From Sminthopsis crassicaudata (taxonomy: Eukaryota): a stretch of 64,000 bases of DNA. Under the pieces are notes generated by a model that saw nothing but the letters and a program-made list of their open reading frames with translations, was not told where the DNA came from and made no database searches. Location of the stretch: contig NC_133617.1 in assembly GCF_048593235.1 (NCBI RefSeq), positions 69,710,937-69,774,936 of the forward strand. Reading direction: 5' to 3'. Shown piece after piece: positions 1 through 64,000 of this stretch. The translations under genes were made by a program, and so were the position numbers. Numbering within the stretch: position 1 is the first letter of the stretch; each line of letters begins with the position of its first letter.

Positions 1-779
1 AACTCAAATTTCATAGAGTATCCAAGTCAACTCTTACTTTTCATATATCCCCCATGGCCCAGAATGGGGACTCCAATTCTGGATTTAATACCTGAGTAGG
101 TAAATACCTCTACAACATCTAGTAAGAGGTCATTCAGCCTTTTTTATCTGCCATGATATCTACATTAGCCAGGAAAAATTGGGGGAGGGGAGGGAAAGAT
201 GAATAATGAAACATGTGGTAGAAAAGTTCCCTCTGTCCTAGTTCCCAATGTCCTCCATCCAATACTTTCCAATTTCTTTGCTGAGGGCTAAACTAAGCTT
301 AGAACAACTTTTCTGCCCTCCTTTATAACAACACAGTCCCTACATATTAAGGGACCAATCTGCAAGAAGGTGAGCCTTTGAAAACTACAGATAAATTGCT
401 TAGCCTTTCCAAGCCTCAATTTCCTCATCTATAAGATAGGGGACTAATCTTTATACTACCTGACATTTATCATCTGAGTTACCTCTTTGAACCTACCTCA
501 GTTTGCTCTTCTACAAAATGGGGATATGAATATTTTTGCTTCCAGATGCTAATTATGTCAACACTCAGATCCTTTCTCCATAAGATCAGTTATAATTTAG
601 AGCTAGAACAGACCTTAGATTATATTACAGATGAGAAAATTGAAGCAGACAGCAAGGAATGAATCTGAGGTGGGAGCTGAAACTAAGCTGTCTTTTCTTC
701 AAGTCTAGTATTCTACCATATTGCCTCATTTCCTCATCTATGGAATGGGGACCCAGCTCCTATTGCTGTTGAGAGCTTC

Positions 780-2000
780 TTTTTAATTCAACAAACATTT
801 TTCATGTCTTTGCTAGACATTGGGGACACAAAAATGACAAACATCATAGTCCCTGTTCTCGAGACACTTATGTTTACCAGCAATGACATAGGTGTACTCA
901 TGTATAATACAAAGGCAGTATAATTGGGGCAAAGGCGAGATCCATTGAGCTTGAGGAAAGTTTTCAGAAGGAGATTTTTCTTTCAGCTGGAAGAATCAGA
1001 AAAGGCTTCACAGTGGAGAGGAGCCTTGAAGAAAGAAAAGGATTTTGACAAGTAGAGATGAGGGGGGAGTGTGTTCTAGGCATGGGCCTTTTGAGTTCAG
1101 GGAATAGCTAGTGATCCAGTTAGATTGGAACATGACGCTCATGAGGAGGTATAGTGTGAAATGGAATGAAAAAGTGAATCGGATCCAGATGAGGAGAGCC
1201 TAACTGAATTCGAGGAGATGGGAGAGATCACACTGAGAACAATTAGCCATCCAGTTGGTAAAGTGGGTAAAGGAGTATAAAGTAAACCAAGGTTGGTGCC
1301 ATACAGAAGAGAACCCTAAATTCCAGACTGAGGAATTTGTATTTTGTTTGATTAACAATGGGAAGTCATTGAACACTTTTGAAAAGATTTTATCACATCA
1401 AGTCAACAAACATTTATTAAGTATCTACTCCTGTACCAGGCACTCTGCTAAGAGCTGAAGATACCAAAAAAAAAAAAAAAAAAAAGGTTTTTTGAAAGAT
1501 TGTTGCTACCCTCAAGAAGCTTATACTCTAATGGGAGAATCAATATGTAAACAACTATGTACAATCCAGAAATGTATGGAGCTGGCTGCTACTGTAGCTG
1601 TATGGAAGGATGGATTAAAGAAAGGAAGAGAATGGGAATTTGAAAGAAGAGGAGAAATTAAATGAAAGAGCAATTATTAATCATTTACTATATGGCAAGA
1701 ACGGTTCCTTGAGTGCCAGGGTTACTAGTACAAGCCAAGCAAAACAGTCCCTGCCTTCAAAGAGCTTACCTTCTAATAGCCTAAGACAGCAAATATAGGA
1801 AGCAAGAGTTGGCAGAGGGGACTTCAGGAAGGACATGAATGAGCAACATGGCTGGGAGGTGGCCAAGAAGTAGTGGCCTAGGGATTGGGTGAGATGTGAG
1901 GAGAACCTGAGCCCAGCTGTCAGAGATGAGAGAGAATAGCTAAGAGGTTATTACAGTAGCGATAAGGATCTGAGCTGGCTTGTTGGAAGGAATGAAGAGG
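780..2000 (-). mobile_element. Cluster of old L2 LINE 3'-end fragments
   Basis: Three reverse-oriented L2 tails (e.g. aacaaacatttattaagtatctactcctgtaccaggcactctgctaag at ~1405-1450) with typical degenerate L2 3' sequence. Confidence 0.7.
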
Positions 2001-2007
2001 AAAAATT

Positions 2008-2252
2008 TTGCTGTTGTTTAATAATTTCAGTTTTGTTCAACTCTTTGTGACCCCATTGGGGTTTTCTTGGCTAAGATACTGGCGTAGTTTGCCCTTTCTA
2101 TTTCTGGCTCATTTTACATATAAGGAAACTGAGGCAAATAGGGTTAAGTGACTTGCTAAGAATCATATAGTTAGTAAGTGTCTCAGGTCAGATTTGAACT
2201 CAGGAAAATGAAACTCCAGGTCCAGCACTCTGTGCACTATGGCACCACCTAG
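2008..2252 (-). mobile_element. MAR1-like marsupial CORE-SINE
   Basis: ttcaactctttgtgaccccattggggttttcttggctaagatactgg...gaggaaactgaggcaaatagggttaagtgacttg; RTE-like tail plus CORE, reversed. Confidence 0.85.
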
Positions 2253-2489
2253 TGATCCTAAGAGGAAGAATAAAAGATATGATAAAATCTTTAGTTCAAA
2301 AAATAGAAGTTATTGTTATACTGATTCAGATACAAGGATGGGGATGGGGGGGTGTCCATTCCCAGAATCAAAGCATAGTAGAAAAAAAGGTCCTCTGGAT
2401 TGAAAACCAGAGGACCTGCCTTACTCCTATAGCCCTGTCAAGTCTCTTAACTACTCTGAAGCTGTTTTCTCATCTATAATAATGGGCTT

Positions 2490-2715
2490 GGGGGAAGCTA
2501 AGTGTCAAAGTGGATAAAGTGCCAGACTTGGAATCAAGAAGTTCAAATCCAACCTCAAACACTAGCTGTGTGATCCTAGGCAAGTCATTTAACTGTGTGC
2601 CTCGGTTTCCTCATCTATAAAATAAGCTGGAAGTGGCAAATATCTTTACCAAGAAAACCTCAAAAAGGGTTATGAAGGGTTGGACACTTTCAATGTGTTC
2701 AACCTTAATAACAAT
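2490..2715 (+). mobile_element. MAR1-like CORE-SINE
   Basis: tRNA-like head (gtggataaagtgccagacttggaatcaagaagttcaaatcc), CORE (ctcggtttcctcatctataaaa) and tail (gggttatgaagggttggacac). Confidence 0.8.
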
Positions 2716-3644
2716 AACATTATTGTTATTATTAATAATAATGATGGGTTTATTAGATCACAGTAAGGAAAGAACCTCAGAGGCTATACAATTCAATTCT
2801 CATATTTTATGAATGAGGAAGCTGATGTCTAAAAAAGTTAAGTAATTTTCTTTCTTTTTTAAAAAAGTAATTTTCTAAGGTTTCACAGATAATACAGAAT
2901 TCAGATTTTAACTCAGACCCTCTGATTCCTAAGTTTATGCCTTTCATCACTAATATTTCTATAGTGATTTCAGTTTACGAAACACTTATCTGTATTGCCT
3001 TTTTTAACCTTGCAATCCTATAAATATTTTGCAAATGAGAAAACAGAGGTTTGTAAGAGGTTCAATGCCTTATCTAACATGCAGCCAGTAACCGGCTAAG
3101 GCAGAATTCAAATTCACATCTTCCTGGCACCAGGTTCAATACTCTAGCCAGTATCAAAGTGGAAGACCTTCACAGAGGACCTTTTCAGCTCTGAATCTCT
3201 GATTCTATGATTGCTTTACTGGCTCATAGCTTTTCTTCTGCCTACTCCAGTCCTGGGCCTCTCTAGCTACAAGCTATCCCTCCCTGACTTGTTGCAGGAA
3301 ACGCTGCCCCTACGTGTTTTTCCCTAATAAGAGGCTCCAGCCTACTTCCCCTCCAGTGGAGCAAGTCAAGAACTAGTCAGCCCTTGGCGCCAGGTGCAAG
3401 GCCCTGAGCCTGAAACTGGAAGAAGCAGGCATCTAGGAAGGCGCCCATGTCTGACTCTTTCCCCTTCTCAAACCCCAATCTCCCCTCCTACCACTGTTCA
3501 GCATCCTCTGACCCTGGGCTCCTATGGGAAGGTTGGAGAGTGGGAAAAGTGCCCATCTATACATAGCAAAATGTCTTTTTTTGGAGGGGAGGAAAGGCCC
3601 ACCCCACAATTCAAATGTTTCTCTTATTATCTTCTGCTGAGGGG

Positions 3645-3822
3645 AAAAAATTAATAACACGGTGCAATATAAAATACTAAATTAAAGGCATTTTGGAACC
3701 AGCAATTATTTCATAAGCTCTTCTTTTATTGCTGCTCTAATGTGCCTAATTGCTGTCTTAATGAGGACATTAATTTCCAGCTAATGTGATGTTATTATAG
3801 AAATTGCAGTCAATCTTTTAAA
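3645..3822. promoter_or_regulatory. Candidate conserved non-coding element, homeodomain-site cluster
   Basis: Unique non-repeat sequence with about 8 TAAT/ATTA cores (ctaatg, ctaattg, ttaatg, attaatt) in ~180 bp. Confidence 0.5.
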
Positions 3823-4589
3823 AAGGGGGGAAAGTGCTAGAAAGCTGTCCCGAGAGAGGGGGGCTCTGGTCACCCTAGGGACTGAGGGATGGGCTAGAGA
3901 AGGGAGCCTTGGCCCAAGGTTGGGATCAGGAGAGAAGCAAAAGAGGACACCAGGAGGAGAGCTGGCAAGGGATTACATATGGCAGTATATGTTTGTGCCC
4001 AGGGGGGCCACTGAAAATGGCTAGCCAAGGGAACAGGCCAAGGATGTGCAGCCATTCTATTTAGCATGGGGAGAATGGTGAAAATAATGAGAGATCAAAA
4101 GGAGCTCTCTGTTTAGAAAGAGTTATACAGATGGGTTTGTTCACCCAGAAAGTGAATCTGTATCATGATCTACCCACATATCCATTTAACCACAAAAGAC
4201 TTCAGGAGCTTTGGGGAAGGAGAAGGGAAGTCTAATGGATGGGACTGGGCCTCTCAACTCTTAGAGTTGTTTTTCTGACTCTGATTTGTTCTCGAGTCAC
4301 AGAACCTGGATTCAAATCTCATCTTAACTGTGTGATTTGGAGCAAATCATTTAACCTGCTGGGCCCTCAGTTTCCTCCTCTAGTAAAATAGAGAAGCTGG
4401 ATCAGAGAGCTATTTTGAGTTCTCTTCCAATTCTACATATGGGAGACTATGAAAATGAGAAGAAAATGGCCTTTTCCACTCTCTCAAGCATGTTGTATTG
4501 GGAAAGGTGGACCCTAACCTCATTGAACAGAGTGCCCAAATCCCAAAGGATAGGGCAGAAGTTCTTAAAGAGAGACCTATGAATTTATT

Positions 4590-4752
4590 ATTTAAATATT
4601 TTGATGATTAAATTTCATTATAGTTGGCTTCCTTTGTAACCCTACCTATTTTATTTTGTGCCTTCAAAAACATTCTGAGGTGTCCACAGGCTTCAGTAGG
4701 CTACCAATAGGATCCATAAAATTAAAAAAAAAAATCAAGAAGTTCCAGTTTA
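4590..4752 (-). mobile_element. Charlie4z-like hAT MITE remnant
   Basis: ttcctttgtaaccctacctattttattttgtgccttcaaaaacattctgag...tccacaggcttca...ggatccat resembles the Charlie4 short-element consensus as I recall it. Confidence 0.55.
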
Positions 4753-5879
4753 GGAAGCTATACTTAGGGGGAAGCAACTTCTGAGGATAAATTTCTTTGG
4801 ACCAGAGCTTCATTCCAGTGTATCAAGAACAAGATGAATGGGGTTTTCCCTTGTGCCCAACTACAAATATCTGCTTATCATCCCTCTTTCCCCTAGGGCT
4901 CTTTGTCAAGTTCAGGACCCAAAGTTGCTCCTGTTTCATCCTCTATCACTTAAGCTGCAAAGACATAGAATTCACATCAAAGACTTCTTCCCAAAGAGAA
5001 TAAAGAGGTATTAGGGGACAGGAACATTGAGAAGAATGAAGGGAAAAAATACAGGAAGAGAAGAAAAGAGAAGGAGGGAAATAAAAGTGGGGAAAAGATT
5101 ATACACTTAGTGGTGTCTCTATCCTTAGTAGACCCCAGATTAAAGTAGCTTTTGGAAACCAGGATTCTTGGGTACAATATTGAGGGGGAAATTATGTAGC
5201 AAAGAAAAGTAACTATAGGAAATCAATAAAGTATAGTGGAAAGAATGCTGAATTTGGAATCCAAGTTACTGGACTCAAGCCCTAAGTTCCCCTAATCACC
5301 ATGGATACCATCTTGGTCCAGTTACTTCCCCTCACGTTCTCAAAAATCCTCCCTTCAAAATAGCAAGATTGTATTAGTCAACTTCTAAAGTCCCTTCCAC
5401 CTCAAAATTCTGTGATCCACTTTCCCAAGTTTTTTCTTGAGTACAATGGCGTGGGTGTGTATCACTGTTCTGAGCCCATCTCCATCTCTGAAGCTGCTCT
5501 GGGGGAAGGGAGGAGGAAGTGTGAAATGTTCTTTCCACTTCAGGGCAATAAGTTGGTTACCACAGTGTTACTTCTCAATTTCCCCGTACTTACTCTTCAC
5601 TACTTCCATAATTTACTCATGAAGTTACCAGACCTGAGAGTCTTTTGACTCTGAAATAACCCCCAATACTTCTTGGAAACATCTTCAGAGTTCCTTTGTG
5701 GTTCCTCCTCAGTGACTCCATAGATGACTCCCCCATCCCCTGGCCATGTTGTCTCATCTAGAAAATTCTCAGTTACATGACTAATTTATATAAAATCTTA
5801 CCTCCTAACTCAGCTTTAATGGTTATTAATAGTTCCCTGATTTGTGACTAAGAAAGGACATGTCATTGTAATAATACTT

Positions 5880-5996
5880 AGAGAAGTAATGGATAGGGCT
5901 CCAGCTCTGGAGTCAGGAGGACCTGAGTTCAAATATGGCCTCACACACACTTGGGCAAGTCACTTAATCCCAAATGCCTCCAAAGAAGAGAAAAAA
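5880..5996 (+). mobile_element. WSINE1-like short SINE
   Basis: ggatagggctccagctctggagtcaggaggacctgagttcaaat...gggcaagtcacttaatcccaaatgcctcc followed by an A-rich tail. Confidence 0.75.
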
Positions 5997-6439
5997 TACT
6001 TAGTTGGATGGCTACAATGGGTCTCAGCTTTCTCATTTACAGTAAGGAAGTAGATTAAGCAATGTCTAAAGACCCTTTCAGGACAGAGACGTGACAGCAA
6101 GCATGTAGTCAGAAGATTAAAGGTCATAACTCTGCTACTGTCTATATGCCTTTTAACCAATCATTTGAATCTTAGCTTCCAAAATACCTAAAATAAAGGG
6201 ATTGAATGTGATCACCACATAATTAATGTCCTTTCCAACTTTTAAATCTATGGTCCTGTTATCCATTGGGGAGGAGAGAGAGTTCAGGGATTAACTCCTA
6301 CCCTGGCCTTATAAATCCAGGAGCCAGGAAAGTGGATAGAGAGAAGGTACTTTTGGAGGGAGGTTTACTGGTATGAAGAACAGGCCTTGCATCTACAAGC
6401 ATAGCCCATAACTTCATGAGATTTAGAAACAGACCAGTC

Positions 6440-6670
6440 AATTAATAGGCATTTATTAAGCACTTACTATGTACCAGGCACTGTGCTAAATCCCCAGGAT
6501 ATAAAGGCAAGAACAGTCCTGTTCTCAAGGAACTCACATTCCACTATGGAAACAACAGGCAAGAAGGATGCACACAAGATATAGAGTGTATATGGGAAGT
6601 AATGGAAGAGAGAAGGTACTAGCAGAGGAGGAGGAGGGGGAACAAGGAGAGGTTTCTTATAAAAGGTGGT
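6440..6670 (-). mobile_element. L2 3' end
   Basis: gcatttattaagcacttactatgtaccaggcactgtgctaaat is the reversed L2 terminus. Confidence 0.75.
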
Positions 6671-7176
6671 ATTTGACCCCAGTTAAAAGGTAGGGCAGAG
6701 TGAAAACTGAGATTCAGAAAATTTCAGACTTTCTCAAGGTTCCCCAGGAAGAATGTAGCCACATAGTGATATGCTTCTGGACAGATGTTTAGATTCCTTC
6801 TTAGATGTTTTTCCCACTTCGCCAGAGCCATCTAGGTGACCCTCCTGGACTCCTAAGACTGCTGCTAGGTCTCAGGGATATTTCCTCCTTTGTCCAGAGG
6901 TCCCAGATCCTTCATCCTAGGCCTTAGATCCCCTCTAAAGGATAAAGAAGAGACTAGACTTGTTCATTACCCATGCTGCAGGGGACCTGGGGGGAGGGGG
7001 GATCTGGGGACCTGAATTAGGGAAGCCACATCCTAAGGAGAACATGGAGATGGAGTAGAGGTCAGGGATCTAAAGTGTAAGACTGAGACTCTGCAGTGGG
7101 CCACACGTGAACCTGGGCCCCTTCTGCATCCGCCCTCCCTGTATCCCAGGGAAACTGAAGAGCAGCTTAGCTCTGG

Positions 7177-7190
7177 GTTGCCATGGCAAC
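7177..7190. promoter_or_regulatory. Perfect RFX X-box palindrome
   Basis: GTTGCCATGGCAAC, an exact 14-bp palindrome equal to the RFX consensus. Confidence 0.7.
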
Positions 7191-7989
7191 TGCCACAAAG
7201 AATTTTGGGGAATGACACCCCGGGGGCATGAAGACCAAGCTGTGAGCTCTCAGTTCTAAGCTTTTGTCATGCCAGACTGGGGGTCTGGCAGGCCAGGGAG
7301 AGAGAGTGCCTCCCAGACCCCACTTGTCTCAGAAAAATACAGGAAAGTCTAAACAGTGCCCTGCTCCCCCTTGTCCTGGGACCTAGCTTTCCATCAGCCT
7401 TGATGTGTGCCCCCTCTTCAGGGTCAGCTGCCCCTTTCTCAGGCCTCTGGATGTTCAAAAACATGGACATTGCCAACCGTTAACCCATTAATTTCTTCCT
7501 GAAGACGGAACCTGAAAAGGAGGAAAGGAAAAAGGGACAGAGGTTTTAATTTTATTCCCTTTTCTGAGATGGTGAACATATGGATCTGCTCTCTTCCCCT
7601 TTCCTCCACAAAAAGTTGTTGGGGGAGGGAACTTGGGGTGACAGGAGGGAGCATGGAGAGAGAAGCTTTAGGAAACAGGATTCCCTTTTTTCCTTCAGTC
7701 TTTTCAAAATGACCCCATGGGAAATAGGGGTGGTAGTGGTGATCACTGTCCTTTGCTACCCCCACAGACTCAGCCTACTCCCACCCCCACTACACACTGA
7801 CTAGTTTAGCCCCATTCTTCCCTTCCCCCAGGCCTACCCCAAAGCTGTGAGACCTTGGAAATTGATGGATGAGATGGATAAGATGTTATCACCAGGGAAA
7901 AGAAAAGAAATAAAAATCCACAAGAAACTGCCATATAGCTGGCCCCCCTGCTTCTCTCCCCTTGTTTTCCCAACATCGCCAGGAGAGCT

Positions 7990-8180
7990 GAAAAGCGAGT
8001 GTGTGGTGACGGCAGATTTTTTTTTTTAATCTGTTAATAAAACGCAAGTGAATCAAATCTGCTTGGAGGGAAGAGGGGGGGGAGTTAGGGGCTGGGGTGT
8101 TTGCAGAAGTTGGAAATTTAATAAGAAGAAAAATAAAAATAGCCACTGTGCTCAAGACAGAGACAGTGCTCTGCATGGCT
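7990..8180. promoter_or_regulatory. Candidate conserved enhancer element
   Basis: Unique sequence with TAATCT, GTTAATAAAA, TGAATCA, near-MEF2 ATAAAAATAG, retained CpGs and an 8-bp inverted repeat gcagattt/aaatctgc (8012-8019, 8055-8062). Confidence 0.5.
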
Positions 8181-9049
8181 GGAGAAAGGGGGAGAGAGAA
8201 ATTCTGACTTCAGAGAAATCAGGTATTGGGGTTTTGTGAGCTAAATCAAGGGGTGACTGAAAAGATGGGATTGAGAAGGGAAAGTATTAGAGGCTAGGAT
8301 AATAGGATTAATGTCTTTGAGGGACATTAGAGATGATTTCCTCCAATCCCTTCATTTTACAGATGAGAAAACTGAGTCTAGGCAATATAAAAGAATATAG
8401 CCGCTTGGGGAGAGGATATCTACATCTGTACAGGGAAAATTCATGCCACAGCCCAATAGTTTCCTGGCCCGAGAAGCCCCAGCTCTTCCTGGACCTGAAC
8501 ATTGGGTTGGGGGTGAGGAATGAGAGATTTAGTTTAGAGTCAGATCTTCTCTTTGGCTCCCAGACTAAGGAGCCCAGGGCCTCACAGTACTCTCATAGGG
8601 TCCTGGATGTTGAACTTGGACGGACATTATAGATCAGCCAGTCCAGTCCTCTCTCTACAGATGAGGAAACGAGCTCCAGCAGACTTGACCCAAATTATAG
8701 AGGGACTAAGAGGTAGAGTTAGGGACGGCCCAGGAAGGGAAAGAACAAAGATTCCAAACTAATGACCAGCTGGATCTCTCTCTGTATGTTATTATCAGAC
8801 ACTGAATTCAATAGAGCCGGGTCCCGGATGTCGGATCTCACCAATGCACTCCGGCCTTGAGGCTTCCTAAGTTTTGTTAACCCCTCGGAAAGCCCACAGC
8901 CACAAGCCGCACCCATTCAAAGCTGAGGCTCCCGTGGGTTCATCCTCATTGACATTGAGGTCTTTGACAGGACTGGGACAGCACCGCCCTCTACCGGCCC
9001 TTACTGTCCAGCACAGGACAGGGGTCAGAGGTTTTCGGGCCCCACGCTG

Positions 9050-9960
9050 ATCATGGGGTTGAACCAGAAAAGATTTTAGAGATCCTCTAACTTTGGTCCA
9101 GTCACTTTATCCCTACGAATAAGGAAATTAAGGCCGAATAAGGTCAAGAGGCTCATCAGCGGCCACGCAGTTGGTGACCAGCAGAGGGGGGATGAGAATC
9201 TCCCCCGACCCCAAATCTGACGCTCTTCAGCCCGGGGGATGGTTAGGGGCGTGGCTTTGCTTTTAACTGGCGTTATCTTGACCGTGCTCCCTACCCCCGT
9301 GTAACCTTGTGGAAAGTCACCAGGCTGGGCCCCAGCTTCCTCAGCTTCCTCATCCTCTCCCTGGAGGCTGGGACTGATTATCTCTACGGTCCCTTCCAGC
9401 TCTCCAGGCCACAATCCTACCCCAGGGCCACAGTCCGGGAATCCCGGGCTAACGGCCTTCCTAGGGATGCTCCGGAGCTTGGGCTGGGTCGCTCTGGATC
9501 ATTTATATTCGGCTTCGGGACAGAGAAGCCTCCGGGTGAGGGGGCCGGTACGGGTGTGGCGTGGAGCGTGGGGAGGGGCGCGGAGCCGGGGCGGCCCCCG
9601 GCCTCCGGCCTCTCCCCGGTCCCGGCTCGTGCGCAGCGCGCCGTCCCCACCCCGTATGGCTATAACGAGACGGCGCAGCCACGGCGGGTCCCCCGACGCG
9701 GGGAAGTCGGCGCAGGCGGTGTGATTGATGGTTTAATATCGCGAGCTGTGACCCAGCGCCCCCCCTCCCCACCCACGCCGCGGCAGGCGGCCCCCGAGCG
9801 CTGGCGAAAGCGCCGGGATTGAATAATTCAGTTACCAAAAAGGGAAAGAGGAAGCCGGGAAGAGAGACGCGCATGCCTTCAAGTGAACCGGGGGAGGGCT
9901 GCGTTGGGGAGACTGAGGTTGAGTCTGAGATGGAGAATCAAGGATTCGTGGGGTTCCTGA
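9050..9960. promoter_or_regulatory. CpG island
   Basis: Sharp rise in GC and CpG density (many cgcg, ccgg, gcgc) against a CpG-depleted AT-rich background. Confidence 0.9.
9722..9731 (+). promoter_or_regulatory. Pbx-Hox bipartite site
   Basis: TGATTGATGG matches TGATNNAT consensus, in an AT-rich patch (tgattgatggtttaatatc) inside the CpG island. Confidence 0.55.
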
Positions 9961-10689
9961 GGCTCAGAAAAACTCCACTCCTAAGTGACAGTCGGGATTT
10001 GAATCCAAGTCTTCTGACTGCAAGTCCAAGTCCCTTTCCATCACCTTACATTTCCAGGAAGGGCCGTACATTTTGGGGGGTGGGGCGCTGAGGGAGGGGG
10101 AAGGTAACCCGAAAGCTCAGGTTTCCAGATCCCCTCCCCCCACCCCACTCCTTTCAAGAGCAGACATTCCTGAAGCTGGGAACTGGCTCCCGTCCTTCTG
10201 CTTCCCAGTGGTTGTGAATGGAGGGGGCCAGATGCCTGAGTTTACCAACAGTGTTGGCAAGAGCCGTGATTTAGAGCAAGGATAGAGAAGGGGCTTTAAC
10301 TGCCTGGATACGCGCTTAACTTTGCCCTGGTTTCTTAGGGCTTGGCAAGGGGTTAGGGCTAACAGGGCAGATCAAGAACTGAGGGGACTGAGCCTCTGGC
10401 CCAACTGGAATAACAAGGACACTGAGCACAGAGGCAAGGATTGAAGGTCAAGGCCTTGGCAACCCCAGAAGAAGGCATAGAGATGGACAACCTGGAAGAG
10501 GGAGAGAACAGGAGAGAGAATAAAGGCTAAGCAGAGAGCAGATCATGAGAAGGTCATCATTATTTGGGCTAAAAAGGAAAACCCCCAGCAAATGGAGACT
10601 CAACCTTTTCACCCTTTTCATGAATAGTCATAAAATTAAAATTTGAAAGGAGTCTTAGACCTACTTAGTTCAACCCCTTTATTTTATGA

Positions 10690-10910
10690 ACAGTTAGGTG
10701 GCACAGTGGATAGAGAGAGGCCCCAGGTGTGGTGTCGAGAAGACCTGAGATCAGATTCCTAGCCGTGTGACTTTAGACAAGTCCCTTAACCCTGTTTGCT
10801 GGTTTCCTCATCTGTAAAATAAAATGGAGAAGGAAGTGGCAAACACGTCAGGATCTTCGCCAAGAACATCCCTAATGAGGTCACTTGGAGCTGGACACGA
10901 CTGAAAATGA
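10690..10910 (+). mobile_element. MAR1-like CORE-SINE
   Basis: ttaggtggcacagtggatagag...tttcctcatctgtaaaataaaatggagaaggaagtggcaaac...ggacacgactgaaaatgac. Confidence 0.85.
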
Positions 10911-13019
10911 CCTTATGTTATAGAGTAGGCATCAAGCTAGGAGTGGGCATGTAGCTTACCTGTCATACAGAAGTCAAGTAGCAGAATCACAATTTGAACT
11001 CGATTCCTGACTCCAGTTTCAGTCAGCAATGTCAGTACCATGGGCAACTCCCTAAGACTTAATTTCAGAGAAAGGTGACCATCTACCTTGGTAGAGGGAA
11101 GTCCCTATGCTGATGAAATCATATGTTCCCTTTATATAGTTCCTTTAATTTGAGTCTCACAATGACCTCGTTAGATAGATATTAGTCCCATTTTACAGAT
11201 GAAGAAAATGCAGCTCAAAGAGGTTACTCAGAAGGCTTGATAAATCTAAGGATTTATGTTAACACTTTTACTATGTATGTGATCTTGAGCAAGTCACTGA
11301 ACTTACCCAGGCCTGATTCTTCATTTACATAAAGAAGGGGCTGGATCAGATAGCTTCCAACCATAAATCCATGATTTTAGAATTAAAAGGCAGCTAAGGT
11401 CCCCTCCAATTCTAAATCTGTGAACTTCACAGGGCCATGATGCCAATTCTAGAGGCAGGCTTACAGCCATGCCCTCTGTACAAAGCAGATGCTCATCGAT
11501 ATTTCTTGTATCTTGTCAGATGAGGGTTGGTGCTGCAGAGAAAAGTCAAATCTTTAACAGAAACATCAGCTCCTTTGGAAAGTCTGCAGAGCATCAGAAG
11601 GGGTGAAAAAGGAGGACAAAGAAGGTACTCTAAGCAGAAAGTTTTCCTGACCTTTAAAAAAAACTCTCCTCAGCTGAGAAGCTCTGGCTCTGGAGCTTAG
11701 GAAGAATCTAGGAAGAGAGATTATCTTGATTTTCAGTACCTCAGCAAGGAACAATGTGACCTCTTCTTCAGACCTAGAAGGAACATCGCATTGAACAAAC
11801 AATAAACTTGGATAAATCCAGGATGTGCTGACAGTCAGCACTAAGGAAAGTGAAGGTGCTCCATGGTATACAGGCTGGATTCTGCTCAGGATCTGTGAAC
11901 TGGCCCTTGCAATGAGCAAAGGAATAAGGTGAGTATAAAAGGAGAGGGAGAACCAAGACCCAGTAAGCTCAAAAGGTGGAAAGCTAGAGCAAACAGGTGG
12001 GAGTAATATTTGTGTCTCTGGGAAAGTGGGGAGGGAAGAGGGATGTTTGGGGCCAGGACTAGTGACAGCTTCCTCGGTGAGAAATTTTTATAAAACTAAC
12101 TCGACAGCTAAGTGGTTAAAAATATACACTCCAGCTATGCAATTTTGCAAAGCTCACGTCAGGGGGAGAAATGGAGGTGCTGAAGAGCTCACAAATGAAG
12201 CAAATTGCTGAAAATCGGATTTTTTTATGTCTTATCTTGGAGCCACATGAGAAGAGAAGAGATTGCAATTTCTGCCTGTAGTTTCCTGCACATTTCCATG
12301 GTTAGGGCAGGAGGGATAAAGAACGGGATAGAGAAGGGTGAAATAAAAAGAAAAAAGGGGGAGCCAGAAGAAAGAAAAAGGTCCAAAAAGACAGAGAAGA
12401 GAGAGCGCAAAATAAAAACAAAATTGGGAAAAGGTGGTCTAAAATTTCAGAACGTTAAAGTTGAAAGAGGCTACCAACCTCCCATACCTAAATGGGAAGC
12501 CCCTTTGAAAAATCACCAAGAAATGGTCATCCAACCTTTGCTTAAAGACCTGCACTGATTGGGAACTTATTACCTCAGATCAGTCCATTTCTGGATAACT
12601 CTAAATGTTCAGAGGTTTTTCTTTATGTAGAATCAAAGTCCAAATCTAATCATTTTCCCACCCCCACACCTGCCCTTTCCAGTTCCATTTCTCTCTGTAG
12701 GACAGCTCCACCTGGATGACTCATTGGCATCTCAAAGTTATCATGTCACTTTTTTTTTTTCCATATACTTACCTCCTTGCAAACATTCTTATTTCTATTG
12801 AGGATATCAGCATCCCTCCAATCACCTAGATGTGTCATTTCCTCTGCGGTGTCTCCTCCATCTGTTCCTTCTTCTCCACTCAGACAGCTACCACCTTAGT
12901 TCAGTTCTTATTGCCTTAGGAACCTCATCACTGGTCTCATAGCTGCCAAAGTAATATGCACAGGTTTGAGCAAATATCTCTCACACTTAATTGCCGTCAC
13001 TGGCTCCTTGTCATTGATA

Positions 13020-13240
13020 TTTTTTGTTACTCATTTTTGATTCTTTGTGACCTCATTTGAGATCTTCTTGGCAAAGATAATGGAATTATTTTCCATTTCC
13101 TTCTCCAACTCATTTGCCAGAGGAGGAAACTGAGGCAAACAGGGTTAAGTAACTTGCCCAGGGTCACACAGGTAGTAAATGTCTGAGGCTGGATTTGAAC
13201 TCAGGTCTTCCTGACTGCAATGTCACCTAGCTGCCCTGGC
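13020..13240 (-). mobile_element. MAR1-like CORE-SINE
   Basis: cttcttggcaaagataatgg...gaggaaactgaggcaaacagggttaagtaacttgcccagggtcacacag...gccacctag-like end. Confidence 0.85.
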
Positions 13241-13323
13241 TCCCCATTACCTCTAGAATACTATCCAGAATTTTTTGGGTTTGGTATTCAAAATCCTTTA
13301 CAACCTTGCCACAACATACCTTT

Positions 13324-13350
13324 ACACACACACACACACACACACACACA
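13324..13350. repeat. (CA)n microsatellite, about 13 units
   Basis: Direct inspection. Confidence 0.95.
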
Positions 13351-14214
13351 GAGCAGCCTGGCCAAACATGTGGTCCATCCAAACCACCACTCTTTTAGTT
13401 GACACATGATGCTTCATCTCCAGTCTCTCTGTGTTTTCAAAGGCTGGCTTTGTGGCTTAGAGTATACTCCCTTCCTTCCCACCTCTCTCTTTGAATGCCT
13501 ACCTTCCTTCAAAGCTTAGCTGAAACACCGTTCTTCTATGCAAGACCTTTTTTAAATCCTCCCAGCTGCTAGTGTCCCCTCTAATTGCCTTATATTTAAT
13601 TTTATATATCTTAGTATATGTGTCTCTACTTAAACTATGTAAACTACTTAAAAGCAAAGATTATTTCATTTTTTTCTTGGCAATCCTAGCACCTAGAATA
13701 GTGCCTGGTATATACTTATAAAGTACTTGATAAATACCTATCGATTGATTAATTGATCTTTGTCTTCCCAGGCTCCCATAACCAATCAATTACCAAATCG
13801 ATTCTGTATCCTCATCATTTCTTAAATCCAATCCTTTCTCTACTCAACGAGCTACCATCTCAGTTCAGGATCTCACCAGCCTTTGCTGCTTCCTGAACAG
13901 CTCATGGACTCCTTCCAAACTATCTTGCATTTATTCTCATTAATGTTCCTTCTGCACATACTTAAACATTACTTTTTGTTTTCCCATTAAAGTGTGTTCC
14001 TCCTTGAGAGTATAGATTGGTTCATTCTTTGTACTAGTACCTGGTACATAGTAGGTGTGCAATAAGTGCTTATTATTGGATTGATTTCCTTAGTGTTAGT
14101 ACTTCCCCCACATATTTTGCTTATTTTATTCATCTGTGAATAGACTTGTCTTTTCCTTATCTATGTGTCTTTTCCTTATCTATCCTGTACAGTTTAAGTT
14201 CTCTGAGAACTCAT

Positions 14215-14435
14215 AATTGTTCAGTCTTTCAGTCATGTCCAACTCTTCCTGACCCTGTAAACCTTTCTATCCATAGGATTTTCTTGGCAAAATACTGGAG
14301 TGGTTTGCCATTTCTTTCTCCAGTATATTAAGAGATTAATGATTTGCCTAGGCTGACACAAAAGTGTCTGATGATGGATTTGGACTCAGACCTTTCCAAT
14401 TCCAGTGCCCTATCCACTGAGCCACCTAACTGCCC
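14215..14435 (-). mobile_element. MAR1-like SINE, internally deleted
   Basis: ttcagtcatgtccaactcttcctgaccc...ttttcttggcaaaatactggagtggtttgccatttctttctccag. Confidence 0.75.
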
Positions 14436-15839
14436 CTCCTTGAGAAGAGGAACTGATTTGGCTTTTTTGTTTTGTTTTGTTTTGTTTGTTTATTTATTTG
14501 TTTTGTAAATTCAGCTCCTAGTGCAATGCCTGATATATAGCAAGGGCTTCATGAATGTTTGTTGAATTGAACTGAAATGTTCTAGCCTGCCTTTTGGCAG
14601 AATCCTCCAACTGGCATTGCTGTTGCTGGCCATCTCTCTGAACTCTGGTCATCCTCAATCTTGATAAAGGTGCCATTTATGATAGATGAGGTCGAACAGA
14701 TATCAATCCCTGGAGCACTCCATTTGAGACCATTCTTCCAAGATGATATGGAGGCACTAACAGGTGGTACTCTTTGGCTCCAGAAATTTAACCACTTCTG
14801 TTTCATTCTAATATAACTCCCATCTCTCAGTTTGAACCATAAAAAAAATGGGAGAGATCTTTGGTTAAAATCTAGGTAAATCTACCACATTTCCTTGATC
14901 TACTGTCTAATAACCTTGGGGTCCCTACATTTTATCCTCTAGTTTCACTATGGTCACTAGAATAAAATACAAACTTCTCACTCTTGCATTTAATGCTTCC
15001 CATTCTGGCTCCAATCTACCTTTTCAATCTTATTTCATATTATTCCCCTTTACATTCCAGATAGCCTGAAGACAAGATATCCTGGCAACTCAACGTTCTA
15101 TCTTCTACCAATCTGCATTTGTTCAAGTATCCCATGCCTGGAATGAACCCCTTTTTCTTCTCTGATTAAAGAATACTCATCCTTCAAGTTTTGACTTAAG
15201 TGCCAAGTACTTCCCCATCCCCCATCCATTTGATAGTATTTTTCCTCATCAAATCTCCTTAGATCATAATTCATATTTATAGAGTACTTTAAGGTTAGAA
15301 AAAAGCTTTGCATATATTACCCCACTTGATTCTCACAACAACTCTTCAAGGAAGGTGCTATTATTATTATTTCCATTTTATAGATGAAGAAACTGAGGTT
15401 CAGAGAGATTAAGAGATCTGCCCAGTATCACAAACTATTAAGTGTCTTAGACACAATAAGCCTAGATCGTCTTGACTACAAATCCAGCGCTATTTCCACT
15501 TTAATAAGCTTTGATCTCTCTTTTGTCCTATTCATTCCATTCCTTGAATTATACAGGGTCTTCATAAACTCTTTTTAAAAAGAGTTTTAAGCTATTAAAG
15601 CTTTGGGGATCCCCTGTAATTTTAATATTTAATATTGCATCCCCTAAGTAGAATATAAGCTCATTAAGTGATGGTTTCATTTTTGCCTCTGGCCCCAAAA
15701 TCCAGCACAGTGCCTTGACACATAGTATGCACCTAAGAATATCTGCTGGATTTAACTGAAATATGTTTCTACAAAACTCCCCCTCTTCAACACACCCACA
15801 CATGTTCCTAGTTCTCTCCTTTTAGAGCTAAGCAGTATG

Positions 15840-16130
15840 TCTAAGTGCTCTTCCATGTGATGGATGGCCTTGTAAACATGTCCCCTGAACCTTCAAGCCA
15901 AGTCTTCTCTTTTCCAAGCTAATTCCAGCTTTTTCATCCAGTTTTTGTTGTCCTGCTTACAGTCCCCTCAGCATCCTGGGTGCTCACTTCTGGACATTTT
16001 TCAGTTTGTCATCGGTGCCCAGGATCAGACCCAATACTCCAGATATGGTCTGACTTGAACAGAGTAGAGTGGGACAATTCACTTCCTCTCTAGAAATACC
16101 TGCAGTCAAGAATCATGTTGCACTTTTGGG
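15840..16130 (-). mobile_element. CR1/L3 LINE fragment
   Basis: aagtcttctcttttccaagctaattcc...ggacattttcagtttgtc...gtgcccaggatcagacccaatactccagatatggtctgac, reversed L3 3' region. Confidence 0.7.
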
Positions 16131-16299
16131 GGGACTACTACATCACACCATAGCAAAGGCAAGAAGGAACCTAGAAAGGGATGTAGAAAGGTCTAAAAAT
16201 GAGGGAGAATGGAATCCCTTCCTCTTGGCCAGAGGGTGGTGAAAGCACAATAATGGGAGCTCTCTTGCTATGAGGGAGGTTACCTTAGATAGTAATAAC

Positions 16300-16470
16300 A
16301 ATAATCATTCAACATTAGGAAAGGAATAAAAAGAATTCATCATTTTAAAAACTAAAACACCCAAACTGCATGATTATTTTAGTAGATGGAGAAAAAGCCT
16401 TTGACAAAATAGAACTTCATTTATGTTAAAAATTCTACAAAGCACAGGCATAGTGGGATCTTTTTAATGT
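16300..16470 (+). mobile_element. L1 ORF2 reverse-transcriptase fragment
   Basis: Translates as NCMIILVDGEKAFDKIE then, after a frameshift, FMLKILQSTGI, matching L1 RT [21 protein letters not shown]. Confidence 0.8.
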
Positions 16471-18549
16471 CAAAAAGTAGCAATAATTATTAATATTTTA
16501 TATGGAGCTTCAAAGTTTGCAAAGTGCTTTGCATATATTGCCTCATTTGGTCCTCACAACAAGCCTGAGAGATAGGTATTATTAATTAACTTATTTGGGG
16601 AAGTTGAGGCCCAGAAAAGTTAGGAAATTTTCTCAGTCACAAAGCTAATGAATTATCTAGGATGGGTTTTGAATCCAAGTCATCCTGACTCTAAGTCCTG
16701 AACTCTATCCAATGTGTTGTTGTGCAGGGAGCACCTTAGCTCGATGCTTCGTTGCTTACAAGGTGGGCAACAGGACAGTATACAGATGTCTTGGCTCCTG
16801 AAGCATCCTAACTCATCAGTGCTTAGGCCTTGAGATGCTGAAAAAACCAAGTCATGGCTTCCTAAGACCATAGGAAGGGGAATGAAATGAGCAAATGAAT
16901 GAAAAGAACAGAACAATTTAGGGGATTATGACTAGAGGGGATGCAGTGAGGAGGTATTTAATTCAACCTCTGAAGCCTAATACATGTCCCTTTGACATTC
17001 CTTAGGTGTGAGATGATGAGGTGAGAGAGAAAGAAAGGGAGAAGGAAAGAGAGAGAGAGAGAATATAAAGGAAAAGAAAGGAATAGCCTCTCCTCTCAAG
17101 CATTTTACACTCTTTCATGGATAAAACAATATATGTATACATAAATATACAGAATAAATAATATAAATAAGGTAGTCTGCGGAGTAAGGAGACTAGCTCC
17201 TGGGGATCCAAAGAAGGCTGTATTTAGAGGATACCTTGAGCTGGGTCTTGAAGGAAGTAAGGAATTATTCAAGGGGAGACCATAGGATAAGGGCAAATGA
17301 AGGAGTAGGAAAGAGGATGGAGAGCACTTGTCCCTGGGCCCATTGGTTAATTAAGTAAAGATGCTCTCTGAGCATCATCCCAATACTCCCCTCCCAGCCT
17401 GAGCAGCAGGATAGAGTAGATAGATATTGGAACTAGGAAAATGGGTTCAGTTCTACCTCTTGACACATTCTCATTGTCTGATGAGCAAACCACTTCTCTG
17501 AGACTCAATCTCTTCATACAAAAAAAGGGCATAAGAATATCTGAACCACACAAGGAAGATGGGAGGAGAAAATTAAATGCTGTAAAGTCCTGTATTCATA
17601 TCAGCTGATGATTATTCTTCAATAGGTGAAGAGCTTTCACCTCCCTCCTCACATCCAAACAGTCCTTTACACCATCTCCAGAAGAAGCTATCTAAACTAT
17701 TCTGTAGCTTCCTTGCTCCTACTGTATAATATTCCAACTCCTTTATCTGGCACTCAGAACTTTCTTTAATCTGCTGCCAGCCTACCTTTGAAGCCTTAGC
17801 TCCTTCCCTCACTTTAAGTTTCAGTTAAGCTATATTCTTTTCCTTAAATAGGATGTTATCTCTTCTCACCTCCATGTTTTTGCTCATTGTTACGCAAGAG
17901 ATTTTATCATCCTCTGACTTGGTTCTTGGGGATCAAATATAGCCTTTTCTATTTGGTTTTCAAAACCCCTCGCATCTGGCCCCAATCTATCTTTCTAGAA
18001 TTGTCAAATTACCACCACTTTTTCCCCTCAAAACCTCACATGTTCTATGTTCCAGATAAAATGGCCTTTCTTCTGCTCTTGGTATACCACACTCCATCTC
18101 CCATCTCTGTGCTTTTGTACCGGTGGTTCTCCCATGCCTTATATGCACTCCCTCTTCACCTCCACCTCTTAGAAATCCTTTTTCTTTTTAGATTTAGCTC
18201 AAACTCCATCTTCTTCATTAAACTTTGCCAGATATTCCCAGCTGTTAGTGTTTCCCTATCCAAATTATCTTATATATAAATTGTATATATTTCCATAGGT
18301 ACATATTGGTTCATCTCATTAGGGACTGTTCATCTCTGTCTTTATATCCTTGTAGTACTGTGTCTGGCATAAATGAATGCATATGGATTGACTGATACCA
18401 TTCTAAATACTGACTCCAAAATCTTCAAGCTATGTAACTTCAAGTAAATCATTTCATCTCTTCAGGTTCTGTTATCTCATGCTTTTTAAAACATGGTTAA
18501 TAATATATGTACTACTTACCACTTGAGATTGCCAGGAGAAAGGTGCTTT

Positions 18550-19280
18550 ACAAACCTTAAGACATCATTAAGCCATAAGATTGGCTAATATGACAAAAAA
18601 AGAGGAAATATTGAATATTAGAGGGGATGTGGGAAAACCAGGACACAATGTGGAGTTGTGAATTGACCCAACGATTCTGGAGAGCAATTTGGAACTAGGC
18701 ATACCTTTTGATCCATCAATACCATTCCTAGGTCTATATCCCAAAGACATCCAAAAAAAGGGAAAAGAACCCATTTATACCAAAAATGTCAATAGCAGCT
18801 CTTTTTGTGGTGACTAAGAACTGGAAATTGAAGTGATACCCCTCAACTGGGGAATGGCTAAACAAGCTATGATATATAATTATAATACAATATTATTGTA
18901 CTATAAGAAATGATAGCAGGATGGTTTTAGAAAAACCTAGAAAGACTTACAAAAATGTTGTACACAGTAACAGCAATATAATTCAATGGAGAACCATGAA
19001 TGATTCAATCAATCTCAGCAATACAATGATTCAAGACAATTCCAAAGGACTAAGGATAAAGTACACTATCTCTCTCCAGAGAAAGAACTGATAGTAATTT
19101 AATATAAACAGAAGCATGGTTAAATTTTCTTTCATTTTTTCTTTTATTTGCATCTTCTTTTTACAAAGTAATATGGAAATATTTTGCATAATTCTACATG
19201 TGTAATATCTCTGATTGCTTACCTTCTCTAGTAGGAAGTAGAATTTGGAAATCAAAACTTTAAATAAAAATGTTTAAAAC
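18550..19280 (+). mobile_element. 5'-truncated older L1 (ORF2 C-terminus plus 3' UTR)
   Basis: attggctaatatgacaaaa...attctggagagcaatttggaac...gcagctctttttgtggtgactaagaactggaaattg, A-rich end near 19270. Confidence 0.85.
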
Positions 19281-19794
19281 TGGAAGAGGAAAGCACTGTA
19301 TTGTATTATTATTGTATGCAAAGGACCCGTGATTTCATAGGGTGGATAGGGGACCTTTCTCTCCTGACACATAGCCCAAAGCTGCTGCAATTTGATAATT
19401 GATCCTTGGGCCTAAAAAAGTCATCTATGTACAGCCTGGCAATGAAGCTCTCTGAATGGCGATTGACTGGTCCTTGAGGGGCAGGTTCTGCAGTACATAA
19501 TTGGGTCCATTCTGGAAGCTGGTCCAGCTTTCTGTAGTATTTTCTAAAGTTTGCCCTCATTGACATAGCCTTCCGGTATCAGGAGTATGGGGTGAGACAC
19601 AAACATGCCAAAGTGAAGCATTAGAAAAGGACTTTGATAGAAGTATCAAAGAAGTATTATTGTTAGGTCCTATTTTACTCACTGATTCAAATCAGTAAAT
19701 TTTCTTAGGTCAACAGAAGCAAACAGCTCTCTGAGCACAATAAAGGCAGGCAACTTGTTCCTCTTTGTCTACGATGGCTGTCAGTCTCTATACA

Positions 19795-20075
19795 TGTATG
19801 TGCTTGTGTGTCTGAATGTGTCTGTCTATCTCTTTGCCTCTGTGTATCTTTCCTAGTTATCTATTTATCTGTCTGCCAACCTATCTGTCTACCTGTGTCT
19901 CTGTCTCTGTATATGTTTGTCTCTCCCTCTCTTTCTCTTCTTTCCTCTTCCCTCTCTCCCTTTTCTTCTTCCCTCCCCTTCTGTCTTCTCTCCTCTCTTC
20001 TCCTTCCCTTCCCTTTCTTCTCTTCTCCTCTCCTCTCCTCCCTCACTTTTCTCCTCCCCTCTTCTCTCCCTTTTT
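19795..20075. repeat. Pyrimidine-rich low-complexity tract ((TCTG)n/(TC)n/(TTCTC)n)
   Basis: Direct inspection; source of spurious ORFs 19808-20217. Confidence 0.9.
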
Positions 20076-20077
20076 CC

Positions 20078-20800
20078 TGGTTAGACTCCATCTGGAGCAT
20101 TGTGCTTATTCTGGGCACCACCATTTTGAAAGGACACTGAAAAGCTGGAGAATGCCCAGAGCAGGGCAGCCAGACAGTGAAGGGCTCCGAGTCCATGTCA
20201 TAGGAGAATTAAGTTGAAGAAACCGAGGCTGTTTAGCCTGAAGAAGAGAAGACTCGGGGGGCACATGATAGCTGTCTTCAAGCATCTGAAGGGCCGTCAT
20301 CTGGAAAAAGGATTAGATTCATTCAGCCCAGTCTCAGAGAGAAGAACTGGGAACATGGGTAGAAAAGGTTTTGTGTCAGGGGAAACTTAACAATCAGAGC
20401 CTCCCTCCATCCTCCCACCCCCAACCCCTCTATGGAATGGGCTCAGAAAATGCTCCTCCCCCCCTTACTGGAAGCTACTCTTCCCTCCCCAGCATGGAAT
20501 GAGCTCACTCAGAAAATACGCCTCCCCCTCACTGATGGCTCCCCTCACTCCCCCTCCCCTCCATGAAATGGGCTCACTCAGAGAATACCCCTCCCCCTCA
20601 CTGGAGGCTCCCCTCACTCCCCCTCCCCACCATGAAATGGGCTTCCTCAGGAAATACCCCTCCCCCCTCACTGGAGGCTTCTGGTAGAGAATGAAGGACC
20701 ACCTGTCAAATGTACTGTGGGAGTTTCCTCTTTAGGATTGCCTTGGACAGACTGGCTGGCTGCTGCGTAAGACCCTTCCAACCCTGAAATTCTAATGAGG
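20078..20800 (+). mobile_element. CR1/L3 3' end
   Basis: ctggagcattgtgcttattctgggcaccaccattttgaaaggacactgaaaagctggag...tttagcctgaagaagagaagactcggggggcacatgatagctgtcttcaagcatctgaaggg; tail acccttccaaccctgaaattct. Confidence 0.85.
20432..20680. repeat. 69-bp minisatellite, about 3.7 units, inside the L3 tail
   Basis: Unit starts at 20432, 20494, 20563, 20632 (periods 62, 69, 69). Confidence 0.9.
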
Positions 20801-23069
20801 ATTGCTGAGCCTTTCCTGATATTCCAGCCTCGGACATCTCCTAGCTCCGTGACCCTGGCAAACCGTTAAACCTATCTCGCCCTTGGTCTCCTCATTTGCA
20901 AAAATAGGATCCATGCTTGCTACAGGATCAAATGAAAGAATTTCTGCAAAACGCTTTGCAAAGCTCTAAGTGCTAGCTCATATTTTTATTTTCATTTTTT
21001 CAAAACCAGATTGAAGGTCCTCCGATTCTTTGAGTTGCTCCAAGCCAAAGGACCTGGATGCCCACCTTCTACTCCAGGGCATCAGGACCAGCCCAGAGCC
21101 CCCTGCCAGGGTTCTTTCTCAGTCCCAGGCAGCCCTGACACAGGCTAGGGGCCAGGTTCCCTTCCTGGGAAACAATCCGGTCTCACCTAGATTAGTAAGC
21201 AAGTCACTTGCCAGACGAGATGAGTGTTCCCGGATTTCAGAGGAGCAGACCCGCCAGCAGTCTTGGAAATAGCGCTGCCTTCCAAAGCCACACTAATGCA
21301 ATAGGCCAGGCCTGTAATTTACTGACGCTTCACAGGGAGGCTGGGGAGGTTTTGTTGTTGTTGCCTTACAATAATCATGGAAGCAACACAGACTGTTTTC
21401 CAAAACACGGATTTGCCTGTTCTGCACCTCTCTGCAGACAAACCCAGCAGCCCTGGCCACAGAGTCGGGGACAGGGCTCGGGTTCCCTTCATCAAGCCCT
21501 CGGCACTCCCAAGTTCCACACGTTCACCCCCCTGCAGGGAGAAGAGAAGGTGGCAGTGACCTCTCCGCCCCTTCCCTCCCACCTGCATTCTATCTTAGCA
21601 GCCTTCAGGAAGAAGGGGACCTTCCCCTTCTCTTTGAACTACTTAGTGATGTGTGTATTTACCACCCATCCTTTCTTGTTCCTTTTTCCAAAGCAGAGAT
21701 TTCTGTGGACACAGTGATCTCAGTGTTTTGATTCAGTGCCAAAGGGGGGGAAAAAAAAACAAAACCTGATTCTGTCAGGATTCAGGACTGGGTTGAACTG
21801 GATAGGCAGCTGAACAGGCTCCTTCAGTCAGTATGTACATACTTCTTCCATGCAGACCCCCAAACTTCCATCTGCTACAGACTTTGCCCAGGCTAAAAAA
21901 CTCATCCCTTTGTGACCAACCACCAGGTTGGATCACAATGCTCTCCAGCTCAAGAAGTTTCAGTGGCTCCCAATTGTTTCTAAGATAAAGCAAAAAACAC
22001 CAAATCCTTTTATTTGTTATTTAAAATCCTCTCCAATCTGGCCCCAATGTATCCTGAATTCACCTTATTCCCATTTAGGCATCCTACATTCCACCCAAAC
22101 TGGTCTCAATCTATCTCCCACATTTGTTTCTTTCACTCAGCCATCTCCCTCTTAGGATAGATTGAGAGCTATGTGAAACTTAGAAATCAAATCCAACCTC
22201 TTCATTTTATAGATGAGGAAACTGCGGTGAAGTGTCTTCCCCAGGGTCCCATGGCTAGTAAGTGTCTGAGGCAGGGCTTGAATTCAGGTTTTCTTGAATC
22301 TAAATCTAGCACTACACCTAATATATTTACCAGTCAGCTTTTTGGTAGCCTTAATTCCCTTTAAAGCCAAGAGAAAGTTGCACTTCCTACAAAAACCTGT
22401 TTCCCCCCCTCAGTTGGTAGCTTCTCCATAGTCCTGAAATTACTTTGTATTTATTTTCTACTCAATTGTTGTTTATTTGTTTGTATGATATTATTGGGGT
22501 TTAGCTCATTGGCACAGTGGATAGAATGCTGAGCAGAGTCAGTAAAACTGAGCTTCCTGAGTTCAAATCCAGCCTCAGACATTTATTAGCTGTGTGACCC
22601 TGTGTAAGTCACTTAACCTTTGCCTCAACTGTAAAATGGGGATAATAATACTTTCTTCCCGGAGTTGTTTCTGAAGATCAAACTAGATAATATTTGTAAG
22701 GTGGTTTTTCTGAAGATCAAATGAAATAATGTTTGTAAAGTGCTTAATGCAATGTCTGGAACATGATGGGTACTATGTAAATGCTTCTTCCCTTCTTCCC
22801 TTCCCTAAAAGCTTCCTTAAAAGATAAAATGGGATGAAGAAATGACATTTTCCAGAAGAGCAGAAAGACCATTGACTTGGGAGCCCCCAGACTCTACATT
22901 CAAATTCAGACTATTTATCACTGTGGGACCTTGATTAAAGGCATTTACCCAAGAAGTCTTCATTCTTCCCCAGGTTGCCTTCTTCTACATTTCTTTGTTT
23001 CATTGTTGCTTTGTTTCTTTCTTTCTGCTGAAGCAATTGGAGTCAAGTGACTTACCCAGATTCACACAG

Positions 23070-23615
23070 NNNNNNNNNNNNNNNNNNNNNNNNNNNNNNN
23101 NNNNNNNNNNNNNNNNNNNNNNNNNNNNNNNNNNNNNNNNNNNNNNNNNNNNNNNNNNNNNNNNNNNNNNNNNNNNNNNNNNNNNNNNNNNNNNNNNNNN
23201 NNNNNNNNNNNNNNNNNNNNNNNNNNNNNNNNNNNNNNNNNNNNNNNNNNNNNNNNNNNNNNNNNNNNNNNNNNNNNNNNNNNNNNNNNNNNNNNNNNNN
23301 NNNNNNNNNNNNNNNNNNNNNNNNNNNNNNNNNNNNNNNNNNNNNNNNNNNNNNNNNNNNNNNNNNNNNNNNNNNNNNNNNNNNNNNNNNNNNNNNNNNN
23401 NNNNNNNNNNNNNNNNNNNNNNNNNNNNNNNNNNNNNNNNNNNNNNNNNNNNNNNNNNNNNNNNNNNNNNNNNNNNNNNNNNNNNNNNNNNNNNNNNNNN
23501 NNNNNNNNNNNNNNNNNNNNNNNNNNNNNNNNNNNNNNNNNNNNNNNNNNNNNNNNNNNNNNNNNNNNNNNNNNNNNNNNNNNNNNNNNNNNNNNNNNNN
23601 NNNNNNNNNNNNNNN
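23070..23615. other. Assembly gap (546 N)
   Basis: Run of N. Confidence 1.
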
Positions 23616-24094
23616 TGCAGACATGTTTCCTGCTCATTGGTGATGAGTTTATTAACTTTCATTTTATGTTGCCTTGCCTTATTAGAATGTAAGCTCTTTG
23701 AGGGAATGGATTGTGTTTCTTACTGTTATATTTGTTTTTTCATACTTAGCACAATGCCTGGCACATAGTTGCTTCATAGATTCTTGTTGACTCTATAGTC
23801 AGTTTTTTCATCTGTAAAAAGAGATGTTTAGACAAGATGCCATTGAAAATCCTTTTAAGCTACAAATCTAGAATCCTAAGTGAAATGGCCTCATTAGGAT
23901 GACAAGGACCCAGATTTCCTGCCTTGGAATTGTTGTAAATGTTCTAGAAGGCATCTGCCTGGGGGTTCTGGGATGGATTTGTTCTTTCAGCTCTGGAAGG
24001 GTCTTTAAAAACCATAGGGGAGGAAAGATCCATCCTGGAAATCCCAGTGTAAATCTCCTCCTTCCCTTTCACCTCCTCCTCTATCCCCATTGGG

Positions 24095-24215
24095 ACTGAA
24101 GGTTAATAAACTCATCACCAATGAGCAGGAAACATGTCTGCAGAGGTTTTAATTACAGCGGAAAATTGGCCCAATTGGAATTTAATGTAGAATAAGTGTC
24201 TCGTTAACCGGACAG
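24095..24215. promoter_or_regulatory. Candidate enhancer element
   Basis: Unique sequence with ttaattac, cccaattgg, tttaatg, gttaataaac, cgttaaccgg and retained CpGs. Confidence 0.4.
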
Positions 24216-26861
24216 GGCAGAAGATACAGAGGTTTGCAGTTTCCTTTCTGCCCTGGCCTAGCCAATGTCCACTGGGGATCTCCAAGTCAAAAGGGATTTA
24301 TGTGCCTATCTTTTATGAGAAGTCAAAAAAAAAATTGAGTCACATTAAAAAAAGGGTCTTGTCCATGAACAATATTCTATGAAGCTAGAAAAAACATGAG
24401 TGGTCATTTAATCCAATTTCTTTCATTTAACTGGTGAAGATATAGGCCAGAGATAGTAAAGAACATGGCAAAGATGTCAGAGCTAAGTAATAGAGCTGGG
24501 AATTAAGTTCAGGTCTTCTGACCATGACAGAATGGTAGAAAGAGCACAGTATTACGAATTTAAATCTGGGATTTTAATTAATTATTAATTGATTGATTAA
24601 AATCAGTTTCTGGTTCTTTCCCTTACTACCTGTGTGATCCTGAAGAAGTCACTTAATCTCTCTGGGCCTCAGTTTCCTTATTTGTAAAATGAAGAGTTGG
24701 ACTAGTTGACCTCTAAAGTATACTGCTGCTCCAGTTCTGAGATCCCTTGATTTTAAATCCAGTTTTCTTTCATTACACTACACAGACTGCAGCATTATAC
24801 AAAAATGCCTGCCTCAAAGGACCTAGTTTTTCAATAAAGGGAATGAAGGAGTTCTCTGAAATCTATATTCAAAATTCTATCTGACTCTGAACCAGACACC
24901 ATGCTTTGAGGGGGTTGAGGATGGGGCTTAAGCTTTTCAGCTTTGGAACAACACCCTCATCCCCACCCCTGCCCCCACCTATGCTGGTGCTTCACATGCT
25001 ACATCAGTCATCTTATTATGTACCCTACTGTTTCCTCCTCTTCCTCTCTCCAGTTCTAGAATCATAATCAAATTATGAACGCTCTTGCTATTGGACAGGG
25101 AATGACAATCAGCCCCTCTGTGTCTCCATTCACCATCCCTGAGATTTCCAAAAATAAAACGCCCCTGGTTAGTGCCCATTCCCCAGTATATGTGGAGTCA
25201 CCATATACTCTGTTAGAATGTAAGCTTCTTAAGGGCAGGGACTATCTTGTTATTGAAATTGTAATTAAAACAGGACTGTGATGTATATAATCATTCAGTG
25301 ACTTTCAGTGAGTTACTTTGCCTCTTAGGGTCTCAATTTTTACTCTCCTGGAAAATAAAGACATTGGACTCCTTAAAATACAAGTTCCCTTCTATCTCTA
25401 ATCCATGGATCCTATACCCTATATAGCTAACTCCAGAACCCAGTAGATTAATCAGTCAGCCAATCAAACAGTACACATTTATTAAGCACTTACCATATGT
25501 CAGACACTGTGCTAAGTGCTGGGGATAAATTAAAAAAAAAAAAATTAAAAAAAAAAAAAGTCAAGCCCATTCCTGCCCTTAAGGAGCTTACAATATGATG
25601 GTTCAAAAAAAAACAGCTAGGTGGCAAATAGGCAGGGTGTTTGACTTTGAGTTGGAAAGATCTGGGTTCCAACCAACTTCAAAGTGCTCTGTAATTCTAG
25701 ACAAGTCATTTAACCTTTCTCATTTTCAGTCTTCCTAACAGAAAGATAGTAACAGGGAGGTAACTACCTCCCAGGATTGTTGGGGTTTCAAATAAGATAA
25801 CATATTTAAAGAGCAGAAAAAAGCTTAAAAGTGCTATGTAAATGATGATAATGATGATCCCAAGGCTCTGCCCTTTGTATTCTTTTTCCCTTTATGTGGC
25901 AAAAATCTGGCGTTAGAAGATGGAATGCCTTATTCTGGAAGGGAGCTTGAAGCTGTGGGAATCAGTGTTCTCCCTACCTTCAGAACTTGCTGAGACAAGT
26001 CTAAGGAGGTCTCCAGGGATCAGGAGGAAAGGGAATAAAAAGAAGCAGAGAATTAGATGAGTTGAGGGTTATAAGAAACTCATTCTTTTCTCCTGCCCTC
26101 TCCCATAAGTCCAAACGTAATTTAGTTTAGTTGTTCTATCTTTTCTCCCCATCACTTAAAGAAGTAGCTACTTTCCTAAGAAGGAAGGTAAAAATAATAA
26201 CAATAACTTCTATTTCCATGGAGGTTTAAAGTTTACTCAGTTTTACTCTTTTCTCACAACAATGCTCTTAAGCATTATGGATCCCATTTGATAGTAAGGA
26301 AACCCCCTCCTGGTGTCTGGTTCAGAAAGGTAAATGGAGTTTCTCAAGGTCACACAATGAGAAAGATGAGCGAACGAATGAAAGCTTGCTTGCCATAGGC
26401 TGCCTTTCAGGACAAAAGGATCCCCTTCCACTGACTGTAAAACTAAAAAAATAAAAAACCCGGCTGCACCGACACCCCTACTCTGGCTCATGCATATTCA
26501 GGACTCTACAAACTCCCCCAGGCAGCTGTGTCCTTAATCCAGAGGAGCAATGACCTAATTTAGGTTGGAGAGATGGCCAGGCTCCTTTCCAAGCTGCTGG
26601 GGCGGGGTTAGAAGTAATATGACTGTAACTCTCCTTAGAAGGGAAGGAGATCTAGGGAAGGCTACTGGTAAATGTCCAGAAAGAGGTTAGTTTCTCAGTC
26701 CCTGGGATGAGAAGCCACTCCTGGAAGATTGATTCTGAGCTACTACTTACAACCCTAGGCACATACACAGGTGCACAGCTGCTCTCCAGGTACATCTATC
26801 TACATGTTCATCTTCAGCAATGAATGCCAATCTAGGATTCACCTGCTCCCCAAAACACATC

Positions 26862-26862
<1 letters not shown>

Positions 26863-26913
<51 letters not shown>
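26863..26913. repeat. (CA)n microsatellite, about 25 units
   Basis: Direct inspection. Confidence 0.95.
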
Positions 26914-26914
<1 letters not shown>

Positions 26915-27118
26915 CCCAAGCCACCCAATTTTCCACCCTCCTTTTTCTTGCTTAGTTTGTTTCTTGTACCCAGAATGCCCTCCTTCCCAATTCCCCTTTA
27001 AGTATAAAGCTTGATTTTGCCACTTCCAGGAAGTCTCTTATCTTCTTCCTTATCTCCTTTGAACTTCACTGGACATTTGATAAAGTATCTTATACTATTT
27101 TTATGGAAAAGAGAGGCT

Positions 27119-27622
27119 CACAGTTCTAATGGTCTTGTGATAGAGAGACATCTGCATACATGGAGAGGACAGTGGAAACTGAGTATGGATTTTTTGTTTT
27201 GTTATTGTTTGCTTGGTTTTCGTTTTCTCTCTCTTTTTTTTTCCTTTTTGATCTGATTTTTCTTGTGCAGCATGATAATTGTAGAAATATATAGAGAAGA
27301 ACTGCACATGTTTAACATATATTGGATTACTTGTGTCTAAGGGGAGAAGTGAGGAGAAAAAAAGTGGAAGACAAGGTTTTGCAAGGGTGAAAGTTGAAAA
27401 CTATTCAAATATTTCTTTTTTATTAATTTTTTTAATTAAAGCTTTTTATTTTCAAAATATATACAAGGATAATTTTTGACATTCATCCATACAAAACCCT
27501 GTGGTTTATTTTTTTCCCTCCCTCCACCCCACCCCCCAATTGACAAGCGATCCAATATATGTTGAACATGTTGTGCATATATGTCAAAAATAAAAAGCTT
27601 TTAAAAAAATAAAAAGAAAAGA
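27119..27622 (+). mobile_element. L1 3' UTR insertion with 12-bp TSD
   Basis: TSD aaaagagaggct at 27107-27118 and 27623-27634; L1 3' UTR text (cttgtgcagcatgataattgtagaaatatatagagaagaactgcacatgtttaac). Confidence 0.85.
27411..27592 (-). mobile_element. Second L1 3' tail nested in opposite orientation
   Basis: T-rich tail then gctttttattttcaaaatatat...tccaatatatgttgaacatg, reverse complement of an L1 3' terminus. Confidence 0.8.
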
Positions 27623-30600
27623 AAAAGAGAGGCTAGTGCAATTTGATGGTGTCAAAAGAGGTTGAACAGCCAGATTCAAAAAGAAGTTGTTAATGGTTCA
27701 ATGTCAATTTGGCGCTCCAGTGGAGTCTGAACTTCGTCTGTGCCATTTAACCTTTTCATCAATGACTCGGATAAAGGCATCATGCTCAACACATTTGTAG
27801 TTGGCCAAAAGGAAAAAAAAGGGGGGGAGGGGTTTAGTTAATATACTTGAGTCAGGATCTAGGGATGGGCTAAAAGCATTAGACTAAGACTAAAAAGATG
27901 ACATCCAATTGTGAGAACTGTAAAGGCTTCTCCCTTGAGTTCCAAAATTCAATTTCACAGGAGAGAATGGAGGAGTCATGGTTAGAGAGCAGTTTGTCTG
28001 AAAAAGATCTTGGGGTTTTAATGGATCACAAGCTCAATTTGAGTTATTAGGGTGATGTGGCAACCAAAAAACAAAAAGCTAATGTGGTCTTGAACTGCAT
28101 TAAGAGAGGAATAGATTCCAGGAGAGGATGTGACAAGTCCAATAGACTTTTCCCACATCAGACCTTATTCTGAATATTATGTTCAGCTTCAGGCACCAGA
28201 GATAAACTGGAAAGGGTCCAAATGAGGACAGCCACGATGGTGACAGGCCTTAAGCTCATGTCATATGAGAATCAGTTCTAGGAACAGGGATTGTTTAGCC
28301 TAAAACAGAAAAAACGACTCAGAGGGGACATGATGATAGCTATGTTCAAATATTTGAAGGGCTTTCTTGTGGAAGAGAATTAGACTTGTTCTTTTAGCCC
28401 CTGAGGGGAGAATCATGAGCAGTGGGTGGAAGTTGCAAGGAAGCAAATTTAGGCTTGATGTCAGGGAAAAAAATAAAAGAAAACAAAAAAAAAAAAAAAA
28501 ACCTGGAAAAAAATCACATAAACCCCACAAATTCCCCATAATTAGAGCCTCCTCAGGGAGAAAATCGCTGTCTAGGGAGGTGGTGGCTTCCTCCTTGGAG
28601 GTTCCAGGCAGAGGCTGCAGACCACTTGGTGGGTTTGTCAGAGTAGGTGGCCTTTTGCATCTGCTTCGGACTAGATAACCCTTCTAACTCGTCCATTCGG
28701 GGATTGTGTTTTGTTCCCTTCCCCGGATCATGCCCTTTTCTTTCAGTGTTGTATATTAGATTTTTCTTTGTTTATGTCTCAGTCTCCTGTGAGGACGGCC
28801 ATATTCAGAGTCTCAACTTTATATTTGTCCCAGCAAAGATTTCTGCACGATGTAAGCACTGGTAATGAATAAATGAACCCATGTATAAACCTCCTGGGTA
28901 CCCAGTCTGGATACACCAGCCCTGGTCCGTCACTGGGGAAAGCATGGTCACAGAGATCTTCTCTGCTGCCAGCTTCTTTGGCAGAGAAACCAACACTCCT
29001 CCAGCCAATGGAAATATGTAACTGTCCTAATCCGTAAAAAGATTGGGAGAGACCCCACCCCATCTCCCCAGAGCTCTGCCATCCATCAGAGAAAGCTGGA
29101 AGAAGGCAGCATTAACTGTAAAGAACTGAGTTCTCACTCCAGGAGACGCTAGCAGTGTCTCAGAGTTAGAAAGGATCTCATATGTCACACTCAAACAATG
29201 ACACTCATTCAATGTTTGCTTGAAGACCTCTCACTGAGGGGGAACTCACTACCTATGAGACAACCATTTCACTAGAGAAGAATTCTACATAGTAAGAATT
29301 TTCTCCTTAGATCAAGCTTGCCTTTCTGTAATATCTTTCCTCAGATCCCATTTTGTCCTCTGGGACTAAGCAGAACAAATCTAATATCTTTGCCCCAATG
29401 GTCCTTCACATAGTAAGTCTCCTTTTCTCCAAGTTAAACATTTCCAATTCCTTTAAGCTTTTAATTATTTTTATTAATTTACTTATTAAGGGTTTATTAA
29501 GCACTTACAGTATGCACACCAGGCACTGTGATATACAAAGAAAGGCAAAAACAGTTCCTGACCTTAAGGAGCTTACATTCTAAAAGGGGACACACATAGA
29601 TAATATGGATTATCTACCTTTTCAGCTTTCTGCACAGCCTGCATTTTTTTTTCCATATCTGTTCTAACATGTGGTACCAAGAATTGAGCATAATACGCTA
29701 GGTGTGTCTAGCAGAGAGGAGAATTCAGGACTCTTACTTCCATCATTCTGGATGCTAGGCTCCTATTAATTCAACTGCAGATGCCATGTTCTCCATCCTC
29801 CCTCTCAAGCACTGGGGATCTCTACCAGTTTTTTTCATATATCTTGCCTCTCCATCTCTGAATGAGAGGCAGAGATGTGAATGGACCCAGGCGCCGCTAC
29901 TCTATGCTCCCTCCCAGAACCACAGAGACCTTCCACCAGGGGTTAAGGGTTAAGCCTATCTACCCCTTAGCCTCCTGTCCCCAAAAGCCTTCCTTCACCA
30001 CCCCCATCACCTGAACTCCGTGCTCACTTCAAAGATGGGAAAGGAACTCTGGCCTCCCCGACTCCCAGGAGCCCACCTGAACAGCCTGCAGCCCTCAGCC
30101 TCTCACTTTGCCGGAGGGCCCGAAAATCGCTTGCAGCTCCAATTAATGCCCTGGCATCCTCCACGGAGCCAGCTTAATTACCTCATAATGAGTATAAGGC
30201 AGGGACCCTGGATGCCAAGGAAACTCGGTCTGGAGAGTATTCACCTTGATCTCCTGGAGAAGAGGGGGGATTTTTTTTTTTACTCCCCACCCCACTTCTT
30301 TAAGGAAATAAGAAAAAGTAGTCCCTGCAGCCAGTCGAATGCATAGATTTCCACTATTTCCCAAATCCTCCTGAACTTGCTAAAGGCCACTGAGACAGGG
30401 TCTGGCCCTGAGGCTTAGGTAGAATTTTAAAAGGGAGCATTTACTAATGGTATGGAGAGAGGAAAAAAATAAACCCACCTTTTCCAATAGTTTTTTTTTT
30501 TTTTTCCAGAGCCCAAGGAGGCGGGCATGAGGTTACATCCCTTCTTATTGCCAGGATATAAAGGAGAACAACCTCCCTTCAGTAGTTCCCATCTCATGGG

Positions 30601-32631
30601 CATCAGAAGATAATTGATTTAAAGCTAGAAAGGACTTAGCGGTCACCTTGTTTGATCTTATCTTTTCATCAAAAAGGAAACTGAGTCCCTAAAGAGAAAG
30701 TAGACACGCCCAAGATCGTGTAGGTAATTTGAAGTTGGTTGAACCAATACATCTAGTCTGGCCTCCTCCCGCCCCCCCCCCCCCCGCCTTTTTTTTTTTT
30801 TTTCTTCCTAAAGAAAGAAAAGGAAACTGCCCCACTTTAGAGAAAGTGAATTCTCCAGAGGTCACTCAGGCAATAAGTGCCCTAACGGAAATTCACGTCG
30901 GGGGCCCTCTGACCCAATCCTGGGTACTTCATATCATTTCATCGCTGCCTCTCAGACGAGCCTGGTCCTCTATGACCCTCCTCTCCCTTCCCTTTTCCCC
31001 ACCCCATGTGGGTTTTTAGCATTAATCAAAAAGATGCTGTTTTACATGTTCCTCCTGCAAGGTGAAGGTTCATTTCCCAGCTCCTTCTCCAAAGGGCCTC
31101 CAGCTAAAAAGGCTGGGGATCTGAGATCCTGCCTGATTTAAGCCCTGCCCTCAGGGCCTCCCTGCCAGGGCATGGAAGGAAATTAGAGCTAAGTAGGATT
31201 TAGAGTCCCCTCCTGCTCCACGAAGAGATTAGATGAGATCAATGTACTGAGGCTTCCGGAAAGATCTCCCTGGGGGGCCTCATTAATATCTCTTGCCCTA
31301 ACCGGTAATTAACAGACTTACAGGGGACCCAGCTGGTCTTCCACCCCCGTCCCCTTGTTCTGTCGGAAGGAGTAGGATCTCCTGAAGCCCCTTCCCTTCT
31401 CTGCCAGGATGGACCTGCAGTAGGTAAAGACCCATATTTAAATCCCATTTCCCATTTACCAGCTGGGACCCTGGACAATTTATACAATCTCCTCCAGCCT
31501 GAGTTTCCTTATCTGTAAAATGGGGAAAATGACTGGTGCTCACTTCTAAGACTGTGATGGGGAATTAAATAAGGTGATGGTCAAGTGCTTTACCACCTTA
31601 AAAGACTTTCGAAAGGTCAGCTCTTACTATGACTAGGATTCCTCCTCAGATTTGCTGTTTCTATTTCATTTAATCTGCTTGAGCTTGGTTGTGCTTTCAT
31701 GTGGGAGGGAGGTCCAGGGAAATCAGGCCAGTGAAAAAAGAGATGGAAGGGACACCATTTAGTCTTTTACACACAACTGACCTTGAAGCAATTCCCCTGC
31801 AATAGAAAGAGTACTTTATTTGCAGTCAGAGAACCTGGGTTTGAATTCTTTTTCTGGTTAAACCTCAGTTTTCTCATCTGTAAAATGAGAGAGTGAGACC
31901 AAAATGACTTCTGTGATCCTTTGTTTTTTCTAACCTGACATATTAGAATGATTATCAATTGGATATCTGGGAAGTGTGCCTGGAAGGGAGATCCTAGGAA
32001 TTGGAAAGTTGTACCCAGTGGGAATTCTCTCCCACAGATCCTTGCCTTATGGTAGCAGCCCAGGCTGCTAGTAGAAATCTGCCTGTGGGAGGGGGCAGCT
32101 TGAAGAGCCCAGACTAGCGGCTTTGGACATGTGATTCCATATAGGAAATACCTTCTTTTTCCAGGTCACCTCTTCATTAACCTATACTGGAATGGAGAAA
32201 ATAACAGCCTCTACTTCTCAGGGCCGTTGTAAGGATAAAATGAAATATTTATAAAGTGCTTTGCACATCTTAACATGCTACATAAATGTTAGCTATTAAT
32301 ATATCGTCATCATCATCATCATCACTGTCTACAACACAACCAGAAGTTAGCTTTTTTAAAAAGTGTCTAACTAGAACTGGATCAGTCATATGATTTCATT
32401 GATAAAAGGAACTTCAAAATAAGGAAACTTCCTGTGAGATGCATGTCAGTAGAACTTTTGCAACTTAGTTTTAAGAGATTTCATTTCAGCACTCTGAGGG
32501 TATGTTATAGCCAGGGCTGCTTTTCAGAGCTTGGTGACTGCCCAGTCGGTACATATCAAAGGTGGGGTTGAAGGTTGCTTTTCCTTGCACAGAGGTCAGA
32601 CAAAACAAAGGTCATGAAATCCATATATTTT

Positions 32632-32875
32632 TTTTCTCTCTAACTCATTTTTAAAAATTTTATAATTATAACATTTTTGGCAGTACATATGCATAGGTAA
32701 TTTTTTACATTATCCCTTGTACTCCCTTCTGTTCCAAATTTTCCCCTCCTTCTCTCCTCCCCCTCCCCTAGATGGCAGGCATTCCCATACATATTAAATA
32801 TGTTATAGTATATCATAGGTACAATATGTTTGTGCAGAACCGAATTTTGTTGTTGTTGTTGCAAAGGAAGAATTG
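32632..32875 (-). mobile_element. Young 5'-truncated L1 with perfect 16-bp TSD
   Basis: gaaatccatatatttt at 32616-32631 and 32876-32891; empty site reads TTTT/AT; body is a reversed L1 3' UTR. Confidence 0.9.
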
Positions 32876-34039
32876 GAAATCCATATATTTTATTCCTAAT
32901 TGGGACTCACAAAACATAGCCATTATGAGGGCAGGGACAAGTACTACAAACCAGGTTGGGGAGGGGGCAAGCCAAAAGAAGTATACGTTCCTTTGAGTCA
33001 GGGTAGAGGCCAATACCTTATGGAGACCAAGTCTGGTCCAAGTTTTGATCGACTGCAGAATGGTCATAACAAATTATATTTGCTACCTAGGTGGTATTTA
33101 TTGTTTCTATTTTTTCTGGACAACAGGCACCCTCTATATTCTTATCCCTGAGGCAAAGTTCTAGTTGCCCTACCTTTGTCACATCATCTTGATTCTTGAT
33201 ACAAACAGGCTTGGTTACCCAGCCATCCCAAATTAGAAGCTGGGAATAAGGGGGAGGGAGTACTGCTAAAGAAAGAACCAACAGTAACTGAAAACAAGGA
33301 AAAGCTATAAAAAGATGACAGAATCTCAAAAAAATGGAACATTCTGAGGTCATTTAGTATATACATAATGTTAGAAATGACTTTAAAGTCATCAAGTTTA
33401 ACCTTCGAATTTCCTACGTGAGAAAATAGGTCTGGAGAGGGAAAGGGCCTTGCCTCAAGTCACAGAGTAAATAGCAGAGTCAAGATTTGAACCAAGGGCC
33501 CTACTTCCAAGTATAGAAGTCTTCCACTATGTGATTCTATGCCCATTGTGGGCACTGAGAAAGATCAAATTAATATATAGTTATCTGTTTAGGAAAAGAA
33601 CCAACTTTAGAAAGATCTCTATAAGAAATGCCTTTATTTTGTTTTTTTTGTTGTTGTTGTTTTAGTACTTTGAAAATTTTAATCTGCGTTATCTAATGGA
33701 TTCATTGATGGAGAACACCTCATTCCTTTAGGCAATTGGATAATCGAGGCATTACCAGACCTTTGGAATCATTCACCCACAAGAGACCTGGTTCCAAGTG
33801 GGAAAAGATACAGCTGGAGAATGGTAATCACAAAGGAGGTGCGTCAGGATTTTTAAACAAGGTACATAGGAAGAAGCCTTCCCCCCAAAATAGAGAGGGA
33901 AGCTCAAGTAGGAACACACCTTCAGAATTTCAAGTTATAATCATTTCCTATGGTATTGAGGAGAGATTCTTAATCTGGATCAAGGGAAAGTGTGGATAGA
34001 TTTCAGGGGTACCATGGACTTGGGGAAAAACAATGGCAA

Positions 34040-34325
34040 TTTTCACTAATCTGTGGTTTTCTTTGTAATCCTCTGTTTTTTATTTTGTGAATTTAAAAAC
34101 ACTATTCTGGGGCAGCTAGTTGGTGTAGTAGATAGAGCACCAGCCTTGAAGTCAGGACCTGAGTTCAAATGTGACTCCCGACACTTAACTGTGTGACCCT
34201 GGGCAAGTCACTTAACCCCAATTGCCAAAGCAAAAAAACCAAAAAACCAAAAAAACATTATTCTGAACAGAGGTCTGTAAGCTTTCTCAGAGAATTCCAT
34301 GGCACTTAAAAAAAAAAAACACAAA
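34040..34325 (-). mobile_element. Charlie4z-like hAT MITE split by a SINE
   Basis: ttttctttgtaatcctctgtttttattttgtgaatttaaaaacactattctg | aacagaggtctgtaagctttc...ttccatggcac. Confidence 0.55.
34110..34250 (+). mobile_element. WSINE1-like SINE with 15-bp TSD
   Basis: gggcagctagttggtgtagtagatagagcaccagccttgaagtcagg...cacttaaccccaattgcc, patterned A tail; TSD aaaaacactattctg (34095-34109) / aaaaacattattctg (34251-34265). Confidence 0.9.
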
Positions 34326-35380
34326 ACCTCTGGCTTAGTGGGAGAGACGGAGAGAGAAAAGCGGGTTGCTTCTAAGATAATGAGCTCTCTGCCACCTAAA
34401 AGCAGGAAACAAGCATAAAGATTCATCCAATATCATACAGCAAGCATTAAGCAAAAAAGATCATGTTTGGGGCAGTTGTTTGGTCCGTGCTGACCTCTTG
34501 AGGTTGCCTATTCTCCATTATTATGGTTGCTTACACTTTGTGTTTTTGTTGTTTTGAAACTTCCTCTCTTGTTCACTTAACTATAGAATCTCTACTTCTA
34601 ATTTTATCATTGCATTGTAACTGTTCTCTATAAAGTTACCAATAGGTTTTTCTCAAACCTCATCCTTTTTGACCTTCCTGCAAACATTGACCTTGTCAAA
34701 TACTCTTCTCTCTTCCCTCTAGGTTTTCATGATACTCCTCTCTCCTGGTTCTTCAGCTCTCTAACTGTTCATTCTCCAGTCTCTCCTTTGCTGGATTTTC
34801 ATCTAGGTCATATTCTTCAATCATGGGTGTTGAACCCAATTATATTTTCTCTTATCTTAGAATCTCTTTTCTTCTTCCTCTGTACTATTTCTCTTGATAA
34901 TCAACAGCTCCAATAGATTCAATTGTCAGCTCTATGTTCATTATTTTCATTTCAACTTATGCAACCCTCACCTCTCTCATGACTTCCCATATTGTACCTT
35001 CAACTATTTGGACGTCTCAAACTGGACATACTGTAGATATCTAAAGTCATTTTGTATAAAAGTGAACTCATTATGTTTTCTCCCAAATCCTACCTAATTC
35101 TATCCTCCCTAGTCCCTCAGGCTCACAACTTAGGAGTCATCCTTAACTCATCAAACTCTCTCACATCATATCCTCTCCCTCCCTCCCCATATCCAGATTT
35201 TTGCCAAGGCTTATCAGTTTTTCCTTTGCAACATCTCTCTTATGCACCCCCTTCTTTCCACTGATATTGCCTCTGATATTGGTGCAAGCCCTCACCACCA
35301 CATATCTGACTGTTTCCCATCCATAAGTTTCTCTGTCCTTCTCTCACTTGTCAAATCATCTCCTTAAAAAATAGATTTGA

Positions 35381-35880
35381 GTGTAACAGCTCTTTTTTTG
35401 AGGCGGCAAGGAATTGGAAATTGAATGAATGCCCACCACTTGGGAGATGACTGAATAAATTATGGTATATGAATGTAATGGTATATTATTGTTCTATAAG
35501 AAATGATGAGCTGATTTCAGAAAAGCCTGGACAGATTTACATAAACTGATGCCGAGTGAAACAAGCAGAATCAGAAAAATACTATACATGGTAACAAGAA
35601 GATTATGTGATGATCAGCTATGATAGACTTGGCTTTTCTCAGCAATACAGTGACCAGAGGCAATCCCAATAAACTTTGGATGGAAAATAGCATACTCATC
35701 CAGAGATAGAAATATGGAGACTGAATGTAGATCAATGAACATTATTTTCAACTTTTTTTCTCCTTTTTTTTTCTTGTAGTTTTTCCCCCTTTGTTCTGAT
35801 TTTTCTCTCCCAACATGTGTCCTATGGAAATACGTAAAAAATGAATGTACATGTGCAATCTTAAAAAATATAAAAGTTTT
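35381..35880 (+). mobile_element. L1 3' end
   Basis: cagctctttttttgaggcggcaaggaattggaaattgaatgaatgccc...ataaattatggtatatgaatgtaatgg. Confidence 0.85.
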
Positions 35881-35895
35881 TTGTAAACATTAAAG

Positions 35896-36034
35896 NNNNN
35901 NNNNNNNNNNNNNNNNNNNNNNNNNNNNNNNNNNNNNNNNNNNNNNNNNNNNNNNNNNNNNNNNNNNNNNNNNNNNNNNNNNNNNNNNNNNNNNNNNNNN
36001 NNNNNNNNNNNNNNNNNNNNNNNNNNNNNNNNNN
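35896..36034. other. Assembly gap (139 N)
   Basis: Run of N. Confidence 1.
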
Positions 36035-36500
36035 TTTGAAAGACAACATGAACTGATGCTGAATGAAATGAGCAAAACCAGGAGAACAATTGTACACAGT
36101 AACAACATTGTATGAGATCAACTATGATAGACTTAGCTCTTCTCAGCAATACTTGGATCACTATCCAAGACAATTCCAATAGACTTGAGATGAAAAATAC
36201 CATCTGCATCCAGAGAAAGAAATATAGAATCTGAATGCAGATCAAAGCATGCTATCTTCACTTTTTTTTGTTTTTTCTTTCTCATGCTTTTTTTTTCTCT
36301 TTTTTTCTGATTTTTTATAACATGACAAATATGGAAAATCTTTAAAATGATTGTATATGTATAACCTATATCATAATGCTTTCTGTTTTGGGGAAGGGGA
36401 GGTAAAGGAGAGAGGGAGAAAAATTTGGAACACAAAATCTTACAAAAATCAATGTTGAAAACTATTTTTACATGTATTTGGAAAATAAAATACTATTGAG
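36035..36500 (+). mobile_element. L1 3' end
   Basis: catgaactgatgctgaatgaaatgagcaaaaccaggagaac...aaatcaatgttgaaaactatttttacatgtatttggaaaataaaat. Confidence 0.85.
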
Positions 36501-36813
36501 GAAAAAAAATTCTGTAGTTGGAATCAGAAGATGTTCATTCCTGGCTCTACAACTTATCAGGTATTAGTGTTGTAATGAAATTCCTGAGGAAGAGATTAAA
36601 AGGATACTTATTGGACAGTGTCAAAACATATCAATAAAATATTTTCACCAAAAATATTGAAAACTATCTTTACATGTAATTGGAAAAATAAAATATTGTT
36701 GGAAATTTGTTTTGAAAAGTAGATTTTACTATGTCAATGACCCACCTTCAACTCCCCCTAAAATGCCAGTGGCTCCATCTTACTTCCAGGATCAAATTCA
36801 AAGTCTTCTGTAT

Positions 36814-37584
36814 CCATCTCTCAGATTGGCTAGAATGACAGGAAAAGATAATGCTGAATGTTGGAGAGGATTTGGGAAAACTGGGACACTGATACATTGC
36901 TGGTGGAATTGTAAATACATCCAGCCATTCTGGAGAGCGATTTGGAACTATGCTCAAAAAGTTATCAAACTGTGCATACTCTTTGATCCAGCAGCGCTAC
37001 TACTGGGCTTATGTCCCAAAGAAATATTGAGGAGGGGAAAAGGACCTGTATGTGCCAAAATGTTTGTGGCAGCCCTCTTTGTAATGGCAAGAAACTGGAA
37101 ACTGAGTGGATGTCCATCAATTAGAGAATGGCTGAATAAGTTGTGGTATATGAATGTTATGGAATATTATTGTTCTGTGGGAAATGACCAGCAGGATGAA
37201 TCCAGAGAGGCCTGGAGAGACTTACATGAACTGATGCTGAGTGAAATGAGCAGGACCAGGAGATCGTTGTATACTTCAACAACAATACTATATGATGATC
37301 AATTCTGATGGACGTGGCCCTCTTCAACAATGAGATGAACTAAATCAGCTCCAATAGAGCAGTAATGAACTGCTACACCCAGCGAAAGAACTCTGGGAAA
37401 TGAGTGTGAACCATTATATAGCATTTCCAATCCCTCTGTTTTTATCTGCCTGCATTTCTGATTTCCTTCTCAGGTTAATTTTACATTATTTCAAAATCTG
37501 ATTCTTCTTGTACAGCAAAATAACTGTATGGATATGTATACATATATTGTATTTAACATATACTTTAAAATAAAAAAAAAACTT
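36814..37584 (+). mobile_element. Young 5'-truncated L1, ORF2 C-terminus uninterrupted, 13-bp TSD
   Basis: Open frame to 37308 contains the L1 Cys-rich domain (CWRGFGKTGTLIHCWWNCK...WLNKLWY); TSD aagtcttctgtat at 36801-36813 and 37585-37597; A tail. Confidence 0.95.
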
Positions 37585-38009
37585 AAGTCTTCTGTATGGT
37601 TTTCAAAACCCTTTATGACCTGTCCCTCTCTTTCTAGTCTTCTTAAACCCCATCACATGCTCTTTGATCCAATAACTCTGCTCTTGAAGTTCCTCAAACA
37701 AGAACCTCTCTAGACTCCAGACATTTTTGCTTTCTGTCCTCAGGCCTGGAATGTTCTTTCCTCATCTTGCTAAAATCCTGCCTTTTAAAGGGATCTTTTC
37801 TCAAGTTATTCTAATTCTAATGCCTTCTTTCAACTTATTTCTAACTTATCCTGAACCCAGCTTGCTGATACATAGCTGTTTGCATATTGACTCCCCACCA
37901 GAGTGTAAGCTTGTTGGCCTTTTACCTTGCTTTGTAACCCCAGCACTTATCTCAGTGCCTGGCAAGCGGCAGTAGTAGGCACCTAATAAAAAATGCTTCT
38001 TGCTTAACC

Positions 38010-38277
38010 TAAGATGAGGTGTCCCTATCTTCACAAGACTGGAAGTAAAGCAGCCAGTTGCAGCTGATCAGCATGAGCGCCTTGATCTGCAGGTTTGCTC
38101 CTCTACAGGCAATCCAGCGCTTACCCCACCTTCCCTATATTGCTACAAGATGTCACGTAGACACCCAAGTTTGGCTTTACCACTGCACCTCAGAACTCCC
38201 GAATTGAAGTGATCCACAGACAATCTGCATCCCCAGCAGCAGCAGGGATTACAGGCTATAATTCATACTTTTCCAGC
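38010..38277 (-). pseudogene. Near full-length degenerate 7SL (SRP RNA) retrocopy / 7SL-derived SINE
   Basis: Reverse complement is colinear with 7SL: gcctgtaatccctgctgct, ggatcacttcaattcgggagttctgaggtgcagtgg, gggtgtctac, ggattgcct, tcatgctgatcag, acttccagtcttgtgaagatagggacacctcatct. Confidence 0.85.
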
Positions 38278-39924
38278 ATTTTTCCTTTTGGCTGCTCCTA
38301 TGAATGCAAGTACTGGAGTTGGCAGCAACCTCAGAGGACCATCTGGTCAAATCTTCTTCTGCAGGGAAAGAAAGTCATCTATCCAGGGAGGCACAGAATT
38401 TGAACCCAAATCCTATCTCCAAGCCCAACCCTCTCACCACCCCAACATGCTGTCCCACTTGTCTTTATACTGCTGCTCCCAGATTTCTCCGAATACCCAG
38501 GAGAGTGAGTCACCAGAGAGAGGGGGAGGCTGTGGGGGCTGGTGACACCCACAGGACCAAGCACCCTGACCATAAAATCAAGGGCCTTCAAAGTCCTGCA
38601 GAGAGGCTACAGCATGTCACCTAAACTCCTCCCCCAAATCCTTCCTTTACACCATGGACTTGTGTATAGGGCCCTCAGGAGCTACTGAAGAATATAGGTG
38701 TGCAATACTCTAAAGAAGATGGAATTTAGAAAAAGATTCAAGAGGTACCTCCCAACAAAGGCAGAGAATTGTAAATGCAAAGAAGTCCCATTCCTTCCCC
38801 CTTCCTCCCCATTCCCTCCCCTGATCATGAATGGAAGAACTTGCCTTCCCCTTATTTAATCAGGAGGATAAAGTGATAAAATTATTTAAAATAAGGTTTC
38901 TTGTTCCTAAAAGCATTCTCTCCATCCACCCACCTACCCCTCCCCCATCCCTATATCGTCATCCCCAATATCAAATCCTCATATATCATCAGCTATCTAA
39001 AGCTTCTTTAGAATCAGGGCAACTGGTATGATTTCTACCCTCACCTTTTACCCCCATCCTTTTAAATAGAGGGGGGGGGAGAGAAACTAGGTAAAGCAGC
39101 CAGGTTTCTGGGGGCTTTGGCAGCTCTGTTACTAAGGCAACCAGACTTGCTAACCTGTAATTGGTGTAGGAAGCCAACCCAGGGCCTACAGCTCGAGAAG
39201 GCAGGGAGGGTGATGGAGGGATGGATCGCACCCCGATCAGCTTTCTCTCCTTCATCTTGAATCCATCCAAGCCCTCCCAGTGAGATCTTTGGTTCTCTCA
39301 TCCTTCTTTCAAAAGTGCACTGGCAGAGGCAATGGCCTTCATTAGCTTAAAGAGAAGTCTAGCTCCTTCTATTGGTCCTGGAGTAAGGGAGGGGTAAAGC
39401 AGGGGGCTTTACAGCAGAGCCCCCTCCTCCTAGCCTCAGCCCCAAGCCTGGGGTAGCTTTCTCTGGGACTGAATCCCATTCTGGGCAATATCTGTTTACA
39501 AACCAGTCAGCCAGCGGGGTAGAGGCCGCAGCAAATAGGACCAGCAAATACACTCATGGGAGCGCAGATTTAGAACTAGACAGACCAAAATGGTCATCAA
39601 TCCCACCCCCCTCATTCTACAGATAAGGAATTTACAAAGAGGTTAAATGATTTGCCCCATGTCACAAGGTAGTAAATTGTGCAGGGGAGTAGGGGATTTG
39701 AACCTAGGTTCTCTGCTGACAAATTCAGTCCCTTTTCCCTTCCCCTGTAGCATTCTGCCCAGGGATTAGAGAGAGTGGTTCAATTCTTCTTTAAGGAAAT
39801 TTATACATGAACCCAAGCCAACTATTCTGTACCTATAGTTAATCCAGTAACTCTGTTAAAAAGTTCACAACCTAGCATTTCTAGAAAGTCAGATTATCTA
39901 CCCCTGGGGCTAGGTTCTTAATGG

Positions 39925-40325
39925 GGGGAGAGATAGAGACAGAAATAAGAAATAGAGATAGAGAGACAGAGACAGAGATAGTGACAAAGAACAGATATAG
40001 AGAGACAAAACAGAGATAGACAGAGACAGATGGAGAGACAAAGAGACAGAGGTAGATAGAGACAAACAGAAACAGACAGACAGACAGACAGAGATGGATA
40101 GAAAGACAGACAGAAAAAGACAGAGACAAAGATAATGACAAAGAACAGAGAGACAGATAGACAAAACAGACAGAAAGGAAGAGATGGACAGAAACAGAAA
40201 GAGACAACCAAAAGGAAACAAAGATACAGTCAGAGAGACAGAAGCAGAGGTACAGAAAGAAACAAAGACAGAGAGAGACAGAGTCAGAAAGAGAAAGAGA
40301 GATAAAGACATAGAGACAGAGAGAC
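39925..40325. repeat. (GACA/GAGA)n complex purine-rich tract
   Basis: Direct inspection; source of spurious ORFs 39881-40470. Confidence 0.9.
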
Positions 40326-42140
40326 AGGAATCTCTTAAATCGGAACAACAGGCTTTGTGGAGAAAGAAATGGAGAGGGCTTGGCTCCTGGAAAGTGTGAT
40401 AGTGAAAGAGCAGGCATTTGTATTCAGACCCTGGTTGTGACCTCCTTTCTAGCACTAGCATCATGGCCAAGTCGCAGCAGATTCTCCTTCTCTGCTACAA
40501 GGGCCCATGTGACCTGCAAGGTCACTGTCTGAGTCAATGGCAGAGCCCAAGTTTAAGAAAGAGCAGTAGAGTTAGGATTTGGAGGATCTGGATTCAGATC
40601 AGATTCTGATTCTGATACTGACTAGCTTTGGGTTGAGTAGTTCACAGCACATTTTTATTTCCTAATCCTTAAATCAAGAGAGTTGAAGAAAATGGCTTCA
40701 AAGTCCCTCTCCAGCACTAACTAATGTTCCAACAATCTCTGTTCAGGAAGGAAGACAGGCTACTTACTCATTGGCCAGTCACTGCCTTGCCAGCCTCTCC
40801 CACTTGACAGATACCATACAGATGGGGCTGCCTTCAAGGACTTGGTGCAAATTGGCACCCCAGGAGGGTGAACACCAATCTACAGCTGCCGCCCCAGTGG
40901 GAGATATGCCAGACACTGCCCCCTACCAGCCTGGGCTATGTATGGGCAGCGGGGAGGCTGATCACATTCAGTCAGGAAGCAGTCCTGGGGTACTCCCAGC
41001 TACCTGTAGGAACCCTCTCGGCCACCCTCGAGAGGAGAAATAGCAGCTGTCTGAGGTGTTGGAGCCTTGGCCTCTCCCTATCCAAGCCGGACAGTTGGGC
41101 TTCCAGTGTCCCCCACTTAGCAAACCCCCTTATTTGGGAGAATGTAGAGGCAGGGAGGAGTCAGGCCTCCAAAGACTTTTCGCTGAACAGTCAGGCAGCT
41201 TCTATTCTCTGCTAGCAACATTGCTTGCCACCATTGCCAAAATTATCCTAGATTTATTGTGTATATAATTTTTCTCTCCCCTCCTCCTTCACCCCCCAAA
41301 TCGCTAGTGCGTTCTCACTTGCTGTAAACCCGCCTGCCCCTGGAAAACATCGGCAGAGCTGGCTGAGGCTGCTACCCGAGCATTAGCAAGCCGGGAGGGA
41401 AGGAGGAGCTAGAAGCAGAGATGAAAAAAGCAAAATGGAGAGCTAGGGAAAGGGATGTAGACATGGAAACACCTTGAGAAAGGATGGTCCAAAGACAAAC
41501 TTGGGGGGGATGGGAGGACAGCAGTCAGAGTAGAATCCTAAGTGCTCTGAAGGAGCTCCTGAAATATTATTTAAACCAGCCCCTTTATTTTACCGAAGGG
41601 ATATCACAATACTAATAATAGTAACAATAGCCTTTTATAGCACTTTTAAATTTGCAATTCTCTGCATGTTATCTCATAACAACCCTCCAAAGGTGATATT
41701 ATTATTCCCATTTTACAGATGAGGAGGCAGAGGTCAAAAAGATTTAGTGACTTGTCCATGATGACACAGAGCCAGGATCACAATCTAGGGCCTCTTATAC
41801 TTCAGTGGGTAGGGGTTAGTGGGGCAATTACCCTTTGAGGAAGACTCAGGCTCTCCCTTCTGCTCCCCCAGCAGCTACTGTGAGATCCCCCCTCTATTCC
41901 AGCCACAGCATTTCGTACATCCTGCTCCATTTCCATCATAAGTCAGAGCTGGGGATGGGTGGGAGGGATCCAAAACAAGCTGGCCTAGACCCTCAAGCCT
42001 TGGCTCTTGCTCTCCTCTCCCCATCTCCAAATATGGATAGAACCACATGGTTCAGTTTTAGAGTCAGTCTCAAGTGAGATGAGTTTTGTCTGGTCTCAGT
42101 CCAGCAGTTTCTAGACAGCAGCAGTCCCAGCCCTCTGATG

Positions 42141-42159
42141 GCGCTCCCCCTGGCTGGCA
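42141..42159 (-). promoter_or_regulatory. Candidate CTCF site
   Basis: Minus strand TGCCAGCCAGGGGGAGCGC fits the CCASYAGRKGGCRS core with two mismatches; CpG retained. Confidence 0.4.
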
Positions 42160-42799
42160 GCTTGACTCAGAGCAGGAGGAAGCCCAATTCTTTTATTAAT
42201 AACTGGGAGGCCATTGTCAGCTCTGGCATCCCTCATCCCTATCTGAGGAACTCAAAGCACAATTGCAGACACATCAACTCTTTCAGCCTCTTGACTGGGT
42301 TTTCTCACTAGTCATTCCAAACAATCTGAAGGATGTCCATCAGGACAGGAAAACAGACTTTCCAAGCCTTCCCCTCCCCTCTATATTTAGGAAGGGTCTG
42401 ACTGTAATGGGGAAGTAGATGGTTATTAGGCTGACTTTCAATTCCTCGAGAAAGCACCCCTGGACTTCTCTGGGATGTCCCCTTGAGAAAGAAATCCCAC
42501 TCTGAGCTACAATCTGAACTGTCATAGAATGTCAGAGATGGAAGGAATCTAGGGAGCTAGGCCAGAGAGGAACTAGTTGAACCCCTTTACCCTTATCATA
42601 CAGACCAGTAAACTGAGGCTCAAGGAGAGAAAGGATTATAATAATTATGAATATAATAACTAACATTTTTGCATCTAGCACCAATCCAGAATTATATCTA
42701 AGAAAAAGCAAAACTCAGGATATTGTTTAATATATATTAAGTGTAAAAAAGCATTTAAAGTATGTATGTATGCATACATGTAAATTTCTCTGTGTGAAT

Positions 42800-43025
42800 G
42801 TGGCAGCTAGATGGCATAGTTTATAGATCTCCTGGCTTGAAGTCAAGAAAAACTTGAGTTCAAAGTCAGCCACAGACACTTGCTATGTGCTCCTGGGTAA
42901 ATCACTTAACCCAATTTACATCAGTTTCCTCAGATGGAGAAGAAATGACAAATTGCTCCATTATCTCTGTCAAGAAGACACCAAAGAGCTTCAGGAAGAG
43001 TCAGAAACAAATGAACAACAATAAT
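42800..43025 (+). mobile_element. MAR1-like CORE-SINE
   Basis: ggcagctagatggcatag...gggtaaatcacttaaccc...ggagaagaaatgacaaattgctcc...gaagagtcagaaacaaatgaacaac. Confidence 0.8.
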
Positions 43026-43458
43026 ATATGTGAATATATATATATATGTATATGTATATATACACACACCTCTCTTTAACTTTACAAATATTATCTCTTT
43101 TGATCCTCACAATGATCTTGTGCTATTATTATACCCATTTTATGGATTTATGAAATAGAAAGAATACCATATCAAAATCATTATATGCCAGCACCTAGCG
43201 AAAATCCTTGAACAAACAAGTACTTTCTACATGTTTGTTAAACTGTTGGATTTGGAATCAGAAGAACTGAGTTGAAATCCTAGCTTTGGTACTGAATATT
43301 AATTGTATGACTTTGAACAAGTCACTTAGCCACAAACTCTCCAGGCCTTAGTTTCTTCACTTATAAAATAAAAGTTTATTGTCTTGTTTTGTTTTTACAT
43401 CACCTACATTTTCCATTGTATCTCTCCCACTCTAACTCCCAGAAAACCTTCACTTATA

Positions 43459-43640
43459 ACAAGGGTTCTTAACTTGAGGAGGGAGTCTATGATTTGAATT
43501 TTTTAATAATTATTTCAACATAATTTCTTTTGCAATTCTATGTATTTTATTTATATATTGAAATATATTATATAAAAATATATTTGAAAACATCACTCTG
43601 AGAAGTCCATAGGTTTCACTACCAGTAGGATCCATTTTTT
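43459..43640 (-). mobile_element. Charlie4z-like hAT MITE
   Basis: Starts caagggttcttaac (terminal-repeat-like); ttgcaattctatgtattttattt...ctctgagaagtccataggtttcac...ggatccat. Confidence 0.55.
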
Positions 43641-43891
43641 AAAGTGTGGCATTCCACTCCTCCTTTAATAACAAAGATTGAGAGAGAGAAAGAGAGCAAA
43701 GAAAAATCATAGAAAAGAATAGCAAAACCAATCAATACATTGAAAAAATTGAATATATGCAATATTCCATGCCTGTGGAGCTCTCCCATTACCACACACA
43801 TGAATCTTTGCAGAAGATGTTTTCTCATATCTCTTTCTTGGAACTGAGCTTTTAACAAGTATTTATTAAGCACCTTTAAGTTGAGGCAGCT

Positions 43892-44586
43892 GCAGTGTTT
43901 CTATTGGGCCATTATCCCAAAGAAATCTTAAAGGAAAGAAAGGAACCCACATATGCAAAAATGTTTGTGGCAGCCCTCTTTGTAATGGTAGGAAACTGGA
44001 TGCCCATCATTTGGAGACTGGGTAAGTTATAGCATATGAATGTTATAGAATATTATTGTTCTATAAGAAATGATCAGGAGGATGGTTTTAGAAAGGTCTG
44101 GAGAGACTTACGTGAACTGATGCTGAGTGAAATGAGCAGAACCAGATCATCATTGTACACGACAACATCAATATTATATGACGATCAATTCTGATGAATG
44201 TGACTCTTTCCAACAATGAGACGATTGAGGCCAGTTCCAATGATCTTGTGATAAAGAGAGCCATCTTCACCCAGAAACAGGACTGTAGGAACTGAATGTG
44301 GATCACAACATAACATTATCACTCTTTTTGTTGTTGTTCACTTGCATTTTTTCTTACTCATTTACTTTATCTGATTTCTCTTATGCAGCAAGAGAATTGT
44401 ATAAAGGTTTATACATATTGAATTTAACATATATTTTAACATGTTTAACATACATTGAATTGCTTGCCATCTAGGGGAAGATGTGGGAGGAAGGAGAAAA
44501 TTTGAAACACAAGGCTATGCAAGGGTCAATGTTGTCAAATTATCTGTGCATATATATATTGAAAATAAAAAACTTTATTTAAAAAA
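43892..44586 (+). mobile_element. 5'-truncated L1 with TSD
   Basis: ORF2 end plus 3' UTR; TSD aagttgaggca(gct/act) at 43878-43891 and 44587-44600; empty site TT/AAGT. Confidence 0.9.
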
Positions 44587-45639
44587 AAGTTGAGGCAACT
44601 CCAAAGAGATTGGTAGGAAGCTAATCAGGGAACCAAGAAGACCTGAGTTTAAGTCCTACCTTTGGTGTATCAGGTAAATTCCTGGTGCCCTGACAACTCT
44701 CTAAGATCCTAAGTTAAAGATCTGAGGCTGATCTGCATCAGCAAAGGAAATTCACTCAATGGGCATTCCTTATATCAATGAAAGCACAGATCCCATCCAG
44801 AAAAAAAAAATGTACCAGTCACTAGGGCTATAATAAGCAAACAAGAAAAAAATAATTAGTCCTTCCTCAAGGAGCTCAAATTCTACTGGGGAGATACAGT
44901 GTATGGCTACAGGGCCCAGTGGATATAGCATTGGTTAGGAATATAGGTTTAGGAAGACCTGAATTCAAATCTAGCTTCACTCAATTATGAGCATTATGAT
45001 TTTGGACAAGTCACTTAACCTATATTTATCTCAGTTCCCTCCTCTATAAAAAGGGGATAATAATAGCATCTACTCCAAAGGTTGTTGTGAAGATGTTATT
45101 ATTACTATATAAATGAGAACCACAGGAGTTAAGTGAGGAAGGAGAAGGCATCAAGTGGCAGTTGGAATTCTTGATGGGGTGAGGATGGGAGAGGGGTCAT
45201 ATAGTGTTCCCAGTCAAAAATCACACTGAATGAGAAAAAAGGAAATTGACAGGCAGAAATGAGGGTTGCTCTCCAAGGTCCTTTACAACCTTTGAGTCTT
45301 TGACTGACTAGTACCTTGTAAGGGACAGGGCAGAGTTTTGGACCAAAGCCTCCTGCCTCTAAGTGCACACAGCCCTTTCCAACTGGGCCTTCCTTCTTGG
45401 GTTATCTCCCCCACCCCCTTATTCAGCTTCTGTCACTATCCTCGGAGGAGGGGTGGGCTCCAGGAAGCTAGCCCCACTCTGTGGGGGAAGAGTCAGCCAG
45501 TGAAGAGGCCAGAAACACTTGAGGGCTGAGGGAGGGTGTCTCAGGTGGGTGGCGACTGAGGTTTTTTTCTGCTAGGCCTCAAATCACCTACACACAGTCC
45601 CACACCCCAGTGCACAGTCATTGACTGAAGGAATAAATA

Positions 45640-46010
45640 TTCAGCGTGGAGATAGAGCCGAGCCGGCTGAGTCACTGCAGCAGAAACAGACGGGAGGGAG
45701 CGGTGAGCCATTAGCACCCTCTGCTCCAGAGTTAGGGTTCACCATCAATACCAAACAGCACCACCCATCCCCAAGAGGTGACAGATCCTGTATTTAAGGT
45801 GGAGAGGGGAGGAGGAAGAAAATCTATCACCAGAAACTATGGCGACACCTTTGTATTCCCCTCCCCTTCTTCGGGGAGCAAGAGAGGCAAATCAATGCCA
45901 TGTTAATGTAAGATTTCCAGCATCTCCGGGGGGAGCACTTCATAAAAGATGTATTGTTTCCATTGGCATTCATGCAGCTTCCCATCATTAGGCAAAATGG
46001 CGACAGCCCC
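45640..46010. promoter_or_regulatory. Candidate enhancer/promoter element
   Basis: AP-1 TGAGTCA 45668-45674; YY1-like ACTATGGCG 45836-45844 and CAAAATGGCG 45993-46002; AAATCAAT, GTTAATG, CATAAAA, CATTAG; CpGs retained. Confidence 0.55.
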
Positions 46011-46059
46011 AGAGGAGAGAAAAGATCCAGTGCCTGGGCCAGAAGGAAAGCAGCACCCC

Positions 46060-46450
46060 CCCCCTCCTGCTCCTGCTGGGGAAGGTGGGAAGAGAGGCAG
46101 GGATGAAGGAGGGAGAGAGGCAGGGAAACAGGAGAGAGGAGGAAAGAGAGCAGCTGTGATGGAGAGAGAGGAAGAGAAGGGGGAAGAAGAAGAAAGGAAA
46201 GGAGGAACGGAGGGGGGAAGGAGGAAGGGAGAAGGGGAAGTGAGAAGGAGGGGGATGGAGCAAGGAAGAAAGCATGAAAGTGAAAGAGGGAGATATATAG
46301 GAAATGGGGAGAGGCAGAGAAATAGGAAAGGAGAGGAGTGGTGAGGGAAAGAGGAGGAAGAGGAAGAAAGGGGAGGTGGAAGAGAGGAGGAAGGGAGAAG
46401 GAAAGAAATAAAAAAGGGGAGGATGGATACACATACACACACATACACAC
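46060..46450. repeat. Polypurine (GGA/GGGA/GAA) tract followed by (CA)-rich repeat
   Basis: Direct inspection; source of spurious ORFs 45827-46546. Confidence 0.9.
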
Positions 46451-48569
46451 ATATGGCAGGCATAAAGATATGGAGCTGAAAAGCAATGCAGGAAGACAGA
46501 AAACTAGCAGAGAGACAAGATAAAATGAGGGTTGAGCAAGAAACAAGTAAGAGATGGGGGAATGATGAAGATGAGGGGGAAGGGGGAAGTTCCCCTAACC
46601 TATAACCATGTCCCTTATGCCTTTCTCACTTCAATTCTTCTTTGGAATTTTCCTTGCTTCCCTTCATCCCTCCCTTCTGCTCTGTGTCTCTCCAGGCTTG
46701 CTCCTTTCCCTCCTCTTCTCTTCCTCGTGGAAATGGGCAGAGAAGGCCCCCTCCTGTCTGCCTGAGGATGGAGCCTGGCTTCACCCCATTACTCTGCCTC
46801 CCACACATGAGGGGTACCAGGCTGGGAGAGAACAGAGCTTGGCTAGGTTCTGCCTTCCACCGCATGCCATCCATCTTCTTCCTGGCATGGCAGGGCCAGT
46901 ATGCTGTAATTACTGCCTGGCTACTTTCAATCTGAAGGATACCCCCAGGAGCTGTACCTGCAACCACCTCTGGCTATAAAGGGCTGTATTATGTAACCTT
47001 CTTCCTTAATCCTTCTTGGGGTGGGAGAGTTCGTTCAATCTCCTTTAAGCTTTCCTTGATGATGGATCTTCCCTGGATAAGTCTTCTCCATCACTTAGCT
47101 AGGACTTTGCTCTTCTCTCATTAACTAGATACCACAGTTATTTGTCTATATAATGGGATTTAGAGATAGAAGGAGTGTTAGAGGTAATCGAGAGTTCAAC
47201 CTCTCCAGACAGATTAAATTACCAGCCCAAGGACACCTGGGTAGTAAGTGTCCGAGCCAGGATTTTGTGAATCTAAATCTACTATATCACATTGCTCCTT
47301 AAATGTATTTCCTCCTAATACATTTATAAAATCCTTAGGAGTGGGGTCAGTTGTCACCTCTATCTTTGTATCCCTGGTACCTGGCATAGTATTTTGTATG
47401 TAATATCTGGAGAAATTCACTGGTGAGAGTCCTCTTTCTGGGGAAATCAGTTAGAGAGACAGAGATGAAGCAGAGAAAGACAAGGAGAAGGAGAAGGAAG
47501 AAATGAGGCTAGGAAAGAATCAAAGAAATAGGAGAGAGACTTAATGAGTGTTTGTTGAAGGAATTAATGAGGTGGCTCTCTATTTCTAGTGTTGCAATAT
47601 TTAATCATGAAATACTTGGACTTCCTTCTCCCTTCTTGTTGGATGATTTGGGTGTCTGTCTTTCTTGGTTATTTCCTTTTCCCTGGGTTTAGGAGATTGG
47701 GACAAAAGATTTTGAGGTTTAAATTATAAAATTACTCTAAAGCTGGAAAGATCTTTAGCAGCTGTTTTACAGATAAGAAAACAAACTTTCCTAAGGCTCC
47801 ATAGACTGAGGCTGGATTTGAATTCAAAGCTTCAGATTCGAAAACCAGTTTTTTGACTTTCATTGTTACCTCTTCAGTTGACCACATGCAACCTCCATCT
47901 CAGAGCTTGTCCCAAAGGGCTATCCTTTTTTAAAAAAGAAAGAGGAATTCAATTTGATCTTTCTAGACAGCCTGCAGCCCACTGGCAGAGCAGGTGGTGA
48001 CCTTTGAATTCTGCTCTTAGCTATGGAACAGAGTCAGGATCAAGTGGGTGACTAAAAGAAGCACTGGGTGTTATAGTGTAGCCCAAAGAGCCCTGGATTT
48101 GAAAGTCCCAACTGAAATTTGACTGAAATCCATGACATTGGGTGAGTCTATATGGTCTTTCTGGGCCCAGATTTCTTGACCTGTAAAATGAGAGAGCTAA
48201 GCTAAATGATGTCTGAGAGTCCTTTCCAGCTCTAAATGTTGTGTTCCTCTCCAGTGTTGGACCCCTGACCCAGAGGCCTGAGCCCCAGTAACCTGGATAC
48301 TCTTCCCAAACATAGAGATTCTCCTCTTCTTTTTTTTTCCTTTTAGCCCATTCCTAGACAATCCTATGACAAGTCTCCTGTAGAAAAAGGAAGGGGAGAT
48401 CCAGAAGAGAGTTTCAAGTCCCCCATCTCTCAACCCCCCTCTCTTGGCCTTCTTGCTCCACCACAGGGGAGTTTCCAAACGACTGAAAATAGCTTTAAAT
48501 TAGGAAAAAGAGCTAAACTGCCAGGGTCCTTTGGTCTATTAAAAGCTGAGCAGAGGCCACTCAGCTCCC

Positions 48570-48880
48570 CTGGCTCCCCCTGGCTCCTGTCCGGCAGGGA
48601 GCGGTTTTGCATTTGAAGCCCTGAATGGCAGCTCCGCTAATTCTGAACAATAGTGCTGAGGATGAAAGGCTTTCGGCTGCCATTAGGGGCTGGGCCGTGT
48701 GCCGCAGGAGCCGGGGCTGGCTAGCCAACCCCAGCTGTTTCCCTTTCAGCCACAGTCGGGGGGGAGAAGCATAGCTCTCCCCCTTGCCCGCTGGGTTTGC
48801 CAAAATTAGGAAGGATCTAGTTGCCTGGGACCTTTCATCCCCCCAGGTGGGGAAGGTGGGGGTGGGGTGGGAGGCGGGAG
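48570..48880. promoter_or_regulatory. Candidate enhancer with CpG enrichment
   Basis: TTTTGCAT 48605-48612, CTAATT 48637-48642, GAACAATAG 48645-48653, multiple CpGs, G-run cluster 48849-48878. Confidence 0.45.
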
Positions 48881-49984
48881 CTGCAAATACCTGTGAAGAA
48901 TCTCCGATGCCCTCCCCTCTGCTTACAGGGAGACTACTCACCTTGGGCTGGGCAGGAGAGAACCAAGGCACAGGCTGGAGCCAGCGGTCAGAGGGTCAGG
49001 TGTTTCTAATGACTGGACAAAACGTGAATATCACCTTCATTCATTCATTCGTTCATTTGTTCATTCATTCATTGAGGAAAGAGTACTGGTCCCGAAGTCA
49101 GACACAAGTCCTGCTAGCGCAGGCCCTGACTGCTGATGATTACCAGCTCTGTGACCCCAGGCACAACATTTCACCATTCTGACCTCAGAGTCTGGTCATC
49201 TACTTGAAGGGAGAACCTCATTTTCTTCAACTTTAAAATAGGATCTAGAATATTTGCACTGTCTTTCTTCTAAAGGTAAACTTCAACCAGCTACTACATT
49301 ATGTGAAAGCTATTAACCTCCACTAAGATATTTCTCTCCCATGGGGTGAAGATGATGCTGAGTTCTTGTGGGATATCCCACCAGGTAGCAGCCACTGAAA
49401 GAGAAAGGCTTTGAGCACTCTCCCAGTGATGGACTCCTTATCTGATGCCTTGTAAGTATTTTGTCATTACCCCCTATATACCAGGATCTGTGCTAGGTGC
49501 TGGGAATACAAAAGCGATTTCTGGTTGGAGGAAAATGACATATATGCAGATAAGAAAGTACACAAGGTGAACACCAAGTAATTTGGGAGGATGGGTTACA
49601 AGAGTGGGTAATCAGAAAAGCCTGTGTATAGCAAGCAGCTGGTACTTGAGATGAATCTTGAAGAGAATGAAGGATCTTGAGAGGTGGAGGTAAGGAGGGA
49701 GAACATTCCAGGCATGGGTTGTGAGGGGTGGGCCACCTGTGAACAGTCATAGAGGTAGGAGATGAAATATCATGTATATGTAACTCTAAGTAGGATAGTT
49801 TGGAGAGTGTTGGTGAAAGAAAGAAATATAAAATAAGTCTGGGAAGAGTATACTGGTACCAGATCAGGGAGTGCTTTAAATATTTTACAGAAAAATCCAG
49901 TCTAGTTCATTTCAGCAGTGCTACACATGACCACAGAATGATGCATTTTTACATTCATAGCATTTCTTTAAAATTATACACTGA

Positions 49985-50500
49985 TACTATCAATATACCA
50001 ATAAATTAATAAACATTTATTAAGCACCTACTATATGCCAGATTTTGTGCTAAGTGATAGAAATATAAAAAGAGACAGTTCCTATCCACAAGGAGCTTAT
50101 AATCTAGTGGAAGAGACAATGTACAAATAAAAATATACAATACATATAGATAATAATTAATAGGGGGAAGGTATTAGAATTAAGATGGGCTGAGAAAGAC
50201 TTTAGAGAAAAGATGGAATTTTAGTTGGGACTTAAGGGAAGCCAGAGGGTATAATAGGCAAAGTTGAGAAGGGAAAGTTTTCCAAATACAGGGACAGCTG
50301 GAGTGAATGCCCAGAGCTGAGAGGTGTAGTGTCTTGTTCATGGAACAGCCAAGAGGCCAATGTCACTAGACCAAAAGTAAATCTAAGAAAACTGGAAAGG
50401 TAAGAGGGGGCTAGGTGATGAAGGGCTTTGAATGCCAAATAGAACATTTTATATTTGATCTTGGAGACCATAGGGAACCACTAGGGTTTATTATGTAGAC
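49985..50500 (-). mobile_element. L2 3' region
   Basis: aataaacatttattaagcacctactatatgccag...atgaagggctttgaatgccaaatagaacattttatatttgatcttggag. Confidence 0.85.
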
Positions 50501-50879
50501 ATGATCACAGAGAAACAGAAATAGGGATAGGGAGAAGTGGTAGGGAAGGGGAGGGGGAGAGGGAGAGGTCGAACTCTTTGAGACAAAGATACACATGAGA
50601 GTATTCCTATAACAGTTTTGATCTCCAAGGTGTGCTAAGAGAACATCTCCCTTGGGTGAGATCATTTCTCTTATAATTTGAAGTAAGATCTTATCTCCCT
50701 CCCAAATGAAGAGCTCATTTGCTCTTCTATATTCTCTTACATATTCAGAATTTCTTCAATTTCTGTTTGCTATTTTACTCAGATAATGGATTTACTCACT
50801 AATCTCTATATGTGATGATCTTTTATGTAACTGGCCCACTTGCAGTTCCTTAATTGATTGCCTACAACATTTTATCTCC

Positions 50880-51215
50880 TATCTTTATAACTTTACATTG
50901 GCTGTCCCTTATGTTCAAAATGTTATAGTCCCTCACCTCTGCTTCTTAGCCTCTCTGATTTGTTTTAAGACTAAGCTCAAATCTGATCTTCAGTAGGCTT
51001 TCTTGGTGCTTTTTGCTTCCAATGCCTGCCACTTTCAGAATGCCTTTATATACTCTGTATATATCTCACGTGTATCTATGTGTATTGTCTCCAACACTAT
51101 AATGTATGTTCTTTGAGAAAAAGAACTATATTTTGCTTTCTTTGTATTTCTAGTGCTTAGCACAATACTTGACACATAGTAAGTGCTTAATAAATGCTTA
51201 TTGATTAACTGAATG
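50880..51215 (+). mobile_element. L2 3' end
   Basis: Ends tttctagtgcttagcacaatacttgacacatagtaagtgcttaataaatgcttattgatt. Confidence 0.8.
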
Positions 51216-52563
51216 AGAGGTAGAACTAATGAATAAAATCTGAAGACTAACCTTTCCCATAAGAGTGATAAGGGAATGGGCTTTTGTTATGAATCTATCA
51301 TCCTCCTAGAGTTATTTAAGGAGTGTCAGATTCAATTCTAACCTGATACCCTCTTGGAGACTAAGGGGAAAATTTCTTTGCCCAAGTGGTCCAGGGCATT
51401 TCCTACCTCTCCACCCTCTCCTCTTCCTTTTTTTTTCTTTTCTTGTTTTAATAGTATTTTATTTTTCCCCAAATCCATGTTAAAGCAATTTTTTTCATTT
51501 TTGAATTGGAAATTTTATCCTTCCCTCCCTTTCCTTCCCATTCCCTTGCCCCCTTAGACCATATAGCTTATATAAAGATTACTGCCCTTCTCCTACTCTG
51601 AAAAGATGAGTCAACTCTCAGATCATATCTATTTATGCTATCATCAAACCATGTCTACCTACATATTTAAACAATCCACACACAGATGCATCTAATAGAA
51701 ATAAGACTGTAAAAGGAAAGTTGGACTGTGATGGAGCTACAATATTTGCCTATAGAGCTTCTGTGAATAAATGTTCATTAAAGCAATGGGGAACCACTGA
51801 AGATCTTTGAATTGAGAAGTAACATGGTCCCATCTGCACCTTAGGAAGATTACTCAAACAGTGGGTACTTGGGCACCCAAAAGGCAATGGAGAAGTGTAG
51901 AATACCATATGCTTACATACAATGAGTGATATGAGGTAGCTGTATCAAACTCTATGCCCTCCAGGGGAGGGAAGTCCAAACTAGATTAAAATGTAATTGG
52001 GAAATGCTTAACAAAATAAAAATAAAATTTTTTGTTTTCCATGTCAATATCCATGAGCAGGGATCTGTTCACATTTAGTCCCATCAACATAAGGGATATA
52101 TCCCTAAGGAAATATGAATATGGGAATACAGAATAACAGATGGACAGCATGAGTTTTACTCTGGTACCTTCAAAATGTTAAAAGGCCCAGAAGGCGGCCT
52201 CCATTACAGTGGGCCAATCCTCAGTAGGAAGAGGACCTAAAAGTGAATATAATTGGAAACAGGATGAGAAGGCAACAGTGGACTACAATCTTTATCATTG
52301 GGGGAAAACTCTGAAATTACAGATCCTGTGAATCAAAATATTCTGTCTTGAATTCTTGAATCCTCTACTCCTTTTGGCCTGGTCCTGTCTCTGTCCCCTG
52401 AACATTCCTTCCTTCCTATTTCTACCTCTATCTCCATTTATAACTGATCAAATATCCCTCTTTTAATGTCCACACTAAGTTCCATTTCTTCCAGGAAGCC
52501 TTGTCTGACCACAGCAGCCCCAAGTGAACATTACTTCCTCTGATAAGATATAATAATATTTGC

Positions 52564-52762
52564 TGTCTATACCACTAATTGGTCATTGAACTAATTATTT
52601 TTATTTACTAACCATACTACTAATTGGGCATCAAACTAATTATTCTTAATTTATTGTCTATACCACTAATTAGGCATTGAACTAATTATTTTTATTTATT
52701 GTCTCTGCCACTAATTGGGTGTTCCGCTAATTATTTTAAAATTTTGCTCTCTGTGCCACTAT
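52564..52762. repeat. 45-46 bp minisatellite, about 4.3 units, in an L2-like tail
   Basis: CTAATT anchors at 52575, 52620, 52666, 52711; unit about tgtctataccactaattgggcattgaactaattatttttatttat. Confidence 0.9.
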
Positions 52763-53599
52763 TTGAGCAGTAAACTAAAAAAAAATAAATTGACATGTGA
52801 GGGTCTTCTCTCTCCAACTAGATATAAGCTCCTTGAAGGTAGAACCGTCTTCTATTTTTATGGATCCCCTGCACCATCTATCTCAGAACTGTCATAGAAT
52901 ATAGATCCATGTAATATTTGGTGGATGATTTTATGACATTTTATGCCCTGGATCCCAAGTTAAAGCTTCAAAATCTTCATCTACATCTCTAACATCAACA
53001 ATGGGAGATCTGGTAGCAAGGTGGAGGAGGGGGGACTGCCATCTGTGTCAATTCTATTTTCATCTCCCCGTGTGCCTGTGAGACTTGTACTTCCTGTTGT
53101 GCCTCAGGTGAGAAGAGAACCTACCTTCTTCTGACCACATGTCTTCCATCTCCTGCTGTATGTATCCCCTGAGGGAAAGGAACAAAGGGTGACTTCCATC
53201 TGCACCAGGGCACAGCAATTTCCATCTTCTGCTTTGATTACCTGATCTCCTCCAGATGAAGAAGATCGACCTTCACTTCTGGTGGGCTAATCTTCCATCT
53301 TCAGGTGTACCTGTGCCCTGAAAAAAGAGGAAGCAGAAAGTTGGTGGGGTATCCAGCTCCTGCTGAGGGAGGTTCATTTTCCATCTCCTGTCACACTGCC
53401 TCCTGCTGCACCATCTTCTGTCTAATTTCCAGACTTCAGATAGAAGAGAAGTGAAATAGGAACTTCTATCTGACCGAACACCTTCCATCTGGGGCTTTGA
53501 ATTTCTTTTAACTGATCTCTAGCCTCTTTTGGGGAAAAGAGTAGCACCTTCCACTCCATGAATAAAATATTCTTCCTCTCAACATAATTCATAAAACAA

Positions 53600-54223
53600 T
53601 GTGTATTAAAAATAAATAAAAAATACTCTTCCTTCCTACACATCTCTGATTCTCATCTAAATCCCTGTAGGTTATCAAGGTCATCATCACTATTCCCTGA
53701 CACCTGATAACTTATTTCCAACCCTTTTAACCATTTTAATCCAAAATCCCAACCAAATGTAACCTATTCCTCTCATTGTACTCTCTGGAATACCTGCTCC
53801 ATAGGCAATAAACTTGTTTTCATTAAAAAATTTTTTTTCTCTTCCATTCTTTCCATTTTCTAGAAATTACTGGCACCTGACTCCTCACTGATGACAAAGC
53901 TTCCACAGCTACCCTTTCTAGTACTGTTTGGACTTTCACTCATTCCTCTAGGCTCACTGGTTGAGGTGGAAGGGAGTTGAAATACTCCTTTCTCCCTCTT
54001 GCCACATCTAGGTTCTCTCCTTACCTCCATCACTCAGGTAACCTTTTTTCCTTTGAGGCCCAATCAAAATTCTCTTGCTATTATTTGTAGGTCATTCTTC
54101 TTCCTCTTTCATTGAGTTCTGTACCTAATTCATCATTTTTCTCTCCTCCCCATGCCAGGAGACTTTGACATACATATTCTCTCTCAAACACTCTAACCAC
54201 TCAGTTCCTCAACCTACTCAACT

Positions 54224-54257
<34 letters not shown>

Positions 54258-57235
54258 CTTCCAAGAGAACTTTGTGAGATAGAGACCAACTCATATCACC
54301 CTTTGGGGCTTCATCTAGTGACCTCAGGGTTTGAAGTCTGTTCTTTGTCTCTATTAAAAGCTATCTATGGTCAGAGTTGTTTTTGCTTTTTGTTTATTCT
54401 TAAAGGTTGAGGTCTGCTTTTAGGGCAAAAGGGAGATTGTCCCAAGGTTCCTCTACAGGCAGCAGCAGCTTCATGCTGCCCTGAGACCAATGCTACGGAC
54501 TTCCTTCCTATACTGGGTGGGTGTGACCAAGTCACACCTTATTCTGGGGTTCACTGTTTGCCTTTTCAAGTTGTGTTGGATGTCTCATAGGTAGTCTGCT
54601 GTTCCACTAGCTTCTGAACCAGGACAGAGTAGCCAACACAGCTGTATTTTGGCTAAGAGCCTAATGGTAGATTCCCCCAGTGCACAGAATGCCACACCAC
54701 TCTGGGTCCCTGCACTTGTTCCTCACCTCATCCACCTCCCCCAGTGCTCAATTAAAACAAACCTTTTCTGAAGTTCTTCAAAAATATCTTCTGTGGAAAT
54801 TTGTTACACTCCAAATATTTATGTGTTCTGTCACTCCAAAACCAGTTCAGAAGCTTGATCTGGTGTTGATCTGAGGGAAGTCAAGAAGAGCTCAAGACCT
54901 GTCTACTCTCTACCATTTTGGCTCTGCCCCCTCTCAGCTCCTACAAGTTACTCTTTTACTCCACATCAGCTATAAACAATAATGGTGTACCCTGACTTTT
55001 TACCATTATTCACAAAGGTACCACTTCCAATTGAAGAATTCTGAAAACCTCTTCTCTGGCTATGGCTTTTCATCTCTCCTTTCCTTACTAAACCCTATTT
55101 TTCATTCATCTTGTGACCTCTAGTCTCTCAACCCCTCACTTCACTTCCAGACCCTACACTAGATACTCTGTCTTCTTTTCCCCATCTTGAACCTTTATCA
55201 ACCAGTTGAGTCCCTTGCCTCCTTATCATCTTATCAACTGCCAAGCCTCAGTCTTGAATAATCTCACTATCAGCCACTTTTACTTTTATATACCTAACAA
55301 AGGTGGAGAAAATCATGCAATATTCTGACTGGATCCACTACAATCTATGTTATACAACCTCAATTGGACCCTTACTGCTGCTAAGCAATCCTACTATCTA
55401 AGTCACTATCCCACTCTCCAGAGTGGCTCTTCCAAATCTTTACATCCCTCCTCAAATCTCCAATGCTTTCCATTCTTTGCTGAAATCCTTGACTCATATT
55501 TTACCAAAAAAAAAATTGAGATCATTCCATTAAGATCCTTATTTTCCTCTCCTCTTCATCTCTATGACTCAAATGCCTTCTGCCATTATCTGTTCTTTTG
55601 CCTCTGTCTCACACAAAGTGGCCCTACTTCTTAGCAAGGCAAAGCCTTCTACCTACACAAGCAATCCCATTCCATCACACCTTCTCTAACAAATTACTCC
55701 CCTCTCTCATCCCCACTGTTACTTATTTTCTACCTTTCCCTGTTTATTAGCTCCTTCTCTACTACTTTCTGACATGCCATGTAGCTCCCACCCTCAAAAA
55801 ATTCTCACCTGGTCCTTCCCTGATAGCTATCATCTCATCTTTTCTATCCTTGGTCACTACACCCTTTGAGAAGGCTATCTGCAATAAGTGACTCCACTTT
55901 CTCTTCTTTAATTTGTTTCTTAACCCCTTACAATCTTGATTTCTGACTCATCATTCCATTAACACTGTTCTCTCTGAAGTTACCAATGATTTCCTAATTG
56001 TCAAATGCAGTGCCTTTTCTCAATCCTCATTTTCCTAGATATCTTTATACCATTGAGTGCTCTCTTCCCCTTGATGCTCTCTTCTCTCTAGGTTTTTGGG
56101 ACACCACTTTCTCTTCATTGGTACTCTTCTTAACTATCTTCACCCAGGGTTATACTCTCTAGCTGTAGGTGTCCCACAAGGTTCTAATCTAGCCCTCTTC
56201 TCTTCTTCCTCTATGCTACTTCACTTGATGAACTCATCAGTTCCCATGGATTTAAATATCTTTTTGTTGATTCTCAAATCTCTCTAACCTGCCCTAATCT
56301 TTCTGCTGATCTCCAGTCATGCATCTACAACTGCCTTTCAGACATACTTAAATAGATTCCAGTAGACATTCAAAACTCAATATATCCAAAATGAACCTAT
56401 TCTTTTTCTCCTAAACCTTCCTCCCTTCTAAACTCCCCTATTACTGTAGAGGGCAACACCATCCTTCCAGTCCCCCAGATTCATAATCTAGGTGCCATCG
56501 TCAGCTCCTCACTATCTTTCACCTTTCATGTTCATTCTGTTGCCATGGGCTGATTTCATCTTTCCAACAGCTCTCAAATACAACCCCTCTCTCCTCTGAT
56601 ACTATCATTAACCAAGAGCAGGCCCTCATAACCTCACAATTGGACTAACTGCAATAGCTTACTAGCGGATCTACCTATCATGTCTTTCTCCACTCCAATC
56701 TATCCTCCATTGAACTGCCAAAGTGATTTTCCTAAAGTATAGGTCTGACCATGTCAACCCCCTATTCAACAAACTCCACTGGCTCTATATCACCTTCAAG
56801 GTAAAACATAAAATCTTCTGTTTGATGTGAAAACCTTTTTATAATCCAGCTTCTTCTACACATACACACCCTACTTTTCACCATGTAGTCTTTGATTCAT
56901 CACTTAGCTTCAGGCATTTTCTCGGACTTTCTCCCATGCCTGTAATGCTCTCTTTTCTCACATCTCCTGGCTTCCCTGATCTTCAAGTCTTAATTAAAAC
57001 TCCACATTCTAAAATGCATTTAACATCCCCTCTTAATTTAGGTATCTTCTCTTTGTTAACTGTTTCCTATTTATTCTACCTATAGCTTGTTTATACATAT
57101 TTTCTTTAGGTATTGACTAGATCTTAAGTTCTCTGAGGGCAGAAACTGTCTTTTACATCTTTTTGTATTTTCATTGTTTAGCACAGGGCCTGCCACATAC
57201 CAGGTACTTAAGATACTTATTGACTGACTGAGCTA
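53600..57235 (+). mobile_element. Near full-length L2 ORF2 (endonuclease to 3' end), degenerate
   Basis: HCTLWNTCSIGNKL at 53774 (APE-type WNARS motif), GVPQGS RT motif near 56170, terminus gcacagggcctgccacataccaggtacttaagatacttattgactgactga. Confidence 0.9.
54227..54932 (-). mobile_element. 5'-end-only L1 (5' UTR plus ORF1 start) with poly(A) tail
   Basis: Minus strand begins gggggcagagccaaaatggtagagagtag (L1 5' terminus, YY1-type motif); ends with ORF1-like DEAPKGDMSWSLSHKVLLEELK running into 28 A; flanked by ctca(a/g)ctcct. Confidence 0.8.
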
Positions 57236-57558
57236 CTAATCTTAACTGATCCAATTGAGTCTAGTACAATCAGATCTATCATGAAACAGGAGGAGGAATT
57301 ATATTCACAAGAGATACAGAGCACTGTTACACAGTATATGGGGGACTAGTCTAGTCCCACAACATAATTTGTCTCTCTCTGTGTGTCTCTGTCTCTGTCT
57401 CTCTCCTTCTCTTGTCTTTGTTTCTTTCCCTCTCTATCTCATACATGCAACATATAACACATAATTGACACAGTTTTGTGTGACTCTCAATTCAATTCAG
57501 CAGTTACGTAATTTTGTACAAGTTACTTTAAATGAAGAATCCAATAATTGGGGATGAA

Positions 57559-57562
<4 letters not shown>

Positions 57563-57644
<82 letters not shown>
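57563..57644. repeat. (CT)n microsatellite, about 40 units, one interruption
   Basis: Direct inspection. Confidence 0.95.
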
Positions 57645-58905
57645 TTTTGACAAGAACTGCTGGAAAAATTGAAAATAGTATGTGAAAAAAAAAAGGGAAA
57701 AAAAGATTTCAGTCAGTATCTTATGTCATATACCATAATAAATTCCAAAATTGTTACTCAACTTGAAATGGTCATTTTTTAAAATTTAGAGTAAAATAGA
57801 TACTGACATTTTTCACAATTCTGACAAAAGATATATTTTAAAATGTGTTATATTATTAATGGGGTTTGTTTTTATATCAAGTTTTTTCTGAATATAATCT
57901 ATTCCTACTCCCCTACCCCTCAAGTCATCCCTTCAATCAAAAATTTTTTTTAAAAAAGGGGAGAGGGGGGAAACTAAACAAAATATCTAAGATGTCTGAT
58001 AGTATATGCAATATTCTCCATGTTTTGTCCTATACCTCTGCAATAAAGGGAGAGAAAGATGTTTTCTTAGCTATTCTCCAGGGGAAACGTTTGGTCATTA
58101 TAATTATTGTTTTATCATTTACATTTTTGTTGAAATCATTGTATATATTATTTTTATGGTTCTTATTTCCCTCTGAATCACTTCATATAACTCTTCCCAA
58201 ACTTCTTTGAATTCTTCTTATTCATTTCTTATGGTATAATAATATTCTATTAGAGGGGGAAAATGTTTACCTAAACAGAGGATGGAGGAGAATACAAAAG
58301 ACAAAATGGTTACGTCCAATTAGATGAAATTGAAAAGCTTTTATAAGAATAGAAACTGCCAACTGGGAATTAAGTTTCTCTGATAAAGGTCTGATAATCC
58401 AAGATATATAGGGTAATCAACAACACAAGAGTCATTCTTCAGTGAAGTGGTTATAGGAAATTTGCACAGAAAATTGCAAGAATCAAATGAAAGATCTTTC
58501 CAAAACACACTTAGCAAATGGACAAGTGTCACAATTTAGAAACTGTCAAAATTGGAAGGGATATAGGAAGACACATACTAAAACTCTTTTGGTGGCACTG
58601 TGAATCAGTATAACTGTTCCAAAAAGCAATTTAAAACTTTGCTTTTTTAAAAAGTAAGATTAAAATGTCAATGCCTTTTAGCCAAGAAGATCTCATTACT
58701 ATATATGTACTATACACAATACAACATATACATGCAGATATACCCCAAGGAGGTCAAAGACAGGAAGATCTTAAATACACCAAAATATTATAACAACACT
58801 TTTTGTGAAAGAAAAGAAGTATAAACAAACTGTTCATTTATGGAAAAGCTAAACAAATTGTGATACATGAATATGATGGAATATTTCTGTAGTAGAAATT
58901 ATGAA
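57645..58905 (+). mobile_element. Old L1 ORF2 3' region containing an inverted L1 3' UTR piece (~57870-58250)
   Basis: gacaagaactgctggaaaaattg, tctgataaaggtctgataatccaagatatatag, aaacaaattgtgatacatgaatatgatggaatatt. Confidence 0.7.
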
Positions 58906-58910
58906 TATAT

Positions 58911-59071
58911 CAAGTGTGGCAGTGCAAGCCTTGTACTAGAGGAAGCTGAGACTGGTGGGTCCCTTGAGTTTGGGCGTTCTTAGATATAAATGATTAAAGC
59001 ATCTTCAGGAGAGGTACCAGCCACCAGCCTACCTAAGGAGAAGCTAACTAACCTAGTTCAGGAAAACAGCA
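58911..59071 (+). pseudogene. Partial degenerate 7SL retrocopy
   Basis: gaggaagctgagactggtgggtcccttgagtttgggcgttct and ccaccagcctacctaaggag...ggaaaacagca are colinear with roughly the first 215 nt of 7SL, with deletions. Confidence 0.75.
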
Positions 59072-59074
59072 TTT

Positions 59075-59610
59075 TTATCTGTGTACAAAAGTATATTGGT
59101 GAATATTGGAATTGGGAAAATACTCATCAATTAGGGAATATCTAAACAAGTTGTGGTATATGAATGTAATGGAATAGTATTATTCTATAAGAAATAGTGA
59201 GGAGGCAGATTTCAGAAAAACCTGGAAAGATTAACATAAACTGATATGGAATGAAGTGAACAGAGCTAGGAGAACGTTTTTCATAGTAACAATAAGATTA
59301 TGTGATGATCAACTGTGATAGACTTGTCTCTTTTTAACAATGAAGTGATTTTCAAGGCAATTCTAATAGACTTGTGATGGAAAATGCCATCAACATCCAG
59401 AGAAAGAACTATGAAGACTGCATGCAGATCGAAACACACTATTTTCATTTTTTTTCTTCATGGTTTTCCCTTTTGTTCTGATTTTTCTTTAACAAGATGA
59501 CTAATATGGAAATATGTTTTAAATGATTATACATGTATAATCTATATCAGATTTCTTGCTGTCTTTAGGAAGAAGAGAGAGAGGAAGGAAAATTTACCAT
59601 AAAAAAAAAG
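59075..59610 (+). mobile_element. L1 3' end
   Basis: catcaattagggaatatctaaacaagttgtggtatatgaatgtaatggaat...ctgtgatagacttg...A-rich end near 59600. Confidence 0.85.
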
Positions 59611-61454
59611 GTCAGATTAGAAACAGTGGGCAAATTTGGGTGCAAAATACTCCTAACAATTAGAGTTGTGTCAAAGTAAAATGGATTGACTAGAAAACAG
59701 TGAGATTTCCTCTTTCTGGAGCTCTTTAAGCAAAGACTAGATGGCCACTGGCTGGCAAAGAATAAGAATAAGCTCTTATTTAGGTTTGGACTGGATGAGA
59801 TGAGCTCTAAGGTTCTTTCTGATTAAGATTCCATGTGTTCAAATGCTCTCATGAAGCCCCTCCCAGCTTTAAGATCTATGGTTTGTATGGCAGACAGCCC
59901 AGGGTTAAGGGAATAACAACAAGATTGCCTTCTGCCTTTTTCCAGTTAATAGGCTGCCAACATTGAGACATCCACAAATGATACACTTTAAGGAAGCATG
60001 TCTCCATCTGATGCCAGGCCTGCCTCAGGAAGGTATCCTTAATTCTGGGTATCCCCATTTCAAAATGTCTATGGTATATTGGGCCAAAACTTGCTACCCT
60101 GACATTTTCATTTGCTGGTCCTACTTTTGCTTTTGGAGCTTAATTCATTTCACTGAGCACTTATTAGACACCAATAGCATCGTTGAGTCATAGATTTAGA
60201 TCTGAAATAGGACTCCAGAAGTCATCTAGTCCAGCTCTCTCATTTTCTAGCTGGTACACTGAGGTCTAGAAAGATGGACCATAACCAGATTCCACAGGCA
60301 GGAACTGTCATAGCTAGGTCCTCTGACTGCAGAACATGTCATCACCCTATGAGCAAGAGTTTGGGATGGGCAGTTGAGATATAAAGACAGAACTAAACTA
60401 GTCCTTTCCCTTTACCCACTTAGACCCAAATTTAATCCTTCTGTATGGTAGATGAACCCTTCAGATATCCAGAAGATAACTTTTTTTCTCTATTGCAGGC
60501 TAAACATCCCACATATCACCAAGTAATCCTAATATGGCAGAATTCCCCCACTATCCTAATCATTTTACTGGAGATAGGCCCAGTTCCATCTCCCTCTTAA
60601 AATAAGAGACCTCAAAATTGAGAAAATTCTCTAGATATGGTCCCATCCCTGGGGATGGCAATGGCACAAATCCTTCCCTTGATATGGTGCCTTTACTTGT
60701 GAAATTGAAAAAAATTCCATATAAACTGTATCCTGATAAATTCAGTCCAATTTTCCAATCTGTCCGATTAATAACAGTAATAATAGTGGCAAATGGCATT
60801 TACATAGTTCTTTAAGGTTTATAGAGTCTTGTATATATTATTTTATTTGATATATTATCTTCACCTTAAAGGTAAATATTATCCCCATTTAATAAAGAAC
60901 TTGATAAAGAAAAGATAAAAGGTTGGGTGATTTAGTTAAGGCCACACATCTAAAAAGTATCTAAAGATAAATTTAAACACATCTCTCTGACTCCAACTCT
61001 AGTGCTCTATCCATTATGGCATACTGTCTTCTAAGATTTTTTTGTATTTTTGTTAGCTATCCCTCCTAGCTTGCCACAAATGTCATAAACAGGTCATATT
61101 GGCTAAGTCATTTCATTTAATTTATAAACATTTTGGATAGGACAGGGTCAAGGAGAGAGGCTGAAGCCAAACATTTGCAAACTGATTTTACCTGTTTTCC
61201 TCATTTGATTATTTCAACAACCTTATGAGATAAGAACTAGCATCATACCCATTTTATAAGTAAGAGTCTGAGAGGTAAAGTGTTTTGTTCAGAGTCACCA
61301 CAGCCAGTAAGTGATTTAAACTCATGTCTCCCTGATTCCGAGTTCATCTGTGATACCTTGCTATCAAAAGACCGCCATCCAATATGATACTATACATTCA
61401 ATTATAGTATCATAAATTTAGAGCTGGAAAGAACCTTCAAGGCTATCCAGACCA

Positions 61455-61645
61455 ACCAGGAATGTGAAGAAGGGCTCAAGAGAGCTGATTGTTAAATTTT
61501 CAGTGTGAGAATTTACAACTCAGCCATGGGCAAACACTACAAGTCAGGGTTTGATTTATTATTTTGCTAATTGTCTAAAGTCAACTTAAGAGAGTAATAG
61601 AGAAAAGGTTAATAATTGCAGATTAAACTTAAACGTTTGTCCTGA
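61455..61645. mobile_element. Probable marsupial interspersed repeat / DNA transposon fragment, family not assigned
   Basis: gagctgattgttaaattttcagtgtgag...cagggtttgatttatt...aataattgcagattaaacttaaa recalled as a recurrent marsupial repeat. Confidence 0.4.
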
Positions 61646-62519
61646 GATTGTTAAATATTTTCTAGAGCACTTTGGAATCCAACCCAATTCTCTGGAAAAA
61701 AACTCAAGTGATTTGTCCAAGGTCACACAGGTAGGAAGCCAAACAATAAGTGACTCAATAGACTTTATTAAGTGTGGAGTTTGTATCAGGCACTGTGCTA
61801 AATACTGGAAATATAAATACAAAGAATGAAACAATCCCTACTTGCAATGAGTTCATATCCTAAGGGGAAATAATGTAAGTATGTATACTTGACATTTCTT
61901 CTCAATAGGTATGAAATAAAAGAATTTGGAACTCAACATTTTAATTAGTTAATTTAATAGTAATATTATAATAGTGATTTTATAACATAAAATAGCAATT
62001 TAATAGTAAGTGACCAAGTTTCCAGATACAGTTGTTCACCTAGGTGCAAATGTGTCTAACTATACTACCATTCTACATTTCTTCATCTTATCTAAAAAGA
62101 TATCTCAAAAAGATTTTGTCAGATGTTATACTAGCACCCAGGTATATTTTGTTTATTTCTTTCATTAAACAAAAAAATCAAGATTTTTTAAAAAAAATGT
62201 GTCAGATATCTTTGTGATGCTTAGTATCCCCTATAACTAACTTGCTTCTTTGCAGATTGAGGATAAAAATAACAGTATTGGTATTTTAGAGCACATTAGC
62301 ATTTGGGAGAAAAATCAAAGGAGAAAAAGACTTTTGCAAAGGGCAGATGGGGTGATGATAATTGATAACAGAGAGAAGAAATAGGGGCTCAGTTCTTAGT
62401 TCAATTTTGTTTTTTCTGCAGAGGAGAGTGACCTTTGCTTTAGAAATGGCCAAATAAAAAATGGCCAAGGAGCAGCTAATACCCAGACAAGTAAGAAGCT
62501 AATAAGAGAGTAGATATAG

Positions 62520-63710
62520 GCCCATGATGTATTCAAATCACCTGGTCCAGATGACATATATGTCTGGAGGATGTGAATGCTGCTATTTGAAAAATATCAG
62601 TGATATTTGAAAAATTGTAGAAAAGGCAACTAGCCCTGAAGACCAAAGAAGGGTAAATACTGTCCCCCAATTTTCAAACAAAAGGAAGAAAAGAGATCTG
62701 AAAACCTTAAATTGGTGAACGACTTCTATTCCTGAGAAAAGTCTTTAAGAGGGCATTAAAAAGATGGTTAGTGAACATTTAGAAAAGTATGCAATGATTC
62801 CAAAGAGCCAGCTTGGCTTCAAGAATAGATCAGACCAGACTAACCTTATTTCTTTTTTTAACAGGGTTACTGAGCTAGTAGATGAGGGGAATTCTCTAGA
62901 TGTGCTCTACTTAGATTTTAGCAAATAATTTGATAAAATATCTTATATTTTTCTAATGGAAAAGATGGAGAAATTGGACCACATGAACAACAATTAAATG
63001 GATTTGAGCCAGTTGAACTCAAGGCCACACTCAAGGAGCCATTGTTAAGTAGTTCAAAGCCAGCTAGGGAGATCTCCAGTGAAGTACACCAGGGCAATAT
63101 GTTTTCCCTTGTGCTGCTTAATACTTTTATCAGAAACTTAGGAGCCTAGATGGCATGGTCATCACATCTGAAAATGACACAAAGTCAAGAAGGGCAACTA
63201 ATACACTGGAGACAGAATTAGAATTCAAAAAGATCATAACAGAACAGTGGGTTTACTTGAATAAAATGAAATTTAATAAGGACAAATCTAAAGTGTCACA
63301 TTTGAGTTCTGAAAATCAACTTCATAAATAGCCATTTGTCTGAGAAAGAGCTTGGGGTTTTAGTAGACCACAAAGTGAGTCAGGAATGTGATGAGGAAAC
63401 TCAAAAAGCTCATTAGAACTTGAGAGGCAGAACTGACAGGAACAAGGAACTGATAACATCATCTTTGATCTGAACTGATTGGATACCATCTAAAGGATTG
63501 TGTTCAGTCCAAAGGATCAATTTCTCAAGAACACTGACAAATGAAAAACTAGTGGAAAAGGGATTAGATTTGTCTGGCTTGGTTCTAGAAGGCAGAATAA
63601 GGAAAGATGATTAGAAGAGGCCATTTTAGCTGGATAGCAGGAAAAACAAACAAGGAAACAAAATTTCTTTGTGATTAAAGCTGTCCAAAATTAGGTTATA
63701 TGCAATTCCT
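62520..63710 (+). mobile_element. CR1/L3 RT region
   Basis: ~62806-62937 translates SQLGFKNRSDQTNLISFFNRVTELVDEGNSLDVLYLDFSK*FDK, a CR1 RT signature. Confidence 0.9.
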
Positions 63711-63729
63711 TCAAGATATGTAGAAATAA

Positions 63730-63862
63730 GAGGTAGTTAGATGATGTAGTGTATAGAGCACCAGCTCTAGAATCAAAAGGACCTGAGTTTAAAATTGATC
63801 TCAGAACCTTACTAGCTGCATGATTCTGAGCAAGTCAATTAGCCCTGCTTAACTAAAAAAAA
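63730..63862 (+). mobile_element. WSINE1-like SINE
   Basis: gtagttagatgatgtagtgtatagagcaccagctctagaatcaaaaggacctgagttt...gagcaagtcaattagccctg plus A tail. Confidence 0.7.
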
Positions 63863-64000
63863 TATATCAAATATTCATAGCTAAATATTATAAATATATG
63901 AAAATTATAACTATATTACATTATAAACATATTATTATGTATTTATTACTTTCTTTAATTTTCACAATAACCTTAAAAGGTAAGTTTCTATTATTCCCAT

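What the first reader, a model, noticed from the sequence alone, without database searches (positions are those of the whole stretch)
54217..54942. Head-only L1 retrocopy: intact 5' end, ORF1 start, poly(A), probable TSD
Seen: on the minus strand the insert starts at the L1 5' terminus (GGGGGCAGAGCCAAAATGG) and runs ~680 bp through the 5' UTR into the ORF1 N-terminus (...KGDMSWSLSHKVLLEELK). It stops at ATTAAA fused to 28 A, is flanked by ctcaactcct (54217-54226) / ctcagctcct (54933-54942), and the host L2 continues on both sides. Known: TPRT normally yields the opposite, 3' ends with 5' truncation, and L1 transcripts can be prematurely polyadenylated. Inference: a short prematurely polyadenylated (or internally primed) L1 RNA was mobilised in trans. 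If many copies share this 3' breakpoint, it is a non-autonomous, Pol II promoter-carrying SINE-like L1 derivative, smaller than HAL1, that spreads promoters. This is my best candidate for an undescribed system here.
Basis: partly seen in the sequence, partly recalled or inferred. Interest (0 to 1): 0.75.

Follow-up and report, generated by a model that had tools for sequence, protein, structure and literature searches.

The report
Old 3'-truncated L1 head insertion

Summary
On the minus strand, 54932-54254 carries an L1-type 5' terminus, about 530 nt of 5' UTR and about 50 broken ORF1 codons. It ends at GAAGAATT plus a pure 28-A run and is flanked by a 10-bp direct repeat.

Contigs from four species show three things:
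- The insert belongs to a family of thousands of copies.
- The 5' junction is present in three other species whose flanks differ by 6-8%, so the insertion is old and fixed.
- In those species the 5' repeat reads ctcaActcct, identical to the 3' copy, so the original duplication was a perfect 10/10.

It is therefore a genuine L1-machinery insertion of a 3'-truncated L1.

The only poly(A) hexamer, ATTAAA, abuts the tail; the next lies 102 nt upstream. This fits textbook premature polyadenylation poorly. It fits better a start of reverse transcription on the ORF1 A-run (ELKK). A later deletion between that A-run and the tail cannot be excluded.

The exciting part, a multi-copy promoter-carrying head-only family, could not be tested. 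The read tool masked the A-run, and every route to other copies failed. Earlier notes of this scan describe other 3'-truncated L1s in this genome with different breakpoints, which favours sporadic events. Interest is low.

The parts
54933..54942 (-). 5' copy of the target-site duplication (+ strand ctcagctcct)
   Evidence: In three other species 54937 is A, which gives ctcaactcct, identical to the 3' copy (table 3). Chance estimate.
54402..54932 (-). L1 5' UTR starting at the L1-type 5' terminus (AG + GGGGCAGAGCC...). The lower border, where ORF1 starts, is approximate.
   Evidence: Summed contig depth is 10^3-10^5 here against 20-500 in the flanks, in four species (table 2). Contigs of three relatives bridge the 5' junction (table 8, records 16, 24, 32).
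54912..54921 (-). Degenerate YY1-type box near the 5' terminus (CAAAATGGT; ACCATTTTG on the + strand)
   Evidence: The tool-reported agreement of family contigs here is GCCATCTT in three relatives and ACCATCTT in the dunnart run (table 7). The YY1 core is GCCAT, and single deviations abolish binding in mouse L1 (PMC11602158).
54254..54401 (-). Remnant of the first ~50 codons of ORF1, broken by frameshifts and stops, ending ...LLEELKK
   Evidence: Three-frame translation. About 17 nt are missing at ~54316-54321 relative to most family contigs (table 7). No Pfam or Atlas support for these short pieces.
54251..54256 (-). ATTAAA hexamer, overlapping the start of the A-run
   Evidence: Hexamer scan: it lies 3 nt from the tail start, and the next candidates are 102 nt (AATAGA) and 145 nt (AATAAA) upstream.
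54226..54253 (-). Uninterrupted 28-A tail. The first ~6-7 A could be template-encoded (the ELKK codons).
54217..54226 (-). 3' copy of the target-site duplication (+ strand ctcaactcct). The implied first-strand nick on the + strand is TCCT/ACAA (54223-54226 / 54943-54946).
   Evidence: The nick site is read directly from the sequence. It is pyrimidine/purine but only a loose fit to TTTT/AA.

Best explanation
This is a single, ancient insertion made by the L1 reverse-transcription machinery (target-primed reverse transcription) of a 3'-truncated L1 template. The inserted cDNA covers the L1 5' terminus, the 5' UTR and the first ~50 ORF1 codons.

Most likely route: reverse transcription did not run from the normal 3' end. 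It started, or re-aligned, on the internal A-run of ORF1 (GAA TTA AAA AA..., ELKK). The A-run was lengthened by ORF2p slippage, by later microsatellite growth, or both. With only ~680 nt left to copy, the enzyme reached the RNA 5' end, which explains the 'intact head'.

The copy carries no complete gene, was fixed before four dasyurid species diverged, and has since decayed.

Shown: the anatomy, the ancestrally perfect target-site duplication, the multi-copy L1-type parent family, and presence in four species. Inferred: the priming site and the slippage.
For: - Anatomy: 5' terminus, A28 tail and 10-bp repeat.
- The repeat is 10/10 in three relatives (table 3) and unlikely by chance.
- The insert matches 8,500-10,000 contigs per genome in four species, while the flanks are near single-copy (tables 1-2).
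- Contigs of three relatives cross the 5' junction with 6-8% flank divergence (table 8).
- The break lies exactly on an A-rich codon run, and no poly(A) hexamer has the usual 10-35 nt spacing.
- Internal priming on A-rich stretches is a described L1 route (PMC4859970; PMC5322556).
- ORF2p slippage expands A-segments during insertion (PMC3415434).
- Earlier unchecked notes of this scan report other 3'-truncated, TSD-flanked L1s in this genome with different breakpoints. That fits sporadic events rather than one family.
Against: - Classical internally primed inserts are 'tailless' or carry only the short internal A-run. 28 pure A needs an extra step (slippage or later expansion).
- The parent L1 sequence beyond the breakpoint was never seen, so the length of the internal A-run is inferred from the codons ELKK, not observed.
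- The nick site TCCT/ACAA offers only one terminal T to pair with A.
- The 3' junction in the relatives lay inside the masked stretch 54214-54264, so it is not shown that they carry the same short form.
Confidence: 0.4

Rival explanations
1. A short L1 RNA was made by premature or non-canonical cleavage and polyadenylation just after ATTAAA. It was then reverse-transcribed in trans by ORF2p from another L1, like a processed pseudogene.
For: - A long pure A-tail is what a polyadenylated RNA gives.
- An ATTAAA hexamer is present at the end.
- 3' truncation by premature polyadenylation is a described L1/SVA category (PMC4859970).
Against: - The tail starts on the hexamer itself, instead of 10-30 nt downstream.
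- No other hexamer variant lies within 100 nt upstream.
- Trans-mobilisation of an RNA without ORF2 runs against L1 cis-preference (established knowledge), so it is expected to be rare.
Confidence: 0.25
2. A longer, possibly full-length, L1 inserted here normally. Later, a DNA deletion between the internal ORF1 A-run and the terminal poly(A) removed everything in between and left the duplications intact.
For: The product would look identical. PMC5322556 states that internal priming is hard to tell from recombination between internal and terminal oligo(A) stretches that leaves the TSDs behind. Nothing shows the 3' junction of the relatives.
Against: - It needs a ~6-kb deletion with both ends in short A-runs.
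- All four species have the 5' junction, and the left-flank contigs of two relatives run only ~62-65 nt past 54209 (table 8, records 17 and 25). This is compatible with the same short form, though not proof.
- No relic of L1 3' sequence lies next to the tail.
Confidence: 0.15
3. The copy belongs to a self-propagating, ORF-less 'head-only' L1 derivative: 5' UTR promoter, a few ORF1 codons, ATTAAA and an encoded A-run. It was mobilised in trans many times. This is the SINE-like family the reader proposed.
For: - A head-only DNA copy has ATTAAA followed by an encoded A-run, so its own transcripts could again end in A. This is inference only.
- The 5'-terminal ~180 nt show several-fold higher summed depth than the ORF1 start (table 2).
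- HAL1 and ORF1-absent bipartite non-autonomous LINEs show that such derivatives can arise.
Against: - No second copy in 64 kb.
- No look-alike in the scan's notes (a blank there means little).
- Published SINE and non-autonomous LINE inventories of the Tasmanian devil list no such family (PMC3403934).
- The uneven depth is equally explained by 5' UTR modules shared or lost between L1 subfamilies. Many contigs skip 131-159 nt at 54636/54662-54794 (table 5).
- Other 3'-truncated L1s noted in this genome have other breakpoints.
Confidence: 0.12

Closest known systems
Internally primed / 3'-truncated L1 insertions (Srikanta et al. 2009 as cited in PMC4859970; tailless retropseudogenes, PMC5322556)
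   Same: Insertion by target-primed reverse transcription with a target-site duplication. The 3' end lies at an internal A-rich stretch of the template, and the normal L1 3' part is lacking.
   Different: This copy carries a long pure 28-A tail, whereas described internally primed copies are tailless or short-tailed. It is extremely short (0.68 kb) and reaches the L1 5' terminus.
3' truncation by premature polyadenylation of L1/SVA RNA (Perepelitsa-Belancio & Deininger 2003 as cited in PMC4859970)
   Same: An L1 lacking its 3' sequence but ending in poly(A), with a hexamer (ATTAAA) at the end.
   Different: The hexamer-to-tail spacing is 0-3 nt instead of 10-30 nt.
HAL1 (half-L1) non-autonomous elements (Bao & Jurka 2010 as cited in PMC5322556 and PMC5786205)
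   Same: An L1 5' part plus poly(A) and target-site duplication, without ORF2, dependent on ORF2p from elsewhere.
   Different: HAL1 encodes a complete ORF1 and forms families of thousands of copies. Here only ~50 broken ORF1 codons are present and no family was shown.
ORF1-absent bipartite non-autonomous LINEs (PMC5786205)
   Same: A LINE head retained without coding capacity.
   Different: Those keep a LINE 3' part and are multi-copy families made by internal deletion. Here the only 3' part is the A-run, and copy number is unknown.

Membership tests
L1-mediated (TPRT) insertion | Target-site duplication directly flanking the insert | tested here: met
   10 bp, 9/10 in the window and 10/10 in three relatives (table 3). 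Chance is 0.03-0.25%.
L1-mediated (TPRT) insertion | 3' poly(A) tail | tested here: met
   28 uninterrupted A at 54253-54226.
L1-mediated (TPRT) insertion | Insertion at an L1 endonuclease-type site (TTTT/AA-like) | tested here: inconclusive
   The implied nick is TCCT/ACAA on the + strand. It is pyrimidine/purine but a loose match.
L1 sequence (5' UTR + ORF1) | Homology to L1 5' UTR and ORF1 | tested here: inconclusive
   Thousands of matching contigs in four species. The G-run plus YY1-type box at the terminus and the ORF1-like N-terminus are recognised from knowledge only. Pfam and Atlas gave nothing for the short pieces, and no L1 reference was available.
HAL1 | Complete ORF1 retained | tested here: not met
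   Only ~148 nt of ORF1, in three frames with stops.
HAL1 | Multi-copy lineage with shared 3' end | not testable with these tools
   The breakpoint was masked, and no other copies were retrievable.
SINE | Head derived from a small RNA with a Pol III promoter | tested here: not met
   No Rfam match at E<=1 in 52000-58000. The head is an L1 5' UTR.
   No second copy in the window. All external routes were blank.
Premature-polyadenylation product | Poly(A) signal 10-30 nt upstream of the tail | tested here: not met
   ATTAAA abuts the tail, and the next hexamers are 102 and 145 nt upstream.
Internally primed ('tailless') retrocopy | 3' end at an internal A-rich stretch of the template | tested here: met
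   The break lies at GAAGAATTAAAAA..., the ELKK codons. The length of the parent A-run was not observed.
Internally primed ('tailless') retrocopy | No long terminal poly(A) | tested here: not met
   28 A are present. This needs ORF2p slippage (PMC3415434) or later expansion.

The most novel reading that the evidence does not exclude
The copy is one of many products of an ORF-less, Pol II-promoter-bearing L1 'head' element of dasyurid marsupials. Such an element would re-create its own A-ended RNA from ATTAAA plus an encoded A-run and be mobilised in trans. It would be a non-autonomous L1 derivative smaller than HAL1 that scatters L1 promoters.
Probability: 0.1. Interest if true: 0.6.

Novelty: new member of a known kind. 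Interest (0 to 1): 0.2.

Why it matters
As it stands, this is a clean, phylogenetically dated example of a rare but described class: a 3'-truncated L1 that reaches the 5' terminus. It could serve as a shared-insertion marker among dasyurids and as one data point on how L1 reverse transcription can start at internal A-runs.

It would matter more only if a genome-wide census showed many copies with the same 3' breakpoint. That would define a new promoter-carrying, protein-less L1 parasite. It would also bear on how L1 cis-preference is bypassed.

Tried and rejected
- Other copies in the window: blastn of the insert found only A/T-run hits.
- A proxy for the empty site: the joined flanks, with the local region masked, had no hit against the rest of the window.
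- Breakpoint census with reads: read laying masked 54214-54264 and dropped the rows there.
- Other copies through predicted proteins: there were no candidates for the antisense ORF across the breakpoint or for the 67-aa 5' UTR ORF.
- Collection scans with 22-24-nt family motifs: viral contigs gave 0 and metagenome contigs gave 0. A second metagenome scan gave one hit, L001. It is a 25-nt chance match and was discarded.
- Rfam on 52000-58000: nothing.
- Pfam on ten flank pieces, two insert pieces and the L1 ORF2 tail at 36712-37305: nothing.
- ESM Atlas on the 35-aa ORF1 piece: no usable hit.
- Internal repeats or monomers in the 5' UTR: none of note.
- Srikanta 2009 and Bao & Jurka 2010 are not held in the library and are cited only through papers that cite them.

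Full report
**What is there.** Read on the minus strand, the region has five parts in order:
- a 10-nt word, aggagctgag (54942-54933);
- AG followed by GGGGCAGAGCCAAAATGG from 54932;
- about 680 nt of body ending in ...CTCTTGGAAGAATTAAA;
- an uninterrupted A-run (54253-54226; TRF reports 28 units);
- the word aggagttgag (54226-54217).

The last 200 nt translate in one frame to ...LDEAPKGDMSWSLSHKVLLEELKK. Further upstream the ORF1-like reading (…KNKQKAKTTLTIDSF…) sits in other frames and is cut by stops. The 28 A include the three A of the ATTAAA hexamer. The ORF1 remnant (about 148 nt) is badly broken.

**Is the direct repeat real?** A match of 9/10 or better at both borders, allowing +-3 nt of slack, occurs at about 0.25% of random placements in this window, and 10/10 at 0.03%. 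More tellingly, contigs of three other coded species carry A instead of G at 54937 (table 3). That turns the 5' word into ctcaactcct, identical to the 3' word. The duplication was therefore perfect when made, and the mismatch is a later change in this lineage. Two of the relatives share a further change at 54940.

**Is it a repeat family, and how old is the copy?** Contigs of one run of the window's own species and of three other species were laid on 53800-55360 at 80% likeness. This gave 8,500-10,000 matching contigs per run. Summed depth was 10^3-10^5 inside 54265-54965 and 20-500 in the flanks (tables 1-2). The insert is thus one member of a family with thousands of head-bearing copies in all four genomes.

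In each of the three relatives a contig runs from the right flank across 54933 into the first 38-103 nt of the element (records 16, 24, 32). Flank divergence from the window is 6-8%. The insertion therefore predates the split of these species and is fixed.

An earlier follow-up note of this scan names the genome as the fat-tailed dunnart (s1-153345; not checked here). The relatives would then be other dasyurids.

Compared with most family contigs, this copy lacks about 17 nt near 54316-54321 and 5 nt at 54894. Many family contigs skip 131-159 nt at 54636/54662-54794 (tables 5 and 7), so 5' UTR length varies among subfamilies. The published devil L1-1_SH model has a 1,158-nt 5' UTR (PMC4408412). 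This copy, with about 530 nt, comes from a different and presumably older subfamily.

**L1 identity.** This rests on three things: the copy number; the G-run plus YY1-type box at the terminus; and the ORF1-like N-terminus. The last two are recognised from general knowledge of L1. Pfam and the Atlas gave nothing for such short broken pieces, and no L1 reference library was available.

YY1 binds a conserved site at the 5' end of human L1 and positions initiation. Its core is GCCAT, and single deviations abolish binding in mouse L1 (PMC11602158). The agreement sequence that the tool reports for family contigs at this place is GCCATCTT in the three relatives. This copy reads ACCATTTT. The box exists in the family but is degenerate here.

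**Host context.** The insert interrupts a segment with strong negative GC skew on both sides. An RT-like motif (GVPQGS) lies at 56075-56284 on the + strand. Pfam did not recognise any flank piece, and no other copy in the window aligns across the joined flanks. 'Host L2 on both sides' is therefore plausible but not shown.

**How it arose.** The target-site duplication, the tail and the exact 5' terminus make this an L1-machinery (target-primed reverse transcription) product of a template that ended, or was entered, at GAAGAATTAAAAA…. Four routes give this product.

1. *Premature polyadenylation and trans mobilisation.* This is a described class (PMC4859970). The geometry is wrong, however: the only hexamer abuts the tail, and the next candidates lie 102 and 145 nt upstream.
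2. *Reverse transcription starting or re-aligning on the internal A-run.* Internal priming is also a described class (PMC4859970; PMC5322556). It explains why the break sits on an A-rich codon run. The 28-A length then needs ORF2p slippage, which is documented to expand A-segments during insertion (PMC3415434), or later microsatellite growth.
3. *A normal longer insertion followed by deletion between the internal A-run and the tail.* PMC5322556 notes explicitly that this leaves the duplications in place and is hard to tell from internal priming.

I rank them: route 2 about 0.4, route 1 about 0.25, route 3 about 0.15, route 4 about 0.12.

**The family question.** This is the only part that could make the finding novel, and it could not be answered.
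- The read tool masked 54214-54264, the breakpoint itself, and dropped the rows there.
- The window has no second copy.
- Two protein word searches with ORFs of the head found no candidates.
- Scans of viral and metagenome contigs with family motifs found nothing, or a 25-nt chance match.
- Published inventories of dasyurid SINEs and non-autonomous LINEs list no L1-head family (PMC3403934). RepeatMasker-style annotation would simply call such copies L1 fragments, so this is weak evidence.
- Earlier unchecked first-reader notes on other pieces of this genome describe a 2.1-kb 5'UTR+ORF1+spacer copy with duplications (s1-153719) and a 3.96-kb L1 with intact 5' end, no tail and a 17-bp duplication (s1-170975). 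If correct, 3' truncation happens at many different positions in this lineage. That favours sporadic events over one successful head-only lineage.

**Comparison with known kinds.**
- It works like an internally primed or prematurely ended L1 retrocopy.
- It is not HAL1, because the ORF1 test failed.
- It is not a SINE, because it has no small-RNA head.
- It resembles the ORF1-absent non-autonomous LINEs discussed in PMC5786205 only in lacking genes.

**Verdict.** It is a real, old, shared 3'-truncated L1 insertion, and a new member of a known kind. The proposed new system is unsupported but not excluded (about 0.1).

Noticed in passing
window 54636-54794 (family level, table 5): In all four species many family contigs skip 131-159 nt here (for example 54662->54794 in 9-18 contigs per run). 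The 5' UTR of this L1 lineage therefore exists in long and short forms, and this copy has the long form.
   Followed up: partly
window 54912-54921 versus family contigs (table 7): The tool's agreement sequence for the 5'-terminal box is GCCATCTT (a perfect YY1 core) in the three relatives' runs but ACCATCTT in the dunnart run. This may be a lineage difference in the L1 promoter box.
   Followed up: no
window 36712-37308 (+): A 198-aa open stretch with the Cys/His-rich C-terminal look of L1 ORF2 (…CWRGFGKTGTLIHCWWNC…), judged by eye to be a 5'-truncated L1 3' part. Pfam gave no hit.
   Followed up: partly
window ~9000-10100: A G+C-rich block with long overlapping ORFs on both strands. It looks like a CpG island or promoter region.
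   Followed up: no
window 19800-20220, 39880-40470, 45830-46550: CT/TC-rich low-complexity tracts that give long spurious Ser/Leu/Cys/Phe-rich ORFs on both strands.
   Followed up: no
window 52557-52737 and 57562-57644: A 45-bp minisatellite of 4 copies and a (TC)41 microsatellite. The first was already noted by the scan (s1-153484).
   Followed up: no
window 53906-54064, 54171-54223, 55284-55360: Flank segments with 5-20 times the single-copy contig depth in all four species (table 2). This is consistent with an old interspersed repeat hosting the insert.
   Followed up: no
L001:4478-4502: The metagenome contig Ga0164310_10015995 shares only a 25-nt exact word with the L1 head. It is a chance match, not a copy.
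   Followed up: yes
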